A stretch of DNA of 64,000 nucleotides, from assembly GCA_004295055.1 (NCBI GenBank), contig SHNJ01000031.1, positions 170,898 to 234,897 on the forward strand. Direction: 5' to 3'. Positions within the stretch are counted from its first letter, which is position 1; each line of letters begins with the position of its first letter. Under the pieces are notes generated by a model that was not told the origin of the DNA, ran no database searches, and worked only from the letters and a program-made list of their open reading frames with translations. This DNA is from Alphaproteobacteria bacterium. GTDB taxonomy: Bacteria > Pseudomonadota > Alphaproteobacteria > SHNJ01. A program made the translations under genes and the position numbers. Below are positions 1 through 64,000 of the stretch, in pieces.

Positions 1-564
1 CTGGTCGGGCAGGCTGATCAATAATGATTTTCTATTTTTGTGCAAAATTTGCGGCAATTCGGGATGAATCGCCTGCGCCATTTGCGCATTGATTTCTTCG
101 TTGCCATCGAGCGCTTGCCAGGCGAGCATTTGGAATAAACGGTATAATGGCGGGTTGTCGGTCGACGCATCTTTGCGGATAAATTGATCGTATCGTTGCT
201 GTATATTGTGCCGCACGCCCTTATATTCGCTGGCGGCCATCGCTTCGCCGCGCACATATTCGAACGCATCGAACAATTCCCGCGCTTGGTATGTCTGCGG
301 CTGTAAATGCGTGTGCAATTTATGATTATGGAATCGCAGGCGCGATGCGGCGGAATCCGATTCACCGCGCAGAAATTCATAATAAGGCGGCAATTCGCCC
401 TTGATATAATTGGTCAGGCGTACTTTGCCTGACGCGTCTTGCGATGGGATCAAACCGTAACTGACATCGGTCAGTGGTTTTTCGGAAACCGCGCGCAAGG
501 CAGCCGCCGTGGCCTTTTGAAAATTATCGCGTAATTTGTCATTATGATTGGATGAATCGGCCAT
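1..564 (-). CDS. cobT: Cobaltochelatase subunit CobT, N-terminal part (runs off the window)
   Basis: Not in the ORF track. Manual translation from ATG at 564: MADSSNHNDKLRDNFQKATAAALRAVSEK...LRGESDSAASRLRFHNHKLH...ARELFDAFEYVRGEAMAASEYKGVRHN, the CobT N-terminal pattern. Directly downstream of cobS; open to base 1. Confidence 0.85.
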   Translation of the reverse strand, partial: MADSSNHNDKLRDNFQKATAAALRAVSEKPLTDVSYGLIPSQDASGKVRLTNYIKGELPPYYEFLRGESDSAASRLRFHNHKLHTHLQPQTYQARELFDAFEYVRGEAMAASEYKGVRHNIQQRYDQFIRKDASTDNPPLYRLFQMLAWQALDGNEEINAQMAQAIHPELPQILHKNRKSLLISLPDQ

Positions 565-579
565 GGTGCACCCCGCCGA

Positions 580-1548
580 TTACAGTTCTTCACCGAAACA
601 ACGTTGATAATACTCGGCCAGAACCGATTTTTCGGCATCGTCGCAGCGATTATAGAAACTGACGCGGAAAGCGAAATTTTTATCCTTAAAAATTTCGGTA
701 TTTTCCGCCCAGCTAATTACCGTGCGCGGCGACATGACGGTGGAAATATCTCCGGCAATAAATCCTTGGCGGGTTAAGTGCGCTACTTGAATCATAATGG
801 CCAAATCTTCGCGGCCTTTTTTATTCTGAAACGAAGGCACTTTGGCGGCGATAATTTCCAATTCTTCGTCGGCGGGTAAATAATTAAGCGTTGCCACGAT
901 ATTCCAACGGTCCATCTGTCCCTGGTTGATTTGTTGCGTGCCGTGGTAAAGCCCCGTCGTATCGCCAAGTCCAATCGTGTTGGCGGTGGCGAATAAACGG
1001 AACGAAGAATGTGGTTGTAAAATCTTGTTCTGATCCAGCAGGGTCAGTTTGCCGCTGGCTTCCAATACGCGCTGAATCACGAACATAACATCTGGCCGGC
1101 CGGCATCATATTCATCGAAAACCAGAGCCACTGGGTTTTGAATCGCCCAGGGCAAAATGCCTTCTTTGAATTTGGTGACTTGCTTGCGGTCTTCCAAAAC
1201 GATTGCGTCTTTGCCCAGCAAATCAAACCGGCTGATATGACTGTCCAGGTTAATACGCACGCATGGCCAATTCAGCCGTGCCGCAACTTGTTCGATATGG
1301 GTGGATTTTCCGGTACCGTGATAACCTTGGATCAGAACCCGGCGGTTAAACGCAAACCCGGCGAGCAGGGCGAGGGTGGTGTTTTTGTCGAACTGATAAG
1401 TTTCATCGCGGGCCGGGACATAATCGCTTGGTATGCTAAAGGCCGGGACCTGCATATCGGAATCAATGCCGAATGTTTGCCTGGCCGAGATTTTGATATC
1501 CGGCATTTGCAGAATATGGGCGCGGTGGGCCGATTCGATTTGCATCAA
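580..1548 (-). CDS. cobS: Cobaltochelatase subunit CobS (MoxR-like AAA+ ATPase)
   Basis: Walker A GYHGTGKST, HIEQVAARLNWPCVRINLDSH, Walker B LVFDEYDAGRPDVMFVIQRVLE, QQINQGQMDRW. Confidence 0.95.
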   Translation of the reverse strand: MMQIESAHRAHILQMPDIKISARQTFGIDSDMQVPAFSIPSDYVPARDETYQFDKNTTLALLAGFAFNRRVLIQGYHGTGKSTHIEQVAARLNWPCVRINLDSHISRFDLLGKDAIVLEDRKQVTKFKEGILPWAIQNPVALVFDEYDAGRPDVMFVIQRVLEASGKLTLLDQNKILQPHSSFRLFATANTIGLGDTTGLYHGTQQINQGQMDRWNIVATLNYLPADEELEIIAAKVPSFQNKKGREDLAIMIQVAHLTRQGFIAGDISTVMSPRTVISWAENTEIFKDKNFAFRVSFYNRCDDAEKSVLAEYYQRCFGEEL

Positions 1549-1554
1549 AATTCC

Positions 1555-2157
1555 CTATATGCTGTCAAACGCGCGTTTGACCGTTTGAAAAGCCTCGTTG
1601 ATCGATTTAAACCGTTCTTCGGCGTCTTTATCGCCGCCGTGCAGGTCCGGGTGGAACTTTTTCACCAAGCCCTTGTAATGCCGTTTAATGGACTCGAAAT
1701 CCATGGGCGGGGTCAGGCCTAATGTATTTAATGCGCGGACGGTTTGGTAATCCATAGTCGTTGGACTGCTAGAGGTTGAAGAAGAATAAGAAGAATTTTG
1801 ATTATCTTCTTCAAATATACCAAAATTTTGTGAAAACTCGGCCCATTTACGGTCAAAACTGGCGCGGAATTTTTTATACTGTGCTTTGGATCCAAATGGC
1901 CAGCTGGGACGATCCCAAACCGTGTCTTTGCGGCGTTCTTCCTCGACTTCGTAATCCTTCAACCCCTTATAATAGTCCCATTGCAGGTTATATTCGCGCA
2001 CATGGTCCAGACAAAACCAGAAATAGTCATTTAGCCGGCTTCGGTCCTTAGGAGCCTTAAACTCGCCATGTCCCTGACATCCTGGGTGGTCGCAAAAACG
2101 GCTGTGCTGAGCCGGCGGGGGGTCGAAATAACTGCTGGTTTTTTTCTTTTTGTCCAT
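1555..2157 (-). CDS. J-domain (DnaJ-like) protein with N-terminal Cys/His motif
   Basis: C-terminal J domain with HPD (KKFHPDLHGGD); N-terminal CDHPGC...WFCLDHVREYN typical of the alphaproteobacterial J protein upstream of cobS. ATG at 2157 preferred over TTG at 2163. Confidence 0.9.
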   Translation of the reverse strand: MDKKKKTSSYFDPPPAQHSRFCDHPGCQGHGEFKAPKDRSRLNDYFWFCLDHVREYNLQWDYYKGLKDYEVEEERRKDTVWDRPSWPFGSKAQYKKFRASFDRKWAEFSQNFGIFEEDNQNSSYSSSTSSSPTTMDYQTVRALNTLGLTPPMDFESIKRHYKGLVKKFHPDLHGGDKDAEERFKSINEAFQTVKRAFDSI

Positions 2158-2234
2158 AAACAACCTTAAAGTATAAGGATATCACGATTTATTAATTTTT
2201 CTATTGAGAAACCAAGCTTTCCAAGGATTTTTCT

Positions 2235-2492
2235 ATGTCCAGAGCCGACCGGATGCGTCAAATATTAGAAACGGCTTTTCAGCCCAGTTTATTGAATTTG
2301 ATTGATGATTCCATGAAACATCAAGGCCATAGAGGCTGGCGGGAAGGGGGAGAAACCCATTATAATCTTGAAATTAAGGCAGAGTCGTTAAGCCGTTTGC
2401 CGCGCGTGCAGGCCCAACAAGCTATCTACCGGGTTTTAAAATCAGAATTTGAAACCGGCCTTCATGCCTTATCTATTCGTGTCATTGTTTAA
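2235..2492 (+). CDS. bolA: BolA family protein
   Basis: DDSMKHQGHRG...GETHY...RVQAQQAIYRVL...GLHALSI. Confidence 0.9.
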   Translation: MSRADRMRQILETAFQPSLLNLIDDSMKHQGHRGWREGGETHYNLEIKAESLSRLPRVQAQQAIYRVLKSEFETGLHALSIRVIV

Positions 2493-2649
2493 TAAATTTT
2501 TTACTCTTTCATAGTAATCATAGAAGATAGGCTGTTAAAATTGTACGTAATATTCTTGCGCTTTGTGCTAAGTTAATTTGTGGCGCAAACACCCCCTAGT
2601 TATTAACAGCTTTTTTTGCAACTATAGGTATAAAAGGGTATTTAACTTC

Positions 2650-2678
2650 AGATTGTATGTTGATCATATATACAATCT
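2650..2678. promoter_or_regulatory. Inverted repeat (AGATTGTAT-N11-ATACAATCT), candidate operator
   Basis: Perfect 9-bp arms about 45 bp upstream of the RHH gene. Confidence 0.4.
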
Positions 2679-2724
2679 AAGGTAGTAATGTTATATCCTT
2701 TTAGTACCGTAAGGGGGAGTCTAT

Positions 2725-3072
2725 ATGAGCACGCTGATAAATAAAAACATCGTTGTCGCCGGTAACCGCACTAGTATGCGGTTGGAGCCGGAAATGTGGG
2801 ATGCTCTTGCAGAAATCTGCAACCGAGAGAAAAGCAGCATCAAGGACATATGTACCCTGATTGATTCTAGCAGGGGGTCCACCAGTCTTACATCGGCAGT
2901 GCGCGTGTTTATTTTGGCCTATTTCCGGTTTGCGGCGGCAAATAACAATGTGCAATTCCGCCCCAAACAAGCAGTGGATGGTACCACTTCTTATACACCA
3001 CAAAGCGGTACCTTGGCACAACCCACTCAGCCGGTTGGATTAAGCGATATCGTACAACGAATATTTTCGTGA
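2725..3072 (+). CDS. Ribbon-helix-helix domain protein (RHH_4-like)
   Basis: KNIVVAGNRTSMRLEPEMWDALAEICNRE...SLTSAVRVFILAYFR; SD GGGGAG upstream. Confidence 0.85.
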   Translation: MSTLINKNIVVAGNRTSMRLEPEMWDALAEICNREKSSIKDICTLIDSSRGSTSLTSAVRVFILAYFRFAAANNNVQFRPKQAVDGTTSYTPQSGTLAQPTQPVGLSDIVQRIFS

Positions 3073-3108
3073 CCTTATAAAAAAGACCAATAGAGAATTT
3101 AAAACGGT

Positions 3109-3567
3109 CTATGCCGCTTTTGATGTGGCCCCGTACACTTCACCAAATATGAAAGCATCTTTGGTGTCGATGTTTTCTTTCAATTCTTCGGTAATGGCCG
3201 CAAACAGATCGCGCAAGGAAACCATGCCAATAATTTCGCCGTTTTCTTCAATTGGCAAATGACGGATATGATTTTGGGTCATTACTTCTAACGCGAATTG
3301 AACGCTCTCGCCCGATTTCAATGTAATCGGGCTTGGGGTCATCACTTCGCCCAAGACGGTTTCATCGGTGGATAATCCCATGGCAACCACGCGTTTAACC
3401 AAATCGCGTTCAGTAAAGATGCCGGTCAAACGGCCTTCCTCGATAACCATAATTGCGCCAACGTTATGCTCCGCCATCAACTTGGAGGCAGTGGTAACCG
3501 ACGCATGTGTCGGCAATTTGATCACCATTGGGTAACGAGAAGTAAAGCGAGTAACTTTATTGCGCAT
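3109..3567 (-). CDS. Tandem CBS domain protein
   Basis: ASKLMAEHNVGAIMVIEEGRLTGIFTERDLV...IRHLPIEENGEIIGMVSLRDL. ATG 3567 preferred over TTG 3585. Confidence 0.9.
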   Translation of the reverse strand: MRNKVTRFTSRYPMVIKLPTHASVTTASKLMAEHNVGAIMVIEEGRLTGIFTERDLVKRVVAMGLSTDETVLGEVMTPSPITLKSGESVQFALEVMTQNHIRHLPIEENGEIIGMVSLRDLFAAITEELKENIDTKDAFIFGEVYGATSKAA

Positions 3568-3744
3568 TTTATTAGCCCTATTCAAATAATATTATATTAA
3601 ACTTGTTATACGAATTCTATCGTAAAAAATATAAAAAAGCACCTGTTTTTTTCAGACTATCTCGCAGTGCGGATAAGTTGAAAAAAACGCATTAAACCTT
3701 CTAGCCTACAATCATGACTATTTTTTGACGGTTTATTTAAAATT

Positions 3745-5070
3745 TTATGATGCGGCGGCGATTTTTTTCGGCGGGGTAATGCGCACCGATATTATTTGAT
3801 TGCGCTGGCGGCGTAAAATTTCAAATCGTAGATTATGAAAATTGAACACCTGGCCGACATCCGGAATTTGCCTTGCTTCGTGCAAAACAAGTCCCGCCAC
3901 TGTCACGGCTTCTTCGTCCGGCAAATGCCAATCGAATTCACGGTTTAAATCGCGAATGGTGACGCTGCCATTTACAATCAAGCTGCCATCCGCTTGCGGA
4001 CGCACTCCTGGAACGTTGACGTCATATTCATCGAATACTTCGCCGACAATTTCTTCCAAAATGTCTTCCAGCGTGACTACGCCCATAAAAGTTCCATATT
4101 CATCGACTACCACGGCAAAATGTTCGCGGCGTTCGCGGAAGGCGTGCAATTGATCCAACAAGGATGTGGTTTCTGGAATGAACCAAGGCGCCGAAGCGCT
4201 GGACAGAATATCCATTTCATCTAAATTGCTGGCGTGTGAACGCAGGGCGCGAAGCAATTGTTTGGCGTGCAAAATGCCGACAATATTATCGGGAGAATCT
4301 TTCCATATCGCAACGCGGCTGAAATTGCTGTTCATGACTTCGTCGACAATTTCCGAACTGGTTTGATCGGCATTGACCATAACCGTATTTTTACGATGAG
4401 TCATAATTTCGGAAACATCGATATCGGCTAAATCCAGAATGCTGCGCAACATGACGCTGCGATCACGCGCTTCTTCGCCAGTATGGCCGTGCAAATCGAT
4501 CGCGCCACGCAATTCCTCGTCCCCAAGCGCATGGCCAAGGCCAGTCGAAGCCTTGATATGCAGGATTATCAGCGATTTTTTCACTACCCAACGCACAACG
4601 GCTGTGATGGGCGAGAATATCAGCATAAAAAATCGCATTGGCGCCGCCACCGTAAGCGATGACCAATCGGCATTATTGATGGCGATTGTTTTTGGCAAGA
4701 CTTCGGCAAAAATTAAAATCAACGCCGTCATCACGATAGTGGCGTATAAAACGCCATGATGGCCGAACATATTTAAAAATAAACTAGTGGTCAGAGAAGA
4801 GGCGAGGATGTTCAGTAAAGTATTGACCAACAAAATAGTTGCGATCAAATTCTCGCTGTCGTGACGAATCTTGACAACGATCTTAGCGCGCCAATCGCCG
4901 CTTTTGGCTAGAGTATGCATTTTTGACCGTGAGGCGCCGGTTAAGGCTGTTTCCGATCCTGCAAAAAACGCCGATAAAATCGTAAGGATGAAAACCCATA
5001 TAATGGTCCACCATATTTGCGATTGTTCCAATTGAGTTATTGCGTCGTCAGTGCCAGTTGGGAGTTGCAT
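3745..5070 (-). CDS. HlyC/CorC (CNNM-CBS-CorC) Mg2+/Co2+ transport family protein
   Basis: SAFFAGSETALT, AEVLPKTIA, CBS pair (AVVVDEYGTFMGVVTLEDILEEIVGEVFDEYD), C-terminal CorC_HlyC domain. Confidence 0.92.
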   Translation of the reverse strand: MQLPTGTDDAITQLEQSQIWWTIIWVFILTILSAFFAGSETALTGASRSKMHTLAKSGDWRAKIVVKIRHDSENLIATILLVNTLLNILASSLTTSLFLNMFGHHGVLYATIVMTALILIFAEVLPKTIAINNADWSSLTVAAPMRFFMLIFSPITAVVRWVVKKSLIILHIKASTGLGHALGDEELRGAIDLHGHTGEEARDRSVMLRSILDLADIDVSEIMTHRKNTVMVNADQTSSEIVDEVMNSNFSRVAIWKDSPDNIVGILHAKQLLRALRSHASNLDEMDILSSASAPWFIPETTSLLDQLHAFRERREHFAVVVDEYGTFMGVVTLEDILEEIVGEVFDEYDVNVPGVRPQADGSLIVNGSVTIRDLNREFDWHLPDEEAVTVAGLVLHEARQIPDVGQVFNFHNLRFEILRRQRNQIISVRITPPKKIAAAS

Positions 5071-5337
5071 AATTATCCAGATTTATAAGTCAATAAACAG
5101 GCTTTTCGGCGATTAAGCCAAAGCGGGTGAAAGCGTTACAATGAATGGGTTACATCGGCCTTTATTCATCAACAGGTGATTGGGTCGGTCTTCAACAAAC
5201 TCTTGCCATTATTAGGCGTTGTTTTAGATTGGTGACTTACATTACACGAATTTACAGCAAGTGCAATTGCTGTAAGTGGTTTAAAATATTGGATATTTTA
5301 CAGATTGTAACAGCATAGCAATAGTTGGAGAGAGTGA

Positions 5338-5481
5338 ATGGGCGGTATCGGAAAATTATGGTTGGTTATTGTATTGGCAGCAGTCGTTTGTGTGGGGGCG
5401 ATTTTATATGCCGGCGCCACCGCATCGCCGCCGCAATCGCCGGTGGAACAAACCTTGGATCGTAAACAATTCGGATTTTAA
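5338..5481 (+). CDS. 47-aa single-pass membrane microprotein
   Basis: Below the ORF-track cutoff: MGGIGKLWLVIVLAAVVCVGAILYAGATASPPQSPVEQTLDRKQFGF; SD GGAGAG upstream; stop 1 nt before the next ATG. Confidence 0.7.
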   Translation: MGGIGKLWLVIVLAAVVCVGAILYAGATASPPQSPVEQTLDRKQFGF

Positions 5482-5482
5482 C

Positions 5483-7318
5483 ATGAAGCTGCGTTTTGCG
5501 TTTGTATTATGGCTGGCTCTGTTATTCGGCCATGCCGCTGTTGCGGAAGAATCGGCAACCAAGGGGGACAATTATAACAAGGCCGAACGCCAAAAACAGA
5601 ATGAGCAGACGCAAGAACTGATCAGCCAATCTAAGAACGGCAAAGAAGTATCCGAGCAAACATTGGAATCCAGCCCCATTCTAAATGTGGAGCCGACCGC
5701 TTCTGCAGCTATTGGTACTGTAATTGTCAGCAGTCAGGAATTGCCCGGTATTGCTTTGGATTCTGCCGGCATATCCGATCGCGGAATAACGCTGGGATCG
5801 AATATGTGGCAAAACACGCCGCACGGTCTGGCCATCAGGTTGGTCAGCGGTTTGCCAACCGATATTGAATCTCCGTCCATTCGTAATTTAGCCATACGTT
5901 TATTGCTAACCGCCGCGGAACAACCTAGAAAAGATTCATCTATGGAATTGGGCGATCAATTATTGATCGACCAGCGTTTGGTGAAATTATGGAATATGGG
6001 CCAATGGCAACAATACGGGAACTTGGTGGCCACTATGCCGGGCAATGTGGTTGCTGGAAATTTGGCAAAAAATTATGCTTTATTGCAATTGATTTTAGGC
6101 CAGACCAAAGGCGGATGCGAGCGCGTTGACAAGTTTTCGCGCCAGGACAATCCTGACCGGTTCTGGCAAAAAGCGCAAATATACTGCGCCATGGTTTCTG
6201 GCAAGCAAGATGTCGCCAAACTAATGCATGATTTGTGGCAGGAAAAATACGAAAATGACGATCCTATTCTGCATAAGCTGTTGGTCGCCGCTGAAAGCAA
6301 TGCGCGCGATGTAAAAGTAAAAGCCAAAGATTTATCGACGCTGCATTGGCTGATCGTTAACGATGCCGATTTGATTGTAAATACCGATGGTGTTGACACT
6401 ATTGATGTCGCCGCCCAGATGTTATTGTTATCGAACGATAATATTCTATGGCAGAAAAAATCGGCGCTGGCGGAAAAACTGGCGCTGCATGGCGTAATCG
6501 ATACCAATAAATTGACAGGCATTTACAGCCAATTGGAGTCGAATGGCAAGGCTGGAAAAGCTTTGCTTCGTAAAGAAGATTCAAAAATATCCGATGCGCA
6601 GCGGCGCGGGTCGAATTGGCTGTATATTCATGCGATTGCCGATCCAGTGCAACGCGCCACGGCGATCAACGATTCTTACGAAGATTTAGATGCAATTCAG
6701 GAACGGCGTTTGTTGGCGCTGGCCCATGCGGATTGGTTGAAATCGCTGATCCCTTCGACCGACTATATCTGGTTTGCTCCAACGGCGGGGCGTTTGCTGA
6801 TTTTGCTTGGTGAACCGAAATTGGCGCGTGCCTGGTTTGAAATTGCTACATCGGATGAATCGACCGCGGCTAAGGCCTGGCCCTATATTCGTGTTCTGCA
6901 TTTGTCGGACGGACAGTCGAAAATATTGCAAGAAAAGTGGATAGCGCGGACAATATTATCCGCACCGCGCAAATTGGAAGAATATTTGGGCATGCTGGCC
7001 TTGCATTTGAATGCATTAGGCGAGAGCGATAATATTTGGACGCGGGATACGCTGCCCAAAGGATTCAGCGCCGATATGTTGAAATTAACAACGCACAAGG
7101 CCGCAACGCCAGGCGCCAGCATTTTGTTGCAACAGGCGGCGCAAGCCAATAGCCGGGCAGAATCGGTAGCCTATGTTATTTACATGTTAGGCCAGAATAA
7201 TCTGGCGGATATCGCTGCTCAGAATGTCGCTGAATCGGTGGAATCCCTGAACCATCTGGGTTTACAGGAAGAAGCGCGTAATCTTGTCTTGGAATCGCTT
7301 GTGGCCAGCGGTTTATAA
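5483..7318 (+). CDS. Exported helical hypothetical protein (conserved upstream of xerD in Alphaproteobacteria)
   Basis: Signal peptide MKLRFAFVLWLALLFGHAAVA; TLGSNMWQNT and FWQKAQIYC motifs; ATG 5483 preferred over TTG 5369. Confidence 0.75.
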   Translation: MKLRFAFVLWLALLFGHAAVAEESATKGDNYNKAERQKQNEQTQELISQSKNGKEVSEQTLESSPILNVEPTASAAIGTVIVSSQELPGIALDSAGISDRGITLGSNMWQNTPHGLAIRLVSGLPTDIESPSIRNLAIRLLLTAAEQPRKDSSMELGDQLLIDQRLVKLWNMGQWQQYGNLVATMPGNVVAGNLAKNYALLQLILGQTKGGCERVDKFSRQDNPDRFWQKAQIYCAMVSGKQDVAKLMHDLWQEKYENDDPILHKLLVAAESNARDVKVKAKDLSTLHWLIVNDADLIVNTDGVDTIDVAAQMLLLSNDNILWQKKSALAEKLALHGVIDTNKLTGIYSQLESNGKAGKALLRKEDSKISDAQRRGSNWLYIHAIADPVQRATAINDSYEDLDAIQERRLLALAHADWLKSLIPSTDYIWFAPTAGRLLILLGEPKLARAWFEIATSDESTAAKAWPYIRVLHLSDGQSKILQEKWIARTILSAPRKLEEYLGMLALHLNALGESDNIWTRDTLPKGFSADMLKLTTHKAATPGASILLQQAAQANSRAESVAYVIYMLGQNNLADIAAQNVAESVESLNHLGLQEEARNLVLESLVASGL

Positions 7319-7320
7319 TC

Positions 7321-8313
7321 ATGTCAGGCGCGGCGGCAAAATCCAGAAAAACTAAGCAAAAGTCCAAGCCGGGTCGCCCGAAAAAAGCGCGTAACGAGCT
7401 TGTGCCCGATGCCGAAAATTTTCTGGAAATGTTAACGGTGGAAAGGGGCGTTAGCGCGAATACGCTGACTGCATACCGCACCGACCTCGAAAGTTTTTTT
7501 ACTTATCTTGCCAACCAAAATAAAAACTTTCGCACCCTATCGGCGCGCGATGTCGAACAATATGGCGTGGCGATGGATAAGAAGTCGCAAATTAACGCAA
7601 GATCGTCGGCTCGCAAACTAAGCTGCCTGCGCCAATTTTATAAATTTCTGCTTGCGGAAAAACGCGTCGCGCAGAATCCTATGCAAACCATTTCCTCGCC
7701 CAAATTGCCGAAACAATTGCCAAAATATTTGGGAGAGCAGGAGATTCAAAATTTATTGTCCGCAGCCTTTGCCGACAAAACGGAAGAAGGCAAGCGGTTG
7801 GTCTGTTTACTGGAAATTCTGTACGCCGCCGGCCTGCGCGTGTCGGAATTGGTCAGTTTGCCATTATCCGCCGTGGTACGCGGACAAAATTATGTATTGG
7901 TGCGCGGCAAAGGCAACAAAGAACGCGTGGTGCCATTAACGCCAGCGGCACAACAAGCCATTGCCGAATATTTAAAAATCCGCGCGGTGTTTTTACCCAA
8001 GGATGTTACCAGCCCACATTTATTTCCATCGCGTTCGACCACCGGATATTTAACCCGGCAACGTTTTGCGCAACTATTAAAGGAATTGGCGGTTGCCGCT
8101 GGCCTGTCGCCCAGCAAAATTTCGCCGCACCGTGTGCGCCACGCCTTTGCAACGCATTTGCTGGAAGGCGGCGCGGATTTGCGCGCTTTGCAACAAATGC
8201 TGGGTCATTCCGATATTTCAACGACCCAGATTTATACGCACGTGGTTAGCAATAGATTACAACAAACGGTTAAAAATTATCATCCCATGGCTAAAATGGC
8301 CGCTAAAAAATAA
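7321..8313 (+). CDS. xerD: Tyrosine recombinase XerD
   Basis: SANTLTAYRTDL, LEILYAAGLRVSELV, GKGNKERVVP, SPHRVRHAFATHLLEGGADLRALQQMLGHSDISTTQIYTHV; adjacent to accA as usual. Confidence 0.93.
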   Translation: MSGAAAKSRKTKQKSKPGRPKKARNELVPDAENFLEMLTVERGVSANTLTAYRTDLESFFTYLANQNKNFRTLSARDVEQYGVAMDKKSQINARSSARKLSCLRQFYKFLLAEKRVAQNPMQTISSPKLPKQLPKYLGEQEIQNLLSAAFADKTEEGKRLVCLLEILYAAGLRVSELVSLPLSAVVRGQNYVLVRGKGNKERVVPLTPAAQQAIAEYLKIRAVFLPKDVTSPHLFPSRSTTGYLTRQRFAQLLKELAVAAGLSPSKISPHRVRHAFATHLLEGGADLRALQQMLGHSDISTTQIYTHVVSNRLQQTVKNYHPMAKMAAKK

Positions 8314-8360
8314 TAAAAATCCTCTATACACCCGGTATTCCGCATTATACACTCCCCCGC

Positions 8361-9326
8361 ATGGCTAGTTTCTTAGATTTTGAAAAACCTTTATCCGAAT
8401 TGCACGCCAAGGCCGAAGAATTGAAACGCCTGCCAGACGATGGCAGCCGCAATTTGGCCGAAGAAATGGCGCGGATCGATCGCAAAACGCAACGTGTATT
8501 GCGCGCGGTCTATACCAATTTATCGCCCTGGCAAAAAGTGCAAGTGGCGCGCCATCCCGACCGGCCAAGATTCAAAGATTATGTAAAAGGTTTGATTGCC
8601 GATTTCACCCCGCTGGCTGGCGACCGCAATTTTGCCGAAGACCGCGCGATTATGGGCGGGCTTGGCCGGTTCAAAGGGCAGGCGGTTGTGGTAATGGGCC
8701 AGGAACGCGGTTCGGACACGCAATCGCGTTTGGCGCATAATTTCGGCATGCCTAAACCCGAAGGATACCGCAAGGCAATCCGCCTGATGCAAATGGCGGA
8801 TCAATTTGGTCTGCCAGTGATTACATTGGTCGATACGCCAGGCGCTTATCCCGGCATCGATGCCGAGGAACGCGGCCAGGCCGAGGCTATTGCGCGTTGT
8901 ATTGAAATGGGTCTGACCATTAAAGTTCCGATTATTTCAACCGTCACCGGCGAGGGCGGATCGGGCGGCGCGATCGCGATCGCCACCGGCAATCATATTA
9001 TGATGTATGAAAACGCGGTTTATTCGGTGATCAGCCCCGAAGGCTGCGCGTCGATTCTATGGCGCAGCGCCGCGCAAGCGCGCGAAGCCGCCGAAGCCTT
9101 GAAAATGACCGCGCAGGATTTATTGGCGCTGGGCGTAATCGATGAAATCGTCGCCGAACCTTTGGGCGCAGCGCACCGCGCCCCGGCCGAAGCGATTGGA
9201 AATCTATCTGCCGCCATCGACCGCGCGATGCGCTATCTGGGCCAGCAAAATGGCGATCAATTATTGAAATCCCGCCGCGAAAAATTCCTCGCCATGGGCC
9301 GCCGCATTCCGGGACTCGCGAAATAA
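8361..9326 (+). CDS. accA: Acetyl-CoA carboxylase carboxyltransferase alpha subunit
   Basis: FLDFEKP, WQKVQVARHPDRP, NFGMPKPEGYRKAIRLM, GEGGSGGAIAIA, YSVISPEGCASILWR. Confidence 0.97.
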   Translation: MASFLDFEKPLSELHAKAEELKRLPDDGSRNLAEEMARIDRKTQRVLRAVYTNLSPWQKVQVARHPDRPRFKDYVKGLIADFTPLAGDRNFAEDRAIMGGLGRFKGQAVVVMGQERGSDTQSRLAHNFGMPKPEGYRKAIRLMQMADQFGLPVITLVDTPGAYPGIDAEERGQAEAIARCIEMGLTIKVPIISTVTGEGGSGGAIAIATGNHIMMYENAVYSVISPEGCASILWRSAAQAREAAEALKMTAQDLLALGVIDEIVAEPLGAAHRAPAEAIGNLSAAIDRAMRYLGQQNGDQLLKSRREKFLAMGRRIPGLAK

Positions 9327-9339
9327 GTTGGTTTTTCTG

Positions 9340-9367
9340 TTGACAAGGCGCAAGAAATTCATATACT
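9340..9367 (+). promoter_or_regulatory. Sigma70-type promoter TTGACA-N16-TATACT
   Basis: TTGACA 9340-9345, TATACT 9362-9367, upstream of ORF 9403. Confidence 0.7.
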
Positions 9368-9402
9368 GATGGGGATATTTTCTCTTTCTAAAGGATTCTT
9401 CA

Positions 9403-9987
9403 ATGGCCGTATTGCTTGAAAAATCATATAATCCCAAAGGCTTAAATGGTAAAGTTCAAGCTAAGGGCGTAGCTTATGGCCGAGTAATGGTAACGCTGGA
9501 AACACGTTATGGCCCTGTTCGCGGAATCGGCAAAACTCATGATGAAGCGCTTCGTGACGCCCAGCGCAGGAAAAGGGAGCTTGAAAGCGTCAATGACGCC
9601 GAAGCGACCGTAAGATTCAACCGCCTTGTCGAGGAACGGCGTTTGGCGATTTTGGCCGGTGCCGCGCACGGCCGGCGCGAAAAGGTCAACGTGATTTTGC
9701 ACCCGCCACAACAACAAAGATCGCCGCGCGACCGCGTCGATTCGCAAAATCCTAATGGCCGTGCGCATGTACGGTTGCAGACAACCGACGGCCAGGTACG
9801 CATGTTTGTCGCCAAAAATTATAATGCCAGGGAAATCGCAAGTATTGCGGTCAGCACAGGTGTACAAAATATTCGCCCGGCGGCGGATGGTGTAACGCCG
9901 CAAAACGGCGCGGGGATCACAAACGCCGCATTGACGCTCGCCGTTGCGCGCGGATTGGTCTATACCGGTGGCCGCGCCGCCGCTTAG
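9403..9987 (+). CDS. Hypothetical protein (orphan)
   Basis: 194-aa ORF with its own near-consensus promoter and SD AAAGGA; no family recognised. Confidence 0.75.
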   Translation: MAVLLEKSYNPKGLNGKVQAKGVAYGRVMVTLETRYGPVRGIGKTHDEALRDAQRRKRELESVNDAEATVRFNRLVEERRLAILAGAAHGRREKVNVILHPPQQQRSPRDRVDSQNPNGRAHVRLQTTDGQVRMFVAKNYNAREIASIAVSTGVQNIRPAADGVTPQNGAGITNAALTLAVARGLVYTGGRAAA

Positions 9988-10014
9988 ATTTTTCTTTTTT
10001 AACTTGTCAACGGA

Positions 10015-10057
10015 TAAAAATCGGCGTCGCCGACGAGATAGGGGCGTTTGTCATCCT
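10015..10057. repeat. 43-bp direct repeat, copy 1 (duplicate of the 3' tail of ORF 11541-12260)
   Basis: TAAAAATCGGCGTCGCCGACGAGATAGGGGCGTTTGTCATCCT, identical to 11554-11596. Confidence 0.95.
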
Positions 10058-10103
10058 GAGCGTAGCGCAGCGAAGTCGAAGGATCTTTTGAATTGAGAAT
10101 GAC
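10048..10103. repeat. REP/MITE-like palindromic element, family A (right arm truncated)
   Basis: TTGTCATCCTGAGCG...GAAGGATCT left arm as at 20690; right arm reduced to TGAGAATGAC. Confidence 0.75.
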
Positions 10104-10110
10104 GCCTAGT

Positions 10111-10149
10111 AAAAAAACCCGCTGTTTGTACACAGCGGGTTTTTGTTTT
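10111..10149. terminator. Intrinsic terminator (bidirectional-type)
   Basis: AAAAACCCGCTGT stem, short loop, ACAGCGGGTTTTT; A-run and T-run on both sides; just past the stop of ORF 10163-11461. Confidence 0.8.
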
Positions 10150-10162
10150 AAGAATGCAGTAA

Positions 10163-11461
10163 TTATTTACCAACTTTAGTTTTTGGTCCTTTGCCGCCGG
10201 CCAAGCCGAAGGTAAGAATTTTTACCAGATCGAATCTAACTCTATTTCCAGAGGCTGGGGCCGCAACCGGAGTCGATCCATCGGCAGCAGTTGCGCCGTT
10301 TCCTGCCGCTGGTGCCGCCGTTTTCGCAGCAGCAGCCAATGCTGCTTTTTCAGCTTTCAGTTTTCTTTCTTGCGCTTTTTGTCCAATCGATTGCCAGGCT
10401 AAACCCAGTTGAAACTCGCTAAATACTTCACCCGGTACTTTGCCTGATCCGCCAAATTGCTTGATAAGGCCTTCTGCGGCAGTCTTGGCGATTGTAGCCA
10501 CAGTTTCCAGCAAATCTGTCGTTGGTTTAAGGCGCTTTTGCAATGCTTCTTCGGCTTGTTCCGCAGACGTCAATTCGCTTCTTTTGGCTTCTAGGTTTGC
10601 GGCGGCTTGGTCGCCTTTTGCTTTGGCGGCAAGAGTAACGGCGTCCTTGGCGCGATCAACCGTATCTTTTGCTTGGCGCAAAGGTCCGTATACGCTCGCC
10701 TCGGCATTCTGCATAATTCCTAAAATGCCGTTGCTGACGGTGATAATTGCCGCTGGGTCGTCTTTATACAGATGCGGTTTTCCATCTTGTCTTGGCAAAC
10801 GAAGCAAAGCCACCAAGGCATGAATTCCGGTCCAGTTATTCAATTCATTTTTTAATAGAATCGTTCTTAACTCGCCCATTCTTTTGCGAATTCTATCGGG
10901 GGCGGTTGCGCCTTCTTTTGGCGTAGTTCCTTTTTTAATCACTTCGGCTTTGGCACGCCAATCTGTAACGATGGCAGCGGCAAGCTCTCCTGCCACCTCA
11001 GCGCCTTTTAATTCTCTCACTTGTCTTACCAAATTTGGAGCAATAAGAAATGCAACCATTGCAGAAAGCGCTTTTTTGCCGGCATCATTCAATGGGGCAG
11101 GGGCAGTCAGCGTTGCCGGTGTTTCAGGAGTAGTTGCTTCAGGAGCCGCTGTTTCAGTGGTAGCCGATTCAGGGGTAGCTGCTTCCGCAGTAGCAGCAGT
11201 ATCGGCTTGTGCCACAGGTTCTGTTTGTGCGGCAGGTTCCGGCGATGGTACCGGTTCCGGAGGAATGGCGACGGCTTCGGTCCCAATTTGATCTGCGGTA
11301 CGGAACACATTATCAAACACTACCCAGCGTTCGATAGGACTTAATCGCATGGCTTCCACAACCGAGCGAATAATTGCTTCATCCGAAATTTTGGTGGCAA
11401 TATCCAATTCGCCGGCCATATTGGTAATCAAATTTAGTTCAGCCAAAGTTTTTAACGCCAT
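10163..11461 (-). CDS. Hypothetical protein (orphan, Ala/Thr/Pro-rich linkers, helical core)
   Basis: 432-aa ORF, strong SD GAGGAGGA, own terminator; no family recognised. Confidence 0.85.
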   Translation of the reverse strand: MALKTLAELNLITNMAGELDIATKISDEAIIRSVVEAMRLSPIERWVVFDNVFRTADQIGTEAVAIPPEPVPSPEPAAQTEPVAQADTAATAEAATPESATTETAAPEATTPETPATLTAPAPLNDAGKKALSAMVAFLIAPNLVRQVRELKGAEVAGELAAAIVTDWRAKAEVIKKGTTPKEGATAPDRIRKRMGELRTILLKNELNNWTGIHALVALLRLPRQDGKPHLYKDDPAAIITVSNGILGIMQNAEASVYGPLRQAKDTVDRAKDAVTLAAKAKGDQAAANLEAKRSELTSAEQAEEALQKRLKPTTDLLETVATIAKTAAEGLIKQFGGSGKVPGEVFSEFQLGLAWQSIGQKAQERKLKAEKAALAAAAKTAAPAAGNGATAADGSTPVAAPASGNRVRFDLVKILTFGLAGGKGPKTKVGK

Positions 11462-11540
11462 AATGTCCTCCTCATGAAAATACTATGGCCGTGAACATAA
11501 CGAACGTTCACTAAAAAAGAAACACTAATTTTATTTCAAT

Positions 11541-12260
11541 TTAGACTAGGGGGTAAAAATCGGCGTCGCCGACGAGATAGGGGCGTTTGTCATCCTCTAA
11601 CTCATTCCACAATAATCCATAATGTTTTGGCAGGCTCCAGGCTAGGTAATTCATCACATTCTGGAAATCTTGCGGCGCGGCAAAATCGCGCTGTTTTAAC
11701 GAAAATACCAGGTTTTGCCGTGGGCTCATATCCCGGATATAGACCGACGCGACGCCCGGCGTTTGCACGCCCAACTGATTCAGACGGCCGGCAATGTTCT
11801 TCTTTACATAATGGGGTAGGTAATGATCGCTGGGACAGCCGATCATTATCCGCGCGCTGTTGGGCACTTTGAACAGACTTAATTTTTGATCGGCGTCGGT
11901 GCCGATTTGCTCGGCATCTCCGGCACCGCGCGGTTTAAAGAAAAATCCATATTCATGCAGCGACCAGACATCGCCGTAATGCAGAACATAATGGCTTTGG
12001 CCGAAATCGAATACCACGCCGCATCCAATTTCCACCAAATCCGGCAGAATCGATTTGAAATCGGCATCTGGCATCGCGGCCGGGCTGCGAATTGGCAGAT
12101 ATTGCAATCCATCTGGCCCGGTAATCAATTCCGGCTGCAATGGATTTGGTTTTTGCACGGGCAAGCCAAGGATGGCGGATTCAAATTGTTTATACCAATC
12201 GGCATCGCGCGCTGACGTATCGGCGCGTAAAAGACTGGCAATTTGATCCAATATGCTCAT
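11541..12260 (-). CDS. Conserved hypothetical protein
   Basis: 239 aa; GPDGLQYL, YVLHYGDVWSLHEYGFF, IMIGCPSDHYLPHYV and LAWSLPKHYGL resemble an uncharacterised proteobacterial family; no name assignable. Confidence 0.75.
   Translation of the reverse strand: MSILDQIASLLRADTSARDADWYKQFESAILGLPVQKPNPLQPELITGPDGLQYLPIRSPAAMPDADFKSILPDLVEIGCGVVFDFGQSHYVLHYGDVWSLHEYGFFFKPRGAGDAEQIGTDADQKLSLFKVPNSARIMIGCPSDHYLPHYVKKNIAGRLNQLGVQTPGVASVYIRDMSPRQNLVFSLKQRDFAAPQDFQNVMNYLAWSLPKHYGLLWNELEDDKRPYLVGDADFYPLV
11554..11596. repeat. 43-bp direct repeat, copy 2 (inside the coding 3' end, DDKRPYLVGDADF)
   Basis: Identical to 10015-10057. Confidence 0.95.
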
Positions 12261-12316
12261 GTTACAAACTATCCGGCAAATAATTGCCGTGCTTATGCGC
12301 TAAATCCAAGCGCGGC

Positions 12317-14209
12317 TTAGTATAACGTTTCCAAAGCCTTTTCGTTCACGTGAACGGTAAACCGTTGACGCAAAGCGGATTGCAACTGATCGGAAATATC
12401 CTGCGATAATTCTTTTTTCAATTGCATGGCCAAAGCCATCTCGCCTTCCATCTTTTCTTTCGTCGGATGTACGGCGGTTAACTGGGCAATGGTCAGGCCG
12501 TTTTGGCTTGGCACACGCGCCAATTGACTTTTATCGACGGCAAAAATCGCTTTTGCCGCCTTGTCGCCTACGGAACCGGTGCGGGTGGCGCCTTTAATTT
12601 CGCGTGTGGACAATCCATAGGCTTTGGCAATATCGTTCAATGTTTTGCCGTTGCGGAATTGATCCGACAATTTCACGTAAATTTCCTGCCCGGTTTTTTC
12701 CATGTCTTGGGCTTGCCAGGATTTCAATGCTTTCTCCCGCACTTCGGTCAAAGCTTTCAGGCGCGATGGGGTGACTTCATCGACATGAACAACGTAAAAT
12801 CCGCCTTCATCCGCTTCGGTCAGGCCGCTGTTTTTACCGGCGTCGGTGCTGAACGCAACGGTCAGCAATTTCGAAAAGTTTTTCTTGGTCACGAAATTGT
12901 TGATTTTGCCTTGGGCATCGCGGCCTTCGCGGTCGATCGATGAAACGGTTACGATTTCGGCCGGAATTTTTTTAGAAATTTCGGCAAAGCTGGCGCCGCC
13001 GGCGATTTCATCCTGCAAAGTATCCGATAGCTTATATAGGCGTTCGGACGATTGCTCCAACGCCAATTTCTGCGCCAGTTCCGATTTCACTTCGGCAAAG
13101 CTTTTGGTTTTTGCTGGGGTGATTTTTTCGGTCACTACGATATGCCAGCCCAATTTGGTTTGCACTGGCGCGGCGGCTTGGCCTTGCTTGGCGTCAAACG
13201 CCGGGCCTTGCAATTCGGTTGGCAAATCCTGGCGGCGCATCGATCCAAGATCTATGGTGTTGCCATTGTTCGCTTTTGCGGCTGTTTCAAGCGACTTTTT
13301 ATCTTTGGTAATCGCTGCATAGGCTTTGTCCGCGTTTTCTTTGGATGTGAACAATGCTTGGCGCAATGTACGGAATTCCGGCAAGTCATATTCGGACTTA
13401 TGCGATTCATAAGCCTGCTTTAATTCTTCCTCGCTGATTTTGATATCTTTGGCGATATTTTCCGGATTCAGCACCAACACCGATAATTTACGGTATTCAG
13501 GGGTGGAGAAATCTTCCTTATTGGCTTCGATAAATTGGTTTAGATCGGTATCGCTAGGCTGGCCGATTTTGTCTTTGCCCAGCAATTTGGCAAATTGCCC
13601 GTATTTGGCATAAGGAATATCGGCCAAGGCCATATCGCGGGTTTCATTATCGAACTGGAACATCGCTTTGTGCAAAGCTTCGGGCAAATAGATGTTGTCC
13701 GCCAAGGCATAGCCCAATTGGCTGGTTACGGCGCGGCGGCGCAACATGGCTAAATATTGCGATTCGGTCCAGCCGTTAGCCTGTAAAATTGTGCGGAATT
13801 TTTGCGCTGAAAATTTGTGGGTGGTTTCGTCTTCGAAGGAACGGTCTTGGGCGATTTGCCTTTTTAACGCTTCGTCAGAAACAGCCAAGCCCATGGATGT
13901 GGCTTCCTCGATGAATAATTTTTCGGTAATCCATTGCTGAATATTGCTTTGCGCAACGGCCGCGCGTATTTGAGGATTGTCGGCAATGCCGGAATTGGTC
14001 ATTTGCTTGTAAGCTTGGAAGTAACGGTCGACCATGCTGCGCAGTTGTTCCGGGCTTAGATTGTTTTCTTCGACACGGGCGATGGTGGTGTCGCTGCCCC
14101 GTCCGCGAAAAATATCGCCGATACCCCAGATCGCAAAGCTTAGAATCAAAACGACGAATAATGCCTTGACGACAATCGAGCTCGCTTTGCTGCGCAAAAA
14201 TTGTAACAT
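12317..14209 (-). CDS. ppiD: Periplasmic folding chaperone PpiD (SurA N-terminal + parvulin domains)
   Basis: MLQFLRSKASSIVVKALFVVLILSFAIWGIGDIFRG; FSTPEYRKL; APVQTKLGWHIV; divergent from tpiA as usual. Confidence 0.88.
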   Translation of the reverse strand: MLQFLRSKASSIVVKALFVVLILSFAIWGIGDIFRGRGSDTTIARVEENNLSPEQLRSMVDRYFQAYKQMTNSGIADNPQIRAAVAQSNIQQWITEKLFIEEATSMGLAVSDEALKRQIAQDRSFEDETTHKFSAQKFRTILQANGWTESQYLAMLRRRAVTSQLGYALADNIYLPEALHKAMFQFDNETRDMALADIPYAKYGQFAKLLGKDKIGQPSDTDLNQFIEANKEDFSTPEYRKLSVLVLNPENIAKDIKISEEELKQAYESHKSEYDLPEFRTLRQALFTSKENADKAYAAITKDKKSLETAAKANNGNTIDLGSMRRQDLPTELQGPAFDAKQGQAAAPVQTKLGWHIVVTEKITPAKTKSFAEVKSELAQKLALEQSSERLYKLSDTLQDEIAGGASFAEISKKIPAEIVTVSSIDREGRDAQGKINNFVTKKNFSKLLTVAFSTDAGKNSGLTEADEGGFYVVHVDEVTPSRLKALTEVREKALKSWQAQDMEKTGQEIYVKLSDQFRNGKTLNDIAKAYGLSTREIKGATRTGSVGDKAAKAIFAVDKSQLARVPSQNGLTIAQLTAVHPTKEKMEGEMALAMQLKKELSQDISDQLQSALRQRFTVHVNEKALETLY

Positions 14210-14374
14210 ACCGCTTACCTCTTATTATTACAGTTTAGAACCGATACGGATAAAGCGTTAGAATCATAAAATCAAGTGATTTGATAAGGTTTGGGGTACC
14301 GGCCCCGATAGTTTTAGGCTATATAATATTCGTCCGAATATAACGAAATCCCTGAAACCTTATAATAGAAACCC

Positions 14375-15124
14375 ATGAAATACATTATCGGCAATTGGAA
14401 AATGAATGGATCCAAGGATATGGCTTGGAAATTATCCCTGGATCTGCATCAGTTTTTGGCAGCCAATACCAATGTTCAGGCAAAAATGGTGATTTGCCCG
14501 CCGTTTCCGTATTTGCCGGTGACACACGATTTTCTGGCCAGGCACGATTCGAAATTGGGATTGGGCGGCCAGGATTGTTCGGACAAAGAATCCGGGGCAT
14601 TTACCGGCGATATTTCCGCAACCATGTTGCACGATGCCGGATGCGAATATGTCATCGTAGGGCATAGCGAGCGCCGGCAATATCATCAAGAAGCCGATTC
14701 CTTGATTGCCCAAAAAATAGTCGCCGGACAAAAATCGGGTTTGAATGTTGTATTGTGTATTGGCGAAACCAAGGATCAACGCGAAGCCGGAAAAACCATG
14801 GCGATTCTCAGTACCCAATTAAAAGGTTGCTTGATTGCCGGCATTGATTCGAAGAAATTAATTGTCGCTTATGAACCGGTGTGGGCGATTGGTACGGGAT
14901 TAAATGCGACCGGCGATGATATTGTCACCGCGCATGCGCACATCAAAAAAGAATTAACGTCTATCTTGGGACAGGGTGGTCAAGCCATTGCTATTTTATA
15001 CGGCGGCTCGGTCAAAGCGTCGAATGCGAAAGAAATTTTATCGGCGCCGGGTGTCGATGGGGTTTTGGTCGGCGGCGCCAGTTTAAAGGCGGATGAATTT
15101 ACCGCGATTTATCAGGCCGCTTAA
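14375..15124 (+). CDS. tpiA: Triosephosphate isomerase
   Basis: IIGNWKMNG, GAFTGDISA, VGHSERR, AYEPVWAIGTG, YGGSVK, LVGGASL. Confidence 0.98.
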   Translation: MKYIIGNWKMNGSKDMAWKLSLDLHQFLAANTNVQAKMVICPPFPYLPVTHDFLARHDSKLGLGGQDCSDKESGAFTGDISATMLHDAGCEYVIVGHSERRQYHQEADSLIAQKIVAGQKSGLNVVLCIGETKDQREAGKTMAILSTQLKGCLIAGIDSKKLIVAYEPVWAIGTGLNATGDDIVTAHAHIKKELTSILGQGGQAIAILYGGSVKASNAKEILSAPGVDGVLVGGASLKADEFTAIYQAA

Positions 15125-15702
15125 CGAACCCGCGTTAAATCACCGTTTGCTCCGACTAAATATTCGGCTAGATCCCGTCTGTTGCGGGGGAATAAAAGAC
15201 GTGTTTTAACTTCGGAATCTGGGACGCCTGCGCTGCGGCGCTGAACCCAAAGAGGCGCGGGAGCGCTATAATGAACCGGTCTAGGCCGGGGATAATGCAC
15301 ATGAAATAATTGTGTCGTAGTGGTTGTGGGTCCTCTACATAAACGTACTTCTACAAAATCATCTTGTCTAAGTTGGACCAAAGGAGCCTGGACATATTTA
15401 ATTCCTACCGCAGCCATGCGTACAATATTTTCTTTGCCCAAATCCGGAAGGAAAAGTTGGGAGATGTCTCCCACGCTTTGGCAGGTTAATATGATGATTG
15501 GATTATTCGTGCCGCTGCATTTCCATTGTTTTAAAATCGGGCACCAGCTGTTGGTGACTGCTATGCCTGCTGTGACCATGGCGCGTGCTCTTTCCGCGCG
15601 GCCCATTTTATTGCTAGGATCAAATGTTTCTACCAATCTACCACTGGCTTTGGACAAATCTTTTGCAGGCATACCATCGTTGGTCAAGAATCTTATAGTC
15701 AT
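15121..15702 (-). CDS. Hypothetical protein (orphan), convergent with tpiA
   Basis: 193-aa ORF; its stop overlaps the tpiA stop in a shared TTAA; SD GAGGGA upstream. Confidence 0.65.
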   Translation of the reverse strand: MTIRFLTNDGMPAKDLSKASGRLVETFDPSNKMGRAERARAMVTAGIAVTNSWCPILKQWKCSGTNNPIIILTCQSVGDISQLFLPDLGKENIVRMAAVGIKYVQAPLVQLRQDDFVEVRLCRGPTTTTTQLFHVHYPRPRPVHYSAPAPLWVQRRSAGVPDSEVKTRLLFPRNRRDLAEYLVGANGDLTRVR

Positions 15703-15783
15703 GTGTATCCCTCGCTATTTTCCAAAAGCTTTCAATTATATTCCTAAAGAATACAGTATACAATAGTATTTTAAAGGGGTTTC

Positions 15784-15908
15784 CCGGCAAAATTATCCTT
15801 GCACAGGAATAGGATAAGCCGAAATTTTTTGCTGGATTTCTGGGGGCGTTTCAGGTAAAAAATCCTGACCACCAAGCCCATGGTCAGTTTTGCCCATGGG
15901 TTTTTTGT
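15784..15908 (+). promoter_or_regulatory. Structured leader or small RNA ending in an intrinsic terminator, upstream of secG
   Basis: Stem-loop 15784-15835; alternative hairpins 15851-15868 and 15865-15887; terminator stem CCCATGG/CCATGGG 15877-15900 followed by a T-run. Confidence 0.45.
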
Positions 15909-15944
15909 TTGGATTTTAGAAATTACAATAAAAAGAGGCAGCTT

Positions 15945-16280
15945 ATGACAACGGTTATTTTGGTCATTCATTTATTGATTACGGTATTTTTGATCGGCTT
16001 TATTATGTTGCAACGCAGTGAAGGCGGCGCGCTCGGCATGGGTGGCGGCGGCATGGGCGGTTTGATGAACGCGCGCGGTTCGGCCAATTTCCTGACCCGT
16101 ACCACCAAATATTTGGGCATCGCGTTTTTTGCGACCTCGATCATTTTGGCATTACTGTCTAGCTCGCACACCAATGGCGGATCGTTCGCCGATCAAATTC
16201 AAAATTCGACCACACAAGAAGCGCCAGCAACCGCGCCAAAGGAAAATAATTCCGAACCTTCGGCTCCATTACCGAAGTAG
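15945..16280 (+). CDS. secG: Preprotein translocase subunit SecG
   Basis: VILVIHLLITVFLIGFIMLQRSEGGALGMGGG...RGSANFLTRTT; ATG 15945 after SD AGAGG. Confidence 0.95.
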   Translation: MTTVILVIHLLITVFLIGFIMLQRSEGGALGMGGGGMGGLMNARGSANFLTRTTKYLGIAFFATSIILALLSSSHTNGGSFADQIQNSTTQEAPATAPKENNSEPSAPLPK

Positions 16281-16310
16281 TAGACGGCAGGCGGTAGACA
16301 GTAGACGGTA
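16280..16310. repeat. Short heptamer tandem repeat (GTAGACG-like x4)
   Basis: GTAGACG GCAGGCG GTAGACA GTAGACG GTA in the secG-pyrG spacer. Confidence 0.6.
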
Positions 16311-16311
16311 A

Positions 16312-17982
<1,671 letters not shown>

Positions 17983-18002
17983 CCTCTCACAAGGAGACCG
18001 CT

Positions 18003-18881
18003 ATGCCCAAAACAACCTTATCCTTCTATCTCCACATCATCGCCGTCGCGGTGGTTGTGTTTGCGATTGGTAGCTGGTTTGGCGGACAGAAATCGGATCA
18101 ACCGGCATCGGTAAAAACGGAATCTGTCTATGATCGCGTTGTGGCGGCCAAAAAAATACGCTGTGGATTTCTGACCTGGCCTCCCTTGCAGGAAAAAGAT
18201 TTGACCACCGGCAAATTGACTGGGCCGATTACCGAATATGTGGAAGAAGTGGGCAAGGCGCTGGATCTGGAAATTGTCTGGCAGGAAGAAATCAATCTTG
18301 GCACCTATTTAGAAGATTTAAAAAATAACCGGTTCGATGTGGAATGCAGCGGCGGCTGGCCGACCGCGCACCGGGCGAAGTTCGCCGAATATTTGCAGCC
18401 GGTATTCTTTTTACCCTATCATATTTTTGTGCGTGCGGATGATAATCGATTTTCTAAAATCGAAGATTTGAATTCCGCCGACCTTACTGCGGCGGTTATG
18501 GATGGTGAAAATTCCGCGATGACGCGCGATAAACTTTTCCCCGCTACCAAAACTTTGCAAGTACCAGGGAATGGCCAGGTTTCGGATTTGTTTTTGGCGG
18601 TATCGACCGGCAAGGCGGATTTTACCATTGTCGATTCGATTTCGGCCAAGCAATTCATGGCCAGTAATCCGGAAAGTTTAAAATTTTTAACGCCGGATAA
18701 ACCGATTAGCCATATCGCCATTACTTTGTCAGTTGCCCCGAACCAAGAGCGCTTAAAACATATGCTGGAAGAAACCACTAAACAGCTGGTTTATGACGGC
18801 ACGATCGACAAAATTTTAAATAAATACGATCCAGACAAAAAACTATATGTCCGGGTAGCTAAACCGTTTGCGGGACAATAA
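18003..18881 (+). CDS. Solute-binding protein, PBP type 2 / family 3-like (paralogue 1)
   Basis: N-terminal hydrophobic anchor, YDRVVAAKKIRCGF, DLKNNRFDV, DLFLAVSTGKADF, DGTIDKILNKY. True start is ATG 18003 (SD AAGGAG), not 17808. Confidence 0.85.
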   Translation: MPKTTLSFYLHIIAVAVVVFAIGSWFGGQKSDQPASVKTESVYDRVVAAKKIRCGFLTWPPLQEKDLTTGKLTGPITEYVEEVGKALDLEIVWQEEINLGTYLEDLKNNRFDVECSGGWPTAHRAKFAEYLQPVFFLPYHIFVRADDNRFSKIEDLNSADLTAAVMDGENSAMTRDKLFPATKTLQVPGNGQVSDLFLAVSTGKADFTIVDSISAKQFMASNPESLKFLTPDKPISHIAITLSVAPNQERLKHMLEETTKQLVYDGTIDKILNKYDPDKKLYVRVAKPFAGQ

Positions 18882-18884
18882 TCA

Positions 18885-19790
18885 ATGCCAAAAACAACTT
18901 TATCATTCTATCTCCATATCGTCGCGGTTGCGGTGATCGTATTTGCAATTGGCAATTGGGTTGGTGGGCAAAAATCGGATCATAGTAGCGTAGCAAAAAC
19001 CGAATCCGCTTATGACCGCGTCATGCGCACCAAAACTATTCGTTGCGGGTATTATCTTTTTGCGCCGGTAATGTCTCAGGATGCGAATACGGGCGAGATC
19101 AAAGGTTTTGCCAAAGATGTATGGGAAGAATTCGGCAAGAAACTGGATCTAAAAATCGAGTGGACAGAGAAGGTTGATTTCCCGACCATGTGGCAAGGTC
19201 TGCAAACCAATCGGTATGATGCGCTTTGCTCGCCCGTGTGGGCGATGGCGCAGTCCAGCAAAGCGGCGGTGTTTACCCAGCCGCTATTTTATGCCGCCGT
19301 TTATCCATGGGTGCGCGGGGATGACCATAGATTCGATAATAATGCGGCGGCGATTAATCAACCTTCGACCCGTATCGTAACGCAGGATGGCAATCTGTTG
19401 ACGGTTGTTGCGGCACAGGCTTTTCCGCAAGCTGGTATTTACAGCATGTCGCCCAACGTGCCTTACAGCGATGCGCCGATGATTGTCGGCGACAATAAAG
19501 CCGACATTATATTATGGGACACCAACGGCGTGCATGATTATTTGCGCGCTAATCCGGGCGCCTTGCGGCAAATTCCCGGCATTGCGCCTTTGCAAATTTT
19601 TCCGTTTACAATTGCCTTTAAATCGGGCGAGCATGATTTGACGGCCATGTTCAATACTTCTATCGGCGAAATGCTGAATAACGGCCAAATCAATCATATT
19701 TTAGCGAAATGGGAAATTGCGCCCGGAGATTTTCTGCGCGTCGATAATCCTTATAAATCTCCGCAACCTATTGCTTCACAGACCCAGTAA
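18885..19790 (+). CDS. Solute-binding protein, PBP type 2 / family 3-like (paralogue 2)
   Basis: YDRVMRTKTIRCGY, LQTNRYDALC, GDNKADII, NGQINHILAKW. Confidence 0.85.
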   Translation: MPKTTLSFYLHIVAVAVIVFAIGNWVGGQKSDHSSVAKTESAYDRVMRTKTIRCGYYLFAPVMSQDANTGEIKGFAKDVWEEFGKKLDLKIEWTEKVDFPTMWQGLQTNRYDALCSPVWAMAQSSKAAVFTQPLFYAAVYPWVRGDDHRFDNNAAAINQPSTRIVTQDGNLLTVVAAQAFPQAGIYSMSPNVPYSDAPMIVGDNKADIILWDTNGVHDYLRANPGALRQIPGIAPLQIFPFTIAFKSGEHDLTAMFNTSIGEMLNNGQINHILAKWEIAPGDFLRVDNPYKSPQPIASQTQ

Positions 19791-19797
19791 AAACATT

Positions 19798-20685
19798 ATG
19801 CCCAAAACAACCTTATCATTCTATCTCCATATCATCGCCGTCGCGGTGGTTGTGTTTGCGATTGGTGGTTGGTTTGGCGGGCAGAATTCGGTAAGTGCGA
19901 CATCTGCAAAAGAATCGGTTTACGACCGTGTGATGCGTACAAAAACTATTCGTTGCGGGTATCATATCTGGGAACCGTTTTTGATGAAGGATATCAATAC
20001 GGGAACCATGTCCGGTATTTATTATGATTATCTGAATCAAATTGGCAAGACCTTATCGCTGAAAGTGGAATGGGTCGAAGAAACCGGTTTTGGCCCACAT
20101 GTCGAGGCGTTGCAAAGTGACCGGTTCGATATGATGTGCGCTGGCGATTATCAAAATGCGGCGCGCGGCCGGTATATCGATTACACCACGCCAATTTTAT
20201 ATGTAGCTCTCGGCGTCTATACGCGCGCGGATGACAAGCGTTTTGATCATAACTTATCGCTGCTTAATGATGCATCGGTAAAATTATCGTCGGTCGAAGG
20301 AACGACGCCATTCATTGTTGGCAATCGCGACTTCCCGAAAGCGCAAAAAATTACCCATCCGGAAAGCCAGGATTTGATGGCGCCATTGATGGATGTGGCT
20401 TCCGGCAAGGCGGATGCTACAATTACCGGATTGCCGCTTGGGTATCGGTTTAATGCGCAGAATCCGGGTAAGATCCGCCAAGTGACAATGCCAGAACCAA
20501 TTCGTTTATTTGGATCGTCCTTGTCATTAAAACGGGGTCAGATAGAAATGCAAAACATGATCAACAACGCCACGCGTGAATTGCAATATAGCGGCGTGTT
20601 GGAATCGATCATCAAGAAATATGAAAAATATCCGGGCTCTTTATACCGCGTGACCAGACCTTATCAGGCCCCACAAACACCATAA
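19798..20685 (+). CDS. Solute-binding protein, PBP type 2 / family 3-like (paralogue 3)
   Basis: YDRVMRTKTIRCGY, LQSDRFDMMC, DVASGKADA, SGVLESIIKKY; ATG 19798. Confidence 0.85.
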   Translation: MPKTTLSFYLHIIAVAVVVFAIGGWFGGQNSVSATSAKESVYDRVMRTKTIRCGYHIWEPFLMKDINTGTMSGIYYDYLNQIGKTLSLKVEWVEETGFGPHVEALQSDRFDMMCAGDYQNAARGRYIDYTTPILYVALGVYTRADDKRFDHNLSLLNDASVKLSSVEGTTPFIVGNRDFPKAQKITHPESQDLMAPLMDVASGKADATITGLPLGYRFNAQNPGKIRQVTMPEPIRLFGSSLSLKRGQIEMQNMINNATRELQYSGVLESIIKKYEKYPGSLYRVTRPYQAPQTP

Positions 20686-20689
20686 TAAG

Positions 20690-20773
20690 TTGTCATCCTG
20701 AGCCGTAGGCGAAGGATCTGGTTCAACAAAGGCGTTTTGAGGCTGAGATTCTTCGCTTCGCTCAGAATGACAA
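20690..20773. repeat. REP/MITE-like palindromic element, family A (complete)
   Basis: TTGTCATCCTGAGC...GAAGGATCT paired with AGATTCTTC...GCTCAGAATGACAA around a 26-nt spacer. Confidence 0.85.
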
Positions 20774-20792
20774 TTATGCTATATAAAACGGC

Positions 20793-21632
20793 ATGAAACA
20801 CGTTACATTAAAGAATTACAAAATCGGCAATGATTTGCCATTAACCCTGATCGCCGGCCCATGCCAGATCGAATCGCGCGATCATGCGATGGAAATTGCG
20901 GGTGCGTTGCGCGACATTACCAAAAAATTGGGCATCAATCTGATTTATAAATCCAGTTACGACAAGGCCAACCGCACTAGCGTGAAATCCGCACGCGGAA
21001 TTGGCATGGACCAGGGCTTGCAGATTTTAAACGATGTGCGCGAAAAATTTTCAGTTCCTGTTCTGACTGATGTTCATGATGCCGCGCAATGTGCCCCGTC
21101 GGCGCAAGCGGTAGACGTGTTGCAAATACCCGCGTTTTTGTGCCGCCAGACAGATTTATTGCTAGCCGCTGGAAAAACCGGCGCGGCGATCCATGTGAAA
21201 AAAGGCCAGTTCCTGGCGCCGTGGGATATGAAAAACGTCGCGGCGAAAATTGCTTCGACCGGTAACGACAAAATTCTGTTATGCGAACGCGGCGCGTCAT
21301 TTGGATATAATACTTTGGTATCCGATATGCGGTCCTTGCCGATCATGGCGCAAACCGGATATCCGGTGATTTTCGATGCCACCCATTCCGTGCAACAACC
21401 GGGCGGGCAGGGCGAAACATCCGGCGGACAGCGCGAATTCGTACCGATCCTGGCGCGTGCGGCCATCGCCGTGGGCGTTGCGGGTGTGTTCATCGAAACG
21501 CACCAAGATCCGGATTGCGCGCCATCGGACGGCCCGAATATGGTGCCATTGAAACAAATGCCAGAATTGCTGGCCAATTTGATGGAATTCGACCGTTTGG
21601 CTAAGAAAAATCCGCTGTCATTAGCAGCATAA
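20793..21632 (+). CDS. kdsA: KDO 8-phosphate synthase
   Basis: [58 protein letters not shown]. Confidence 0.98.
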
Positions 21633-21648
21633 AAATAAGGGGTGTTGG

Positions 21649-21840
21649 ATGGGTAAATGGGAAGATAAATGTGCCCTTATTGAGGGTGGCCTGCCGGGGC
21701 GAGTACGAAGCCAAGCCAGCAGACGGGGTTTGCCAAGAAATCCCAGATCAACTTTACCGGCATCGGTTGATCCAGCCGCAACTCCAAGTAGCCCCGCGCC
21801 TGTAACTAAAGTAGCTCCTAGAACTGTAAGGGAGCTTTAG
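21649..21840 (+). CDS. Possible small hypothetical protein
   Basis: 63-aa Pro/Ser-rich ORF with an SD-like AAGGGGTG; no other support. Confidence 0.3.
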   Translation: MGKWEDKCALIEGGLPGRVRSQASRRGLPRNPRSTLPASVDPAATPSSPAPVTKVAPRTVREL

Positions 21841-21973
21841 GCAGGAATGGGTACACCAGTTCGCGCTCGGACATAATTTTTAATATTAATCATTATTTAT
21901 TCCGATTCTAAACTAGGCATTTTGCGATTTTAACCCGCTTTTTTCTTCGGAAAAACTGGGCTAAAAATAATGC

Positions 21974-22435
21974 ATGGACGATTTACTGAAAATTGCCGGC
22001 GGGATATTGGGCAGTGCCTTTGTATTTTTTCTTGCAAAAGGTCTTTTGTGGTTATCCTTGCTTGGCAGGCCAATTTACAATTTCTGTTACCGCCGGTACC
22101 GGCGCGATAAGGTAAAATGGAATTGCTTATGCCGCCAACCCACCACCGTTGGTCGTGTGGCCGCCAAATTGGAAGCCCATCGTTATGCGGCCTTTTTAAA
22201 TGTACAAATGGCCGCGCCGCCCGGCACCCAATACGCCGCACAAGCCGGCAAGAAAATATTTTTTGGCTGTATTAACGCGCCTTATTTTGTGGCCCGAAAA
22301 ATCATGCCGGTTAAAATGCAGCGATGGAAAGAAAAATCCGCAATTAAAAGGCGACAAAAACGAGGAGCGGCTAGTCATAGACGCCAAATGGAACGACATA
22401 GCCTTGCTTTAGTATTGTTTAGCGCCGGCCGTTAA
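21974..22435 (+). CDS. Hypothetical membrane-anchored basic protein (orphan)
   Basis: 153 aa; N-terminal hydrophobic stretch followed by an Arg/Lys-rich body; fills the kdsA-eno gap. Confidence 0.55.
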   Translation: MDDLLKIAGGILGSAFVFFLAKGLLWLSLLGRPIYNFCYRRYRRDKVKWNCLCRQPTTVGRVAAKLEAHRYAAFLNVQMAAPPGTQYAAQAGKKIFFGCINAPYFVARKIMPVKMQRWKEKSAIKRRQKRGAASHRRQMERHSLALVLFSAGR

Positions 22436-22476
22436 AAATCCGTGGACGACGGATTAAAATCCGTTTATGACTATGA

Positions 22477-23796
<1,320 letters not shown>

Positions 23797-23800
23797 AAAA

Positions 23801-24997
23801 TTATCGCGTTCGTTCTGTAACCGCTTTCGATATTTCTGAAAGAGCGGAGCTGGTGTCCTTTGCCAGCTCGGTACGCGGTTTTCTCATCGGAATTTTTATG
23901 CGCTGCAAGTCGGCTTGAACGGCGGGGTCCGCAAAAGCATTTCGCTGATTGGCTTCGCAAGCCTGTAATATGGCCGCGACTCGGTTATGTTCACCGACCA
24001 TTATTTTTAACGTTGGAACGGAATATATTTGATCGTAATCAACGGTAAAAGAAATTGCAGGAACGGAAACGCCATGCTGAACCGTTCTGGTAAAGGTTAT
24101 GGGATGTGGCGTGCGTTTGACTTTTCTAACAATCTGATTGTCGATGAGTTCAAATGACACTCTTTCGACATTATAGTCGCCAAGCAGCGCACCGTCGGTG
24201 GCATGATCCCAATCGTAATTTTCCAAGTCAATTCCTAGTTGCTGGACTACTTTGACTCCATCATTTGGGTATATTGCCACTTGGTTGGCCTGTTCATACA
24301 TGCCGGCGTTGTAAATTACTTTAAGGTAATAATTAGGGATTCCGCATACTACAGATGCATTGGGGTCCATCACCCGGTTTAAAATGGCATAAGGGTCTTT
24401 TAAATAAGAATCGCCACATTCCGGCCAGGATGCCAGATTGCCCAGTGCCTTGATCCTGGATAAATAAGACATCAGGCTGATCCAGTTTCCCGCAAGCCAA
24501 TTCATTCCAGCTTGTTGAATTAAGGAATTGGATATGTTTTTTTGTGCGCTGTCAAAAGACGGTATGGAAACAAAAAGATCCTTGTCTTTATGGTTGGTGG
24601 CTACCAACAAGTTCGTATCGCTATTGCTGCGCAAAGGGTGATATCGAATCTCATCTTTTAAAAAAGAGGGGCGGCGGTGGATTTTTGCCTGGATTGCCTT
24701 GTGCATTCCATCCCACAATTCAGGGGGTAAATTATTGTTTTTATTTGCCTGATCTCCGGCCCAAATAGCGGTCAGCAACAAGTCGTCATCAGACAAATTA
24801 TAAAAAAAATTGTAAAAATCTTGTGCTGTCAGAGATTCGGAATTGTCGGGATTGATCTGTGTTGTATCAGCGATCACTAATCCAGCATCCGGACCTTGCC
24901 GTTCGGTTGCTGGCGGACCAAAAACGGATTGCGTTCCGCAACCCGCTAAATTAAGCGCTAGAAAACTTGCTCCGATGGAGGTTAATGTTCTTCTCAT
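23801..24997 (-). CDS. Hypothetical lipoprotein (orphan)
   Basis: 398 aa; basic N-terminus, hydrophobic core and lipobox LAGC (Cys20). Confidence 0.75.
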   Translation of the reverse strand: MRRTLTSIGASFLALNLAGCGTQSVFGPPATERQGPDAGLVIADTTQINPDNSESLTAQDFYNFFYNLSDDDLLLTAIWAGDQANKNNNLPPELWDGMHKAIQAKIHRRPSFLKDEIRYHPLRSNSDTNLLVATNHKDKDLFVSIPSFDSAQKNISNSLIQQAGMNWLAGNWISLMSYLSRIKALGNLASWPECGDSYLKDPYAILNRVMDPNASVVCGIPNYYLKVIYNAGMYEQANQVAIYPNDGVKVVQQLGIDLENYDWDHATDGALLGDYNVERVSFELIDNQIVRKVKRTPHPITFTRTVQHGVSVPAISFTVDYDQIYSVPTLKIMVGEHNRVAAILQACEANQRNAFADPAVQADLQRIKIPMRKPRTELAKDTSSALSEISKAVTERTR

Positions 24998-25160
24998 TTC
25001 TATCTCGTATCCTATAGGAATATATCACGCGAAGAGACAAAAAGGAATCACAAATGGCTGTCGTGAATCGTATCCGCGCGGCACTTTTGGAAATTCATTT
25101 TATGCTTCAACTCTTTGTAATCCTTGACCCTTGCATACAAATATGGTCCTCTAAAGAGTA

Positions 25161-25517
25161 ATGCGATTACTCTCATCCTTTCACCGCGACCCTGAACGGT
25201 CCTTGTTCAGCAGCGTTTTATGGCTGCTGATTTGCGGCTATTTTACCTATCACCTGGTGCAGGGCGATCGAGGGATTTTGGCTATGCTGCGGTTGCAGTC
25301 GCAATTGCATTATTCCGAAAATCAATTGGTGCAATTGCGCCATCAGCGGCTGGATATGGAAAAACATGTGCAGTTGTTGCACCCCGCGCATATCGACGAA
25401 GACATGCTGGATGAAAAAGCGCGTTCTACCTTGGGGTATGCGGCGCCTAACGAAGTGATGATTTTATTGCCGGAAAATGGCGATGGAACGCGGCCTGAAT
25501 TGTCCCGTATTCAATAA
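25161..25517 (+). CDS. ftsB: Septum formation initiator FtsB/DivIC
   Basis: YFTYHLVQGDRGILAM, coiled coil, IDEDMLDEKARSTLGYAAPNEVMI; canonical position after eno. Confidence 0.9.
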   Translation: MRLLSSFHRDPERSLFSSVLWLLICGYFTYHLVQGDRGILAMLRLQSQLHYSENQLVQLRHQRLDMEKHVQLLHPAHIDEDMLDEKARSTLGYAAPNEVMILLPENGDGTRPELSRIQ

Positions 25518-25624
25518 AACCGGCTTTTTGGGCCCTTTGGCTTGATTTTATCAAACAAACCAATAACTTAATAATGACGCTTTATATTGACCTTATGGGC
25601 GGCATCCGCTATGTCCAATGGCAC

Positions 25625-25709
25625 GCGGGTATGGCGGAACTGGCAGACGCGCTGGATTTAGGTTCCAGTATCGAAAGATGTGTGGGTTCGACCCCCTCTA
25701 CCCGCACCA
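25625..25709 (+). tRNA. tRNA-Leu (anticodon TAG)
   Basis: GCGGGTATGGCGGAACTGGCAGACGCG-CTGGA TT TAG GT TCCAG-long variable arm-GGTTCGACCCC...CCCGCACCA; 85 nt; canonical position before tig. Confidence 0.97.
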
Positions 25710-25829
25710 GCCTTCGCTCCTACGGAGCTACGGCTCGGCATGCCGGATCTTGTTCTGTCAACGCTCGCGGTGATAGTATAAAAGGTAAGAAGGCTGTCGC
25801 GTCGAAGCTGCGAAGCAGCGTAGACGGGC
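25710..25829. repeat. REP-like palindromic element, family B (two imperfect inverted arms), abutting the tRNA-Leu CCA
   Basis: Left arm GCCTTCGCTCCTACGGAGCTACGGCTCGGCATGCC (25710-25744); right arm GGCTGTCGCGTCGAAGCTGCGAAGCAGCGTAGACGGGC (25792-25829). Confidence 0.7.
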
Positions 25830-25838
25830 TGGATCAGA

Positions 25839-26075
25839 ATGCACTATGTTTATATTATTAAAAGTCAAGTCGGAGATCATTATTATACTGGATGCACAGA
25901 AAATATAGAAACTAGAGTAAGAAATCACAATGAAGGCAGTGTTCCACATACCGCCAAATATAAACCCTGGATTATCAAAACTTATTTAGCATTTGCAGAC
26001 AAACAACAAGCAATTAATTTTGAGAAATATCTTAAAACAGCTTCAGGTAGAGCATTTGCAAAAAAGCGATTATAA
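25839..26075 (+). CDS. Stand-alone small GIY-YIG nuclease family protein
   Basis: YVYIIKS...YYTGCTENIETRVRNHNEG...AINFEKYLK keeps the Tyr, Arg, His and Glu pattern; visibly AT-rich relative to tig. Confidence 0.9.
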   Translation: MHYVYIIKSQVGDHYYTGCTENIETRVRNHNEGSVPHTAKYKPWIIKTYLAFADKQQAINFEKYLKTASGRAFAKKRL

Positions 26076-26093
26076 CAAATTTTAGGAATCATC

Positions 26094-27518
26094 ATGCAAG
26101 TCGTACAAAAAGAAAAACAAGGATTGAAACACAGCTTCGAAGTAAAAATTCCGCGCTCGGTGATCAATCAAAATATTGAAACCAAATTGCAGGAAATCAG
26201 CGAAAAGGTGACCATCCCTGGTTTTCGTCCAGGCAAGGCGCCAGCAACTTTGTTAAAACAAAAATACGGCGGTTCGGTCATGGGTGAGGTTGTTGATTTC
26301 ACCGTACGCGATTCCTATACCAAAGCGCTTGAGGAAAAGGGCCTGCGCGCTGCGGCTGCACCAAAAGTGGAAATTAAAGAATTCGGCGATGACAAAGATT
26401 TGGTTTACACTTTTGACGTTGAAGTCATGCCGGAAATCAAAGTCAAAGGCCTTGATAAAGTAAAATTTGAAAAAATTAAGTGCGACGTTACCGACAAAGA
26501 CATCGATGAAGCATTGAAAACTTTGTCCGAACGTCACAAGGCTTCACGCGAATTGACCGAAAAACGCGCCGCGAAAACCGGCGATCATGTAACGATCGAT
26601 TTTCTGGGTAAGGTCGATGGCGTTGCATTCGAAGGCGGCGAAGCTAAAGGATACAAATTGCATTTGGGATCAGGCAATTTCTTGCCGGATTTTGAAAGCG
26701 GCGTTGTCGGCATCAGTGTCGGCGAAAGCAAAGATATTCCAGTCGGTTTTCCGGCGGAATATCATGCGCCGAATCTTGCCGGTAAAACCGCGACCTTTAC
26801 CATTACCGTGCACAAGATCGAAGAAGAAATGGAAGCCAAAATCGATGATGAATTGGCTAAACGCCTGGGCTTTCCAAGCCTGGATGATTTGAAAGAAGCG
26901 GCTAAAACCCAAATCGGCCGTGAATATGATGCCGTCGCGCGCGAGAAAAATAAAAAGGCGCTGTTTGACGTGTTGCACGAAGAATTCGATTTCGAATTGC
27001 CGCAAGGTTTGCTCGAAGATGAATTCAAATCCATCTGGAAACAATTCGAAGAAGCCAAGAAAAACAACCAAGTCGCCGCCGAAGACAAAGAAAAATCGGA
27101 CGCGGATATGGAAAAAGAATTGCGCGACATTGCCGAACGCCGGGTAAAACTGGGCCTGTTATTGTCGGAAATCGGCAGCCACAATAAAATCGAAGTATCG
27201 GATGATGAATTGCGCCGCGCCATTATCGCCGAAGCGCAACGGTACCCGGGCCAGGAACAAAAAGTGGTGGAATTTTACAGCACTCAGCCACAGGCCCTGA
27301 TGAGCATCCGGGGACCATTACTGGAAGAAAAAGTGATCGATTTCATTTTCGAGGTGGCCAATGTCACCGTAAAATCAATCACTAAAGAAGATTTATTCAC
27401 AGCCGATGATTCCGGGAAGTCTTCCGGCAAGAAATCTGCTAAATCTAGTAAGAAGGCTGAATCGAGCGGCGATGCGGAAGAAGCAAAGCCGAAAGCGAAG
27501 AAAGCCAAAAAAGAATAA
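26094..27518 (+). CDS. tig: Trigger factor
   Basis: [14 protein letters not shown] domain ([15 protein letters not shown]...[13 protein letters not shown]), [11 protein letters not shown]. Confidence 0.98.
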
Positions 27519-27550
27519 ATCTTATTGCGGTATCATCAAAGGAGTTCCCC

Positions 27551-28210
27551 ATGTTAATCCGTGATCGCGATCCAATCGAAGTGTATAATGACTTGGTTCC
27601 TATCGTTATCGAGCAAACTGCACGCGGGGAACGGTCTTTTGATATTTTCTCCCGCCTGTTGAAAGAACGGATCATTTTCCTGACTGGCCCTGTTAACGAC
27701 ACTATGTCGTGCCTGATCTGCGCGCAATTGCTGTTCTTGGAATCGGAAAATCCAACCAAAGACATTTTTATGTACATCAACTCGCCAGGCGGCGTTGTTA
27801 CCTCGGGCCTTGCTATGTATGATACGATGCAATATATCCGTTGCCACGTTTCGACCGTATGTATCGGCCAGGCGGCATCGATGGGTTCGTTATTGCTGAC
27901 CGCCGGTCAAAAAGGCAAGCGTTTCGCCTTGCCAAATGCGCGGGTGATGATTCACCAGCCATCGGGCGGCGCGCAAGGCCAGGCAACCGATATTGAAATT
28001 CAAGCCCGCGAAATTTTATCGCTGCGCCAACGTTTGAATCAAATCTATGTCAAACACACCGGCCAGAAATTGGATCTGATCCAATCGTCGATGGAACGCG
28101 ATAAATTTATGAATCCAGAAGAGGCTAAAGATTTCGGCCTGATCGACCAAGTGGTCGAACAACGCCCGGGTGGAAAAGAATCCAAAGAAGAAGGCAAGAA
28201 AGCGGCTTAA
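27551..28210 (+). CDS. clpP: ATP-dependent Clp protease proteolytic subunit
   Basis: [45 protein letters not shown]. Confidence 0.98.
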
Positions 28211-28333
28211 CGCCTTACCGCCTCTTAAAGCAATTCATAAAATCTCGGGCTTGTTCGGCTTGGGAAAAGCATGAATGTTGTTGAAAATAAACAATAAAAT
28301 GTTTGCAATGCGCCCTTCCATATTGTTTTGGGA

Positions 28334-28378
28334 TATGATATAATAAGCATATTCTATCGTAAGAACAATTATATCATA
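28334..28378. promoter_or_regulatory. Inverted repeat TATGATATAAT-N23-ATTATATCATA, each arm an extended -10 (TGnTATAAT)
   Basis: Perfect 11-bp arms at 28334-28344 and 28368-28378. Confidence 0.5.
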
Positions 28379-28391
28379 AGGGGCGAAGGCA

Positions 28392-28904
28392 TTGCAGACC
28401 GTGGAAACTCAGCATTTCGATCAAAGATTGAAAGTTAACAAAGAATTCTTGGCAGCCGTGATGGCTTATATGGAAGGTGCTCAAGCTCAAGAGCATCCCC
28501 TTCTTCGTGACTATCAAGCGGAAGGCGCGCCATTGGACAAAGTTGCGGCCTTAATAAAGGACGCGATCCAGCCCCCCGTACAAGGTCAGCGTCCCGACAA
28601 ACAGCAGATTGAAGCGACGATAGTGCTGGAAGAGGCTATAAAAACTGTGGTTTTCGACGATCTTGGGCCCCCGCGTCATCAAAAGACTTGGGAAGAGTTT
28701 GGAGGAAGAGAAGCCTATTTGCTGCAAAGAACTTTAGCGGCGACCCAACAGCTTTTAAAATACAGAAGAGAAACGAATCCAACCTTCAATAAAACCTCTA
28801 TAGAATTTTTGGGCCGCGTTGAAAAAAACCTGGCTACAAGACAGGGTCAAATTTCCCGCGAAAATTTTTTAAAGCAAGCCAAGATGCCTCAAAATCATAA
28901 ATAA
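28392..28904 (+). CDS. Hypothetical protein (orphan) between clpP and clpX
   Basis: 170-aa helical ORF; upstream extended -10 and SD-like sequence; start TTG 28392 or GTG 28401. Confidence 0.65.
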   Translation: MQTVETQHFDQRLKVNKEFLAAVMAYMEGAQAQEHPLLRDYQAEGAPLDKVAALIKDAIQPPVQGQRPDKQQIEATIVLEEAIKTVVFDDLGPPRHQKTWEEFGGREAYLLQRTLAATQQLLKYRRETNPTFNKTSIEFLGRVEKNLATRQGQISRENFLKQAKMPQNHK

Positions 28905-29174
28905 ATATGGCATACCGGCGCCGTCCGCCAATTTTACAAGCTGGCGCCGTTCATACAAAACGGCGATTCTTTCGCGCCGCCTTGTATATTCCGGCAACAC
29001 ACTGCCGGGGATGCCGCTCGCAATAAGCGCCGCTAGAGATACATAACCAATAACTGTGATATTGTCTGTGGTGTTTGTGGTTTCTGTGCCAATCAAGTGA
29101 CTATGGATAATTTTTGTGCCGATATTCGAAAGGAAATAGCGCGGAAAACCAAGCCTAACCGCTATGCTATACAT
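28869..29174 (-). CDS. Possible hypothetical protein
   Basis: 101-aa ORF fills the remaining gap and overlaps the 3' end of ORF 28392; weak support. Confidence 0.3.
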   Translation of the reverse strand: MYSIAVRLGFPRYFLSNIGTKIIHSHLIGTETTNTTDNITVIGYVSLAALIASGIPGSVLPEYTRRRERIAVLYERRQLVKLADGAGMPYLFMILRHLGLL

Positions 29175-29263
29175 AGAATATTAACCACATTCAGGCGATC
29201 CTGGTAACAAGATGTTCTTTCTTGTTGCAACGAACCTAGGGGGCGCGGTCCGCGTCAGTTTTC

Positions 29264-30526
29264 ATGAGCAAAAATGCCGATAGCAAAAACACCTTGTACT
29301 GCTCGTTCTGCGGAAAATCACAACACGAAGTTCGCAAATTAATCGCCGGGCCAACCGTATTCATCTGCGATGAATGCGTTGAATTATGCGTAGACATTAT
29401 TCGCGAAGAAAGCAAATCCGCGCTGGTCAAATCCGGCGATACGATTCCAACCCCGGTCGAAATCCGCAAAATTTTGGATGATTATGTGATCGGTCAGGAC
29501 TTCGCTAAAAAAGTTTTATCGGTTGCGGTGCATAACCACTATAAACGTCTTGCCGCCGCCGCGAAAAGCAACGATATCGAAATCAACAAATCGAATATCT
29601 TGCTGATCGGTCCGACCGGTTCGGGCAAAACATTATTGGCGCAAACCTTGGCGCGCATTTTGGATGTGCCGTTCACCATGGCCGACGCCACCACATTGAC
29701 CGAAGCCGGTTATGTCGGTGAAGACGTTGAAAATATTATCCTGCGCTTATTGCAAGCGGCCGATTACAATGTCGAGCGCACGCAAAAAGGTATCGTGTAT
29801 ATCGACGAAATCGACAAAATTTCCCGTAAATCGGATAACCCGTCCATTACCCGCGACGTTTCGGGCGAGGGCGTACAGCAGGCCTTGTTGAAATTGATGG
29901 AAGGCACGACCGCGTCGGTTCCACCGCAGGGCGGCCGTAAACATCCGCAACAAGAGTTCCTGCAAGTCGATACCACCAACATTCTATTTATTTGCGGCGG
30001 CGCGTTCGCCGGGATCGAAAAAATTATCTCGACTCGCGGCAAGGGCAGTGCCATCGGATTCGGCGCCGAAGTGCGTGGTCCGGACGATCGGCGTGCCGGC
30101 GCGATCTTGCGCGAATTGGAACCCGAAGATTTGCTGAAATACGGATTGATTCCAGAATTTATCGGCCGTTTGCCGGTGATCGCCACGCTGGAAGATTTGA
30201 ATGTCGACGCATTGATCGAAATTCTTACCCGTCCAAAAAACGCATTGTGCAAACAATATGGCCGTTTGTTCGACATGGAAGGCGTAAAACTGACCTTCCA
30301 GGAAGACGCATTAAAGGCGATCGCGGAAAAGGCGATCAAGCGCAATACCGGGGCACGCGGTTTGCGGACCATCATGGAATCGATATTGCTCGAAACCATG
30401 TATAATCTGCCTGGCATGACGGATGTAAACGAGGTCGTCATTAACCGCGAGGTGGTTGAAACCAAGGGTCAGCCTATCTATATTTATGGGGATAAGAAAA
30501 AGGACAGCGCGGCGGCAGCCAGCTAG
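29264..30526 (+). CDS. clpX: Clp protease ATP-binding subunit ClpX
   Basis: Zn finger CSFCGK...[41 protein letters not shown]. Confidence 0.99.
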
Positions 30527-30618
30527 ATTTTTGCTTATTTTAACCTATTTACTATATAATAGACCATGCTATCGCGTGGAATCTTTAGTCCATAAATATA
30601 CAAGCCAAAGGGTGCTTA

Positions 30619-33051
30619 ATGACCGAATCCAGCCGTAATCAGATAATCCCAGTTTTGCCGTTGCGCGATATTGTGGTGTTTCCGCATATGATCGTGCCGC
30701 TTTTCGTAGGCCGGGTAAAATCCGTTCGGGCGCTGGAAGAAGTCATGTTGGATGACAAGCAAATTCTGCTCGCAACCCAAATCAATAAAGACCAAGACGA
30801 TCCAAAAACCGACGAGATTTACAAAATCGGCACCGTGGGCACAATTCTGCAAATGCTGAAATTGCCGGATGAAACCGTAAAGGTTTTGGTCGAAGGCGTT
30901 TACCGGGCGAAAATTATCGAATACATCGATCATCCAAATTATTACCAAGCCAAGATCGAACCGATCAAAGACGAAATTCCGGATCAGAACGAAACCGAGG
31001 CTTTGGCGCGCGCGGTATCGACGCAGTTTGAAAATTACGTCAAGCTGAACAAAAAAATTCCACCGGAAGTATTGGTTTCGATCAACCAAATCGAAGGCGC
31101 CAGCAAATTGGCCGATTCGATCGCATCTCACTTGCCGGTTAAAAACGCCGAAACGCAATTCGGCCTGAAAATCGCTGAAAAGCAAGAATTGCTGGAAACC
31201 ATGGATGTTTCCAAGCGTCTGGAAAAAGTATTCGCGTACATGGAAGCCGAAATCGGCGTTCTGCAAATGGACAAAAAAATCCGCAGCCGGGTCAAAAAGC
31301 AAATGGAAAAAACCCAGCGCGAGTATTATTTGAACGAACAATTGAAGGCAATTCAAAAAGAATTGGGCGAATCCGAAGACGGTACCAACGAGATTCAGGA
31401 ACTGGAGACACGGATCAAGAAAACGCGCCTGTCCAAAGAAGCGCGCGAAAAATGCGGCGCCGAATTGAAAAAGCTGAAAACCATGTCGCCAATGTCCGCC
31501 GAAGCGACCGTGGTGCGCAATTATTTGGACTGGATGCTGTCGATTCCATGGAAAAAACCATCGCGCATTAAATCGGATCTTAAAGACGCAAAATCGATTC
31601 TGGATTCCGATCATTATGGCTTGGAAAAAGTCAAAGAACGCATTGTCGAACATTTGGCGGTGCAAACCCGCACCAAAAAAATCCGCGGTCCAATCTTGTG
31701 CCTCGTCGGCCCTCCTGGCGTTGGTAAAACCTCGCTGGGCAAATCGATTGCCAAGGCCACAGGCCGGAACTTTGTCCGTATGTCGCTTGGCGGCGTGCGG
31801 GATGAAGCCGAAGTACGCGGTCACCGCAGAACCTATATCGGATCCATGCCCGGCAAAGTGATTCAGGGCATGAAAAAAGCCAAATCGTCCAACCCATTAT
31901 TCTTGCTCGATGAAATCGACAAAATGGGATCGGATTGGCGCGGCGATCCGGCGGCTGCCTTGCTCGAAGTTCTGGATCCAGAACAAAACAGCACTTTTGC
32001 GGATCATTATCTGGAAGTCGATTATGATTTGTCGGATGTTATGTTCGTTACCACCGCCAATACGCTGCGTATGTCGCAGCCGTTGCTGGATCGGATGGAG
32101 ATCATCCGCATTCCGGGCTATACCGAACAGGAAAAAATCGAAATCGCGCGCCGTCACTTGCTACCCAAGGCAATTAAAGAAAATGGGTTAAAGGACGACG
32201 AATTCAAAGTTCAAGACTCGGCGCTTACCGATTTGATCCGTTATTACACCCGCGAGGCTGGCGTGCGGAACCTGGAACGCGAAATCATGACCCTGGCCCG
32301 TAAATCGGTCAAAGAAATCATGATCGAAGGCGTCAAAAAGGTGGATGTCAGCAGCAAGAATTTAGAAAAATTCGCTGGCGTGCGCAAATTCCGCTATGGC
32401 GAGGTTGAAACCGAAGACCAAGTCGGCGTGACGACCGGCCTTGCCTGGACCGAAGTTGGCGGCGATTTATTGTCGATCGAAGCCGTCGTGGTTCCCGGCA
32501 AGGGCAAAATGCAAATCACCGGCAAATTGGGCGATGTGATGCAGGAATCGGTGCAAGCCGCAGCCTCGTTCGTTCGTTCCAAAGCGCTTTCTTATGGCAT
32601 CAAACCGCCTTTGTTTGAAAAACGCGATATTCATATTCACGTTCCCGAAGGCGCCACGCCGAAAGACGGCCCATCGGCCGGTATCGCGATGTGCACATCG
32701 ATCGTATCGGTGTTATCCGGTATTCCGGTGCGCAAAGATATCGCCATGACTGGCGAGATCACATTGCGTGGCCGCGTGTTGGGCATCGGTGGTCTGAAAG
32801 AAAAATTACTGGCGGCGCATCGTGGCGGCATTAAAACCGTCTTGATTCCCCAGGAAAATGAAAAAGATCTTGCGGATATTCCGGACAACGTCAAAAAGTC
32901 GCTGGAAATTATTCCAGTGTCCATTGCCGACGAAGTTTTGAAACATGCCTTGATCCGTCAACCCGTTGCTATCGAATGGCCGGAAGACGTGATTGAACCC
33001 ACCACGGCCAAAAAAGATGGCCCGGCGGATGATGGCGTAACCGCGCATTAA
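30619..33051 (+). CDS. lon: Lon protease
   Basis: [48 protein letters not shown]. Confidence 0.99.
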
Positions 33052-33069
33052 CAAAATTCACGGACAAGG

Positions 33070-33115
33070 ATTAAGCGTATTTTTGCATTTGCAATCATAC
33101 GCTTAATTGCTTTTT
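33070..33115 (+). terminator. Stem-loop after lon, probable terminator
   Basis: ATTAAGCGTAT / ATACGCTTAAT 11-bp arms followed by TGCTTTTT. Confidence 0.5.
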
Positions 33116-33195
33116 ACCCCTCGAAAACCCCAATATTTCCAGCATTTTTATCCACCGAAAAGCAGGAAAGCCCTATAAAATCAGCATTTGTGGAC

Positions 33196-33224
33196 TTGAC
33201 CGGTTTTTAAATAGGGCCTTTAAT
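33196..33224 (+). promoter_or_regulatory. Sigma70-type promoter for hup (TTGACC-N17-TTTAAT)
   Basis: Motifs at 33196-33201 and 33219-33224. Confidence 0.5.
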
Positions 33225-33343
33225 TTCATGTAACGCTGGTTTTTATGGGATTTCCGAACGCTTCCTAAACCGAGCCGTTTGCGAGAACCCCTGACTTCCA
33301 GGCCTTTTAAGCACTCGCAACCCTAACCTCCACGAGGACTATC

Positions 33344-33616
33344 ATGAATAAAGGTGAATTTATCGAAGCCGTGTCGAAGAAATCCGGCCTGTCAAAAGCC
33401 CAATGCCAGAAATTCTGGGAAGTGTGCAGCGACGTGATTACCAAAGCGCTGAAAAGCAACGATGATGTCAACTTGACCCCATTCGGCAAGTTTTACATCA
33501 CCAAACGCGCCGCAACCACCGGCCGCAACCCACGCACCGGCCAAACCATCCAAATCAAAGCTCGCAAACAGCCAAAATTCAAATCCGGCAAAGGTTTGAA
33601 AGATGCTGTTGCCTAA
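33344..33616 (+). CDS. hup: Histone-like DNA-binding protein HU
   Basis: MNKGEFIEAV...PFGKF...GRNPRTG...PKFKSGKGLKDAV; canonical position after lon. Confidence 0.95.
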   Translation: MNKGEFIEAVSKKSGLSKAQCQKFWEVCSDVITKALKSNDDVNLTPFGKFYITKRAATTGRNPRTGQTIQIKARKQPKFKSGKGLKDAVA

Positions 33617-33640
33617 TCGTTAAAGGCATGCGAAATTCCA

Positions 33641-33668
33641 AAGGCCGGTCCAATGACCGGCCTTTTTT
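33641..33668 (+). terminator. Intrinsic terminator after hup
   Basis: AAGGCCGGTC-CAAT-GACCGGCCTT followed by a T-run. Confidence 0.85.
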
Positions 33669-33684
33669 CATGTTAGGCAGGATT

Positions 33685-34713
33685 ATGCAGTACGACGTCG
33701 TTGGAATTTGCAAAGCGTATACCGATGAATGGGTGCGGGTTTCTGATGCCGATTTATCCAGGCTTGGCCTAACTAAATGCGGTTCCCGCCCCGCGAACAT
33801 CGATGAGATCGAGCGTATTCTCGCTTCGCTTCCCCCGGGCCGGAAGATTGCAGGCGGGCCTGTGGCCAATACGATTGCGGGGATCGCCAATCTTGGCGGC
33901 TGGGGGGCGTTTATCGGCAAATATGGCGACGATGCGCGCGGCCGGATATTTCAAGACGATTACCGTCAACGCAATGTGTTCATGGACAAAAACAAAACGG
34001 TCATCAAGGGGGGCGATACGGCCTGTTGCTTGGTGCTGGTCACGCCGGATGGCGAGCGATCCTTTATCACCAATCAAGGCGTATCGATGGACCTTGGTGT
34101 AAACGATATGCCCGCAGGGCTGCTATCTAGCGGCCAATTTGTGTTTTTCGGTCTGCCGTTTTGGCATGAATCCCATTTACCGGTCTTGCGCCATGCCGCC
34201 CGTCTTGCGCGGCAGGCACGCAAAGTCATCAACCTGCAATCCTATGATCCATCGATCCGGTCCGCCGATTTTACCCGCGCTTTACTGGCCGAAGTCGATA
34301 TCGTTATCGGTAATCGCACCGAATTTCAAGCTTTGTCGAATAATTTAGGTTTCGCCGACAGTGCCGAATTGCATGCCAAATGGCCACACACTATTACTTG
34401 GTGTGAAACAAGCGGTGGCGATGGCGTTCATATTCGCGGGGTGGAAGTACATTTTATTCCGACGACACCCGTGGCAACAGTTACGGACACCACCGGGGCG
34501 GGGGATGCATTCGCGGCCGGATTGTTATATGGCATGGCGCGCAATTGGGGTTGGAAAAAATCCGCTTTGCTGGGTCATCGCTGCGCAACCGATATTATCG
34601 TCACCGAAGGCGCAAGGCCAATCAGGCCTTGGAAGAATTTTGTGGCGGTGGAGAATGATGGTGGTGGAGGTGGTGTCCCACGCGAACTTCTAAGAAAGGA
34701 TGAGGGGCGGTAA
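33685..34713 (+). CDS. PfkB/adenosine kinase-like carbohydrate kinase
   Basis: AGGPVANT, AFIGKYGDD, LVLVTPDGERS, DTTGAGDAFAAG; ATG 33685 lies past the hup terminator. Confidence 0.88.
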   Translation: MQYDVVGICKAYTDEWVRVSDADLSRLGLTKCGSRPANIDEIERILASLPPGRKIAGGPVANTIAGIANLGGWGAFIGKYGDDARGRIFQDDYRQRNVFMDKNKTVIKGGDTACCLVLVTPDGERSFITNQGVSMDLGVNDMPAGLLSSGQFVFFGLPFWHESHLPVLRHAARLARQARKVINLQSYDPSIRSADFTRALLAEVDIVIGNRTEFQALSNNLGFADSAELHAKWPHTITWCETSGGDGVHIRGVEVHFIPTTPVATVTDTTGAGDAFAAGLLYGMARNWGWKKSALLGHRCATDIIVTEGARPIRPWKNFVAVENDGGGGGVPRELLRKDEGR

Positions 34714-34758
34714 TAAAAGGGGCGTGGCTTGCCTAGTTGTAGCACGAGGTGCTTTAGT

Positions 34759-34809
34759 CCGCCTTCGCCCTAAAGGGCTTCGGCGCGACAGTCTTCGCTG
34801 CGTGAAGAC
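34759..34809. repeat. Solo REP-like element, family B, abutting the tRNA-Val CCA
   Basis: CCGCCTTCGCCCTAAAGGGCTTCGGCGCGACAGTCTTC...GAAGAC; 34778-34791 matches the reverse complement of 25794-25807 at 13/14 nt. Confidence 0.7.
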
Positions 34810-34885
34810 TGGTGGGCGCTGACGGGATCGAACCGCCGACCCTCTCGGTGTAAACGAGATGCTCTCCCAGCTGAGCTAAGCGCCC
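34810..34885 (-). tRNA. tRNA-Val (anticodon TAC)
   Basis: Reverse complement GGGCGCTTAGCTCAGCTGGGAGAGCA-TCTCG TT TAC AC CGAGA-GGGTCGGCGGTTCGATCCCGTCAGCGCCCACCA; 76 nt; upstream TTGATT-N17-TAATAA. Confidence 0.97.
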
Positions 34886-35016
34886 TTATCCAAAGGGAGT
34901 TGCTTTATTAAAGCAAAAGCCATTCAAAATCAAGCGGGATAATCACTATAGTTTCACGCCTAAATCAAAGGGTTAAAGAGTTTCCTTTTTGTTCTATTCG
35001 GCCTATATTATGGGCC

Positions 35017-36333
35017 ATGGCCAAACCCCAATCCAAAACCTTGTTTTCTGCAAAATCGGCGCAAACAACGCCGCTGGCAGACCAATTGCGCCCGCAACGG
35101 CTGGAAGACATCGTCGGCCAAAATCATATATTGGGGCCGGATGGCACGCTGACCAAAATTTTGAGTGCCGGCAAATTGCCATCGATCATTTTCTGGGGTC
35201 CGCCCGGGTGCGGCAAAACCACCATCGCGCGGCTGATCGCGGAAAAAGCCAATTTATATTTCGAACAATTATCGGCAGTGTTTTCCGGCGTCGCGGATTT
35301 GAAAAAAGTGTTCGAAGCCGCGCGGGCGAGGGCACAAGACGGCATGGGAACCTTGCTGTTCGTCGACGAGATTCACCGTTTCAACCGCAGTCAGCAAGAT
35401 TCATTTCTGCCTTATGTCGAAGATGGCACGATTACATTGCTGGGCGCGACCACGGAGAATCCATCGTTTGAATTGAACGCCGCGTTATTGTCGCGTTGTC
35501 AGGTGCTGGTTTTAAACGCCTTAACGCCGGAAGATTTGGAAACGCTGTTGCAGCGCGCGGAAAAATATTTGAATAAAAAATTGCCGCTGGATGAAAATGC
35601 GCGGGAATTATTGGTGCAGATGGCGGATGGGGACGGGCGATATATTTTGAATATGGCGGAACAATTATTCGGCCAGAACCCAAAACAACCGATGGACAAA
35701 GCGGCGTTGACGCAATTCTTGCAAAAACGCGCGCCATTATATGATAAGGACCGCGAAGGCCATTATAATTTAATCAGCGCCTTGCATAAATCGCTACGCG
35801 GATCGGATGTGGATGCGGCCTTATACTGGTTGGCGCGGATGTTGACTGCGGGCGAAGATCCGCATTATGTACTGCGCCGGATGACGCGTTTTGCATCCGA
35901 GGATATCGGTATCGCCGATCCAAATGCGCTAACCCAATGTATCGCAGCATGGGAAACATTTGATCGTTTGGGATCGCCCGAAGGTGAACTCGCGATTGTG
36001 CAGGCGACAATTTATTTGGCCACGGCGCCGAAATCCAATGCCGCTTATATTGCGCAAGGGGCCGCCTGGCGCGCGGCGCGGCAAACCGGATCTGCTATGC
36101 CGCCCAAACATATTCTGAACGCGCCGACTAAATTGATGCAGGAAATCGGTTACGGCAAAGGGTATGAATATGACCATGATGCCGAACAAGGTTTTTCCGG
36201 CCAGAATTATTTTCCCGATACCATGCACCGTGAACAATTTTATCAGCCCAAAGGTTTGGGGTATGAAAAAACCATCAAAGAACGCATCGATTATTGGGCC
36301 GATTTACGCCGGAAAAAAGCCGTAAGCTCTTAA
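35017..36333 (+). CDS. rarA: Replication-associated recombination protein A (RarA/MgsA)
   Basis: PLADQLRP, WGPPGCGKTT, DEIHRF, GATTENPSF, ISALHKSLRGSD, ASEDIG. Confidence 0.96.
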   Translation: MAKPQSKTLFSAKSAQTTPLADQLRPQRLEDIVGQNHILGPDGTLTKILSAGKLPSIIFWGPPGCGKTTIARLIAEKANLYFEQLSAVFSGVADLKKVFEAARARAQDGMGTLLFVDEIHRFNRSQQDSFLPYVEDGTITLLGATTENPSFELNAALLSRCQVLVLNALTPEDLETLLQRAEKYLNKKLPLDENARELLVQMADGDGRYILNMAEQLFGQNPKQPMDKAALTQFLQKRAPLYDKDREGHYNLISALHKSLRGSDVDAALYWLARMLTAGEDPHYVLRRMTRFASEDIGIADPNALTQCIAAWETFDRLGSPEGELAIVQATIYLATAPKSNAAYIAQGAAWRAARQTGSAMPPKHILNAPTKLMQEIGYGKGYEYDHDAEQGFSGQNYFPDTMHREQFYQPKGLGYEKTIKERIDYWADLRRKKAVSS

Positions 36334-36375
36334 AAACCCAGGAAATAAAGGGTTTTTTGTCGCGCAATACGTATA

Positions 36376-36404
36376 TTGACATTACAGGCAATAATGATTA
36401 ATAA
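36376..36404 (+). promoter_or_regulatory. Promoter of tRNA-Asp (TTGACA-N17-TAATAA)
   Basis: Motifs at 36376-36381 and 36399-36404; same -10 variant as the tRNA-Val promoter. Confidence 0.6.
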
Positions 36405-36419
36405 GGTGCTCCCTTAAAC

Positions 36420-36496
36420 GGGGGTGTAGTTCAGTTGGTTAGAACGCCTGCCTGTCACGCAGGAGGTCGCGGGTTCGAGTCCCGTCGCTCCCGCCA
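36420..36496 (+). tRNA. tRNA-Asp (anticodon GTC)
   Basis: GGGGGTGTAGTTCAGTTGGTTAGAACG-CCTGC CT GTC AC GCAGG-AGGTCGCGGGTTCGAGTCCCGTCGCTCCCGCCA; 77 nt. Confidence 0.97.
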
Positions 36497-36899
36497 TTAT
36501 TTAAGCCGCTATGTGACAACGGTTTTTTGCTCTTCATAAAAATTTCTCCAGTTAATAATTACGTTAATAGCGTGACTTTCGGCGGGACTTTTCAATCTTT
36601 TTTGATCGAGCGTTTGTAGAAATACGTTTGAGACAGTCGTCGGTGTATTAGTTATATTATTAGGGCAACTGCTACTTTATCTTTATTGTTATCACTGCGG
36701 CTATATATCATATACTTATGAACTATATTCAGAAGCTAATAAGATACTTACAATTTAGAATAAGCTTTGCACAGCTGTTAACATTAGCGGTGTAAATTCT
36801 TAATTTTCCTTGCCCGGATGCAGGGTTTGGCGCATATTTGCGCTACATAAGAATCATTCTAATTTATTCCTACAGGGTTTTTCCAAGGGGTTCGTTTAC

Positions 36900-37265
36900 G
36901 TGACCGACTATTTGGTAGATTATTATCCTATTATGATTTTCCTCGGCATTGCCGTGGGTCTATCCGCCGTCATCTTAATTGCCTCGTTTTTTGTTGCGCC
37001 GCACAAGCCGGATTCGGAAAAAGTTTCCGTTTATGAATGCGGATTCGAGGCATTCGACAATGCCCGTCATAAATTCGATGTGCGGTTTTACTTGGTATCG
37101 TTGTTATTCATTATCTTCGATCTCGAGGTCGCGTTTTTATTTCCCTGGGCGATTACGTTCAAGGAAATTGGCTGGTTCGGATTTTGGTCGATGATGGTCT
37201 TCTTAGGCATTTTGACCGTTGGATTTATTTACGAATGGAAAAAAGGGGCGTTGGAATGGGAATAA
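36900..37265 (+). CDS. nuoA: NADH-quinone oxidoreductase subunit A
   Basis: [47 protein letters not shown]; GTG start 36900. Confidence 0.97.
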
Positions 37266-37813
37266 ACAATCGCGATGTGATGATCGGCGGCGGTTTGACC
37301 CAGGCCGATATTCAAAAAGATCAAGCCGAGGCGCAATTCATCAGCCAAGAATATAACGACAAGGGTTTTGTCGTTACGCAGCTCGATAAATTGGTACGCT
37401 GGGCGCGGGCAGGATCGTTATGGCCAATGACATTCGGTTTGGCGTGCTGCGCGGTGGAGATGATGCAAACCGCGGCATCACGTTATGATTTGGATCGGTT
37501 TGGCGTTGTGTTTCGCCCATCGCCGCGCCAATCGGACGTGATGATTGTGGCCGGAACATTGACCAACAAAATGGCGCCGGCATTGCGCAAGGTTTACGAT
37601 CAAATGGCGGAACCGCGCTGGGTTATTTCGATGGGTTCCTGCGCCAATGGCGGCGGTTATTACCATTATTCCTATTCGGTGGTGCGTGGATGCGATCGGA
37701 TCGTTCCCGTGGATATTTACGTGCCTGGCTGCCCACCAACGGCCGAAGCATTGTTGTACGGCATTCTGCAATTGCAGAAAAAAATCAACCGCCGCAGTTT
37801 GATCGCGGCGTAG
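37256..37813 (+). CDS. nuoB: NADH-quinone oxidoreductase subunit B
   Basis: [39 protein letters not shown]; ATG 37256. Confidence 0.98.
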
Positions 37814-37823
37814 GCAGGCAAAT

Positions 37824-38465
37824 ATGGCTCTGGCAAATTTAGAAACATATGTAACCGGAAAACTAAGCAACCATATCAATGCCAGCAAAATTGCCTATGG
37901 CGAATTGACGTTGGATGTAAAACGCGAATCGATTATCGATGTGCTGACATTTTTGCGCGATGATGCGGAATGTCAGTTCCAAATGTTGTGCGATTTATGC
38001 GGCGCCGATTTTCCTGGCCGCGCCGACCGGTTTGAAGTGATTTATAATTTATTGTCGGTTACCAAAAACGAACGTATCCGCGTGCGCCTTCAGACCGATG
38101 AAACAACACCCGTGCCATCGATTGTTGGCGTATACAGCGCCGCTGGATGGTTTGAACGCGAAGCGTGGGATTTATACGGTATTTTATTTGCGGGCAATCC
38201 CGATCTGCGCCGCTTGTTGACCGATTACGGTTTCGAAGGCCATCCGTTGCGCAAGGATTTCCCACTAACCGGTTTTGTGGAGGTGCGTTATGACACCGAA
38301 CAAAAACGCGTTGTTTATGAACCGGTAAAACTGGCGCAAGATTTCCGCAATTTCGATTATTTATCGCCATGGGAAGGGCTTGATAAATTGCTGCCTGGCG
38401 ATGAAAAGGCCGGCATCGTGCATCAACCGATTGCTAGCAATGGCAAAAGAAAGGTGGGTTCATAA
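37824..38465 (+). CDS. nuoC: NADH-quinone oxidoreductase subunit C
   Basis: [48 protein letters not shown]. Confidence 0.98.
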
Positions 38466-38899
38466 TGTTTGAATTTTTCACCCGGTTTTTTAAACCCAGA
38501 CGCCCAAAGCCTGTAACGGTACAGCTAGAAACATTTGTTGATCACCGACCGGGATTGAGTCACGGAGAATTGGCAACGATTGCGGCACAATTGGAACCAT
38601 TAAGATTGCAGCATAAGATTCCTGATATTTGTGGCATGGCCCCCGGTTATCGCAACCAAAGACCCTCTGTTGTATTATCCATTCCAAGAAATTTAGCTAG
38701 ACCGGATGACATAAGGGCTTTTCGTCTTGCCGCGCAAGATGCCATAAAGCATACAGGTCTGGCGGTATTTGTGGAGTACGACACAGTTGGCACGACCGAA
38801 GCTATTAATAGAAAAGCGGTTATAACGTCGGTAACATTGCCGCAGGTAGTAACCGCCCTCGTTGCTTCTGGAAACACCGGAAAGGTTAGGGTCGCATAA
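38465..38899 (+). CDS. Hypothetical protein inserted in the nuo operon (ORF-a)
   Basis: 144 aa; TAATG overlaps at both ends; no family recognised. Confidence 0.75.
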   Translation: MFEFFTRFFKPRRPKPVTVQLETFVDHRPGLSHGELATIAAQLEPLRLQHKIPDICGMAPGYRNQRPSVVLSIPRNLARPDDIRAFRLAAQDAIKHTGLAVFVEYDTVGTTEAINRKAVITSVTLPQVVTALVASGNTGKVRVA

Positions 38900-39237
38900 T
38901 GTCTATTCATATTGGCACAGAACAAAGAATTGCTGCCGCGATTATGGAACGGAAAGGTCAGCCAGGAACTATTTTTGCCAATGTTCAATTTGCGGAAGGC
39001 ATCGCGTTGAGTTGCAAAGGTTTTGTAAAAGTAGATATTGATGAAGGATTGGGGCTTGGAGCAGAACAAGTTGTACAGATGGCTCGTGACATAGGCGTTG
39101 CTATAAAGGAAGCTTTTTTAGGCGACTCTGCAATTGAAGGAATTTGTAACAGTGGCAACATAATAGTAGTGCCGCAAGAGTCAGCCGCAGCCACTATCGC
39201 CCGGGCACAAAGATTTAGTATGGAGCGTGCCGCCTAA
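38899..39237 (+). CDS. Hypothetical protein inserted in the nuo operon (ORF-b)
   Basis: 112 aa; TAATG overlaps at both ends; no family recognised. Confidence 0.75.
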
Positions 39238-40454
39238 TGACCGTTCATATCGAAACAAAAACCAAAACCAATCCGGGCGAGGCGCCGAGTTCTGAAAATT
39301 TCACCATGAATTTCGGCCCGCAACATCCGGCCGCGCACGGCGTATTGCGTTTGGTGCTCGAAATGGATGGCGAGGTGATTGAACGCGCCGATCCGCATAT
39401 CGGTTTGCTGCACCGCGGTACCGAAAAACTGATCGAATATAAAACCTATTTACAGGTCGTACCGTATTTCGACCGTTTGGATTATGTCGCGCCGATGAAT
39501 CAGGAACACGCCTTTGCATTGGCGGTTGAAAAATTGCTGGGTATCACGCCGCCAAAACGCGCGCAATATATCCGCGTGCTGTATTCCGAAATTGGCCGGA
39601 TCTTGAACCATTTGTTGAATATCACTACGTTTGCCATCGATGTTGGCGCGATGACGCCGTTATTGTGGGCGTTCGAAGAACGCGAAACCTTGATGGAATT
39701 TTATGAACGCGTTTCCGGCGCGCGCCTGCATGCGGCGTATTTCCGTCCAGGCGGCGTGCATCAGGATTTACCGGCCGGATTGGTCGAAGACATGTATCAA
39801 TTCATCGATCATTTTCCGAAAATTATCGACGATATTGAAGGTCTTTTGACCAACAACCGCATTTTCAAACAGCGCACCGTGGATATTGGCGTTATCACCG
39901 CCAAACAGGCGTTGGATTGGGGCCTGTCCGGTCCGATGCTGCGCGGATCGAACACGCCGTGGGATTTGCGTAAATCGCAACCATACGATGTCTATGCCGA
40001 TATGGCATTCGATATTCCAACCGGTAAAACCGGCGATTGCTATGCGCGGTATTTGGTGCGAATCGAAGAAATGCGCCAAAGCTTGCGCATTATGAAACAG
40101 TGTTTAGATAAAATGCCGGGCGGTCCGATCAAAGTGAACGATCATAAAATCGCCCCGCCAACGCGCGGCGATATGAAACGCAGCATGGAAGCGTTGATTC
40201 ACCATTTCAAATTATATACCGAGGGCTATCATGTTCCCGCCGGTGAAACTTATTCCGTCGTCGAAGCGCCAAAGGGCGAGTTCGGCGTTTATTTAATTTC
40301 CGATGGCACTAATCGTCCATATCGTTGCAAAATTCGCGCGCCGGGATTCGCATTCCTGCAGGCGCTGGATTTTATGTCGCGTGGGCATATGTTGGCCGAC
40401 GTAGTAGCGATTATCGGTTCCATGGATATCGTGTTTGGGGAGATTGATCGATGA
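39237..40454 (+). CDS. nuoD: NADH-quinone oxidoreductase subunit D
   Basis: [46 protein letters not shown]. Confidence 0.99.
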
Positions 40455-40927
40455 GTGCGGAATTGGTGCTCAAACACGAAAGAGCGATCATGGACCTGTT
40501 CAAGCTTGGCTTGTTTGGTATGGACCGGGAAAATTTTAATGAGGCTAAATTGCCCGGGGTGCTGGATGCGGGATTCTATCAGGATTGTCGTGTGCTGGCG
40601 CTGTATTTGCATGCTTATAATTATATGGCCCCTCCTGGTGGGACGAAGGCACTTTTGGGCGGTACTGCTTGCGAACTGGCAAGCTTGAATGCAGCGGAGT
40701 TTGAACGGATGGTTATTGAATGCGGCGACCGGTTTTTACGCGAACGTGTGCCAGGCGATGTACGCCTGTTCATAAGGGCCATGGCCAACGATCTGTTCTT
40801 TCACGATCTGGCCAAATATTTTGTGATGTATAATCCACGTCTTGCCGAAATCCACAATGATATTGGGGCCAACAGCGCCGGTAATGGCGTGGCCCAGGCG
40901 GTGATGATCGAGGGGAATGTACGATGA
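40451..40927 (+). CDS. Hypothetical protein inserted in the nuo operon (ORF-c)
   Basis: 158 aa; ATGA overlaps at both ends; no family recognised. Confidence 0.75.
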
Positions 40928-41523
40928 AAACAGCTGTTGCGCAAAAATCCGCGCCGTTCGAATTTACGCCGGAAAACAAAAAACTGGCGGAATATCATGT
41001 CGCCAAATACCCGAAAGGCCGCCAGCAATCGGCCGTGATGCCCCTCCTGGATATCGCGCAACGGCAATCGGGCGGCTGGCTGCCGAAAGAAGCTATGGAT
41101 TACGTCGCAAACTATTTGGGAATGCCATTGATTCGCGTATACGAAGTCGCGAGTTTCTATACGATGTACAATTTGAATCCGGTTGGCAAAAATCTGGTTC
41201 AGGTTTGCACCACAACGCCGTGCTGGTTGCGCGGATCGGATGAAATCGTCGGCGCGTGCAAGAAAAAATTGGGCATCGGCATGGGCGAAACCACATCGGA
41301 TGGCAAATTCACATTGGTCGAGGTTGAATGTTTGGGCGCGTGCGTGAATGCGCCAATGGTGCAAATCAACGACGATTTTTACGAAGATCTGGATTCCTCC
41401 AGCATGGGTAAAATTCTGGACGATTTATCGGCCGGGCGTAAACCGGTTGTCGGTACGCAAATTGGCCGGCAAAATTCCGCGCCAATCGGCGGCGCTAAAA
41501 CTTTGACAGAGGTCAAAAAATAA
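40924..41523 (+). CDS. nuoE: NADH-quinone oxidoreductase subunit E
   Basis: [37 protein letters not shown]. Confidence 0.98.
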
Positions 41524-41524
41524 A

Positions 41525-42811
41525 ATGCTTTCGGACAAAGACAGAATTTTTACAAATCTATATGGCCAAGACGATTGGAAACTGGCTGGCGCGAGGCGCC
41601 GCGGCGTTTGGTCGGGCACCAAGGATTTGATTTTAAAAGGCCGCGATTGGATCGTCGAAGAAGTGAAGAAATCGGGGCTGCGCGGCCGTGGCGGCGCGGG
41701 TTTTCCAACGGGCATGAAATGGTCGTTTATGCCAAAAGAATCTCCGGATGGCCGCCCCAGTTATTTGGTGGTCAATGCCGATGAATCCGAACCAGGCACC
41801 TGCAAAGATCGCGACATTTTGCGGTTCGATCCGCACCGTTTGATCGAAGGCTGTTTGCTCGCCTCGGTCGGGATGGGCGTGAAGACTTGTTATATTTACA
41901 TTCGCGGCGAATTTTATAATGAAGCCAAGCATTTACAGGCCGCTATTGACGAGGCGTATGAGGCCGGCTTGATTGGCAGAAACGCCTGTGGTTCGGGTTA
42001 TGATTTCGACCTTTATATGCATCGCGGCGCGGGCGCCTATATTTGCGGCGAAGAAACCGCGCAATTGGAAAGCTTGGAAGGTAAAAAGGGCCAGCCGCGA
42101 TTGAAACCGCCATTTCCGGCGGGTGTGGGATTATATGGCTGCCCGACCACGGTCAATAACGTCGAAACCATCGCGGTCACTGGCGAAATTTTACGCCGCA
42201 GCGGCGAATGGTTTGCAAAATTGGGCAAACCAAAAAACGAAGGCACCAAGGTGTTTTGCATTTCCGGCCACGTCAACATGCCGTGCAATGTCGAAGAAGA
42301 AATGGGTATCCCATTAAAAGAATTGATTGAAAAACACGCGGGCGGCGTGCGCGGCGGATGGGACAATTTAATGGCCATTATTCCGGGCGGATCGTCGGTG
42401 CCGATGTTGCCGAAATCGATTTGCGATACCGTGTTGATGGATTTCGATTCACTGCGCGGCGTGCAATCGGGGCTTGGCACGGCGGCGGTGATTGTGATGG
42501 ATAAATCCACCGATATTGTAAAGGCGATCGCGCGCCTGTCGAAATTTTACAAACACGAATCTTGCGGCCAATGCACACCATGCCGCGAAGGCACTGGCTG
42601 GATGTGGCGGGTTATGGAACGCCTGGTCAAGGGCGATGCGGAAATCCGCGAAATCGATATGTTATTGGATATCACCAAACAAGTCGAAGGCCATACGATT
42701 TGCGCCCTTGGCGATGCGGCAGCCTGGCCAATTCAAGGTTTAATGCGCCATTTCCGGCATGAAGTCGAACGGCGCATCAATGAACGTCATATGCCCATAG
42801 CGGCGGAGTAA
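41525..42811 (+). CDS. nuoF: NADH-quinone oxidoreductase subunit F
   Basis: [55 protein letters not shown]. Confidence 0.99.
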
Positions 42812-42814
42812 ATT

Positions 42815-44854
42815 ATGCCAAAAATAACCATCGACGGAAAAGAAATCGAAGTCCCAGCCGGAAGAACAGTATTCCAGGCTTGCCGCGACGCTGGCGTCGA
42901 AGTGCCGCATTTTTGTTTCCATGAACGGCTTGCCATTGCTGGCAATTGCCGCATGTGCCTTGTTGAAATGGAAAAAGCGCCAAAGCCGATTGCGTCTTGC
43001 GCGATGCCGGTGGCCGATGGGATGGTGATCAAAACATCGACGCCGCAAGTGATCAAGGCGCGTCAAGGCGTGATGGAATTTTTACTGCTGAACCACCCGC
43101 TGGATTGTCCTATTTGCGATCAGGGCGGTGAATGCGATTTGCAGGATCAGGCCATGGCCTATGGATATGATCGCGGCCGGACGCAGGAAATGCGCCGCGC
43201 GGTTAAGGACAAATATATGGGTCCGCTGGTGGCGACCGAAATGACCCGTTGTATCCATTGTACGCGCTGCATTCGTTTTGTGGATGAGGTTGCGGGCGTG
43301 CCTGAACTTGGCGGCATCGGCCGGGGCGAAGGCATGGAAGTCACGACTTATGTTGAAAAGGCGCTGACATCCGAAATGTCCGGCAATATTATCGATCTTT
43401 GCCCGGTCGGCGCGTTGACATCGAAACCTTATGCCTTTACCGCGCGCCCCTGGGAATTGAAAAAAACCGAATCCATAGACGTGTTAGATGGATGCGGATC
43501 GGCGATCCGTGTGGATGCTCGCGGGGCCGAAGTTATGCGTATTATGCCGCGCCTGAATGAATCGATTAACGAAGAATGGCTGGCGGACAAGCCACGCTTT
43601 GCCTATGACGGATTGAAACGCCAACGTTTGGATCGGCCTTATGTCCGTAAGGGCGGAAAATTACAGCCAGTATCTTGGCAAGAGGCGCTGAGTGTTGTCG
43701 CACAAAAATTGAAATCCACATCGCCGGATAAAATCGGCGCGATTGCCGGTGATTTGGTGGATGTCGAATCCACCTATGCATTGAAAAAATTATTATCGTC
43801 GCTGGGCGTGACCAGCATGGATTGCCGCCAAGATGGCGCAAAGATCGATCCATCGCAACGCGCGGGATATATTTTTAACACCACTATTGCCGGTATCGAA
43901 CAAGCCGATGCATGTTTGATCGTCGGCGCGGATTTGCGCAAGGAAGCCCCGTTGGTAATGTCGCGCATCCGCAAACGCTATTTGCAGACCGGCATGCCGG
44001 TAAGCCTGATCGGCCCGCGCGTCGATTTGACAGTGAAATTCGAACACATCAGCCAAGACGCCAATATTATCGAACAAATTGCGGCTGGCCGTCATCCATA
44101 CGCCGAAAAATTGAAATCGGCAAAAAAACCGATGATTATTGTCGGTATGGGCGCATTGCAACGCGCCGATGGCGCGGCGATTTTGGCCGAATGCCGCAAA
44201 TTGGCGGAATCTTGCAATATGATTCAGCCGGATTGGAATGGATTTAACGTCTTGCACTTAACGGGTGGCCGCGTGGGGGCGCTCGATGTCGGGTTTGTCC
44301 CGCAAAAAGGCGGATTCGATGTCGCTGGCATGCTGAATGGTAAACTCGAAGTCGTTTATTTGCTGAACGCCGATGAAATCGACACCAAAAAACTGGGCCA
44401 GGCTTTTGTAATTTACCAAGGCCATCATGGCGATGTGGGCGCCAGCCGCGCGGACGTGATTCTGCCTGGCGCAGCCTATACCGAAAAAGACGCGATTTAT
44501 GTCAATACCGAGGGCCGTCCGCAACAAGCCTTTGCCGCGATCCTGCCGCCAGGCGAGGCGAAAGACGATTGGAAAATCGTCCGCGCCTTGTCGGAACATG
44601 TGGGCAAAACCTTGCCGTTCAATACACTGGATGAGTTGCGCCTGCAATTAGGCAAGGATCATCCGATATTCGTGACCATCGGGGATGTAACCAGGGCATC
44701 GTGGGGAAATTTCGGCATGGCCGGAACGATTGCCAACACCCCATTTATATTGCCGATGCCGAATTATTATATGACCGATGTCATTTCGCGCAATTCGGTG
44801 ACCATGGCCAAATGCGCCGAAGAATTCGTGCAACAGAAAAAGGTGGCGGCATGA
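42815..44854 (+). CDS. nuoG: NADH-quinone oxidoreductase subunit G
   Basis: [43 protein letters not shown]. Confidence 0.99.
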
Positions 44855-45867
44855 TGAACGACGCATTCATTCAAACCTATGTAATCCCCGCCGCGTGGAC
44901 CACGGCGAAAATCTTAATGTTCGTTGTGCCATTGCTGGTCGCGGTAGCATTTCTAACATTGGCGGAACGCAAAGTGATCGGCGCGATCCAGTTGCGCAAG
45001 GGGCCGAACGTCGTCGGTCCATTCGGTCTGTTGCAACCATTCGCCGATGGTTTGAAATTGCTGATGAAGGAAATGATTATTCCATCCGGGGCGAACCGGT
45101 TTTTGTTCTTGCTGGCGCCAGTGATTACATTTTCCCTATCCTTAATCGCCTGGGCGGTGATTCCGGTCGGCGCGGGAATGGTTATCGCCGATATTAATGT
45201 CGGTATTTTGTACTTATTTGCGGTCTCGTCCCTGGGTGTTTATGGCATTATCATCGCCGGATGGGCCAGCAATTCCAAATATTCGTTCTTAGGATCGCTG
45301 CGCAGCGCGGCGCAAATGGTATCGTATGAAGTTTCCATTGGATTTGTGATCGTCACCGTATTGATGTGCGCGGGATCATTAAACCTAACCAAAATTATCG
45401 AGGCACAGTCGGGCGGCATTCAAAATTGGTATCTATTGCCACTGCTGCCGATGGCGGTTGTATTCTTCATCTCTGCTTTGGCCGAAACCAACCGTTCGCC
45501 ATTCGATTTACCCGAAGGCGAATCGGAACTGGTCGGGGGTTATTTCACCGAATATTCGGGCATGAGTTTCGCGCTATTTTATCTGGGTGAATATGCGGCG
45601 ATGATTTTGATGTCGGCCATGGCATCGATCTTGTTCCTGGGCGGTTGGGATTGCCCGGTGCCGCTGGAACCATTTACCTGGGTTCCAGACGCTGTCTGGT
45701 TTGCGCTGAAAGTCGCCTTTGTGTTGTTCCTGTTTTTGTGGGTACGGGCGACCATGCCACGGTATCGGTATGACCAATTGATGCGTTTAGGCTGGAAAGT
45801 GTTTTTGCCGCTGTCGTTATTCTGGGTAATCGTTACCGCAGCTTATTTGAAAGTAACTGGGTTATAG
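44851..45867 (+). CDS. nuoH: NADH-quinone oxidoreductase subunit H
   Basis: [63 protein letters not shown]; ATG 44851. Confidence 0.99.
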
Positions 45868-45927
45868 GGGTTTGGGTTTTGGGTTTAGGGAAATTTTCCA
45901 AAACCCAAAACCCAATACCCAAAACCC
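45867..45927. repeat. Inverted G-tract/C-tract heptamer repeat (telomere-like)
   Basis: GGGGTTTGGGTTTTGGGTTTAGGG-AAATTTT-CCAAAACCCAAAACCCAATACCCAAAACCC in the nuoH-nuoI spacer. Confidence 0.85.
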
Positions 45928-45940
45928 TTAGGAGTTATGT

Positions 45941-46423
45941 ATGTTAAACCGCACCGCACGAAGCTTTCTTTTGACCGAGATATTGCGCGGCCTTGCCCTG
46001 ACCTTTAAATATATGTTCAAGCCGAAATACACCATCAATTACCCATTCGAAAAAGGCCCGATTTCGCCCCGGTTTCGCGGCGAACATGCGCAGCGCCGCT
46101 ATGCCAATGGTGAGGAACGCTGTATCGCCTGTAAATTATGCGAAGCGGTTTGCCCCGCGCAAGCCATCACCATCGAGGCCGAGCCGCGCGACGACGGATC
46201 CCGCCGCACCACGCGGTACGATATCGACATGACCAAATGTATTTATTGCGGCATGTGCCAGGAATCTTGCCCGGTAGATGCGATTGTCGAAGGCCCAAAT
46301 TTCGAATTTGCCACCGAAACCCGCGAAGAGCTGTTTTATAACAAAGAAAAATTGTTGGCCAATGGCGACCGCTGGGAAGCTGAAATCGCGCAAAATCTGC
46401 AACTCGACGCGCCATACCGGTAA
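45941..46423 (+). CDS. nuoI: NADH-quinone oxidoreductase subunit I
   Basis: [33 protein letters not shown]. Confidence 0.99.
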
Positions 46424-46428
46424 GATTA

Positions 46429-47265
46429 TTAACGGCCCAACCATCTTTGTTTTAAATCGGCGATCCTTGCCGCGCCTATGGTGATAATATTCCGCAAAAA
46501 AGGCGTTGCACCAAATGTTGGCGTCCGGGCCGGGGCGGGATGCAAGCGCGATTTTGGCGGGGGATCTTCGAAAAGAGATTCATTGTCGCCAATTACAGCC
46601 AAATCTCCCGGGCTGTCTTCCGGCACAGGCAAGTCCATGATACCGTAATTGCCGCTTTGATCGTCCTGGGTGGCATCATTGCATAAATCCAACAGTTCAA
46701 ATGCACCGAAATCATGTCCGGCGTCTTCCGAAGATTGACTGGGATCGGTGGGCATTGTTTCCACAAGCCCACACTCATCGTCCGGCATTTCAAATATGCA
46801 CAACCCAGTTGCTTCTTTTTCATCGGGGGGCTGGGATTGCAATTTTTCCAAATATTCATGCGCGTATGTTTTTAAACCGGAACGGGTGTCTTCAGGCAAA
46901 TTTCCACCAGCCCGATCGATCCAGGCGCAAATTTGATCTGTATCCGTGCCGTTCAAATCCGGGTTATTGAGCGTATATTGTTCAATAGCGGCCTGGCGCA
47001 CGGCGGCAGAAGAATTTCCAGACAACGCCCGATTTAAAATCGGCAACCGGTCCGATTCCCAATCCGGCATGCAATCCACCGGTGCGTCTAACAAAAAGAA
47101 AAGCGCAATATTATCAGGAACTGTGCGGCCGGTATTGCTGGAAAAAATCCGGGCCTGCTGCCACAATATGTCCAGCGCTTCGCCGCGATCCATGCCATGT
47201 CTATTTGCGGTGCTTGCGCAAATTCGCAATTCGTCTTCGGTCATCAGGCGGATAGTTGTTACCAT
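46429..47265 (-). CDS. Hypothetical acidic protein (orphan)
   Basis: 278 aa; Asp/Glu/Pro-rich C-terminal half; convergent with nuoI. Confidence 0.75.
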   Translation of the reverse strand: MVTTIRLMTEDELRICASTANRHGMDRGEALDILWQQARIFSSNTGRTVPDNIALFFLLDAPVDCMPDWESDRLPILNRALSGNSSAAVRQAAIEQYTLNNPDLNGTDTDQICAWIDRAGGNLPEDTRSGLKTYAHEYLEKLQSQPPDEKEATGLCIFEMPDDECGLVETMPTDPSQSSEDAGHDFGAFELLDLCNDATQDDQSGNYGIMDLPVPEDSPGDLAVIGDNESLFEDPPPKSRLHPAPARTPTFGATPFLRNIITIGAARIADLKQRWLGR

Positions 47266-47298
47266 TATTCACCAGTCTTTTCTTGATCGTTCCATAAT

Positions 47299-47745
47299 TT
47301 ACGGCACAATTTGCACCTGAAGAGCCCGTCTTAACATCTCAGGGGATATCGTTAAAGCCTTTGCTCCAGGTTGCACATAACGCATCAGGTCAAACAAACG
47401 TGAAAGCGCCAGATGCAATCCCACGTCCTGAACGAATTTTGTTGTTATTTCTGTATGTGGAAAAGGCTCTGGTTGTTCATGGTGGGTACAAGGTTCTCCT
47501 CGTTTAGGATATTGAACCGCCAACCAAGCGCTTTGTACGGTATTGGGTTCAGGCCATTTTTTTGCTGCCGGGTCTGGACGAGTTTCAAACTCTGCCAGCA
47601 TGCCTAATAATTCTTGTTCGGGGTATGTGTTGGCAAGATCGTATATCGTTGCAAAGCATCTATGGGCCTGCGTGATTAGATAATTCTGCATCGGGGTTAT
47701 ACTTCCCGGCAAGCCATATTCATTTACGCGCATCGTCACCACCAA
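47299..47745 (-). CDS. Hypothetical protein (orphan)
   Basis: 148-aa ORF on the same strand as its neighbours; start uncertain. Confidence 0.6.
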   Translation of the reverse strand: MVVTMRVNEYGLPGSITPMQNYLITQAHRCFATIYDLANTYPEQELLGMLAEFETRPDPAAKKWPEPNTVQSAWLAVQYPKRGEPCTHHEQPEPFPHTEITTKFVQDVGLHLALSRLFDLMRYVQPGAKALTISPEMLRRALQVQIVP

Positions 47746-47967
47746 ATTTTTTGGATTGAGTCAGGTCAGAAAATATTTTGGGAATAGGGGTGTATGGCGC
47801 TAGGCGCCAATAATAATCGCGTTAATAGCAATAATGCTGCATGCGGCGGAAATACGCGCTTTTAATAAGGAAGAAGCAATGGTTAATGCTTGCAGCATGA
47901 ATTGATTAAAACATATGTTTTTGCGATTGTCAATAAACCTGACGCAAAATCCCGGATGCTATTAAAA

Positions 47968-48468
47968 CTAACGGATTTTCCCGGGTAATAGAACCCCTTT
48001 TAATGCAAGACCAATTAAAAATCCGGGAATAAAGGAAAGAATCACCCGTTGTCTTTGAAGCCCTGCTTGTATTGGGAATTTCCGCCGCGCATTTTCATGT
48101 ACATTGTCTTTTATGTAGACCAGCGCATCGCTAATTTCAGTGCTGGTTAATTTAGGCCAGTTATAAATTTCGTTGGCTGGTTTGGATAAGGCGCCCACAA
48201 TGCCGCCCATTTTGCCGTTCCAATCGCTGCTGCCATATATTGGTTGGGCCAGCGTATATCCAAATCCGCTGTCGCCAGATATACGGATGCTATCTGCCAT
48301 GGAGTGTAAGTTATCGGTCGCAGGTTGGAATACTTTGGTAACTTCGGTCACTTCGTTGCGGTAGCCCGCAGTTCCGACGTGAATGCCTGTAAAGGCAAGC
48401 GCGGAAACTATTCCGCCGGAAAGTATAACGGCGCTCCAACGCAAAATTCTGTTTTTAGGCAATTTCAT
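47968..48468 (-). CDS. Hypothetical membrane protein (two terminal hydrophobic segments)
   Basis: 166 aa; WSAVILSGGIVSALAFTGI and VILSFIPGFLIGLALKGV; SD GAGGTG. Confidence 0.7.
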   Translation of the reverse strand: MKLPKNRILRWSAVILSGGIVSALAFTGIHVGTAGYRNEVTEVTKVFQPATDNLHSMADSIRISGDSGFGYTLAQPIYGSSDWNGKMGGIVGALSKPANEIYNWPKLTSTEISDALVYIKDNVHENARRKFPIQAGLQRQRVILSFIPGFLIGLALKGVLLPGKIR

Positions 48469-48521
48469 AACCGCACCTCTGTTATGTTTCTTTTACAAAA
48501 ACAGAATGGGTTTGTCCAGAA

Positions 48522-49622
48522 TTACTTCAGTTTGCGTATGGTTACTGGGCTTTTTTTCTTGGCTTTGGAATAGAATTTATCTTTTGCCTCATCCAGCGTC
48601 GATAACAATTCGGCGCCGACAGTACCACCATCGTCTTTGACGCCGCTGCGGATGACCACTTGGATACCGTCGATATGGGCCTTGATCAATTCCATCAAAC
48701 GCTCGTCGATTTCGACATTCTTGGCTTCGGTAAAGTCGCACAAAGATTTACAGAAAATCGTAATCAGGTTGTACCCGAACGTTTCACCCTGGCCGCGCAA
48801 TTCGTGGCTGATATTGTGAATGTTCTGGATGTATTTCCAGGGATTTTTTGGGTTGGCGGTCAGTTGCTCGTAATTCATTTGCAATTGCGCCAAATTGCCG
48901 CGAACCCAATCGCTGTAATCGTCGCTCATATCCTGCAATTGCTGTTCGGCAACGCGGAGCAGGGTTGGATCGATCGATCCGGCATCGGCATCCTTGACGC
49001 CCAGTTTCGCCTTTAATTTGTTTGGCAGGTCGAACAGCCAGATTTTTGCCTTGGTATTAAGCGATTCCGGACGCTTGCCAGTTTGAATAATTTCCATCTC
49101 CGCCATGCCGATTTTGCGGCGGTCAAATCCTTTGTAAGGCAAATCCTGGCGGCGGCGGTCCGGGCCAAAATATTCCCCGTTATAAATAAACTGGCGGGGC
49201 TGGTCGATAATCGACATGATCTTTGCCGCCACCGATTTGGTGGAATAGGGCTTGGTCAGGAATTCGTTAACGCCCAAATCGCGTGCTTCCTGAACGTTAT
49301 GTATGTCGACCGCGCCGGATACAGCAATAACAGGGATAAAGCGATCCGGCGATTCTTCCGATCTGCGCAGCCAACGAATTAACATCGCACCGGAAACCGG
49401 GCTCATCAACCAGTCGCACATGATAATATCGATACCGATTTCACCGGGCTTAGTGGCCGTGAATCCAGCCATTTTCAGATGATTGATGGCTTCGCCGCCA
49501 TCGCGCGCGACCACCAATTTGCCAACCTTCATGCCGCGCAAGACAGAACACAGGGTCGAGCGCGAAAATTCATCGTCATCGGCAACCAAAACGCTTAGTT
49601 TTTCTAGATTGTATAGATTCAC
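48522..49622 (-). CDS. CheY-like receiver + Arg-rich (Cle-type) motif + HPt-like domain
   Basis: VLVADDD, MCDW, FLTKP; YFGPDRRR...YKGFDRRK; C-terminal SHELRGQGETFGYNLIT. Confidence 0.85.
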   Translation of the reverse strand: MNLYNLEKLSVLVADDDEFSRSTLCSVLRGMKVGKLVVARDGGEAINHLKMAGFTATKPGEIGIDIIMCDWLMSPVSGAMLIRWLRRSEESPDRFIPVIAVSGAVDIHNVQEARDLGVNEFLTKPYSTKSVAAKIMSIIDQPRQFIYNGEYFGPDRRRQDLPYKGFDRRKIGMAEMEIIQTGKRPESLNTKAKIWLFDLPNKLKAKLGVKDADAGSIDPTLLRVAEQQLQDMSDDYSDWVRGNLAQLQMNYEQLTANPKNPWKYIQNIHNISHELRGQGETFGYNLITIFCKSLCDFTEAKNVEIDERLMELIKAHIDGIQVVIRSGVKDDGGTVGAELLSTLDEAKDKFYSKAKKKSPVTIRKLK

Positions 49623-49706
49623 CGGCTTATACTCATGTAATTAAGTTTCTATTGTGGCGGTTTGCCGCGATCCTGGCAAGCCGATATGCTGTAGGGGAGC
49701 AAAAAC

Positions 49707-50027
49707 ATGACAAAAATGTTGGTTTATGCCACAGCCGCGGATATCGATCAGGCGCAGGCCATTGCGCGCGCAGTTGTGGAAAAAGGCCTTGCGGCGTGCG
49801 TCAATATTTTTCCAAAAATGGAATCGGTTTATCGCTGGCAGGGCGGGGTTCAGAGCAGCGAAGAAATAGCGATGATTATCAAGACCACCGAAAATCGGCT
49901 GGGTGAGCTTGAAAAAACCTTCCGCGCGCTGCATTCGTATGATGTTCCCGCCTTTGTGGCGATTGAAATTAAAAAGGGCCATAGCCCCTTCCTGCAATGG
50001 ATAGAGGATAACACAAAGCCACTTTAA
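49707..50027 (+). CDS. cutA: Divalent-cation tolerance protein CutA
   Basis: VEKGLAACVNI, SVYRWQG, HSYDVPAFV. Confidence 0.93.
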   Translation: MTKMLVYATAADIDQAQAIARAVVEKGLAACVNIFPKMESVYRWQGGVQSSEEIAMIIKTTENRLGELEKTFRALHSYDVPAFVAIEIKKGHSPFLQWIEDNTKPL

Positions 50028-50106
50028 ACACACATACAATTGTATGTAGTTCATTTTATCGTTTTATTTCATATGGTTAATGATATGCTTGCCATATCAT
50101 TTTCAT

Positions 50107-50134
50107 TTGACATCGGTGGCATATGGGTTATAAC
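50107..50134 (+). promoter_or_regulatory. Sigma70-type promoter of rplM-rpsI (TTGACA-N16-TATAAC)
   Basis: Motifs at 50107-50112 and 50129-50134. Confidence 0.65.
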
Positions 50135-50164
50135 AGTGCCTCATTTTTAAACAGGAATAAAACC

Positions 50165-50638
50165 ATGAAAAGTTACACGGCTAAGGAAGCAGATATGAAG
50201 ACCCAAGCCAAGTGGTACATGATTGATGCCACGGATTTGGTATTGGGCCGTTTGGCCGCCTATGTGGCGTCCGGCTTGCGCGGCAAACTGAAGGCGACTT
50301 ATACGCCGAACGTTTTGACCGGCGATAAATACGTAATCATCAACGCGGAAAAAGTAGCGCTGACCGGCAATAAAATGGAAGGCAAAGTGTACCGTTGGCA
50401 CACCGGTTTTCCAGGCGGCGTAAAAGAACGCACTGTAAAACAGATTTTGACCGGCGCCCATGCCGATCGCGTAATCAAAGACGCGGTGAAAAACATGATT
50501 CGCAAAGGTCCTTTGCGCAATCAAATGCTGGAAAATTTATATGTGTATGCCGGTACCGAGCATCCACACAGCGCGCAACAACCGCAAATGGTCGATGTTG
50601 CATCGAAAAACCGCAAGAATAAAAGGAGTGCAGCATAA
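50165..50638 (+). CDS. rplM: 50S ribosomal protein L13
   Basis: [49 protein letters not shown]; ATG 50165. Confidence 0.97.
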
Positions 50639-51126
50639 TGGCACAAGGTTTGGAAAGCCTCTCTAATTTAAAAGCGAAAACGGCTCCGGCTGTTGCTGCG
50701 ACCGCTGCTGCGCCAGTGCGCGAGAAAAAATTGGATAAACAAGGCCGCGCCTATGCGACCGGCAAGCGTAAAAACGCTATTGCCCGTGTATGGATTAAGC
50801 CAGGCAAAGGCAAAATCACCGTCAATGGCCGCGACCATGTGACTTATTTTGCCCGTCCGGTGTTGCGTCTGTTGATCAATCAGCCATTGCAAACCACCAA
50901 ACGCGAAGGTCAATTCGATATCGATTGCACCATCACTGGCGGCGGTTTGTCCGGCCAAGCCGGCGCGTTGCGTCACGGTTTGTCCAAGGCGTTGACTTTT
51001 TTCGAACCGGAATTGCGCGGCTTGTTAAAGTCGGGTGGATTCCTGACCCGCGATCCTCGCGTGGTAGAACGTAAAAAATACGGCCGTGCCAAGGCACGTC
51101 GTCGTTTCCAATTCTCGAAACGTTAG
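50638..51126 (+). CDS. rpsI: 30S ribosomal protein S9
   Basis: [41 protein letters not shown]...QFSKR. Confidence 0.99.
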
Positions 51127-51155
51127 TCTTTCGAGTCTTTGGATTCTATGCTATC

Positions 51156-51187
51156 AAAGAGGCAGCTTCGGCTGCCTCTTTTTTTTT
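51156..51187 (+). terminator. Intrinsic terminator after rpsI
   Basis: AAAGAGGCAGC-TTCG-GCTGCCTCTTT followed by a T-run. Confidence 0.9.
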
Positions 51188-51198
51188 AGTAGGAAATT

Positions 51199-51720
51199 AT
51201 GTCCGCTGTAATTAGATCATATAAAAAAATCACTCCGAAAATCGGCAAGAATGTTTTTATCGCCGAAACCGCGGCGATTATTGGCGATGTTGAAATAGGC
51301 GATCAAAGCAGCGTTTGGTATGGCTGCACTTTGCGCGGCGATGTGAATCATATTCGCATTGGCTCAAGTACCAACATTCAAGACGGTGTGGTGATTCATT
51401 GTGCCAGCAAAGAAAACGGCGATATCCCAACCATCGTCGGGGATGATTGTACCATTGGGCATCAGGCGTTACTGCATGCATGCACCATTGGCAATCGCGT
51501 GTTGATCGGCATGCAAGCCTGTATCATGGATGGCGCGAGCGTGGGCGACGAAGCGATTGTCGCGGCTGGCGCATTGGTAACTCCAGGCAAAAAAGTTTTA
51601 ACCGGTCAATTGTGGGCGGGCCGTCCCGCAAAGTATGTGCGCGAATTGACGGCGGATGAGCGCAAACATTTATCCTGGTCGGCGCAGCATTATGTAAGGC
51701 TGGCAAAAGATTATTTATAA
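51199..51720 (+). CDS. Gamma carbonic anhydrase-like hexapeptide-repeat protein
   Basis: IIGDVEIG, SVWYGCTLRGDVNHIRIG, TNIQDG, TIGHQALLHACTIG. Confidence 0.93.
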   Translation: MSAVIRSYKKITPKIGKNVFIAETAAIIGDVEIGDQSSVWYGCTLRGDVNHIRIGSSTNIQDGVVIHCASKENGDIPTIVGDDCTIGHQALLHACTIGNRVLIGMQACIMDGASVGDEAIVAAGALVTPGKKVLTGQLWAGRPAKYVRELTADERKHLSWSAQHYVRLAKDYL

Positions 51721-52305
51721 ATGGCGTGGGACGCAAAAAACATTTTAATCGTTTTTGCGCTGGAATCCGAGGCGCGCGGATTATTTTCACATTTTCCCGT
51801 TTGTTATACTGGCGTTGGTAAAATCAATGCGACTTATGGATTGATGCGCGCGCTGAACGATTGGCGCAGGAAAATGGGTGCAAATCCCGAATTGATTTTG
51901 AATCTTGGCAGTGCGGGCAGCCCGGTATTCAAGGCCGGAAGCATTATCAATTGTACATCGTTTATCGAGCGCGATATGGATGTAACGCCGCTTGGGTTCG
52001 CGCCGTTCCAAGCGCCATTCGATGAAACGCCATCGCCGTTGGTTTATGGCAATCGTTACGCCGATTACCCCGAAGCCGTTTGCGGCACTGGCGATCATTT
52101 TGTCGACGATGCTGGCACGCACCCATGGCAAGTGATGGATATGGAAGCATTTGCATTGGCCAAATTCTGCCACCGGGAGAATATTCCATTCGGCTGTTTG
52201 AAATTCATCAGCGACGGCGCCGATGGCCAAGCCGCAGAAGTGTGGGAGCAGGCGCTGGATCAGGGCGCGAAATTGTTGCGCCAGGCATTCGACAACTTAA
52301 ATTAA
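51721..52305 (+). CDS. MTA/SAH nucleosidase-like protein (PNP/UDP family)
   Basis: YTGVGKINAT, NLGSAGS, CGTGDHF, VMDMEAFALA, KFISDGADG. Confidence 0.85.
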   Translation: MAWDAKNILIVFALESEARGLFSHFPVCYTGVGKINATYGLMRALNDWRRKMGANPELILNLGSAGSPVFKAGSIINCTSFIERDMDVTPLGFAPFQAPFDETPSPLVYGNRYADYPEAVCGTGDHFVDDAGTHPWQVMDMEAFALAKFCHRENIPFGCLKFISDGADGQAAEVWEQALDQGAKLLRQAFDNLN

Positions 52306-52340
52306 TTTATTAGATTGTGAATGCCTTTTAAGCATAAGAA

Positions 52341-52368
52341 AAGCCAGGAAATTTTACTTTCCTGGCTT
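52341..52368 (-). terminator. Intrinsic terminator after phaC
   Basis: AAGCCAGGAAA / TTTCCTGGCTT 11-bp stem; U-rich tail on the minus strand. Confidence 0.7.
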
Positions 52369-52388
52369 GATATAGTATGGGGTGGATA

Positions 52389-54212
52389 TTAAACCACCTT
52401 AAACTTCACATACGTTCCTGGCGCGTCTTCGATGGCTTTTAATTTGCCTTTGCCAGGGATGCGTTTGTCGGCGTCGATTTTGTTGCCGGCATATTCTTTG
52501 ATCCATTGCTGCCAATGCGGCCACCAGGAACCGGGATGTTCCTTGGCGCCATCGAACCAATCGTCGGCGCTTTTTTCAAGACGCGAACTGGTCCAATACT
52601 GGTATTTATTGGCATCCGGATGGTTGACGACGCCGGCAATATGGCCTGAACCCGACAGAACGAATTCCACGTCGCCTTTGTAAATTTGCGTGGCGGAGTA
52701 AACCGATTTCCACGGGCAAATATGATCTTCTTTGGTGCCTACCAAATAAGTCGGCGTGTCGATTTTACGCAAATCCAACTTGGTGCCTTTCAAACTGACG
52801 CCACCCGGTTGGATCAGCAGGTTTTTCTGATACATATTGCGAAGATAGAAACTGTGCATCGCGGCCGGCATGCGGGTAGAATCCGAATTCCAATACAACA
52901 AATCGAATGGGAACGGTTCTTTGCCCAGCAAGTAATTATTGATCACGAACGACCAGATCAAATCGTTGGCGCGCAGCATGTTGAACGTGGTGGCCATTTC
53001 ATAGCCTTCCAAAAAGCCGCGCTTGTTCATGCGTTTTTCCAGCGCCGCTAATTGTTCTTCGTCGATAAAGACGGATAATTCGCCCGCTTCGGTGAAGTCA
53101 ACCAGCGTGACCAAATAAGTCGCGGATTTTACGCGTTCATCCTTTTGCGCCTTCATATAGGCGAGCAGGGAGGCTAGCAATGTACCGCCAAGGCAATATC
53201 CAACGACGTTGAATTCTTTCTCGCCGGTGACTTTTTCCATCGCATCCAATGCCGCCAACGGACCTTCTTCCATATACGCGTCAAAGCCTTTATCGGCGAG
53301 TTCTTTGCCCGGATTGACCCAGGAAATCATGAACACGGTATGGCCCTGATCGACCAGCCATTTGACATACGAATTTTTCGCGCGCAGATCCAAAATATAA
53401 AATTTGTTGATCCATGGCGGAATGATCAGCAATGGGGTTTTGTGCACTTTTTCCGTCGATGGCGAATATTGAATCAATTGCATCAAATCGGTTTGCAAAA
53501 TAACTTTGCCCGGTGTCACGCCGATATCGCGGCCGACTTGGAATGCTTTTTCATCGGTCATGCGGATGCGCAAATTGCCTTTGCCGCGTTCCAAATCCTC
53601 CAGCATATTTTTAAGTCCGCGAACCAGATTCTCGCCCTTGGAATCGATGGTGGCTTTCAATACTTCGGGATTGGTCATCACGAAATTGGATGGCGCCATC
53701 GCATCTACGAACTGGCGGGTGTAAAAATCCACTTTGCGCGCGGTTTGTTCGTCCAAACCATCGATTTCCTTGATCGAATTTTGAATGGTGCGCGCGGTCA
53801 ATAAATAAGATTGTTTGATAAAATCGAAAATGGCGTTTTGTTGCCAGGCTTCGTCTTTGAACCGGCGGTCTCCGGCCGGCGTTTCAATAACTGGTGCCGA
53901 TGGCGTTCCGGCCAGCCAGCGGCGGGAGGTGTTATTCACCAAGGTGATATAATCCTGCCACCAATCCATTTGCGCTTTCCATAATTTGGTTGGATCGGTC
54001 AACATGCGGCGGGTCATTTCAAAAAATGCTTTGCCCACATTGGCGGGATCGCCCATGCCCATGCCGTTCATCGCTTCGCCGCCACCTTTGGAATGTTGTT
54101 TGACAAAATCACCGACCAGTTTTTGCGACTGTTCGGCAATGCTGGTCATGATCTTGGACCATTCTTTTGGGTCAAAGTTTTTGGACGTTTTTTGCTCGGC
54201 ATTTTGGGACAT
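52389..54212 (-). CDS. phaC: Class I poly(R)-hydroxyalkanoate synthase
   Basis: PPWINKFYILDL, lipase box GYCLGG, WNSDSTR, DHICPW, GSGHIAG, SWWPHW. Confidence 0.97.
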   Translation of the reverse strand: MSQNAEQKTSKNFDPKEWSKIMTSIAEQSQKLVGDFVKQHSKGGGEAMNGMGMGDPANVGKAFFEMTRRMLTDPTKLWKAQMDWWQDYITLVNNTSRRWLAGTPSAPVIETPAGDRRFKDEAWQQNAIFDFIKQSYLLTARTIQNSIKEIDGLDEQTARKVDFYTRQFVDAMAPSNFVMTNPEVLKATIDSKGENLVRGLKNMLEDLERGKGNLRIRMTDEKAFQVGRDIGVTPGKVILQTDLMQLIQYSPSTEKVHKTPLLIIPPWINKFYILDLRAKNSYVKWLVDQGHTVFMISWVNPGKELADKGFDAYMEEGPLAALDAMEKVTGEKEFNVVGYCLGGTLLASLLAYMKAQKDERVKSATYLVTLVDFTEAGELSVFIDEEQLAALEKRMNKRGFLEGYEMATTFNMLRANDLIWSFVINNYLLGKEPFPFDLLYWNSDSTRMPAAMHSFYLRNMYQKNLLIQPGGVSLKGTKLDLRKIDTPTYLVGTKEDHICPWKSVYSATQIYKGDVEFVLSGSGHIAGVVNHPDANKYQYWTSSRLEKSADDWFDGAKEHPGSWWPHWQQWIKEYAGNKIDADKRIPGKGKLKAIEDAPGTYVKFKVV

Positions 54213-54409
54213 AATAACCTCAGGAAAACAATGGAAAAAACAAGGACTTAGAGATGTTCAGGATAGCGCATAGAAGTGAATAAAAGGTTAGTTGCAATTA
54301 CACAGGCAGTGATGCATAACTACGCCTTTGGGGGAAGGTATTTATACCATATATGCCCCTTGGGAAAATAGTCAATTCAATAAAGGCAATAGAATCAAAG
54401 GGTTTAGCG

Positions 54410-56710
54410 ATGTCTCGGACACTATGGCGTATCTCGGTTTGTATGTTGTTAGCGGCAGTTTTTTTGCACCTGCAAACTAACTCGGCTTTGGCTTTTGGCG
54501 ATAGCGGCGTTTCCTATCAAATCAAGCCGCAAAATGCTGCATCGCAGCAAAACTCCCCAGCTGTAAATAACATCGCAGCAAATAAGCCGATGTCCGCACC
54601 ACCGTCCGCCAATGCGCCAGCTTGGTATAACAAGGCGCAGAATTTCTTTCGTAACGAAGGCGAACCAGTTCCAGTAAGCGCCGCGACACCGCTGCCTCCG
54701 GTAAAGACAGCCGCACCGGCCGCAATATCGGAACCGGCAAAGGCTGCAATCCCTGGATTCGCGCCGCCAAAATTTTCGGAATATGCTCCACCAGCTCAGA
54801 ATACCCCTAATTGGAATCCGATCACACCGCCTGCACAAAAACCGCAAGCGGCTGCGCCAAACAATGCATTTTCTTCGATGCCTTTAACGCCGCCATCGGA
54901 TTACAATGCGAATGCCCAGAATAATAACGCAGGTCCGTCTTTATCCGCATCGACCGCCCCGGCATTGAATCCAGCCAGCCAGCAGGATTATTTCAACCAA
55001 TCGCAAAAACGCGCGGCTGGCGCTCCTGTCGAACAACCTTTGCGCGCGCCAGCGCAAACCGCGCCGATGAATTCCTATCCAAATTTGTCGTCCGTGCCGA
55101 TGCAGCCATTGCAGGATCAATCCAGCGGCGAATGGGCGCGTAAATTGCAAGCCGATCACGCGGCCGCGCAACAAGCCATGCAACAAGACTGGGCACAGCC
55201 GTCGAACGATTACATCCAAGAATTCCCAATGGTTCCACAACAAGCCCTAGCGCCATCGCCAGCCGAAATGCCGGCGGCAACGCCAAATTGGTCGCAAACG
55301 GCTGTTCCGGTTCCACAAAAAATGGCAACGCCAGTGACCCAGCAAAATGTTGATTCCTACCGTGCCGCGCAACCAGTGCGTTCGGAATCGCCGCAGGCAT
55401 CCAACGCGCCAACGGTCCATAATGCCGATACGCAAAACTGGCCAAAAACGCCATTATACGTGATGGAAAATAACAGCGGTTTTGATAATAACACGCCGCT
55501 GGTTCCACCAACGACGCCATACAGCCAGAATTCTTATCAAGGCGCGAATGATCTGGCTTGGAACGAAGTGCCGCCAGCGACAACACCAGTTGCGCCATCG
55601 GCTTCGATGCAGCAACAGGCAACATCGCAACAACCGTCGATTATTTCCTATGGCAATGTGTACATCACCACAGGCGATTCCTATCAACGCAATGCGCAGC
55701 CGGATGCACCGGTAACGGCACAACAAAACTGGACAGCGCCAGCGGCAGCGCCGGCATCGAATGCCGCCGCGATGACTCCCGCGACTCCATATTTGAATCC
55801 ACGCGATCTAAGTCTGATGATGACGGCCGAAGGCACTCCGGCACCGGCCATGGCGCAACCATCTTGGGTTGGCGACAGCTATTATAACTCTGCCAATAAT
55901 CTGCAGGGCATGCCGTTGCAACCTCCATCCAATGCGTTTGCTCAACAACCGATTGCCGCATCGCCATTTGCAGGATATCAGCCATCTGTAACCAATATGG
56001 CGGAAATGGCGCCTATGAATATGCCGGCTCCGTTTGTTCCTCCCGTACAGCAAGGCAATTATTATTCCTGGTCTGACATGACCGGCCAAGGCGGTTTGGT
56101 TCCACCGGCTGAAATTACCGGCGCGACCCCATGGAGCTATAATGGCGGCGCGATGCAAGCATATACCGATCGCATGATGCAATCGGCTCCATACACATCT
56201 GGCACTGGCGCTCCATATTATCCGTATGGCTATTCCGGTTTTGGTAACTGGCAGGGTGCAAGATCGCCGTATCGCACGCAAGTTGCGTCGAATACCGCCA
56301 GCATTCCTTCCGGTACCGGCCAATATCCAACCCCAATCGGTGCGTTTGATACCAATAAACCGGTTGCAACGATTTATTTCCACGGCGACAACTCCAATTT
56401 AGGCGCTGAGGAAAATAAGGTTCTGAAGCAATTGACCGATTGGTTCCAAGGCAAAGGCGGCGGTTTGAAAGTCGTGGGCCATTCCAGCGCCCGCACCGCG
56501 GACATGGATCCGGACAAACAAAAACAACGCAATTATAAATTATCGTTAGACCGCGCCGATAATGTTGCCAAACGTTTGCAAAAATTAGGCGTTCCAAAAG
56601 ACCGCGTGATTGTCAGCGCGCATGGCGATACCGAAAAAGCCTATTCCGAATCGATGCCATCGGGCGAGGCTTGGAATCGCCGCGTAGAGATCTATTGGGA
56701 TATGTTCTAA
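54410..56710 (+). CDS. Exported protein with a long low-complexity region and a C-terminal OmpA/Pal-like domain
   Basis: Signal peptide from ATG 54410; C-terminal TIYFHGDNS...VVGHSS...LSLDRADNVAKRL...NRRVEIY. Confidence 0.85.
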   Translation: MSRTLWRISVCMLLAAVFLHLQTNSALAFGDSGVSYQIKPQNAASQQNSPAVNNIAANKPMSAPPSANAPAWYNKAQNFFRNEGEPVPVSAATPLPPVKTAAPAAISEPAKAAIPGFAPPKFSEYAPPAQNTPNWNPITPPAQKPQAAAPNNAFSSMPLTPPSDYNANAQNNNAGPSLSASTAPALNPASQQDYFNQSQKRAAGAPVEQPLRAPAQTAPMNSYPNLSSVPMQPLQDQSSGEWARKLQADHAAAQQAMQQDWAQPSNDYIQEFPMVPQQALAPSPAEMPAATPNWSQTAVPVPQKMATPVTQQNVDSYRAAQPVRSESPQASNAPTVHNADTQNWPKTPLYVMENNSGFDNNTPLVPPTTPYSQNSYQGANDLAWNEVPPATTPVAPSASMQQQATSQQPSIISYGNVYITTGDSYQRNAQPDAPVTAQQNWTAPAAAPASNAAAMTPATPYLNPRDLSLMMTAEGTPAPAMAQPSWVGDSYYNSANNLQGMPLQPPSNAFAQQPIAASPFAGYQPSVTNMAEMAPMNMPAPFVPPVQQGNYYSWSDMTGQGGLVPPAEITGATPWSYNGGAMQAYTDRMMQSAPYTSGTGAPYYPYGYSGFGNWQGARSPYRTQVASNTASIPSGTGQYPTPIGAFDTNKPVATIYFHGDNSNLGAEENKVLKQLTDWFQGKGGGLKVVGHSSARTADMDPDKQKQRNYKLSLDRADNVAKRLQKLGVPKDRVIVSAHGDTEKAYSESMPSGEAWNRRVEIYWDMF

Positions 56711-56745
56711 GCAAAATCCCAAGTCTTTATTAATTTCCAAAACAG

Positions 56746-56901
56746 CCCTCCCCCTTGTGGGGAGGGTTAGTTATTCTTAGACGCGATAGCGTCTTAGAAT
56801 AACTTGGGTGGGGGTGCGCGATGATAGCAATTACCCCCACCCAAGCTTCGCTAATTTGCTTCGCAAATAAGCTACGCTATCCCTCCCCACAAGGGGGAGG
56901 G
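56746..56901. repeat. REP-like cruciform element, family C
   Basis: CCCTCCCCCTTGTGGGGAGGG (56746-56766) is the exact reverse complement of 56881-56901; three internal hairpins; lies between convergent genes. Confidence 0.85.
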
Positions 56902-56930
56902 AATATTTTTATAATAACAATAATTAGTTC

Positions 56931-57821
56931 TTACTTCCCGGCATCGATATGCACATCCACCAATTGCCCGACATAGGCTTGCATCGCGCCTTTAGGGAAG
57001 GAATATAGGATCTGCAATACGCGTGTATCCACGCGTTCGGTGCTCTGTCCCGTCAGGGATTTTTTCGGCACGACATAAGGTTCAATCCGCACAAATTTCA
57101 AATCGGTCTGGATTTGCTTGTTGCCGCGCAGGCTGGCATGGGCCTTGGTATTCGGCTTTACCCGCCAGGCATCGTTTTCATCAATATCGACGCGAATATA
57201 TAACAAATCGGTGCTGCCCAAAATAATCAGTGGGTTATTGGCGACTTGCGCCGGGGCAAATTCCCCTGGCCGAACGTCGACCTTTAATACTTCGCCATCA
57301 ATTGGGGCGCGAATACTGCGAATTTCCAAATCTGTTTGCGCGGCGGCCAGTTCCGCTTGCGCCCGTTTGACATTGGCGCTGGCCAATTGGGCCGCATATT
57401 GCCGCGATTTAAATTCTTCCTTGCTGACCGATTGCATATCGCTTAATTTCTTCCAGCGGTCGAATTTTTGTTGCGCGTCCAGGCGTTCGGCTTCGGCCAC
57501 ATCCAACGCCGCGCGTTTGATATCGACATTCGCTGTCGCCTCGCGATCGTCCAAAGTGAATAATATATCGCCTGTCTTTACCATTTGCCCGACTTGAACT
57601 TTGACATATTTTACAATTGCGCCGATGGGCGATGCGATTTCAATATTCTCGCTGCTGGCCTCGATAATGCCGGTTCCGGATATCGTTTGATCGAATGGCG
57701 CCGGTGCGGGTTCCGACATTTCCGCCGGGGGTTTGGGGACATCCTTGCGTTGCTTGGCGACGAAATTGGCGGCGAATACGACACCAATAATGGCTAATAC
57801 GGGAAGTATATATTTACGCAT
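56931..57821 (-). CDS. Membrane-fusion (HlyD/periplasmic adaptor) subunit
   Basis: N-terminal anchor, ISGTGIIEASSE, IRAPIDGEVL, ERVDTRVLQILY. Confidence 0.9.
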   Translation of the reverse strand: MRKYILPVLAIIGVVFAANFVAKQRKDVPKPPAEMSEPAPAPFDQTISGTGIIEASSENIEIASPIGAIVKYVKVQVGQMVKTGDILFTLDDREATANVDIKRAALDVAEAERLDAQQKFDRWKKLSDMQSVSKEEFKSRQYAAQLASANVKRAQAELAAAQTDLEIRSIRAPIDGEVLKVDVRPGEFAPAQVANNPLIILGSTDLLYIRVDIDENDAWRVKPNTKAHASLRGNKQIQTDLKFVRIEPYVVPKKSLTGQSTERVDTRVLQILYSFPKGAMQAYVGQLVDVHIDAGK

Positions 57822-57829
57822 GGCGGCAC

Positions 57830-58537
57830 CTAATGAATAATTTCTTTATAGTCGGTTGTAATTTTCACGACCCGTCCGTCATCCAATTGCGCGATCCGGT
57901 CGGCATATTGGAAAATCCTATTGTCGTGAGTAACGATAATCAAGGTTTTGTTGTGATTGGCTGCGGTTTGTTTTAACAATTGGATCACTTTTTGCCCTGT
58001 CTGATTGTCCAGCGCCGATGTGGGTTCATCGCAAACGATAATGTTTGGCTGATGCACCAGCGCCCGGGCAATAGCAACCCTTTGCTGCTGGCCGCCGGAC
58101 AATTGTCCGGGCAGGCTGCGTCCACGATCGCCAAGGCCAACTTCACCCAGCATTTCTGTTGCTTTTTTTATCGCTTTGGACTGGGACATGCCTTGCAGCA
58201 ATAAAGGAACGGCCACATTTTCCGCCGCGCTTAGCGAAGGCAATAAATTGAACGACTGAAAAACGAAACCAATATTTTTGCCGCGAAACATGGTGGTTTC
58301 CCGCGTGCTCATGTTTTTATAGTCCGCGCCTAATACTTTGCACTCGCCATCATCGCGGTTAAGAATCCCGGCGATGACCGAAATTAATGTTGTCTTGCCG
58401 CAACCGGACGGGCCGACCAGCATCAACAATTCACCCTTGTATATTTCCAGTTCAATGCCGCGCAGCGCCGGTACCTTCGTTTCTCCGGAGCCGAAGTTTT
58501 TTTGCAGATTATGGCATCGGACGGCTACATCTTTCAT
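57830..58537 (-). CDS. ABC transporter ATP-binding protein (LolD/MacB-like)
   Basis: GPSGCGKTT, LSGGQQQRVAIARAL, CDEPTSALD, VTHD. Confidence 0.95.
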   Translation of the reverse strand: MKDVAVRCHNLQKNFGSGETKVPALRGIELEIYKGELLMLVGPSGCGKTTLISVIAGILNRDDGECKVLGADYKNMSTRETTMFRGKNIGFVFQSFNLLPSLSAAENVAVPLLLQGMSQSKAIKKATEMLGEVGLGDRGRSLPGQLSGGQQQRVAIARALVHQPNIIVCDEPTSALDNQTGQKVIQLLKQTAANHNKTLIIVTHDNRIFQYADRIAQLDDGRVVKITTDYKEIIH

Positions 58538-58541
58538 GTCA

Positions 58542-59699
58542 TCACCGGAATACTATGCCAGGTTCCTGGCGCAAGACTTTTAGCAGGCTCAAAAATCCGG
58601 CCAGCAGGCAAATTATGGAAATGGCGCCAGCGGCGACAACCGGAATTTGCCATACCATTAAAAAGGCGAGGCGGGAACCGCTCATCAGCGTGCCGAATAG
58701 CGCCGCCGCCCCAAGCCCAATGCCGTATCCCATGCTGCCGACGACAACGACTTGGGTTGCCACAATACGGAACAACCGTCCATTGGTCGCGCCTAATGCC
58801 TTTAATGTCGCAAAATATTTAAGATTATCCAAAGTGAAATTGTATAATATCTGTCCGCAAACCAACAAACCGATTACAAACCCAAGCGCCATCGAAATCG
58901 AAAAATTGATCAGAATGCCGGTGTTGGTCATCACATATTGTTTGGTCAGTTCCTGGAATTGTTCGCGTGTCAATGCTTTCAATCCGGTGGTTTGCTGAAT
59001 GTTGTCGGCGACTTGCTGAATATTTTGGCCCGGTTTTGCCTTGGCCAGGATAAAGGTCAGCATTTTACGCGTTTTTGGCGCATAGGAAAGCGCGCGGTTA
59101 TAAGTGGTATAAATCAAAGGTTCCCAGAAAAACTTCCGGCCCACTTCGAAAAATCCGGTAATAATCGCTTGGTTGTCATTGATGTCAATCGAATCGCCGA
59201 CCTGTAAAACTGGCTGCGACCCATCTGGATTCGGTTTTAATTTCAACGTGCGATCCAATTCCTTTATTTCCACCATAATAGCCTGATCGCGGCGCAAATC
59301 GGTCAATTTGCCTTGCACCATTTTGGCGGGGCCACCCACCAGTGTCGCATCATCGACGCCCACCATCAAGCAGGTCACGGTTTTGCCATCGGGCAGGCGA
59401 CAATTGGTGCGGATACGCATTAATGGCACCGCCCATTCAACGCCGGAAACGCTGCGCACCCGGTCGAGCGCGGTATCGGGCAGGGGTTTATATTCCTCGC
59501 TCATTTGCACTTCGGGATCCATGACCCATAAATCATACGGGCCGACCGTATCGCGGATGCTCGCGCCGGTATTGTACATTAGGCCAAGAAAAATGGATGC
59601 TTGTTGCGCAATCAATAGGGTCGCAAAGGCAATGCCGAAAATCAGCGAAAAATATTTTAATTTATCGCCCATCAGCATTTTCAGTGCGATTAAATTCAT
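58542..59699 (-). CDS. ABC transporter permease (FtsX/MacB-type)
   Basis: One N-terminal TM, large periplasmic domain, three C-terminal TMs; FATLKALGAT. Confidence 0.9.
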   Translation of the reverse strand: MNLIALKMLMGDKLKYFSLIFGIAFATLLIAQQASIFLGLMYNTGASIRDTVGPYDLWVMDPEVQMSEEYKPLPDTALDRVRSVSGVEWAVPLMRIRTNCRLPDGKTVTCLMVGVDDATLVGGPAKMVQGKLTDLRRDQAIMVEIKELDRTLKLKPNPDGSQPVLQVGDSIDINDNQAIITGFFEVGRKFFWEPLIYTTYNRALSYAPKTRKMLTFILAKAKPGQNIQQVADNIQQTTGLKALTREQFQELTKQYVMTNTGILINFSISMALGFVIGLLVCGQILYNFTLDNLKYFATLKALGATNGRLFRIVATQVVVVGSMGYGIGLGAAALFGTLMSGSRLAFLMVWQIPVVAAGAISIICLLAGFLSLLKVLRQEPGIVFR

Positions 59700-59708
59700 G
59701 ATGGAATC

Positions 59709-60431
59709 CTAGGCGGCTTTGATATCCTTGTGCGCGTAGTATTTTTTACCATTGCTGGTGCAAGAATCCAGCGCCAATTGCACATAAAGGGGGGCGATGG
59801 ATTCGGGCGGTGGCAAAGTCATCGGATTCTCGCCCGGAAACGCCTCGGCCCGCATTTGGGTACGCACCGCGCCTGGATCGACGAGGTTAACACGAATATT
59901 GGTGCTGGCGACTTCGTTGGCGTAAGTGTGGGCCAGCGATTCCAGCGCCGATTTGCTGATATTATACGCGCCCCAATAGGCGGGATTGAATTCGGTCACG
60001 CCGCTGGTGGTGAAAATAACCCGTCCGGCTTTCGATGATAATAAGCCGCCGTGCATTGCGCGTAATAAACGCCAATTGGCGTGCACATTCACGGTCATAA
60101 CATTGGTGAAATCGCGCGGTTTTGTATCGTGCAAGGGACCCAGGATACCCAGCGTCGCGGCATTGCCGACAAACACATCCAGCCGACGGAATTTTTTGGC
60201 CAATTCCGCCGCCAGCGTGTCGATCATTTCAACTTTGGATAAATCCAGCGGCACCAAGGTTGCCTCGCCGCCTGCCGCTTGCACCAGGTCGTCCGTTTCT
60301 TCCAGCGCAGGAACATCGCGCCCGGTTAAAATCAACCGTGCGCCTTGACGGGCAAATTCCACCGCAACGGCGCGGCCGATCCCGCGCGATGCGCCGGTGA
60401 TCAAAACAATTTTATCCTGAAGAAGTTTCAT
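59709..60431 (-). CDS. Short-chain dehydrogenase/reductase (YciK-like)
   Basis: ITGASRGIG, YNISK (YxxxK), VDPGAVRTQMRAEAFPGE. Confidence 0.93.
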   Translation of the reverse strand: MKLLQDKIVLITGASRGIGRAVAVEFARQGARLILTGRDVPALEETDDLVQAAGGEATLVPLDLSKVEMIDTLAAELAKKFRRLDVFVGNAATLGILGPLHDTKPRDFTNVMTVNVHANWRLLRAMHGGLLSSKAGRVIFTTSGVTEFNPAYWGAYNISKSALESLAHTYANEVASTNIRVNLVDPGAVRTQMRAEAFPGENPMTLPPPESIAPLYVQLALDSCTSNGKKYYAHKDIKAA

Positions 60432-60440
60432 TAACCGGCC

Positions 60441-61928
60441 TTACGCCATCTCGCGCAACAAAGGCAGGTTGGAATCATCCGCTGCGCCTTTTGCTTTTTT
60501 TGGTTCGTAATCGGTCAAGGCGATTGGGTATTCGCCGCTGAAACAAGCATCGCAAAATTGCGGCATTTTGTTATTGCGGCCGGCTTCGCCCATCGCGCGG
60601 TACAGGCCATCGATGGAAATAAACGCCAAACTGTCGGCCTTGATCATTTTACGGATTTCCTCGACCGGGTATTGCGCGGCGATCAAATCCTTGCGGTCCG
60701 GGGTGGCGATGCCATAAAAACACGGGTTCATGGTCGGCGGCGATGCGATACGCATATGCACCTCGCTGGCGCCGGCGGCGCGGATCATTTCGACGATTTT
60801 TTTAGATGTGGTACCGCGCACGATGGAATCGTCCACCAGAATTACGCGCTTGCCCTTGATATGCTGCACGTTGGCGTTGTGTTTCAATTTAACGCCCAAA
60901 TGGCGGATTTTATCGGTCGGTTCGATAAAGGTACGGCCAACATAGTGATTGCGGATAATGCCCATGTCGTATGCGATTTTCGATTCGGTGGCATAACCGA
61001 TGGCGGCGGGAACGCCGGAATCGGGAACCGGGATAACCATGTCGGCTTCGATAGGGGATTCTTGCGCGAGAATGGCCCCGATTGCCTTGCGCGCCGCATA
61101 AACATTTCGCCCGTCGATAGTGGAATCCGGACGGGCAAAATAGACATATTCAAAAATACAGAATCGCGGGGTATTTTGCGGCAGCGGCATCAATGACCGC
61201 ACGCCGGATTTGGTGATAATCACCATCTCGCCCGGTTTTACGTCGCGAATAAATTCCGCGCCGATAATATCCAGCGCCACGGTTTCCGAACACAAAATGT
61301 GCGAATCGCCCAATTTGCCTAAAACCAGCGGACGCACGCCGTTTGGATCGCGCACGCCGATCACGGCTTCTTTATTCATCATTACCAGCGAATAAGCGCC
61401 GGTAATTTTACGGCAAGCATCAATCACGCGGTCAATAATAGATTCTTTTTTCGACAGGGCGATTAAATGGATCACCACTTCGCTGTCGGTGGTGGATTGG
61501 AAAATCGCACCTTGTTTTACCAATTCTTTTTTAATTTCGAGGGCGTTGGTCAGATTGCCATTATGCGCCAGTACAAATCCGCCAAAATCAAGTTCAGCGA
61601 AAAATGGCTGGACGTTGCGCATGATTACATCGCCGGTCGTTGCGTAGCGCACATGGCCGACGCAATTATTACCGGGCAATTCGGCAATTGCAGACTCGCT
61701 GCCGAAATTGTCGGCGACATGGCCTAGCGCGCGGGTAGCATGGAATTTTTTGCCATCGAAAGAAACGATACCGACGGCTTCCTGGCCTCGGTGCTGCAAA
61801 GCATGCAGGCCAAGCGCGGTATGGGCCGATGCGTCGCCATGATTGAAAATGCCGAACAGACCGCACTCATCCTTGAACTTGTCGTCATCAAAAGGATTGG
61901 TGGTGAATTTGTCTAAATCCAATGTCAT
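60441..61928 (-). CDS. purF: Amidophosphoribosyltransferase
   Basis: Propeptide then ECGLFG, LQHRGQE, GHVRYAT, PRPP motif VILVDDSIVRGTT. Confidence 0.98.
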   Translation of the reverse strand: MTLDLDKFTTNPFDDDKFKDECGLFGIFNHGDASAHTALGLHALQHRGQEAVGIVSFDGKKFHATRALGHVADNFGSESAIAELPGNNCVGHVRYATTGDVIMRNVQPFFAELDFGGFVLAHNGNLTNALEIKKELVKQGAIFQSTTDSEVVIHLIALSKKESIIDRVIDACRKITGAYSLVMMNKEAVIGVRDPNGVRPLVLGKLGDSHILCSETVALDIIGAEFIRDVKPGEMVIITKSGVRSLMPLPQNTPRFCIFEYVYFARPDSTIDGRNVYAARKAIGAILAQESPIEADMVIPVPDSGVPAAIGYATESKIAYDMGIIRNHYVGRTFIEPTDKIRHLGVKLKHNANVQHIKGKRVILVDDSIVRGTTSKKIVEMIRAAGASEVHMRIASPPTMNPCFYGIATPDRKDLIAAQYPVEEIRKMIKADSLAFISIDGLYRAMGEAGRNNKMPQFCDACFSGEYPIALTDYEPKKAKGAADDSNLPLLREMA

Positions 61929-61968
61929 CGCAATGTCCCTTTACCCGTGATGATCCTGTTATTTTTTA

Positions 61969-62565
61969 TTAGGGGGCTGGGGGCTCCAGCCCATTTTTTT
62001 CAATATCCTTATACTCGGTTTCCTTGGAATTTTCATCTGCTTTCTGTTTTTCTTTGTCGCGCAAGGAATCCTCATCATCTACTTGATTTTGCTGTACAAA
62101 ATCAGCGATATAATCCGTTGCGGTTTGGATATAATGCAGCGTATAGGCATTTTTCAGCGAATCCGGATATTCATCCATGTCCGGCACCGCAGCCGAATAC
62201 AGAAAAAATGCCATGCATATAATCAACCCGCCACGCACCACGCCAAACACAAATCCCAACGACCGGTCCGCCGAACCAAAGGCGGTTTTATGCACCCATT
62301 TCGACAGGAAATGGGTAAACACCGATACGATAATCAACGTGCCTGCGAATAATATAGCGCCAGTGACGAAATCGGCCATGGCCGGATTATGAATAAAATC
62401 CCGGGTGACCGGTTGGAACGGCGCAAAGCCGTAAAATAGAGCGAGCAGGGCGGCAGCCCATCCGGCAATCGACAAGGTTTCTTTGACAATGCCGCGCCAT
62501 GCCCCGAAAAATCCGGAAATGACGATAACAGCCAATACGATTAAATCGATAGAGGTAAGATGCAA
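61969..62565 (-). CDS. cvpA: Colicin V production protein CvpA
   Basis: WRGIVKETLSI, ADRSLGFVFGVVRG; canonical radA-cvpA-purF order. Confidence 0.92.
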   Translation of the reverse strand: MHLTSIDLIVLAVIVISGFFGAWRGIVKETLSIAGWAAALLALFYGFAPFQPVTRDFIHNPAMADFVTGAILFAGTLIIVSVFTHFLSKWVHKTAFGSADRSLGFVFGVVRGGLIICMAFFLYSAAVPDMDEYPDSLKNAYTLHYIQTATDYIADFVQQNQVDDEDSLRDKEKQKADENSKETEYKDIEKNGLEPPAP

Positions 62566-62589
62566 GCGAATGCTCCGCGGCTGAAAGTA

Positions 62590-64000
62590 TCAGGTTGCCA
62601 ACCTAGGTGTAGATTTTCTAGACGATAGACCGTCCCGAAGCCCCAATTTTTGCAATAATTCGTGGATATTTTCAATCGATGTGGCGCCGATGCCGGAAAA
62701 ATTCTGATAATTGCGTCCTTGCATCGGTTTGGGCAAGAAAGCATGCTTGAATCCTAACTTCGCGGCTTCTTTGATGCGTTGATCGATTTGCGACACGCTG
62801 CGTACTTCGCCGGACAATCCGATTTCGCCGAATAACACTGTATCGCTGGCAATCGAGGTGCCGGACAGGGCGGATGTCAATGCCGCCGCAACCGCCAAAT
62901 CGGCGGCGGGTTCGGTAATGCGAATTCCGCCAGCAATGTTCAAATAAATATCGTAATTCGATAATGGAATTCCGCAACGCGCCTCCAACACGGCCGCCAG
63001 CATCGATAAACGTCCGGCATCCCAACCGATCACGGTGCGTCGCGGCGTGCCGAAATTGGTGGGATTGACCAATGCTTGCACTTCGACCAATACGGGCCGT
63101 GTGCCTTCCATCCCGGCGAATACGGCAGAACCGGAAACATCGCCGCGCCGTTCGGATAAAAATAATGCCGATGGATTTGGAACTTCTTGTAATCCCAATT
63201 CGGTCATAGAAAACACGCCGATTTCATCCGCCGCGCCGAAACGGTTTTTCACTGCCCGTAAAATGCGAAAATGATGGCCTCGCTCGCCTTCGAAATACAA
63301 TACAGTATCGACCATATGTTCCAAAACACGTGGCCCGGCGATGGTGCCTTCCTTGGTCACATGGCCAACCAGGAACAATACGAATCCGCGCGCCTTGGCA
63401 ACGCGAATCAATTCATGCGCCGATGCGCGAACTTGGGAAACCGTGCCAGGCGATGATTCAATCGCTTCCAAATATAAAGTCTGCACGGAATCGACCACGA
63501 CTACTTTTGGGCCGTCCGCACGGTCGATGGCGGCAATAATATCGCCAACATTCGTCGCGCTGGCCAATTCCACCGGCGCGGATTCAACTTGTAATCGCCG
63601 TGCGCGTAGGCGGATTTGTTCCATCGATTCTTCGCCCGAAATATAGGCGCAAGGCAATTTCCCGGATAATTTCGCGACCACTTGCAATAACAAAGTCGAT
63701 TTGCCTATGCCAGGATCGCCGCCGATTAAAATCACAGAACCTGGCACCAAACCGCCGCCGCAAACCCGGTCGAATTCGTTCACGCCGCTTTGCGCGCGGG
63801 TATAATTTTTATCTTCGGCCTGAAGGGACGAGAATTCCAATTTGCGCGACGATTTAATTTTGCGGGAAAATTGGCTGGTCTTGGCCGCTTGGACTTCTTC
63901 AGTCAGGGTATTCCACCCACCGCAAGCCTCGCACTTGCCCATCCATTTTGGGAAAGAACTGCCACAGGATTGGCACACGAAGCTGGATTTATCTTTGGCC
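62590..64000 (-). CDS. radA: DNA repair protein RadA/Sms (start codon just beyond the window end)
   Basis: AKDKSSFVCQSCG...KCEACG, GGDPGIGKSTLLLQ, KNRFG, GEIGLSGEVR. Confidence 0.98.
   Translation of the reverse strand, partial: AKDKSSFVCQSCGSSFPKWMGKCEACGGWNTLTEEVQAAKTSQFSRKIKSSRKLEFSSLQAEDKNYTRAQSGVNEFDRVCGGGLVPGSVILIGGDPGIGKSTLLLQVVAKLSGKLPCAYISGEESMEQIRLRARRLQVESAPVELASATNVGDIIAAIDRADGPKVVVVDSVQTLYLEAIESSPGTVSQVRASAHELIRVAKARGFVLFLVGHVTKEGTIAGPRVLEHMVDTVLYFEGERGHHFRILRAVKNRFGAADEIGVFSMTELGLQEVPNPSALFLSERRGDVSGSAVFAGMEGTRPVLVEVQALVNPTNFGTPRRTVIGWDAGRLSMLAAVLEARCGIPLSNYDIYLNIAGGIRITEPAADLAVAAALTSALSGTSIASDTVLFGEIGLSGEVRSVSQIDQRIKEAAKLGFKHAFLPKPMQGRNYQNFSGIGATSIENIHELLQKLGLRDGLSSRKSTPRLAT

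Follow-up and report, generated by a model that had tools for sequence, protein, structure and literature searches.

A displaced gene end near accA in an uncultured alphaproteobacterium, most likely an ordinary recombination scar rather than a mobile cassette

Genes and repeats between accA and a conserved 239-aa gene

The window analysed here is a stretch of 64,000 nucleotides from the metagenome-assembled genome (37 contigs) of an uncultured alphaproteobacterium, and the features under study lie between accA and a conserved gene encoding a 239-aa protein (Table 1). An exact direct repeat of 43 bp, or of 46 bp if one mismatch is allowed, occurs there in two copies spaced 1539 bp apart, and a search of the whole 1.95-Mb genome recovered the 43-bp sequence at these two sites and at no others. 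Copy 2 codes for the last residues of the 239-aa gene, which ends in ...DADFYPLV*. Copy 1, read on the minus strand, runs on as TAT CCG TTG ACA AGT TAA to give ...EDDKRPYLVGDADFYPLTS*, and the resulting 59 nt repeat the 3' end of the 239-aa gene in a displaced, dead form. The exact repeat, its coding of the C-terminus and a synonymous second tail (YPLTS* against YPLV*) had all been reported in a first-pass annotation of this DNA, and all three are borne out. As part of a working small ORF, or as a read-through extension of the neighbouring 432-aa ORF, the leftover end was considered and rejected, since it lies in another frame and has no plausible start.

Table 1. Features of the locus, with positions counted from the first letter of the window.
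Feature	Position	Strand	Evidence or remark
accA, conserved left anchor	8361..9326	+	Pfam ACCA, E = 5e-137; blastn
ORF194 promoter, predicted, sigma-70-like (TTGACA, 16 nt, TATACT; 11/12 matches)	9340..9367	+	
ORF194, orphan, genome-specific	9403..9987	+	absent from G001 and G002
ORF194 terminator, hairpin and T-run, abutting the stop codon of the leftover gene end	9966..9999	+	
Leftover (displaced) 3' end of the 239-aa gene, 19 codons and stop, ...EDDKRPYLVGDADFYPLTS*	9999..10057	-	tblastn E = 2e-4
Repeat copy 1	10015..10057	none	exact 43-bp match
TTGTCATCCT, 10 bases common to the gene (codons EDDK) and the palindrome terminus; apparent illegitimate joint	10048..10057	none	
MITE-like palindromic element, short family member (56 bp)	10048..10103	none	absent at this position in G001/G002
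Bidirectional hairpin terminator behind the 432-aa gene	10111..10149	none	similar one at same position in G001; weak Rfam terminator-type matches
432-aa gene, genus-specific, fast-evolving; helical protein with disordered Pro/Glu/Thr/Ala linker	10163..11461	-	orthologues of 422 aa (G002) and 380 aa (G001)
Intergenic region kept in all three genus members, AATAAAATTAGTGTTTCTTTTTTAGTG and palindrome	11462..11540	-	
239-aa gene, conserved, function not assigned; target gene with working end YPLV*	11541..12260	-	
Repeat copy 2, within the working 239-aa gene	11554..11596	none	exact 43-bp match

Between the two copies lie a palindrome, a hairpin terminator, the 432-aa ORF and a 79-nt intergenic region, and nothing else; the 432-aa ORF, which has no Pfam or NCBIfam match, is the only gene there, and no recombinase gene is found between the copies. 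A word-based search with the 432-aa protein was overwhelmed by low-complexity words, and its structural model (pLDDT 54) was too poor for a fold search, but a profile search of 1.84 billion representative proteins gave a family of three genus members only. The gene has a low GC3 (0.39), as does its orthologue in G002. The 239-aa protein likewise has no match in Pfam or NCBIfam, and its AlphaFold model (pLDDT 65) has no fold match in the PDB.

On the other side of the displaced end, ORF194 has an ordinary GC3 (0.54) and no Pfam or NCBIfam match, and a search of 5.8 billion proteins found only ORF194 itself. A variant strain carries it at ~93% identity, with differences mainly at third codon positions, and runs X7 and X9 contain variants. 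An inverted 16-nt match (9332–9347 and 10003–10018) seemingly flanks ORF194 and was rejected as chance, given that about one exact 9-mer inverted match is expected per 700-bp neighbourhood.

The palindrome belongs to a MITE/REP-like family of ~7–8 dispersed copies, 56–83 bp long and devoid of coding capacity, with the termini TTGTCATCC...GGATGACAA; TTGTCATCC is present at ~7 other copies. No longer element bearing these ends occurs in the genome, and the palindrome has no Rfam family. The displaced gene fragment leads directly into the palindrome, the ten nucleotides TTGTCATCCT being part of both, and the same ten nucleotides are native coding sequence in the intact 239-aa gene, where the EDDK codons read AGGATGACAA; G002 and G001 encode EDDK/DDEK at that site through other codons. 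In the genome, no gene-end duplication is attached to another palindrome copy, and no other duplication is anchored at TTGTCATCCT, although it had been suggested that such cases be looked for. The first-pass annotation was right that the repeat ends in the usual terminus of the family, with one member continuing from copy 1, and that the joint falls within this terminal motif. It had gone on to propose recombination at the motif; judging from the sequence, however, the ten shared bases look like microhomology at an illegitimate joint rather than a recombination site.

The other edge of the block is equally sharp. Between the two tails none of the 43 nucleotides differ, whereas 7 of the next 12 do (Fisher p = 4e-6), and therefore a recombination boundary is present. 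At its far edge the 43-nt block consists of 20 nt, GTCGGCGACGCCGATTTTTA, that are unchanged even in a relative with 59% identity, and past this edge the two tails are diverged at species level. The switch thus sits at the end of a block conserved throughout the family, which fits a crossover or a conversion boundary. Against G002, 8 of the 43 positions differ, and the YPLT codons of the displaced end differ at three synonymous third positions only. A template for either tail end was not found elsewhere in the genome.

Comparison with relatives

The two same-genus genomes compared, G001 and G002, have one tail each, with no trace of a second copy. Colinearity of the window with G002, at ~80% identity, reaches the ATG of the 432-aa gene (11459), breaks off there and resumes where accA ends (9302); by blastn, similarity to both genomes stops at ~9302–9304. 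The part unique to the genome is one contiguous block (9327–10103) that holds ORF194, the displaced end and the palindrome. Sliding identity against G001 and G002 revealed no imported patch in the flanks and no unusual divergence of the flanking genes. When GTDB genomes and JGI metagenomes were scanned for more relatives of the locus, G001 and G002 were found again and nothing else.

Orthologues of the 432-aa gene (30–32% identity) occupy the same place in both same-genus genomes, with the same conserved intergenic region upstream, and the three proteins align over their full length. The synteny of this gene is ancestral within the genus and, in those two genomes, comes without a duplicated tail. 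The gene is therefore not a recently captured orphan in a site that close relatives have empty, and this is an outcome that the first-pass annotation had named as counting against its capture reading, whereas the rest of the content first described between the copies (palindrome, terminator, no recombinase) stands. In more distant relatives (L012 and L017; 59–62% identity), accA and the 239-aa gene face each other directly and a 432-like gene is missing, and hence such a gene arrived behind this gene end at some stage; the repeat cannot be aligned as a target in these relatives, whose sequence has diverged too far. The empty form predicted by the first-pass annotation, with YPLTS* directly facing ORF194, was found nowhere, and ORF194 is itself specific to this genome.

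As a separate observation, the slot between the 239-aa gene and accA varies by species and contains ORF194, ORF130 or nothing, beside a hypervariable gene. A mechanism common to this slot and the "lodger genes" of the complex I operon in the same window was also considered, and was rejected because no comparable long duplication occurs there.

Possible origins of the second gene end

Taken together, we regard the locus as most likely an ordinary recombination scar, and not a mobile cassette that took up the 432-residue gene. More specifically, we favour with moderate confidence a scar of homology-anchored illegitimate recombination, made by general recombination with no dedicated recombinase and possibly kept identical over the 43 nt by gene conversion. 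The displaced end would have been left behind when DNA was spliced in at the end of the 239-aa gene. One joint would be illegitimate, at the ten nucleotides where the EDDK codons match the palindrome terminus, while the other would be a homologous crossover, or a gene-conversion boundary, at the opposite edge of the 43-nt block. This might have occurred through homology-facilitated illegitimate recombination (HFIR), or through a single crossover by incoming DNA that had recircularised at the microhomology. By either route, two alternative versions of the variable slot that separates the 239-aa gene from accA would have become stacked, one in which the tail faces ORF194, and one, typical of the genus, made up of tail, intergenic region, 432-aa gene and terminator.

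There is no sign of a dedicated system at the locus, where the sole recombinase gene is the syntenic housekeeping gene xerD, and gene conversion is plausible in this genome, since short perfectly identical blocks are found elsewhere in it near the 3' ends of neighbouring paralogues that are otherwise ~30% identical. However, the partner arrangement, a 239-aa gene ending in YPLTS* and facing ORF194, was found in no genome or contig, and the flanking genes show no divergence anomaly that would mark imported DNA. Further, a diverged donor does not by itself account for identity at 43 of 43 positions, which needs either a near-identical stretch in the donor, or the derivation of both copies from the recipient (as two sister templates), or later conversion. 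The layout of the locus, the microhomology, the mosaic boundary, the ancestral position of the 432-aa gene in the genus and its absence from distant relatives are observed directly, and what we infer is the direction of the event (the side that came in), its age, and whether recency or later gene conversion underlies the identity of the 43 nt.

Alternatively, the history might have been purely internal, which we consider unlikely. ORF194 and the palindrome would once have been separated by a second copy of the 239-aa gene, partial or complete, which arose by tandem duplication or as a long target duplication at the first arrival of the 432-aa gene in the ancestor of the genus. Spontaneous deletion between two 10-bp direct repeats, one TTGTCATCCT within this copy and the other at the end of the palindrome, would have trimmed it to 59 nt, with gene conversion from the working gene keeping 43 nt identical. 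Among illegitimate events, deletions between short direct repeats are generally the most frequent. Compared with the distant relatives the locus has an inserted block, with the displaced end precisely at its far boundary, and the identical blocks in diverged paralogues show that conversion is active in the genome; in addition, long target duplications of >30 bp, some overlapping gene 3' ends, are on record (PMC2853133). However, such a history requires more steps, and no vestige of a second tail is left in G001 or G002. Decay would be expected of a non-functional relic that dates back to the origin of the genus, yet the reading frame and YPLTS* have survived and every difference from G002 is synonymous, whereas a recent internal duplication cannot yield 7 differences in 12 positions beside 43 identical bases.

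The first-pass annotation had instead proposed a 1539-bp non-autonomous mobile cassette that integrates and excises at the 43-bp sequence. Its parts would be the palindrome, the terminator, the 432-aa gene and a replacement gene end, the site would include the end of the palindrome, and the recombinase would be encoded elsewhere. Although the layout with its rebuilt gene end resembles a classical attL/attR pair, the copies are perfectly identical, the gene order of distant relatives amounts to an empty site, and the tyrosine recombinase gene xerD is only 1.7 kb away, we find this proposal very improbable. Both same-genus genomes have orthologues of the 432-aa gene and of its upstream region in the same synteny and without a second tail, neither of them has an empty site, and neither the cassette nor the 43-bp sequence was found at another locus or in another genome. 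Other palindrome copies lack such a duplication, xerD–accA is a conserved housekeeping synteny in all relatives, and no recombinase was found in the element or identified in trans. In unitig depth the middle segment matches the flanks, indicating no extra copies, and a 1539-bp skip joint was not seen in the k=31 unitigs of 12 runs, which are unable to resolve paths through the 43-bp repeat.

A related idea, to which we give slightly less credence still, is that the conserved last ~40 nt of the 239-aa gene together with the palindrome terminus may act as a landing pad, either independent of a recombinase or served in trans, at which the hypervariable 432-aa gene and a replacement gene end are repeatedly swapped or re-inserted between lineages. 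If so, ongoing excision and integration, not chance recency, would keep the two 43-nt copies identical.

Finally, an assembly artefact or chance similarity can practically be dismissed, even though the genome was assembled from metagenomes and the palindrome core is common to other organisms of the same samples: an exact 43-bp match is impossible by chance, in two runs the 43-bp node is covered about twice as deeply as its flanks (13.6 vs. 8 and 30.5 vs. 14), and both copies are crossed without differences by unitigs from different samples and years. Unitigs in runs X4, X5 and X7 span copy 2, and a unitig from an independent river sample (X9) spans copy 1 from 9972 to 10258 with zero differences, which settles the proviso, attached to the original description, that the repeat might be artefactual. 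One unitig, in run X25, leaves the sequence at 10084, inside the palindrome, and was judged to be a chimeric graph path through the widely shared 36-nt core.

Likeness to known recombination events

The scar is a further example of a kind of event that is already known. It is easily read, with a 10-bp microhomology at the palindrome end and a sharp boundary between identity and divergence in a conserved gene end, and since both joints are legible, it provides a concrete mechanistic example of how uncultured bacteria with small genomes may gain orphan genes beside conserved genes with no integrases and with the neighbouring gene left intact. It is also a warning that att-like direct repeats around a gene are no proof of a mobile cassette, given that the bracketed gene is here ancestral in the genus.

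HFIR and the single-crossover integration of recircularised DNA have been described in Acinetobacter, in pneumococcus and in E. coli conjugation, HFIR joints show 3–10 bp of microhomology, and in E. coli with one-sided homology most integrants arose by a single crossover, with partial duplication of the homologous segment (PMC3240628). The present locus is similar in that one of its joints is at a microhomology within this range (10 bp), while its second joint would fall within homologous sequence, about 1 kb of DNA was added, and no dedicated recombinase is needed; as in the single-crossover form, part of the homologous segment is duplicated on both sides of the insert. Unlike in those studies, the event is reconstructed from one natural scar rather than from an experimental donor and recipient, the donor arrangement is unsampled, and the duplicated segment is 43 bp, compared to 109–950 bp in E. 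coli.

Insertion with long target duplication (Nobusato et al., 2000; Furuta et al., 2010; PMC2853133) also produces a genome-unique repeat of >30 bp around a block of a few kilobases with no mobility gene, and the repeat here, which flanks an insert of <20 kb, is of this type and overlaps a gene 3' end, as in the 46-bp cases of Haemophilus influenzae (PMC2853133). By contrast, the cargo here is no restriction-modification system, the closest relatives hold the "insert" with no duplication instead of a single-copy empty site, and one end of the insert is a palindromic repeat joined through microhomology.

Prophages and islands, such as e14 or phage 21 in E. coli icd, enter the 3' end of a protein-coding gene and bring a replacement end. 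The working end would here likewise come from the inserted side, with the displaced old end, carrying synonymous differences, on the far side. However, there is no integrase, the 1.5-kb single-gene content is ancestral in the genus, and neither a second occurrence nor a sign of excision is seen.

The minimal mobile elements of Neisseria are variable cassettes between conserved genes, exchanged by flanking homologous recombination, and the fixed slot between the 239-aa gene and accA resembles them in having different content in each species. The slot is known here from a comparison of species rather than from exchange between strains, and whereas minimal mobile elements normally leave no duplicated gene end, such an end is present at this locus.

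The 43-bp repeat and the elements around it

A 43-bp sequence occurs as an exact direct repeat with a distance of 1539 bp between its copies (46 bp if one mismatch is allowed), and both a whole-assembly search and a genome-wide repeat scan found these two copies only in the 1.95-Mb, 37-contig assembly of the source genome (W). As the first-pass annotation had noted, copy 2 encodes the C-terminus of the 239-aa gene. On the minus strand, the reading frame of copy 1 runs on to ...DADFYPLTS*, with the stop at 9999–10001, leaving an orphan gene end (the relic); the first-pass annotation had read the two tails as synonymous variants of one tail.

Copy 1 passes without a gap into a 56-bp palindromic element, and the ten bases with which the repeat ends, TTGTCATCCT, serve both as the gene codons EDDK and as the palindrome terminus, a double role already seen at first pass. 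The earlier statement that only the 432-aa ORF, a terminator and the palindrome lie between the copies is true, beside an intergenic region of 79 nt. The palindrome family has about 7–8 elements in the genome, with the ends TTGTCATCC...GGATGACAA; no longer element with such ends was found in the genome, and no Rfam family corresponds to it. A 36-nt palindrome core, GTCATCCTGAGCGTAGCGCAGCGAAGTCGAAGGATC (10050–10085), recurs, at 0–6 differences, among the contigs of many further organisms from the same metagenomes, and the repeat family is therefore widespread beyond W. An intact 83-bp member (TTGTCATCCTGAGCC...GCTCAGAATGACAA) lies directly behind a gene end at 20688–20770, and the adjoining gene is not duplicated.

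Features at the repeat locus, in window coordinates
Feature	Position	Strand	Remarks
ORF194 promoter	9340-9367		11/12; part of a self-contained module
ORF194	9403-9987		followed by a hairpin terminator
Relic (orphan gene end)	9999-10057	minus	19 codons
Repeat copy 1	10015-10057
Palindrome	10048-10103		between copies
Bidirectional hairpin terminator	10111-10149		between copies
432-aa ORF	10163-11461	minus	between copies
Intergenic region, 79 nt			between copies, upstream of the 432-aa gene
239-aa ORF	11541-12260	minus	protein end ...NELEDDKRPYLVGDADFYPLV*
Repeat copy 2	11554-11596		inside the 239-aa gene

The 432-aa gene within and beyond the genus

Our same-genus comparison comprised G001 and G002, both metagenome-assembled 'uncultured Alphaproteobacteria' and the sole other species of the genus in the collections. 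The gene order tpiA / ppiD / 239-aa gene / 432-like gene / accA / xerD is common to all three genomes. The 239-aa protein of W is 88% identical to that of G002 and 72% to that of G001, and the 432-like proteins (422 aa in G002, 32% identical to W; 380 aa in G001, 30%) align end to end, with motifs in common. Searched with a profile, 1.84 billion representative proteins yielded the 432-like family in these three genomes only. The DNA of W and G002 is colinear at ~80% identity from tpiA to the 432-aa gene's start codon at 11459, and similarity returns at 9302, the accA end, at about 83%, with no alignment in between. Between W and G002, conservation of the 79-nt region upstream reaches about 90%, and AATAAAATTAGTGTTTCTTTTTTAGTG occurs there in all three genomes; the low GC3 of the 432-aa gene (0.39) is also found in the G002 orthologue. 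Because of this colinearity, the end-to-end orthologues and the conserved upstream region, the 432-aa gene and its control region are ancestral synteny in the genus, and the gene evolves very fast. It had been proposed that this gene was newly captured; however, G001 and G002 hold orthologues at the same locus, and they do so without a second tail copy. Ancestral synteny of the gene was what the first-pass annotation had named as counting against its proposal.

A large protein collection contains no more than nine members of the 239-aa family. In two distant relatives, L012 (59% identical) and L017 (62% identical), the 239-aa gene faces accA directly, 140 and 4 bp apart, respectively, without a 432-like gene. 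Because of this arrangement, the 432-like gene did, at the family level, enter behind the end of the 239-aa gene, no later than in the ancestor of the genus. The proposed insertion at the tail of the gene thus stands for that older entry, but not as a recent event.

None of the three proteins has a match in Pfam or NCBIfam. The model of the 239-aa protein is moderately confident (pLDDT 65, tail below 50) and has no PDB fold match. A low-confidence prediction gives the 432-aa protein an all-helical structure, in which long helices occur together with a disordered Pro/Glu/Thr/Ala linker of 70 residues. Its gene is 30–32% identical to the genus orthologues, compared with 72–88% for neighbouring genes, and the upstream region includes a direct repeat, TTAGTG...TTAGTG, as well as a palindrome (GTGAAC..GTTCAC in W, GTTACA..TGTAAC in G001); the gene looks tightly regulated and fast diversifying.

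A contiguous block found only in W (9327–10103) comprises ORF194, the relic and the palindrome. The accA-to-terminator interval is empty in G001 and holds an unrelated 130-aa ORF in G002; the orphan gene gained in this variable slot adjoining accA differs from species to species, with none in G001. ORF194 has no relatives among 5.8 billion proteins; in a variant strain it is about 93% identical, with 4 of the 6 listed differences at the third codon position.

The mosaic boundary and its possible origin

The tails differ at 0 of 43 positions and then at 7 of the next 12 (TAT CCG TTG ACA vs TAC CCC CTA GTC; Fisher's test, p = 4e-6). The 43 nt of W differ at 8 positions from G002 and at 8 from G001. 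Compared with G002, the relic YPLT codons show three differences, all at synonymous third positions, and the working gene end shows four. The two extreme ends have thus diverged to about species level, both looking evolved as coding sequence, and the adjoining 43 nt have a single source. Because the ends have diverged and the neighbouring 43 nt are single-sourced, a recombination or conversion boundary must lie at 10014/10015 (= 11553/11554). Here a conserved stretch of 20 nt, GTCGGCGACGCCGATTTTTA, ends; even the distant L012 has it unchanged, but G002 does not, and a stretch of this kind would be a natural site for homologous crossover between diverged partners. Within the repeat, GTCGGCGACGCCGATTTTTA (10020–10034 and 11559–11573, minus strand) could fold into a hairpin of 6 bp with a T-run behind it, perhaps a weak terminator where the gene ends.

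The two joints differ in kind: one uses 10 bp of microhomology, the other apparently homology. This pairing is the hallmark of homology-facilitated illegitimate recombination, in which one end is homologous, the other uses 3–10 bp of microhomology, and about 1 kb is inserted (PMC3240628). The most likely reading of the relic is a recombination scar, with a displaced gene end that microhomology has joined to the palindromic repeat. In an E. coli study of one-sided homology, most integrants were single crossovers of recircularised DNA, with 109–950 bp of the homologous segment duplicated flanking the insert (PMC3240628), and W shows this architecture, with such a duplication on both sides of the insert.

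Two directions are conceivable. In direction (a), the ancestor would have carried the palindrome in an otherwise genus-typical arrangement, and a fragment of a relative (accA, ORF194 and the facing 239 tail) would have entered on the accA side, with accA as its anchor and a joint at the end of the palindrome. In direction (b), the ancestor would have had the tail facing ORF194, and a 1.5-kb piece (palindrome, terminator, 432-aa gene and replacement tail), circularised at the microhomology, would have crossed into the tail. Direction (a) fits the phylogeny better, since the 432-aa gene need not have been lost and regained, although we make no firm choice. Neither direction alone explains the 43/43 identity if the partner was diverged, and later gene conversion would be a reasonable addition, because W has other perfectly identical short blocks close to the 3' ends of neighbouring paralogues that are otherwise ~30% identical. 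The scar in W is a fresh example of a kind of event already known, a clear natural case of integrase-free gene gain, and a caution that a bracketing repeat is not automatically an att site.

A possible alternative is an internal history. The first insertion would have made a long target duplication, or the gene would have had a second copy; a deletion between the 10-bp repeats would then have shortened it, and conversion would have homogenised what was left. Of the readings considered, this one comes nearest to 'insertion with long target duplication' (PMC2853133), but a non-functional relic must then have survived undamaged in W from the genus ancestor onwards and have been lost in both sister species.

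A dedicated mobile cassette, proposed at first pass as a non-autonomous element with a palindrome-end site, is unlikely. As that annotation observed, no integrase lies between the copies, and the sole recombinase is the syntenic housekeeping gene xerD. Moreover, the cassette, its core sequence and the palindrome-anchored duplication each lack a second occurrence, there is no excess depth, and the orthologues are in place in G001 and G002. No joint skipping 1539 bp is reported in the unitigs of twelve runs, which a rare empty or circular form could escape.

The assembly was tested on Logan unitigs (k=31) from older runs. The 43-bp node is about twice as deep as its neighbours in two biofilm runs (13.6 vs about 8; 30.5 vs about 14), and a 1556-bp middle unitig has a depth equal to the flanks. 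Copy 2 is spanned in three further runs (X4, 11411–11967; X5, 11364–11732; X7, 11456–11606), and a unitig of an independent river metagenome (X9, 9972–10258) spans copy 1, palindrome and terminator with zero differences. Given the node depth and the unitigs across both copies in separate runs, the arrangement is real and common to samples of different habitats and years, and the assembly artefact considered at first pass is excluded in practice.

Identical blocks at other gene ends

On contig C4, tandem paralogues of 217 and 212 aa, about 30% identical (43221–44509, just upstream of nuoJ/K/L-like genes), share a perfect 78-bp block near their 3' ends (43769/44404), and their last 8 codons are diverged, the same pattern of identity followed by divergence; this is probably gene conversion. 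On contig C1 (84849–87341), two genes of 122–126 aa, 2.1 kb apart, have identical blocks of 71 (84895/87016), 27 and 26 bp at their 3' ends. Each adjoins a gene starting like an XRE-type regulator, and the locus looks like a duplicated two-gene module.

Follow-up and report, generated by a model that had tools for sequence, protein, structure and literature searches.

Analysis of the window, that is, the whole 64-kb stretch of DNA considered here, reveals a three-part unit in which a tRNA gene is followed by directional DNA hairpin modules of 34-45 nt, starting at the very base past its CCA, and then by a gene for a 78-aa GIY-YIG nuclease. It belongs to a widespread and apparently undescribed repeat family found at the ends of tRNA and tmRNA genes; in the literature we found no published description of such an arrangement of tRNA-end hairpins with a mini-nuclease. 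On balance, we modestly favor the view that this is a REPIN/RAYT-like system, in which a structure-specific GIY-YIG nuclease takes the place of the transposase.

The gene-bearing unit of the window is anchored at tRNA-Leu(tag) and a gene-less one at tRNA-Val(tac) (Table 1). An earlier note on this DNA had recognized a palindrome immediately after the CCA of tRNA-Leu, and this resolves into two mutually inverted modules, the segment 25707-25838 being predicted to fold into a single long imperfect hairpin (-56.2 kcal/mol, z = -3.1, equalled by 1 of 200 shuffles). On the plus strand the tRNA-side module reads GCCTTCGC-CTCC-TAC-GGAG-CTACGGCTCGGCATGCC and matches the core CTACGGCTCGGCA with 0 mismatches, and in the gene-side module a CGTC/GACG basal stem leads through a GAA/GTA internal loop to an inner stem that closes on a GAA triloop. 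The spacer between them may be left over from the ancestral tRNA-Leu/tig spacer, and the spacers of L081 and L085, which are gene-less, contain AT-rich stretches resembling it. An extended -10-like element had been read in this spacer; the box TGATAGTAT is there, but the promoter scan made no call at it or anywhere between tRNA-Leu and the gene, the sole promoter-like site nearby being at 25548-25575, upstream of the tRNA. The GIY-YIG gene at the tRNA-Leu/tig junction is AT-rich, as had been described (GC 0.29-0.35, against 0.45-0.55 in its flanks and 0.58 in the palindrome); 9 nt separate the gene-side module from its ATG, and 18 nt separate its stop from the tig start (26094). The 13/14-nt match that had been noticed between the tRNA-Leu and tRNA-Val flanks is genuine and was even understated: the 64 kb contain exactly two copies of the 20-nt motif GAAGRCTGTCGCGYCGAAGC (25789, plus strand; 34777, minus strand), with 0.02 copies expected and two copies in 0 of 100 shuffles. 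The element at tRNA-Val is indeed related but is no solo copy; rather, a full nested module pair, including the distal box GCTACAACTAGGCAAGCC, fills the interval from the tRNA to the pfkB stop (34713). The 3' flank of tRNA-Asp in the window is without a module, as previously stated.

Table 1. tRNA anchors, hairpin modules and nuclease gene in the window
Feature	Position	Strand	Evidence or sequence	Remarks
tRNA-Leu(tag)	25625-25709	+	ARAGORN; Rfam tRNA 50.1 bits	ends ...CCGCACCA; anchor of gene-bearing unit
tRNA-side hairpin module	25710-25744	sense strand minus		starts at first base past tRNA-Leu CCA
Inter-module spacer	25745-25788			variable, AT-richer; includes TGATAGTAT at 25771-25779
Gene-side hairpin module	25789-25829	+	GAAGGC-TGTCGCGTCGAAG-CTGC-GAA-GCAG-CGTAGACGGGC	covariation across 52 modules
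78-aa GIY-YIG nuclease gene	25839-26075	+	PF01541 E = 2.7e-16	
tRNA-Val(tac)	34810-34885	-	ARAGORN; Rfam 63.8 bits	ends ...GCCCACCA; anchor of gene-less unit
Gene-less nested module pair behind tRNA-Val	34809-34726	-	fold -35.8 kcal/mol, z = -2.7	
First hairpin of tRNA-Val unit	34809-34791	-	GTCTTC-ACGCAGC-GAAGAC	
Full module of tRNA-Val unit	34790-34757	-	TGTCGCGCCGAAG-CCC-TTTA-GGG-CGAAGGCGGAC	followed by linker
Degenerate distal (second) box of tRNA-Val unit	34743-34726	-	GCTACAACTAGGCAAGCC	
tRNA-Asp(gtc)	36420-36496	+	ARAGORN, Rfam	ends CGCCA; in-window negative control

Modules may stand alone or form inverted or nested pairs, and they share a common plan: above a basal stem come a 3x3 G-W-A/G-W-A internal loop and an inner stem that varies, capped by a GNA triloop in about half of the modules. 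Across 52 modules 96.9% of cells are paired, as against 84.2% upon shuffling and 25-43% when the partners are slid, and changes on both sides are seen in 62 cells where 14.7 are expected; one covarying pair takes CG, GC, UA and AU. Triloops of the GNA type are found in 104 of 219 modules and those of the TNC type in none, and this bias follows the module's own strand, being present in tRNA-side and gene-side modules alike, two classes that occupy opposite DNA strands. The hairpin is under selection and possesses a strand polarity. Given that the inverted modules, although on opposite strands, have conserved unpaired bases and the GNA/GWA polarity in common, it appears to be recognized as DNA.

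In 71 of 80 genome loci, spanning about a dozen phyla, a same-strand tRNA or tmRNA end is present 88-404 nt upstream of the gene, with at least 13 tRNA types, in addition to tmRNA, represented at gene-bearing loci. Module cores lie no more than ~400 nt upstream of the gene in 78 of the 80 (~300 nt in nearly all), and a GCCTTCGC-like box is found at offset 0 from the CCA in 66 of 72 spacers. A CACCA junction, as earlier proposed, holds as a strong preference (ACCA is the tRNA end at 66/72 loci) but not as a rule: tRNAs ending in GCCA, TCCA and CCCA are also occupied, including tRNA-Asp elsewhere. The helices occur in two circularly permuted orders among 72 gene-bearing loci, type 1 in 47 and type 2, which is also that of the tRNA-Val pair, in 15. 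A motif-first scan of metagenomes recovered a tRNA-like 3' end adjoining 105 of 120 modules and a GIY-YIG gene within 450 nt of 26 of 98; the proposed association of the palindrome with tRNA/tmRNA 3' ends and this small GIY-YIG clade is seen statistically in both the genome loci and the motif-first scan. Gene-less copies, whose existence had been suggested, outnumber the gene-bearing ones, accounting for 55 of 79 tRNA-linked matches (70%), with 35 of these 55 being pairs. A single contig can have several occupied tRNAs; most tRNAs in occupied genomes are without the element. The notion that the hairpins form the ends of the gene did not survive, as both hairpins precede the gene, on its tRNA side; a module set with a tRNA 3' remnant flanks the gene as direct repeats in only ~12 of 84 loci (76-100% identity), and one locus, L039, has three tandem units. 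The last module is within 15 nt of the start codon in 32 of 72 loci, and in many of these 32 its 3' arm contains GGAGG. RNA-derived contigs of a Rhizobium species span tRNA-Ala, the modules and the gene without a break. These contigs and the ribosome-binding site within the gene-side module are compatible with a role at the RNA level, and were weighed against the REPIN/RAYT-like reading.

Modules are gained and lost precisely at the CCA. In agreement with the suggested insertion at tRNA 3' ends, single modules show clean insertion polymorphisms at this point: the related soil contigs L207 and L210 differ by three reciprocal module indels of 32-34 nt, located exactly at the CCA (alignment identity 92% for two and 76.5% for the third). 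Neither contig has a GIY-YIG gene, which counts against the REPIN/RAYT-like reading. Empty alleles of the tRNA-Leu/tig and tRNA-Val sites are found in the relatives L083 and L217, with both sites empty in the latter. In L085 and L215 both are occupied without the gene, a near-identical tRNA-side module being present at tRNA-Leu and variant modules at the tRNA-Val site of L215; in the window, both are occupied with the gene only at tRNA-Leu, wedged into an otherwise conserved junction. The closest relatives of the window gene (64-67% identity) are located at other tRNAs, and on the protein tree the tRNA partner changes 29 times, versus ~40 with shuffled labels. Possible target repeats include a 7-nt CCCACCA in L078 and the CCA that bounds single modules on either side, and no repeat resembling a target duplication is found behind the window gene; a simple target-duplication model fits only some loci.

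The protein belongs to a distinct clade of ~78-aa bare catalytic domains whose genes are in physical linkage with the gene-proximal hairpin. A 43-sequence alignment showed that residues Y16, G18, R26, N31 and E62 are invariant, as is the tail YLKS-SGRAFAKKRL. Its AlphaFold model (pLDDT 96.1) and sequence comparisons place it nearest, among solved structures, to the UPF0213 protein BH0048 (E = 4.6e-9) and the Slx1 nuclease domain (TM 0.70-0.75, rmsd ~2.2 A), with I-TevI and UvrC farther in fold (TM 0.50-0.56). PHROG, PADLOC and NCBIfam gave no match for it, and for UPF0213 proteins we found neither an established function nor a tRNA linkage in the literature. A dN/dS of ~0.05, with saturated dS, indicates strong purifying selection; the protein tree tracks phyla, inheritance is largely vertical, and throughout Bradyrhizobium the gene keeps its syntenic place at tRNA-Ala(ggc). 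The clade was absent from 72,556 plasmids and 50,697 phages (tblastn, E <= 1e-8).

In the REPIN/RAYT-like reading, the hairpins would constitute a mobile and mostly gene-less population, with the nuclease as its long-lived, chromosomally inherited partner. We infer that the 78-aa protein is an enzyme acting on these hairpins, which might recognize them in single-stranded DNA and nick at the hairpin or the CCA junction, with copying or loss perhaps being completed by host replication and repair. An influence on tRNA 3' processing, also raised in the earlier note, is conceivable. Given that GIY-YIG enzymes are hydrolytic and, to our knowledge, without strand-transfer activity, this reading falls short of a complete copying mechanism. 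Moreover, the purifying selection, the phylum-tracking tree and the fixed Bradyrhizobium synteny suit a host function equally well.

Alternatively, the gene could be a free-standing homing-type nuclease cassette that parasitizes hairpin repeats spread or kept by something else, cutting gene-less module sets and being pasted in upon repair from a module-flanked copy. The direct repeats that flank the gene at the ~12 loci mentioned above would then serve as homology arms, and the tandem units of L039, the plentiful gene-less module pairs as potential targets, the foreign composition of the window gene and the relatives without it at the tRNA-Leu/tig junction all speak for such a cassette. We nevertheless regard it as unlikely: the low dN/dS with saturated dS and the stable synteny are unlike those of cycling homing genes, the protein has no DNA-binding domain for reading a long site, a module-flanked donor would itself carry the cut site, and the clade is missing from the phage and plasmid collections. 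The purifying selection, the synteny, the phylum-tracking tree and the absence from both collections make the REP/RAYT analogy of the earlier note a better fit than a homing endonuclease.

The hairpins might instead be host cis-elements at tRNA 3' ends (trailers, processing or termination signals, or replication-transcription buffers), with the nuclease an ordinary host gene on the tRNA promoter and the gains and losses ordinary indels and gene conversion. While their position right behind the mature tRNA sequence, the selection on them, the strongly conserved and largely vertical protein, the missing promoter call between tRNA and gene and the continuous Rhizobium RNA-derived contigs agree with this, we consider it quite improbable in light of the patchiness even among close relatives (the empty sites of L217, the reciprocal L207/L210 indels), the identical boundaries of a 34-nt unit at unrelated tRNAs, the nested and tandem copies and the many tRNAs of occupied genomes without the element. 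Furthermore, the GNA-loop sense strand of the tRNA-side module is antisense to the tRNA transcript, which is hard to explain via RNA. More doubtful still is a structured-RNA reading, in which tRNA and spacer share one transcript and the spacer, as a 5' leader, a signal for processing or a self-cleaving element, would free the tRNA at its CCA and govern how the nuclease is translated. The junction exactly at CCA, the circularly permuted helix orders, the 3' arm that in many loci contains the ribosome-binding site and the stable predicted folds are in its favor; on the other hand, spacers of the window and six other loci matched no Rfam family, even at permissive thresholds, the polarity shared by inverted copies on opposite strands argues for DNA recognition, and behind 70% of tRNA-linked modules there is no gene that could be regulated.

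Among known systems, the free-standing GIY-YIG homing endonucleases (T4 Seg, e.g. SegB in a tRNA cluster, and I-TevI) likewise include small stand-alone genes between conserved genes, sometimes beside tRNAs; however, they have C-terminal DNA-binding modules and reside in phages or introns, whereas the protein described here is a bare domain under long-term purifying selection, without matches in PHROG or phage collections. IS200/IS605 elements and integron attC sites are recognized as single-stranded DNA hairpins, as is proposed here for the modules. As in IS200/IS605, insertion occurs directly 3' of a short fixed word without classical duplication, the word here being CCA, mostly ACCA; modules themselves often end in CCA, so that further modules stack behind them, reminiscent of the tandem promoter-less cassettes that follow one promoter in integrons. 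Unlike in both these systems, no Y1 transposase or integrase gene adjoins the modules, and the only associated gene encodes a hydrolytic nuclease.

The nearest relatives in sequence and fold are Slx1 and the UPF0213 (COG2827) proteins BH0048 (PDB 1ZG2) and EF2693 (PDB 1YWL), all sharing the GIY-YIG core, with the clade-invariant R26 and E62 falling inside the aligned block. The UPF0213 group also includes E. coli YhbQ. Slx1 selects its substrates, branched and stem-loop DNA, by their structure and not by their sequence, a property required of a hairpin-recognizing partner; in contrast to Slx1, the present protein has neither a RING/PHD zinc finger nor an Slx4 partner, and is 78 aa in total. 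In overall organization the closest parallel is with REP/REPIN-RAYT systems, which comprise short GC-rich hairpin repeats, single or as inverted doublets folding into one long hairpin, and a chromosomal, largely vertically inherited enzyme under purifying selection that is not spread by plasmids or phages (Bertels and Rainey 2011, PMC3116915; PMC5581495; bioRxiv 10.1101/2021.07.10.451892). As here, the enzyme gene adjoins repeats and there are many gene-less copies per enzyme gene. The two differ in that RAYT is an HUH/Y1 transposase whereas the enzyme here is a 78-aa hydrolytic GIY-YIG nuclease, and in that REPs lie in general intergenic space whereas these repeats lie only at the exact tRNA/tmRNA 3' end (CCA), with one module sequence common to about a dozen phyla.

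Examination of the tRNA gene flanks in the window reveals that hairpin modules, 34-45 nt long and beginning right after the CCA, lie behind tRNA-Leu(tag) and tRNA-Val(tac), while nothing module-like was found behind tRNA-Asp(gtc), as the earlier note had read from the sequence. The two modules behind tRNA-Leu are separated by a 44-nt AT-richer spacer and are followed by a 78-codon GIY-YIG gene, with tig starting 18 nt beyond its stop codon; taken in full, the tRNA-Leu spacer forms one long imperfect hairpin (-56.2 kcal/mol, z = -3.1). The repeat noted in both flanks is real, in that a 20-nt motif common to them has exactly two occurrences in the window where 0.02 would be expected, and the tRNA-Val relative is larger than had been recognized, its module flank ending just short of the pfkB stop codon. 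No Rfam family covers the spacer: with E up to 1 for the window, and E up to 0.1 for six other loci, tRNAs were all that matched. A -10 box supposed to lie between the hairpin arms was not recovered: the promoter scan made no call there and placed a promoter-like site only upstream of tRNA-Leu. Elsewhere in the window, a 170-aa ORF without a Pfam match (28392-28904) lies between clpP and clpX, where relatives encode a solute-binding protein, an HTH regulator or a membrane transporter instead; thus, this slot in the tig-clpP-clpX-lon row is variable.

Positions of the tRNA genes, hairpin modules and GIY-YIG ORF in the window
Feature	Position	Strand	Remarks
tRNA-Leu(tag)	25625-25709	+	ARAGORN and Rfam agree
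tRNA-side module, directly 3' of tRNA-Leu CCA	25710-25744		GCCTTCGCTCCTACGGAGCTACGGCTCGGCATGCC
Gene-side module	25789-25829		GAAGGCTGTCGCGTCGAAGCTGCGAAGCAGCGTAGACGGGC
78-codon GIY-YIG ORF	25839-26075	+	ATG 9 nt past gene-side module
tRNA-Val 3' flank	34809-34726	-	GTCTTCACGCAGCGAAGAC, then TGTCGCGCCGAAGCCCTTTAGGGCGAAGGCGGAC, finally degenerate GCTACAACTAGGCAAGCC
tRNA-Val(tac)	34810-34885	-	ARAGORN and Rfam agree
tRNA-Asp(gtc)	36420-36496	+	ARAGORN and Rfam agree

The tRNA-side module, which adjoins the CCA, and the gene-side module, which precedes the GIY-YIG gene, are reverse complements of one unit, whose sense strand reads 5'-TGCCG(C/A)GCC-G(W)A-GC-[stem-loop-stem]-GC-G(W)A-GGC(G/T)GG-3'. 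In the tRNA-side module this sense strand is opposite to the tRNA, its last TGG being the complement of the CCA, and in the gene-side module it is the strand of the gene. Selection on the hairpin is apparent in an alignment of 52 modules, where 96.9% of the cells in the two helices are paired (84.2% when shuffled, 25-43% with slid partners), 62 cells have changed on both sides against 14.7 expected, and one basal pair is seen as CG, GC, UA and AU. Pairing within the module is thus strongly supported, unlike pairing between the two modules, which was rejected as a conserved structure because by eye the W positions do not co-vary from one module to the other. Among 219 distinct modules a GNA triloop is present in 104 and the complementary TNC in none, with GNA occurring in both classes (41/77 tRNA-side and 52/114 gene-side modules). 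Hence, the hairpin keeps the same polarity at both positions, on opposite strands of the DNA, as would be expected were single-stranded DNA read by a protein.

Comparable loci were collected from species-representative genomes, giving 80 loci from Alphaproteobacteria, Acidobacteriota, Verrucomicrobiota, several delta-type lineages, Latescibacterota, Marinimicrobia, TM6, Peregrinibacteria and others. In 71 of the 80 the GIY-YIG gene begins 88-404 nt past the end of a same-strand tRNA or tmRNA gene, the partners being tRNA-Ala, Val, Ile, Met, Arg, His, Lys, Pro, Thr, Ser, Asp and Tyr, plus tmRNA. Module cores occur within about 400 nt upstream of the gene in 78/80 loci (about 300 nt in nearly all), and the DNA past the gene varies between loci. 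A GCCTTCGC-like box begins at the first base past the CCA in 66 of 72 spacers, the window's included, and the exact GCCTTCGC directly past the CCA in 53 of the 72; the CACCA ending that the earlier note had read at both junctions of the window is a preference (ACCA in 66/72) and not a rule. Two orders are seen: 47 loci have the tRNA-side module ahead of the gene-side one, and in 15 loci, together with the tRNA-Val copy of the window, the gene-side module is nested in the loop of the tRNA-side hairpin.

When metagenome contigs were scanned with an 18-nt box alone, ignoring the gene, 130 matches in 120 loci were recovered. A tRNA-like 3' end lies beside 105 of the 120 box matches with enough upstream sequence, and a member of the GIY-YIG clade within 450 nt downstream in 26 of the 98 with enough downstream sequence, so that the association of the palindrome with tRNA ends and with GIY-YIG genes, suggested as a check in the earlier note, is seen from both directions. 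Where both flanks of tRNA-linked matches are readable, 55/79 are gene-less, 35 of these being pairs, and single contigs bear modules behind two or three different tRNAs. The same box has four matches in 2.9 million viral contigs, all without the GCCTTCGC box, which look like chance occurrences inside other sequence. A literature search found no description joining small GIY-YIG genes, tRNA/tmRNA ends and hairpin repeats. As a separate observation, three genomes (L045, L057 and L061, about 200-700 nt around the gene) carry the module and gene unit between tRNA-Val(tac) and tRNA-Asp(gtc), in what appears to be a tRNA operon. The two MAG labels (Bifidobacterium and Kuenenia) look unlikely, given that the protein groups with Alphaproteobacteria, which suggests that these contigs were put in the wrong genome bins.

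Comparison of the tRNA-Leu/tig junction in the closest available relatives (Tig identity 68-78%) uncovered the empty alleles that had been sought. One relative (L083/L217) has a plain 76-nt tRNA-Leu/tig spacer with neither module nor gene, and its tRNA-Val flank is empty too; in another (L085/L215) tRNA-Leu is followed by a nearly identical tRNA-side module, again with no gene, and tRNA-Val by variant modules; at the tRNA-Leu/tig junction of a third (L081) there is nothing beyond a short GCCTTC-type hairpin. Module occupancy therefore differs by lineage, at both sites together, and the GIY-YIG gene has been added to a tRNA-Leu/tig junction that is otherwise conserved. The closest relatives of the window gene (64-67% identity) lie behind tRNA-Ala or tRNA-Val in unrelated neighborhoods. 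At a finer scale, two related tRNA clusters from soil metagenomes (L207:6650-7612 and L210:1349-2625) differ by three reciprocal 32-34-nt single-module indels, all falling exactly at the CCA of a tRNA: a module is present behind tRNA-Cys in L210 only (alignment 76.5% identical), behind tRNA-Leu(caa) in L207 only (92% identical), and behind the tRNA next to tRNA-Leu(caa) in L210 only (same 92%-identical alignment). The inserted units themselves end in CCA, and in several loci a further module begins directly past such an internal module-end CCA. No GIY-YIG gene was found on either of these two contigs.

In about 12 gene-bearing loci a second module set follows the gene, sometimes after a short copy of the tRNA 3' end. 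One locus (L078) has a repeat of CCCACCA plus a module set, 97 nt in total at 99% identity, and another (L039:2363-3745) has, behind tRNA-Pro(tgg), a tandem array of three units, each made up of a module pair and a GIY-YIG gene and ending in a decayed tRNA 3'-end copy (TCTTCGTCA), and then a fourth, gene-less pair. Module sets on both sides could permit gain and loss of the gene via recombination. A uniform model of 7-nt target duplication was rejected, as it fits L078 and, in part, L039 and a further locus, L088, and fails most loci and the window. A strain in a wastewater metagenome (DNA run X5), 98.6% identical over ftsB/tRNA-Leu, was compared over 25711-26093 of the window and has no contig over 25752-26087, which holds the nuclease gene; past GCCTTCGCT its contig continues with an inverted module copy and a foreign CCTCCACCA-like end (CCACCA-like). 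Either an allele without the gene or chimerism of the contig may account for this.

In the relative with 68% Tig identity (L216:9600-9830, also L086 and L087), tRNA-Leu(tag) has the opposite orientation with respect to tig. Behind it lies an insert of about 140 nt between ~30-nt direct repeats that contain the tRNA 3' end, an att-like scar of another kind of element. At L215:20775-20940 a second tRNA-Asp 3'-end copy (GCTCCCGCCA) lies about 130 nt downstream of tRNA-Asp and is followed by GCCTTCGC, as if an older module had been displaced by a later insertion. The gene-less tRNA-Leu/tig spacer of the same relative (L215:9830-9930, equal to L085:2830-2930) holds another long palindrome, GTCATCCCGGCGTAAGCCGGGATCC...GGATCCCG...CGGGATGAC, unrelated to the tRNA-end module.

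The 78-aa protein matches PF01541 (E = 2.7e-16; 60 bits, cut-off 22.6), with residues 1-71 aligned to positions 1-74 of the 78 in the profile, so that the GIY-YIG domain takes up the whole ORF, with no second domain. A multiple sequence alignment of 43 sequences showed that Y16, G18, R26, N31, H37 and E62 are invariant and Y3, Y5 and H30 at least 90% conserved. The superfamily signature of two tyrosine motifs, an arginine, a His/Asn and the metal-binding glutamate is thus present, and the protein is predicted to be catalytic. Its AlphaFold model is confident (pLDDT 96.1), and by both sequence and fold the closest proteins are UPF0213 BH0048 and the Slx1 nuclease domain (25-29% identity, TM 0.70-0.75, rmsd about 2.2 A), I-TevI and UvrC being clearly more distant. 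Slx1 is a structure-specific nuclease acting on branched and stem-loop DNA, and the conserved GIY-YIG residues fall inside the block aligned to it. UPF0213 structures are also matched by profile (1ZG2, E = 4.6e-9; 1YWL, E = 2.8e-4) and, for 1ZG2, by fold (TM 0.58, 29% identity); the protein forms a clade related to UPF0213/COG2827 (BH0048, EF2693) and distinct from it. None of the NCBIfam models claims it, and neither PHROG nor PADLOC has a matching family.

More than 1,000 close relatives (about 60-68% identity) share the invariant core and a YLKS-SGRAFAKKRL tail, and a profile search recovered 3,175 clusters at 50% identity with E <= 1e-10. Many of the called proteins run to 100-140 residues, the domain being preceded by 25-60 additional ones, and we suspect that these are ORFs running into the hairpins; the N-terminal extensions flag a systematic annotation problem. 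Constraint on the protein is seen in a pairwise dN/dS of about 0.05 among Bradyrhizobium-type orthologues, which share a downstream gene and a tRNA-Ala(ggc). Given that the protein tree groups by phylum (15 label changes against 33 in shuffles), rampant cross-phylum transfer was rejected; tRNA partners switch 29 times on this tree, where shuffling gives about 40 and the minimum is 13. No protein match at E <= 1e-8 was found in 72,556 plasmids or 50,697 phages.

Together these observations suggest that the hairpins form a mobile population, most of it gene-less, that targets the CCA end of tRNA-like genes, and that the nuclease behaves as a long-kept, chromosomally inherited partner joined to one hairpin. 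They argue against the narrower view that the gene itself is mobile and lands in tRNA genes by means of cuts made by its own enzyme, and place the mobility with the hairpins instead. REPINs and their RAYTs likewise combine a mobile gene-less hairpin population with a long-kept chromosomal enzyme (PMC3116915; PMC5581495). In light of this likeness we propose, as on balance probable, that the system is REPIN/RAYT-like, with a bare Slx1-like GIY-YIG nuclease to recognize and nick the hairpin and the host to complete the process. The nuclease would recognize the module hairpin in single-stranded DNA and nick either the hairpin base or the CCA junction, leaving the remaining steps to host replication and repair. 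Of this picture, the data show the architecture, the selection on the hairpin, its strand polarity, its precise gain and loss and the constraint on the protein, and the action of the enzyme on the hairpin, the site of the cut and the route of copying are inferred from them. More tentatively, the 34-nt hairpin itself could transpose via single-stranded DNA to just 3' of the CCA, the 78-aa nuclease nicking and the host joining, as an independent REPIN/RAYT-like replicator. Such a unit would be among the smallest known, landing behind the CCA of tRNA and tmRNA genes with a 78-aa Slx1-like GIY-YIG domain, nicking in a structure-specific manner, as its only dedicated protein. It would represent an intragenomic replicator like REPIN/RAYT, but of independent origin and with a hydrolytic nuclease, common to about a dozen bacterial phyla and capable of reshaping the 3' flanks of tRNA genes and possibly tRNA maturation too.

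It is unlikely that the gene is a homing-type cassette parasitising the hairpin repeats: its GC content (0.29-0.35, against 0.45-0.55 around it) sets it apart from its surroundings, but the sequence-reading DNA-binding domain of Seg and I-TevI homing endonucleases is absent, no PHROG matches it, and the behavior of hairpin and nuclease together is unlike that of phage homing endonucleases. We give slightly less credence still to the idea that the modules are processing or termination hairpins of the host and that the nuclease is a host gene hitch-hiking with them. Their position at tRNA ends and the Rhizobium RNA-seq contigs that run unbroken and at high depth across tRNA-Ala, modules and gene might be read in this way; however, the Rhizobium evidence is weak, since the contigs are directionless and DNA carry-over is possible, and the opposite-strand polarity of the modules is hard to reconcile with a role only in the transcript of the tRNA gene. 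The sole RNA run with words from the window covers the tRNA and a piece of tig and not the gene. A structured RNA leader is the least credible of these explanations and appears very improbable. The start codon lies at most 15 nt from a module in 32 of 72 loci, and in the acidobacterial clade the only plausible ribosome-binding site is a GGAGG inside the module 3' arm; 55 of the 79 readable tRNA-linked matches have no gene to lead.

If the proposed REPIN/RAYT-like system with a nicking nuclease is correct, HUH transposases are not the only enzymes to be dedicated to small hairpin repeats and kept vertically, and a bare GIY-YIG domain without strand-transfer chemistry fills that role, implying a different copying route. 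A large orphan family would also gain a function, and it would be explained why the 3' flanks of tRNA and tmRNA genes open with the same GCCTTCGC box in many bacteria from soil and water. A mini-nuclease specific for hairpins, its DNA partner being defined, would be simple to test at the bench.

Among known systems, Slx1 is defined by a RING/PHD-type zinc finger, with its Slx4 partnership, whereas the present protein ends at residue 78 and lacks the finger; of Slx1 chains of 250-300 residues only the first ~95, the nuclease domain, align. In a comparison with MITEs, filled and empty sites were found and the pairs are inverted repeats, but single 34-nt modules also insert alone, and the flanking repeat is only the 3-nt CCA, which may belong to the unit, a 7-nt tRNA-end repeat being seen in L078 only. 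The earlier note's analogy with REP/RAYT elements equipped with a different enzyme stands in outline, in the mobile gene-less hairpins and the kept nuclease; its picture of hairpins as ends bracketing the gene does not. REP/RAYT systems use an HUH/Y1 tyrosine transposase, and the sole gene associated here encodes a GIY-YIG nuclease. As in REP/RAYT, however, the hairpins occur as singlets and inverted doublets, many of them gene-less (55/79), the enzyme gene adjoins the repeats (78/80 loci), and the enzyme is vertically inherited, its tree tracking phyla, with dN/dS of about 0.05 and no plasmid or phage copies.

Follow-up and report, generated by a model that had tools for sequence, protein, structure and literature searches.

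Lineage-specific genes at stop/start overlaps of an alphaproteobacterial complex I operon lie between copies of the junctions they occupy

Introduction

An explanation has been lacking for how foreign genes can enter an operon that is essential and tightly coupled and yet leave it functional. This question is raised by a 64,000-nt stretch of alphaproteobacterial DNA (hereafter the window), in which three open reading frames, ORFa, ORFb, and ORFc, lie between the complex I genes nuoC, nuoD, and nuoE. The first-pass annotation had offered two readings of these ORFs, namely new accessory or assembly factors of complex I, or cassettes that target stop/start overlaps and hitch-hike on an essential operon.

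Unidentified reading frames (URFs) interspersed in the nqo/nuo clusters of alphaproteobacteria have been known since the 1990s from Paracoccus denitrificans and Rhodobacter capsulatus. ORFa, ORFb, and ORFc resemble these URFs in that they are non-nuo genes, located on the same strand between complex I genes, variable between lineages, and unrelated to the core subunits. They differ from them in belonging to no known URF family, and in that comparison with a sister species provides dated filled and empty sites here, together with junction duplications that would explain the kept coupling. In the open literature on nuo URFs and on coupling-preserving insertions, we found no paper on nuo inserts that duplicate junctions in this way.

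Results

We first describe the nuoC to nuoE stretch, for which the coordinates and junction strings of three ORFs at stop/start overlaps had been given before and were recovered unchanged (Table 1). ORFa and ORFb occupy the boundary of nuoC and nuoD, ORFc occupies that of nuoD and nuoE, and a stop/start overlap (TAATG or ATGA) is present at all five junctions. The 3' ends read ...AAAGGTGGGTTCATAATG for nuoC, whose last 20 nt comprise the tail ...GKRKVGS-stop and the SD-like AAAGGTGG, ...AAAGGTTAGGGTCGCATAATG for ORFa, GCCTAATG for ORFb, leading into nuoD, GGGGAGATTGATCGATGA for nuoD, and GAGGGGAATGTACGATGA for ORFc, leading into nuoE. In one public annotation, ORFc begins only at Met14, which gives the shorter form in Table 1 and makes the overlap of ORFc with the nuoD stop likely rather than certain. 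Adjoining the ORFc insert, the N-terminus of NuoE is three residues shorter than that of its sister-species counterpart. Neither a promoter nor a terminator would fit into the inserts, which must therefore be co-transcribed with nuo. In a wastewater RNA-seq run, contigs with 100% identity fell within ORFa, within ORFb, and across the junction of ORFc and nuoE, these contigs being unstranded and from a metatranscriptome that may contain DNA.

Table 1 Features of the nuoC to nuoE stretch, in window positions
Feature	Position	Strand	Description
nuoC	37824..38465	+	213 aa; Complex1_30kDa, Pfam PF00329, E=1.6e-46
J1	38447..38467	+	nuoC tail and TAATG overlap, GAAAGGTGGGTTCATAATG
ORFa	38465..38899	+	144 aa, basic, pI 10.2; without known family
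J2	38877..38922	+	nuoC-tail copy GAAAGGTTAGGGTCGCATAATG, then nuoD-head copy ATGTCTATTCATATTGGCACAGAA
ORFb	38899..39237	+	112 aa, acidic, pI 5.1; without known family
J3	39231..39260	+	ORFb stop/nuoD start, CGCCTAATGACCGTTCATATCGAAACAAAA; partner repeat of J2
nuoD	39237..40454	+	405 aa; Complex1_49kDa, Pfam PF00346, E=6e-127
J4	40434..40461	+	nuoD tail, ATGA overlap, and first bases of the ancestral nuoE head, TTTGGGGAGATTGATCGATGAGTGC
ORFc	40451..40927	+	158 aa (145 aa if from Met14, 40490); acidic
J5	40907..40937	+	decayed nuoD-tail copy, ATGA, and nuoE head, GAGGGGAATGTACGATGAAAACAGCTG
nuoE	40924..41523	+	199 aa; 2Fe-2S_thioredx, Pfam PF01257

The inserts had been said to duplicate the junction motif, and this was borne out when junction similarity was ranked over the 55 possible pairings of the window's nuo junctions. 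In gapped local score, the pairs flanking ORFb (a–b versus b–D) and ORFa (C–a versus a–b) took ranks 1 and 2, and the pair flanking ORFc (D–c versus c–E) rank 5; in ungapped identity, insert-flanking pairs took ranks 1 and 2 of 55. The similarity of these junctions thus exceeds chance. The repeat shared by J2 and J3 is the top direct-repeat family of the region (D1). The ORFc repeat is decayed, J4 and J5 being identical at 11 of 18 positions upstream of ATG (rank 1/55 ungapped) and at 13 of 18 once ATGA is counted. At the protein level, the C-terminus of ORFa (GKVRVA-stop) resembles the NuoC tail (RKVGS-stop) and that of ORFc (IEGNVR-stop) the NuoD tail (GEIDR-stop), and the conserved C-terminal MER codons of ORFb supply the GGAG ahead of nuoD. 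The copy at ORFb also extends downstream of the start codon, with an ORFb head of MSIHIGT compared to MTVHIET in NuoD. In the sister species, ORFb' and NuoD both open with MTIHIET, and 20 of 22 nt are identical (TAATGACCATYCATATYGAAAC). This downstream extension of the nuoD-head copy was overlooked in the first-pass annotation.

The sister species is known from loci L003/L084 and L083, the latter 99.94% identical to L003, and the clade consists of only two genomes in the collections. NuoD and NuoE are 96–97% identical between the two species (NuoD 97%) and NuoC is 91% identical. ORFc is absent from L003/L084; nuoE there follows nuoD in a direct overlap, GATCGATGAACAG, and the empty site reads GGGGAGATTGATCGATGAACAGTGC. 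The sister species instead holds other inserts, at nuoF–nuoG and nuoG–nuoH, which encode a GNAT, a protein with a signal peptide, and a very small membrane protein. At nuoG–nuoH in L084, the GNAT gene lies between perfect (13/13) 13-nt repeats of the nuoG tail (AAGGTGGCGGCAT), and the C-termini are accordingly similar (FKVAA in the GNAT, KKVAA in NuoG). The window provides the empty counterpart of this site, AAGGTGGCGGCATGATGAAC. ORFc, whose site is empty in the sister species, and the GNAT gene, whose site is empty in the window, thus both lie between direct repeats that the unoccupied site contains only once. Two extra ORFs (x1 and x2) are present at nuoF–nuoG in L084, where the junctions nuoF–x1 and x2–nuoG are not similar (rank 64/78).

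With respect to the comparison of empty junctions, which the first-pass annotation had proposed for both boundaries, nuoD–nuoE is thus empty in the sister species and nuoC–nuoD is filled in both. An empty nuoC–nuoD site was not found in any close relative; the repeats flanking ORFa and ORFb are present nevertheless (ranks 1–2 of 55). In L084, the tail of ORFa' is not similar to that of nuoC (rank 57 of 78 junction pairs). Nucleotide identity to the sister species shifts sharply at the start of ORFa and at the start of nuoD. The two-genome comparison fits insertion or deletion and formally cannot separate the two.

The repeats measure ~13 nt for the GNAT gene, ~20 nt for ORFa, ~25 nt for ORFc, and ~30 nt for ORFb; each is derived from its target and different. 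Convergence on an SD motif and an overlap could account for part of the junction similarity, though neither for the copied head of nuoD nor for the 13-nt repeat around the GNAT gene. The same type of insertion was also observed outside nuo. At 10015–11596 of the window, a captured gene of low GC3 lies between exact 43-bp copies of a gene tail (10015/11554), and L084 carries an insert (y) at a hexapeptide–PNP boundary. Additionally, we examined 80 loci at nuoC–nuoD and nuoD–nuoE. In other alphaproteobacteria, the same junctions hold unrelated genes for GFA, an FlK thioesterase, a 23S-rRNA-IVS protein, a GNAT, a ParA-like ATPase, and membrane proteins; ORFa and ORFb were not found in the 78 other alphaproteobacterial nuo loci.

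The description of the three ORFs as members of no recognised family stands, as neither a homologue, a Pfam or defence family, nor, for ORFa, a significant fold match was found. None of them had a match in Pfam or NCBIfam at E<=1 beyond noise, in PHROGs or PADLOC (defence families), among PDB sequences, or on viral contigs. Comparison with 5.8 billion clustered proteins gave no homologue beyond their own clade, and a metagenome scan only recovered the sister species again. tblastn gave no match on plasmids for ORFa or ORFb and none in phages for ORFa. The AF2 model of ORFa, of low confidence (pLDDT 56), has an alpha/beta core at residues 30–108, for which Foldseek found no significant fold in the PDB (best E=0.086, TM ~0.3, generic alpha/beta sandwiches). 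An origin of the inserts as diverged duplicates of neighbouring nuo genes was considered and rejected, blastn and tblastx against the window matching only at the junctions. ORFa and ORFb were also rejected as mutual paralogues (hhalign probability 0.4%).

ORFa and ORFb had been noted for codons that are rare in the flanking nuo genes, and the counts agree: AGA makes up 42% of their Arg codons compared to 3% in nuo genes, and ATA 32% of their Ile codons compared to 4%. Their GC3 is 0.40 and 0.34, respectively, compared to 0.544 +/- 0.05 for window genes. Both are present in the sister species at only 46–50% amino acid identity. ORFa' is the sole relative of ORFa (46% in a global alignment, 41% by tblastn) and conserves its N-terminus of 11 residues; ORFb' is 50% identical to ORFb in a global alignment. 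Fourfold sites at conserved residues are identical in 15 of 45 cases in ORFa and ORFb compared to 852 of 1381 in 16 neighbouring genes (Fisher P = 2.6e-4, on only 45 ORFa/b sites), so that these sites are saturated in ORFa and ORFb and not in the remaining genes compared. The protein identity of 46–50% despite this saturation and dN/dS values of 0.26 (ORFa) and 0.18 (ORFb) against the sister species show that both are real genes under purifying selection. Their proteins evolve about ten times faster than those of their Nuo neighbours (dN 0.42–0.48 compared to 0.02–0.065). ORFa and ORFb look foreign or like alleles of old divergence and, given the saturation, the alleles would predate the split of the two species or have been replaced by horizontal exchange at the same site. 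The basic ORFa and the acidic ORFb are a two-gene module, and their features suggest a pair of the conflict or addiction type, a reading made on grounds other than homology.

ORFc is a recent, species-specific ORFan. Searches of 5.8 billion clustered proteins and, by full HMMER scan, of 1.84 billion representatives returned no protein other than ORFc. Its GC3 of 0.55 is host-like, its codon-position GC is 0.61/0.37/0.55, and by codon score the annotated frame ranks ahead of the other five. The protein is predicted to be all-helical, with an AF2 model of very low confidence (pLDDT 44). ORFc was found in runs of five studies, and a contig from an independent study spans nuoD–ORFc. No ORFc-free form of the window species was seen in the runs examined, where thin coverage could hide one.

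Discussion

We consider ORFa, ORFb, and ORFc to be probably lineage-specific passenger ("lodger") genes in the nuo operon rather than components of complex I. The best reading of the data is an insertion that is free of recombinases and duplicates its target, and of which only those cases survive that rebuild the junction. Each insert would have entered the nuoA-I operon without a mobility gene, duplicating 13–30 nt around the stop/start overlap. Because the target would be duplicated, the upstream nuo gene would keep its final codons together with the stop, the inserted ORF would end in a copy of that tail in the same frame, with similar final residues and the same overlapping stop, and the downstream nuo gene would retain its Shine-Dalgarno-like motif and start context. 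ORFb would in addition have borrowed its head, as it opens with a copy of the first seven codons of nuoD. Translation most likely proceeds by coupling, with ribosomes that leave nuoC passed on through ORFa, ORFb, nuoD, and ORFc to nuoE. The placement at overlaps may then reflect survivorship, an essential operon tolerating only insertions that rebuild the junction.

We found no recombinase-type gene in the inserts of the window or in the three nuo inserts of L084, and no transposase or integrase gene flanking the nuo operon in either. A repeat scan of the window inserts revealed no attC-like repeats, terminal inverted repeats, or common end motifs. As the inserts have neither a recombinase nor a common end motif, and as the same type of insertion occurs outside nuo, survivor selection is the simpler explanation. 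Of the cassettes proposed in the first-pass annotation, hitch-hiking and junction duplication are thus retained; active targeting of stop/start overlaps is not supported by these searches and is unproven.

The closest known counterpart is insertion with long target duplication, which is described for restriction-modification (R-M) genes by Nobusato et al. (2000, Gene 259:99), as cited in the study of Furuta, Abe and Kobayashi (2010, PMC2853133). The latter authors reported long target duplications without mobility genes, in which a start or stop of translation is frequently located within the repeats, including one case inside an operon-like cluster; their operational criterion is a duplication of >30 bp. 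The inserts described here likewise place foreign genes between direct repeats that match one copy at the empty site of a relative, lack a transposase or integrase, have repeats of varying length that span starts and stops, and leave the target gene intact. However, the repeats at the nuo inserts are 13–30 nt long and stay below that criterion, only the unrelated 10015/11554 locus of the window reaching 43 bp. The cargo also differs, consisting of small promoterless ORFans and a GNAT instead of R-M systems; no R-M or defence family was matched in Pfam or PADLOC. Furthermore, the inserts lie within overlaps, the new ORF borrowing its neighbour's tail, stop, SD, and sometimes head.

ORFa and ORFb share with type II toxin-antitoxin or addiction modules that they are small, overlapping, co-evolving, and basic and acidic, respectively, that their composition is foreign, and that their alleles appear older than the host split. 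In contrast to such modules, they are without a promoter or operator of their own, and comparison with toxin-antitoxin and defence families (Pfam, PADLOC, PHROGs, PDB) gave no match. In a broader reading, a process of this lineage, recombinase-free or acting in trans, drops promoterless single-gene ORFans on stop/start boundaries with 13–43 nt of the target duplicated, and ORFa and ORFb are an old, horizontally exchanged addiction or immunity module of two proteins, one basic and one acidic, that resides specifically at nuoC–nuoD and profits from complex I being expressed and indispensable. We hold this to be possible and on the whole rather unlikely.

Active, site-specific capture would go further, a recombinase encoded elsewhere moving promoterless single-gene circles at overlaps in an integron-like manner without attC. 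Indeed, integron cassettes are also promoterless, mostly single-gene, often ORFans, and driven by an upstream host promoter, and the at least five insertion sites in the two sister genomes are all at exact gene boundaries with target-derived repeats. The alleles of ORFa and ORFb also diverge more than the genome, as cassette exchange would predict. However, the ORFs are not followed by an attC-like imperfect inverted repeat, no attI or IntI is nearby, and there is no common core site. The repeats differ in length (13, ~20, ~30, and 43 nt) and have nothing in common beyond ATGA/TAATG, inverted repeats and common end motifs were not found at the window inserts, and no recombinase was found near the operon in the window or L084, which makes this reading clearly improbable.

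For ORFc at least, it may be asked whether the insert encodes a functional protein, or whether its frame is kept open solely to bridge ribosomes from nuoD to nuoE. Selection on coupling alone would keep a frame that exactly joins the stop overlap to the start overlap, and the lack of any homologue in the searches and the very low confidence of the AF2 model are in line with such a frame. Yet a stop-free frame of 158 codons is unlikely by chance ((61/64)^158 ~5e-4), the codon-position GC and six-frame codon score resemble those of real genes, and ORFa and ORFb, which share the architecture, are clearly constrained as proteins. We therefore regard a purely bridging frame as very unlikely.

The other reading of the first-pass annotation, that the ORFs are lineage-specific accessory subunits or assembly factors of the Q-module coupled to NuoC, NuoD, and NuoE, fares still worse. 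It would account for their position exactly between Q-module genes with unbroken overlaps, for an expression necessarily tied to nuo, and for the retention of ORFa and ORFb in both species of the clade under purifying selection. However, ORFc is missing where NuoD and NuoE are 96–97% identical, ORFa and ORFb evolve far faster than their Nuo neighbours, and a conserved presence alongside conserved Nuo partners is seen for none of the three. Pfam gave no hit at E<=1, whether to NDUFS4, NDUFS6, NDUFA12, or another family, and no homologue was found in the other genomes or other complex I operons searched. Moreover, the inserts of the sister species at other nuo junctions are different ones (GNAT, signal-peptide protein, very small membrane protein), and the junctions considered here hold unrelated genes in other alphaproteobacteria. 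The accessory-factor reading is thus not supported and highly improbable. Chimeric joins can practically be dismissed: the genome was derived from metagenomes (biofilm, activated sludge), but two runs gave identical contigs spanning nuoC-ORFa-ORFb-nuoD, contigs from several runs, including the independent study, span nuoD–ORFc and ORFc–nuoE, and the ORFa/b arrangement of the sister species is alike in two separate assemblies.

Overall, the two sister genomes form clean before/after pairs, in which insertion appears to duplicate the boundary itself. The old gene would retain its tail and stop, the newcomer would borrow the tail, a ribosome-binding motif, and sometimes the first codons of its neighbour, and the next gene would retain its start. 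This would extend insertion with long target duplication from R-M genes to promoterless ORFan cargo within operons. For annotation, it is a warning that a location inside a nuo operon does not in itself make a gene a complex I factor. Among the inserts, ORFa and ORFb stand out as a fast-evolving two-protein module with what appear to be unusually old alleles. If capture by a recombinase-free or trans-acting process holds true, new genes would be born already wired into the transcription and translation of their host.

Additional genes are lodged within the nuo operon

A nuoA-I operon lies on the plus strand of the window. In it, three additional genes, here termed lodgers, occupy the nuoC|nuoD boundary (ORFa and ORFb) and the nuoD|nuoE boundary (ORFc). 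The stop/start overlaps described in the first-pass annotation were borne out at all five junctions and are one or four bases long (TAATG, TAATG, TAATG, ATGA, and ATGA). The overlap of the ORFc start with the nuoD stop codon is probable rather than certain, because ORFc begins at Met14 in a public gene call, giving 145 aa.

Further downstream, a 60-nt hairpin with GGGTTT-type repeats (GGGTTTGGGTTTTGGGTTTAGGG ... CCAAAACCCAAAACCCAATACCCAAAACCC) lies between the nuoH stop codon and the SD of nuoI. It has a folding energy of -37 kcal/mol (z = -4.5), occurs once in the window, and is missing in a sister species, in which the nuoH-nuoI gap is only 10 nt. The operon ends at nuoI in both species and is followed by opposite-strand genes; the window has two extra minus-strand ORFs there, both of which the sister species lacks. 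Since nuoJ-N are not in the window, complex I seems to be encoded by two or more separate loci.

Coordinates of the nuo genes, inserts, and associated features in the window, in the sister-species locus L084, and in nuo loci of other alphaproteobacteria (L007, L026, L066, L068, L080)
Feature	Locus	Position	Strand	Remark
43-bp direct repeat	window	10015-10057 and 11554-11596		exact
Captured gene	window	10163-11461		432 aa
Gene with copied tail	window	11541-12260	-	
nuoA	window	end 37265	+	
nuoB	window	end 37813	+	
nuoC	window	37824-38465	+	Pfam-confirmed
ORFa	window	38465-38899	+	144 aa
ORFb	window	38899-39237	+	112 aa
nuoD	window	39237-40454	+	Pfam-confirmed
ORFc	window	40451-40927	+	158 aa
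nuoE	window	40924-41523	+	Pfam-confirmed
nuoF	window	41525-42811	+	
nuoG	window	42815-44854	+	
nuoH	window	end 45867	+	
nuoH|nuoI hairpin	window	45868-45926		60 nt
nuoI	window	45941-46423	+	
Opposite-strand genes	window	46423-48500	-	
Extra ORFs after nuoI	window	46429-47265, 47299-47745	-	
Hexapeptide-repeat|PNP/UDP-family boundary	window	51720/51721		adjoining
x1 and x2	L084	11290-11956		161 aa, 59 aa
GNAT acetyltransferase	L084	14021-14455		144 aa
Opposite-strand genes	L084	15958-16470		
y	L084	19745-20221		158 aa
23S-rRNA-IVS-type four-helix bundle	L026	6623-7012		
GNAT	L080	1970-2464		
GFA family	L068	6598-7032		
FlK-type thioesterase	L066	7027-7482		
ParA-like ATPase	L007	9201-10442		

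A sister species provides filled and empty sites

A NuoC query against species-representative genomes returned 80 loci, among which L003, from an uncultured alphaproteobacterium (contig CAZYJI010000002.1), is the only close one, with identities to the window of 91% for NuoC, 97% for NuoD, 96% for NuoE (97% by tblastn), and 96% for NuoF. The remaining loci show at most 72% identity, nearly all of them 59-68%. The L003 organism (genome GCA_013558375.1 / CAZYJI01) was recovered again from a metagenome record (L083 and L084, 99.94% identical). The gene order of its operon is nuoA, B, C, ORFa', ORFb', nuoD, nuoE, nuoF, x1, x2, nuoG, GNAT, nuoH, nuoI, where ORFa' (148 aa) and ORFb' (115 aa) are the counterparts of ORFa and ORFb. 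The product of x1 has a signal-peptide-like start, x2 encodes a membrane protein with one hydrophobic helix, and the GNAT gene encodes an acetyltransferase (PF00583). Two genomes of the clade, which occurs in river, biofilm, and activated-sludge samples (runs X1-X16), were compared, and the direction of gain or loss was inferred from distant outgroups.

An empty nuoD|nuoE junction, which the first-pass annotation had proposed to look for in relatives, was indeed found: ORFc is absent from the sister species, in which nuoD and nuoE overlap directly (GGGGAGATTGATCGATGAACAGTGC). In the window, this empty site is present as one copy at either end of ORFc, intact on the left and decayed on the right (GAGGGGAATGTACGATGAAAACAGCTG). 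The GNAT gene is the cleanest case of a filled and an empty site. Its empty site in the window is AAGGTGGCGGCATGATGAAC, while in L084 an identical stretch of 13 nt (AAGGTGGCGGCAT), a perfect copy of the nuoG tail, closes both nuoG and the GNAT gene, the protein tails being KKVAA-stop for NuoG and FKVAA-stop for GNAT. In the same locus, ORFb' and nuoD both start with MTIHIET and are identical at 20 of 22 nt (TAATGACCATCCATATTGAAAC versus TAATGACCATTCATATCGAAAC).

Junctions flanking the inserts resemble each other

We compared the region from -24 to +27 around each start codon of the operon in all pairs. By gapped local score in the window, ORFa|ORFb versus ORFb|nuoD ranked first of 55 junction pairs, nuoC|ORFa versus ORFa|ORFb second, and nuoD|ORFc versus ORFc|nuoE fifth. 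Ungapped, the first and the last of these were the top two pairs, upstream and downstream of the ATG alike. A 30-nt repeat shared by the heads of ORFb and nuoD was the top family of a repeat finder in the region. The first-pass annotation had described the shared tails, but the shared heads (MSIHIGT in ORFb versus MTVHIET in NuoD) had been missed. Since the copied tails keep the reading frame of the upstream gene, the C-termini of the lodger proteins resemble those of their neighbours (...RKVGS-stop in NuoC versus ...GKVRVA-stop in ORFa; ...GEIDR-stop in NuoD versus ...EGNVR-stop in ORFc). No duplication was detectable in L084 at the ORFa' tail (rank 57 of 78 junction pairs) or between nuoF|x1 and x2|nuoG (rank 64 of 78).

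The lodgers are probable coding genes, ORFa and ORFb of foreign composition

ORFa, ORFb, and ORFc had no match at any useful threshold in Pfam, NCBIfam, 5.8 billion clustered proteins, or viral contigs, and no transmembrane segment was found in any of them. ORFa is basic (pI 10.2; ORFa' 10.5) and ORFb acidic (pI 5.1; ORFb' 6.1). The predicted model of ORFa combines an alpha-beta-beta-alpha-beta core of moderate confidence (residues 30-108) with disordered termini and has no significant structural neighbour; that of ORFc is all-helical and of low confidence.

GC3 is 0.40 in ORFa and 0.34 in ORFb compared to a mean of 0.544 +/- 0.05 in 50 long ORFs of the window, and it is similarly low in the L084 orthologues (0.39 and 0.37). 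AGA makes up 42% of the arginine codons of ORFa and ORFb versus 3% in nuo, and ATA 32% of the isoleucine codons versus 4%.

In global alignments, ORFa and ORFa' are 46% identical and ORFb and ORFb' 50%. NG86 dN/dS values are 0.26 and 0.18, respectively, as a rough ratio with saturated synonymous sites. At conserved residues, 15 of 45 pooled 4-fold sites are identical between the species, which is about random, compared to 852 of 1381 (62%) in sixteen neighbour genes (Fisher P = 2.6e-4); hyp168, a fast-evolving neighbour (dN 0.29), still reaches 62%. On these alignments, a protein identity of about 50% and a conserved length, with 4-fold sites at random, leave purifying selection on both proteins as the only explanation. 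Nucleotide identity drops from ~0.87 to ~0.55 close to the ORFa start (within about 30 nt) and is back to 0.92 at the nuoD start. Given the low 4-fold identity and these sharp edges, the ORFa/ORFb alleles split well before the genomes did; the sample is small (45 sites). Two separate acquisitions of the module would account for this, as would its replacement via recombination in the conserved nuoC and nuoD flanks or the long-term maintenance of divergent alleles. With their basic and acidic products, overlapping frames, old alleles, and foreign composition, ORFa and ORFb might resemble an addiction or immunity pair.

For ORFc, the annotated frame has the highest codon score of all six (+0.20 bits per codon versus 0.40-0.53 in native genes), and its base composition by codon position looks coding-like (GC1/GC2/GC3 = 0.61/0.37/0.55). 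A wastewater RNA-seq run, unstranded and with DNA carry-over possible, contains 100%-identical contigs within ORFa (38492-38642), within ORFb (39035-39185), and over the ORFc/nuoE junction (40758-40954). An assembly artefact was rejected, because runs from five studies contain ORFc and a contig from an independent study bridges the nuoD|ORFc junction.

Gene flux extends beyond these inserts

Such gene flux is not peculiar to nuo, since in the 21 kb common to the window and L084 differences of one or two genes also occur ahead of nuoA, past nuoI, and at the boundary of a hexapeptide-repeat gene with a PNP/UDP-family gene. The latter two genes directly adjoin in the window, while in L084 they are separated by y, encoding an ORFan (GC3 0.30), whose tail (AAAGACAATTATAATG) copies, in decayed form, the tail that the upstream gene has in the window (AAAGATTATTTATAAATG). 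At another site in the window, the tail of a minus-strand gene has been copied as an exact 43-bp direct repeat, whose two copies bracket a captured Ala/Pro-rich gene (GC3 0.39) with its own terminator-like hairpin. Here an insertion outside the nuo operon has duplicated a gene tail in the same manner.

In other alphaproteobacteria, nuoC|nuoD and nuoD|nuoE hold unrelated cargo, including small membrane proteins, a 23S-rRNA-IVS-type four-helix bundle, GNAT and GFA-family proteins, an FlK-type thioesterase, and a ParA-like ATPase. Several of these cargo genes have tight or overlapping stop/start joins.

The essential operon as a probable filter for insertions

The first-pass annotation had offered two readings of the lodgers. 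The proposal that they are cassettes hitch-hiking on the operon is right in substance, but we saw no evidence of a machinery that targets overlaps: the repeats are target-derived and without a common motif, their length differs (13 to about 30 nt at nuo inserts, 43 nt elsewhere in the window), and no recombinase lies near the operon in the window or L084. The proposal that they are complex I accessory factors fails on their lack of conservation (ORFc is absent from the sister species), on their evolutionary rate, and on the variety of cargo.

The closest described process is insertion with long target duplication, known for restriction-modification genes from comparisons of related genomes (Furuta et al. 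2010, PMC2853133, citing Nobusato et al. 2000). No mobility genes are involved in that process, and its repeat lengths vary. The repeats frequently extend across a stop or start codon, which lets the target gene survive, and an operon-like cluster is the site of one such insertion (Furuta et al. 2010, PMC2853133). In contrast, the nuo inserts have short repeats, their cargo consists of promoterless ORFans, and the duplication covers a stop/start overlap, all of which are new. Because the duplication covers the overlap, a newcomer would inherit its neighbours' tail, stop codon, SD, and sometimes head, and the chain of coupled translation would stay whole. Placement at overlaps is most simply explained by the essential operon acting as a filter, in which an insertion would be lost unless it rebuilt the junction.
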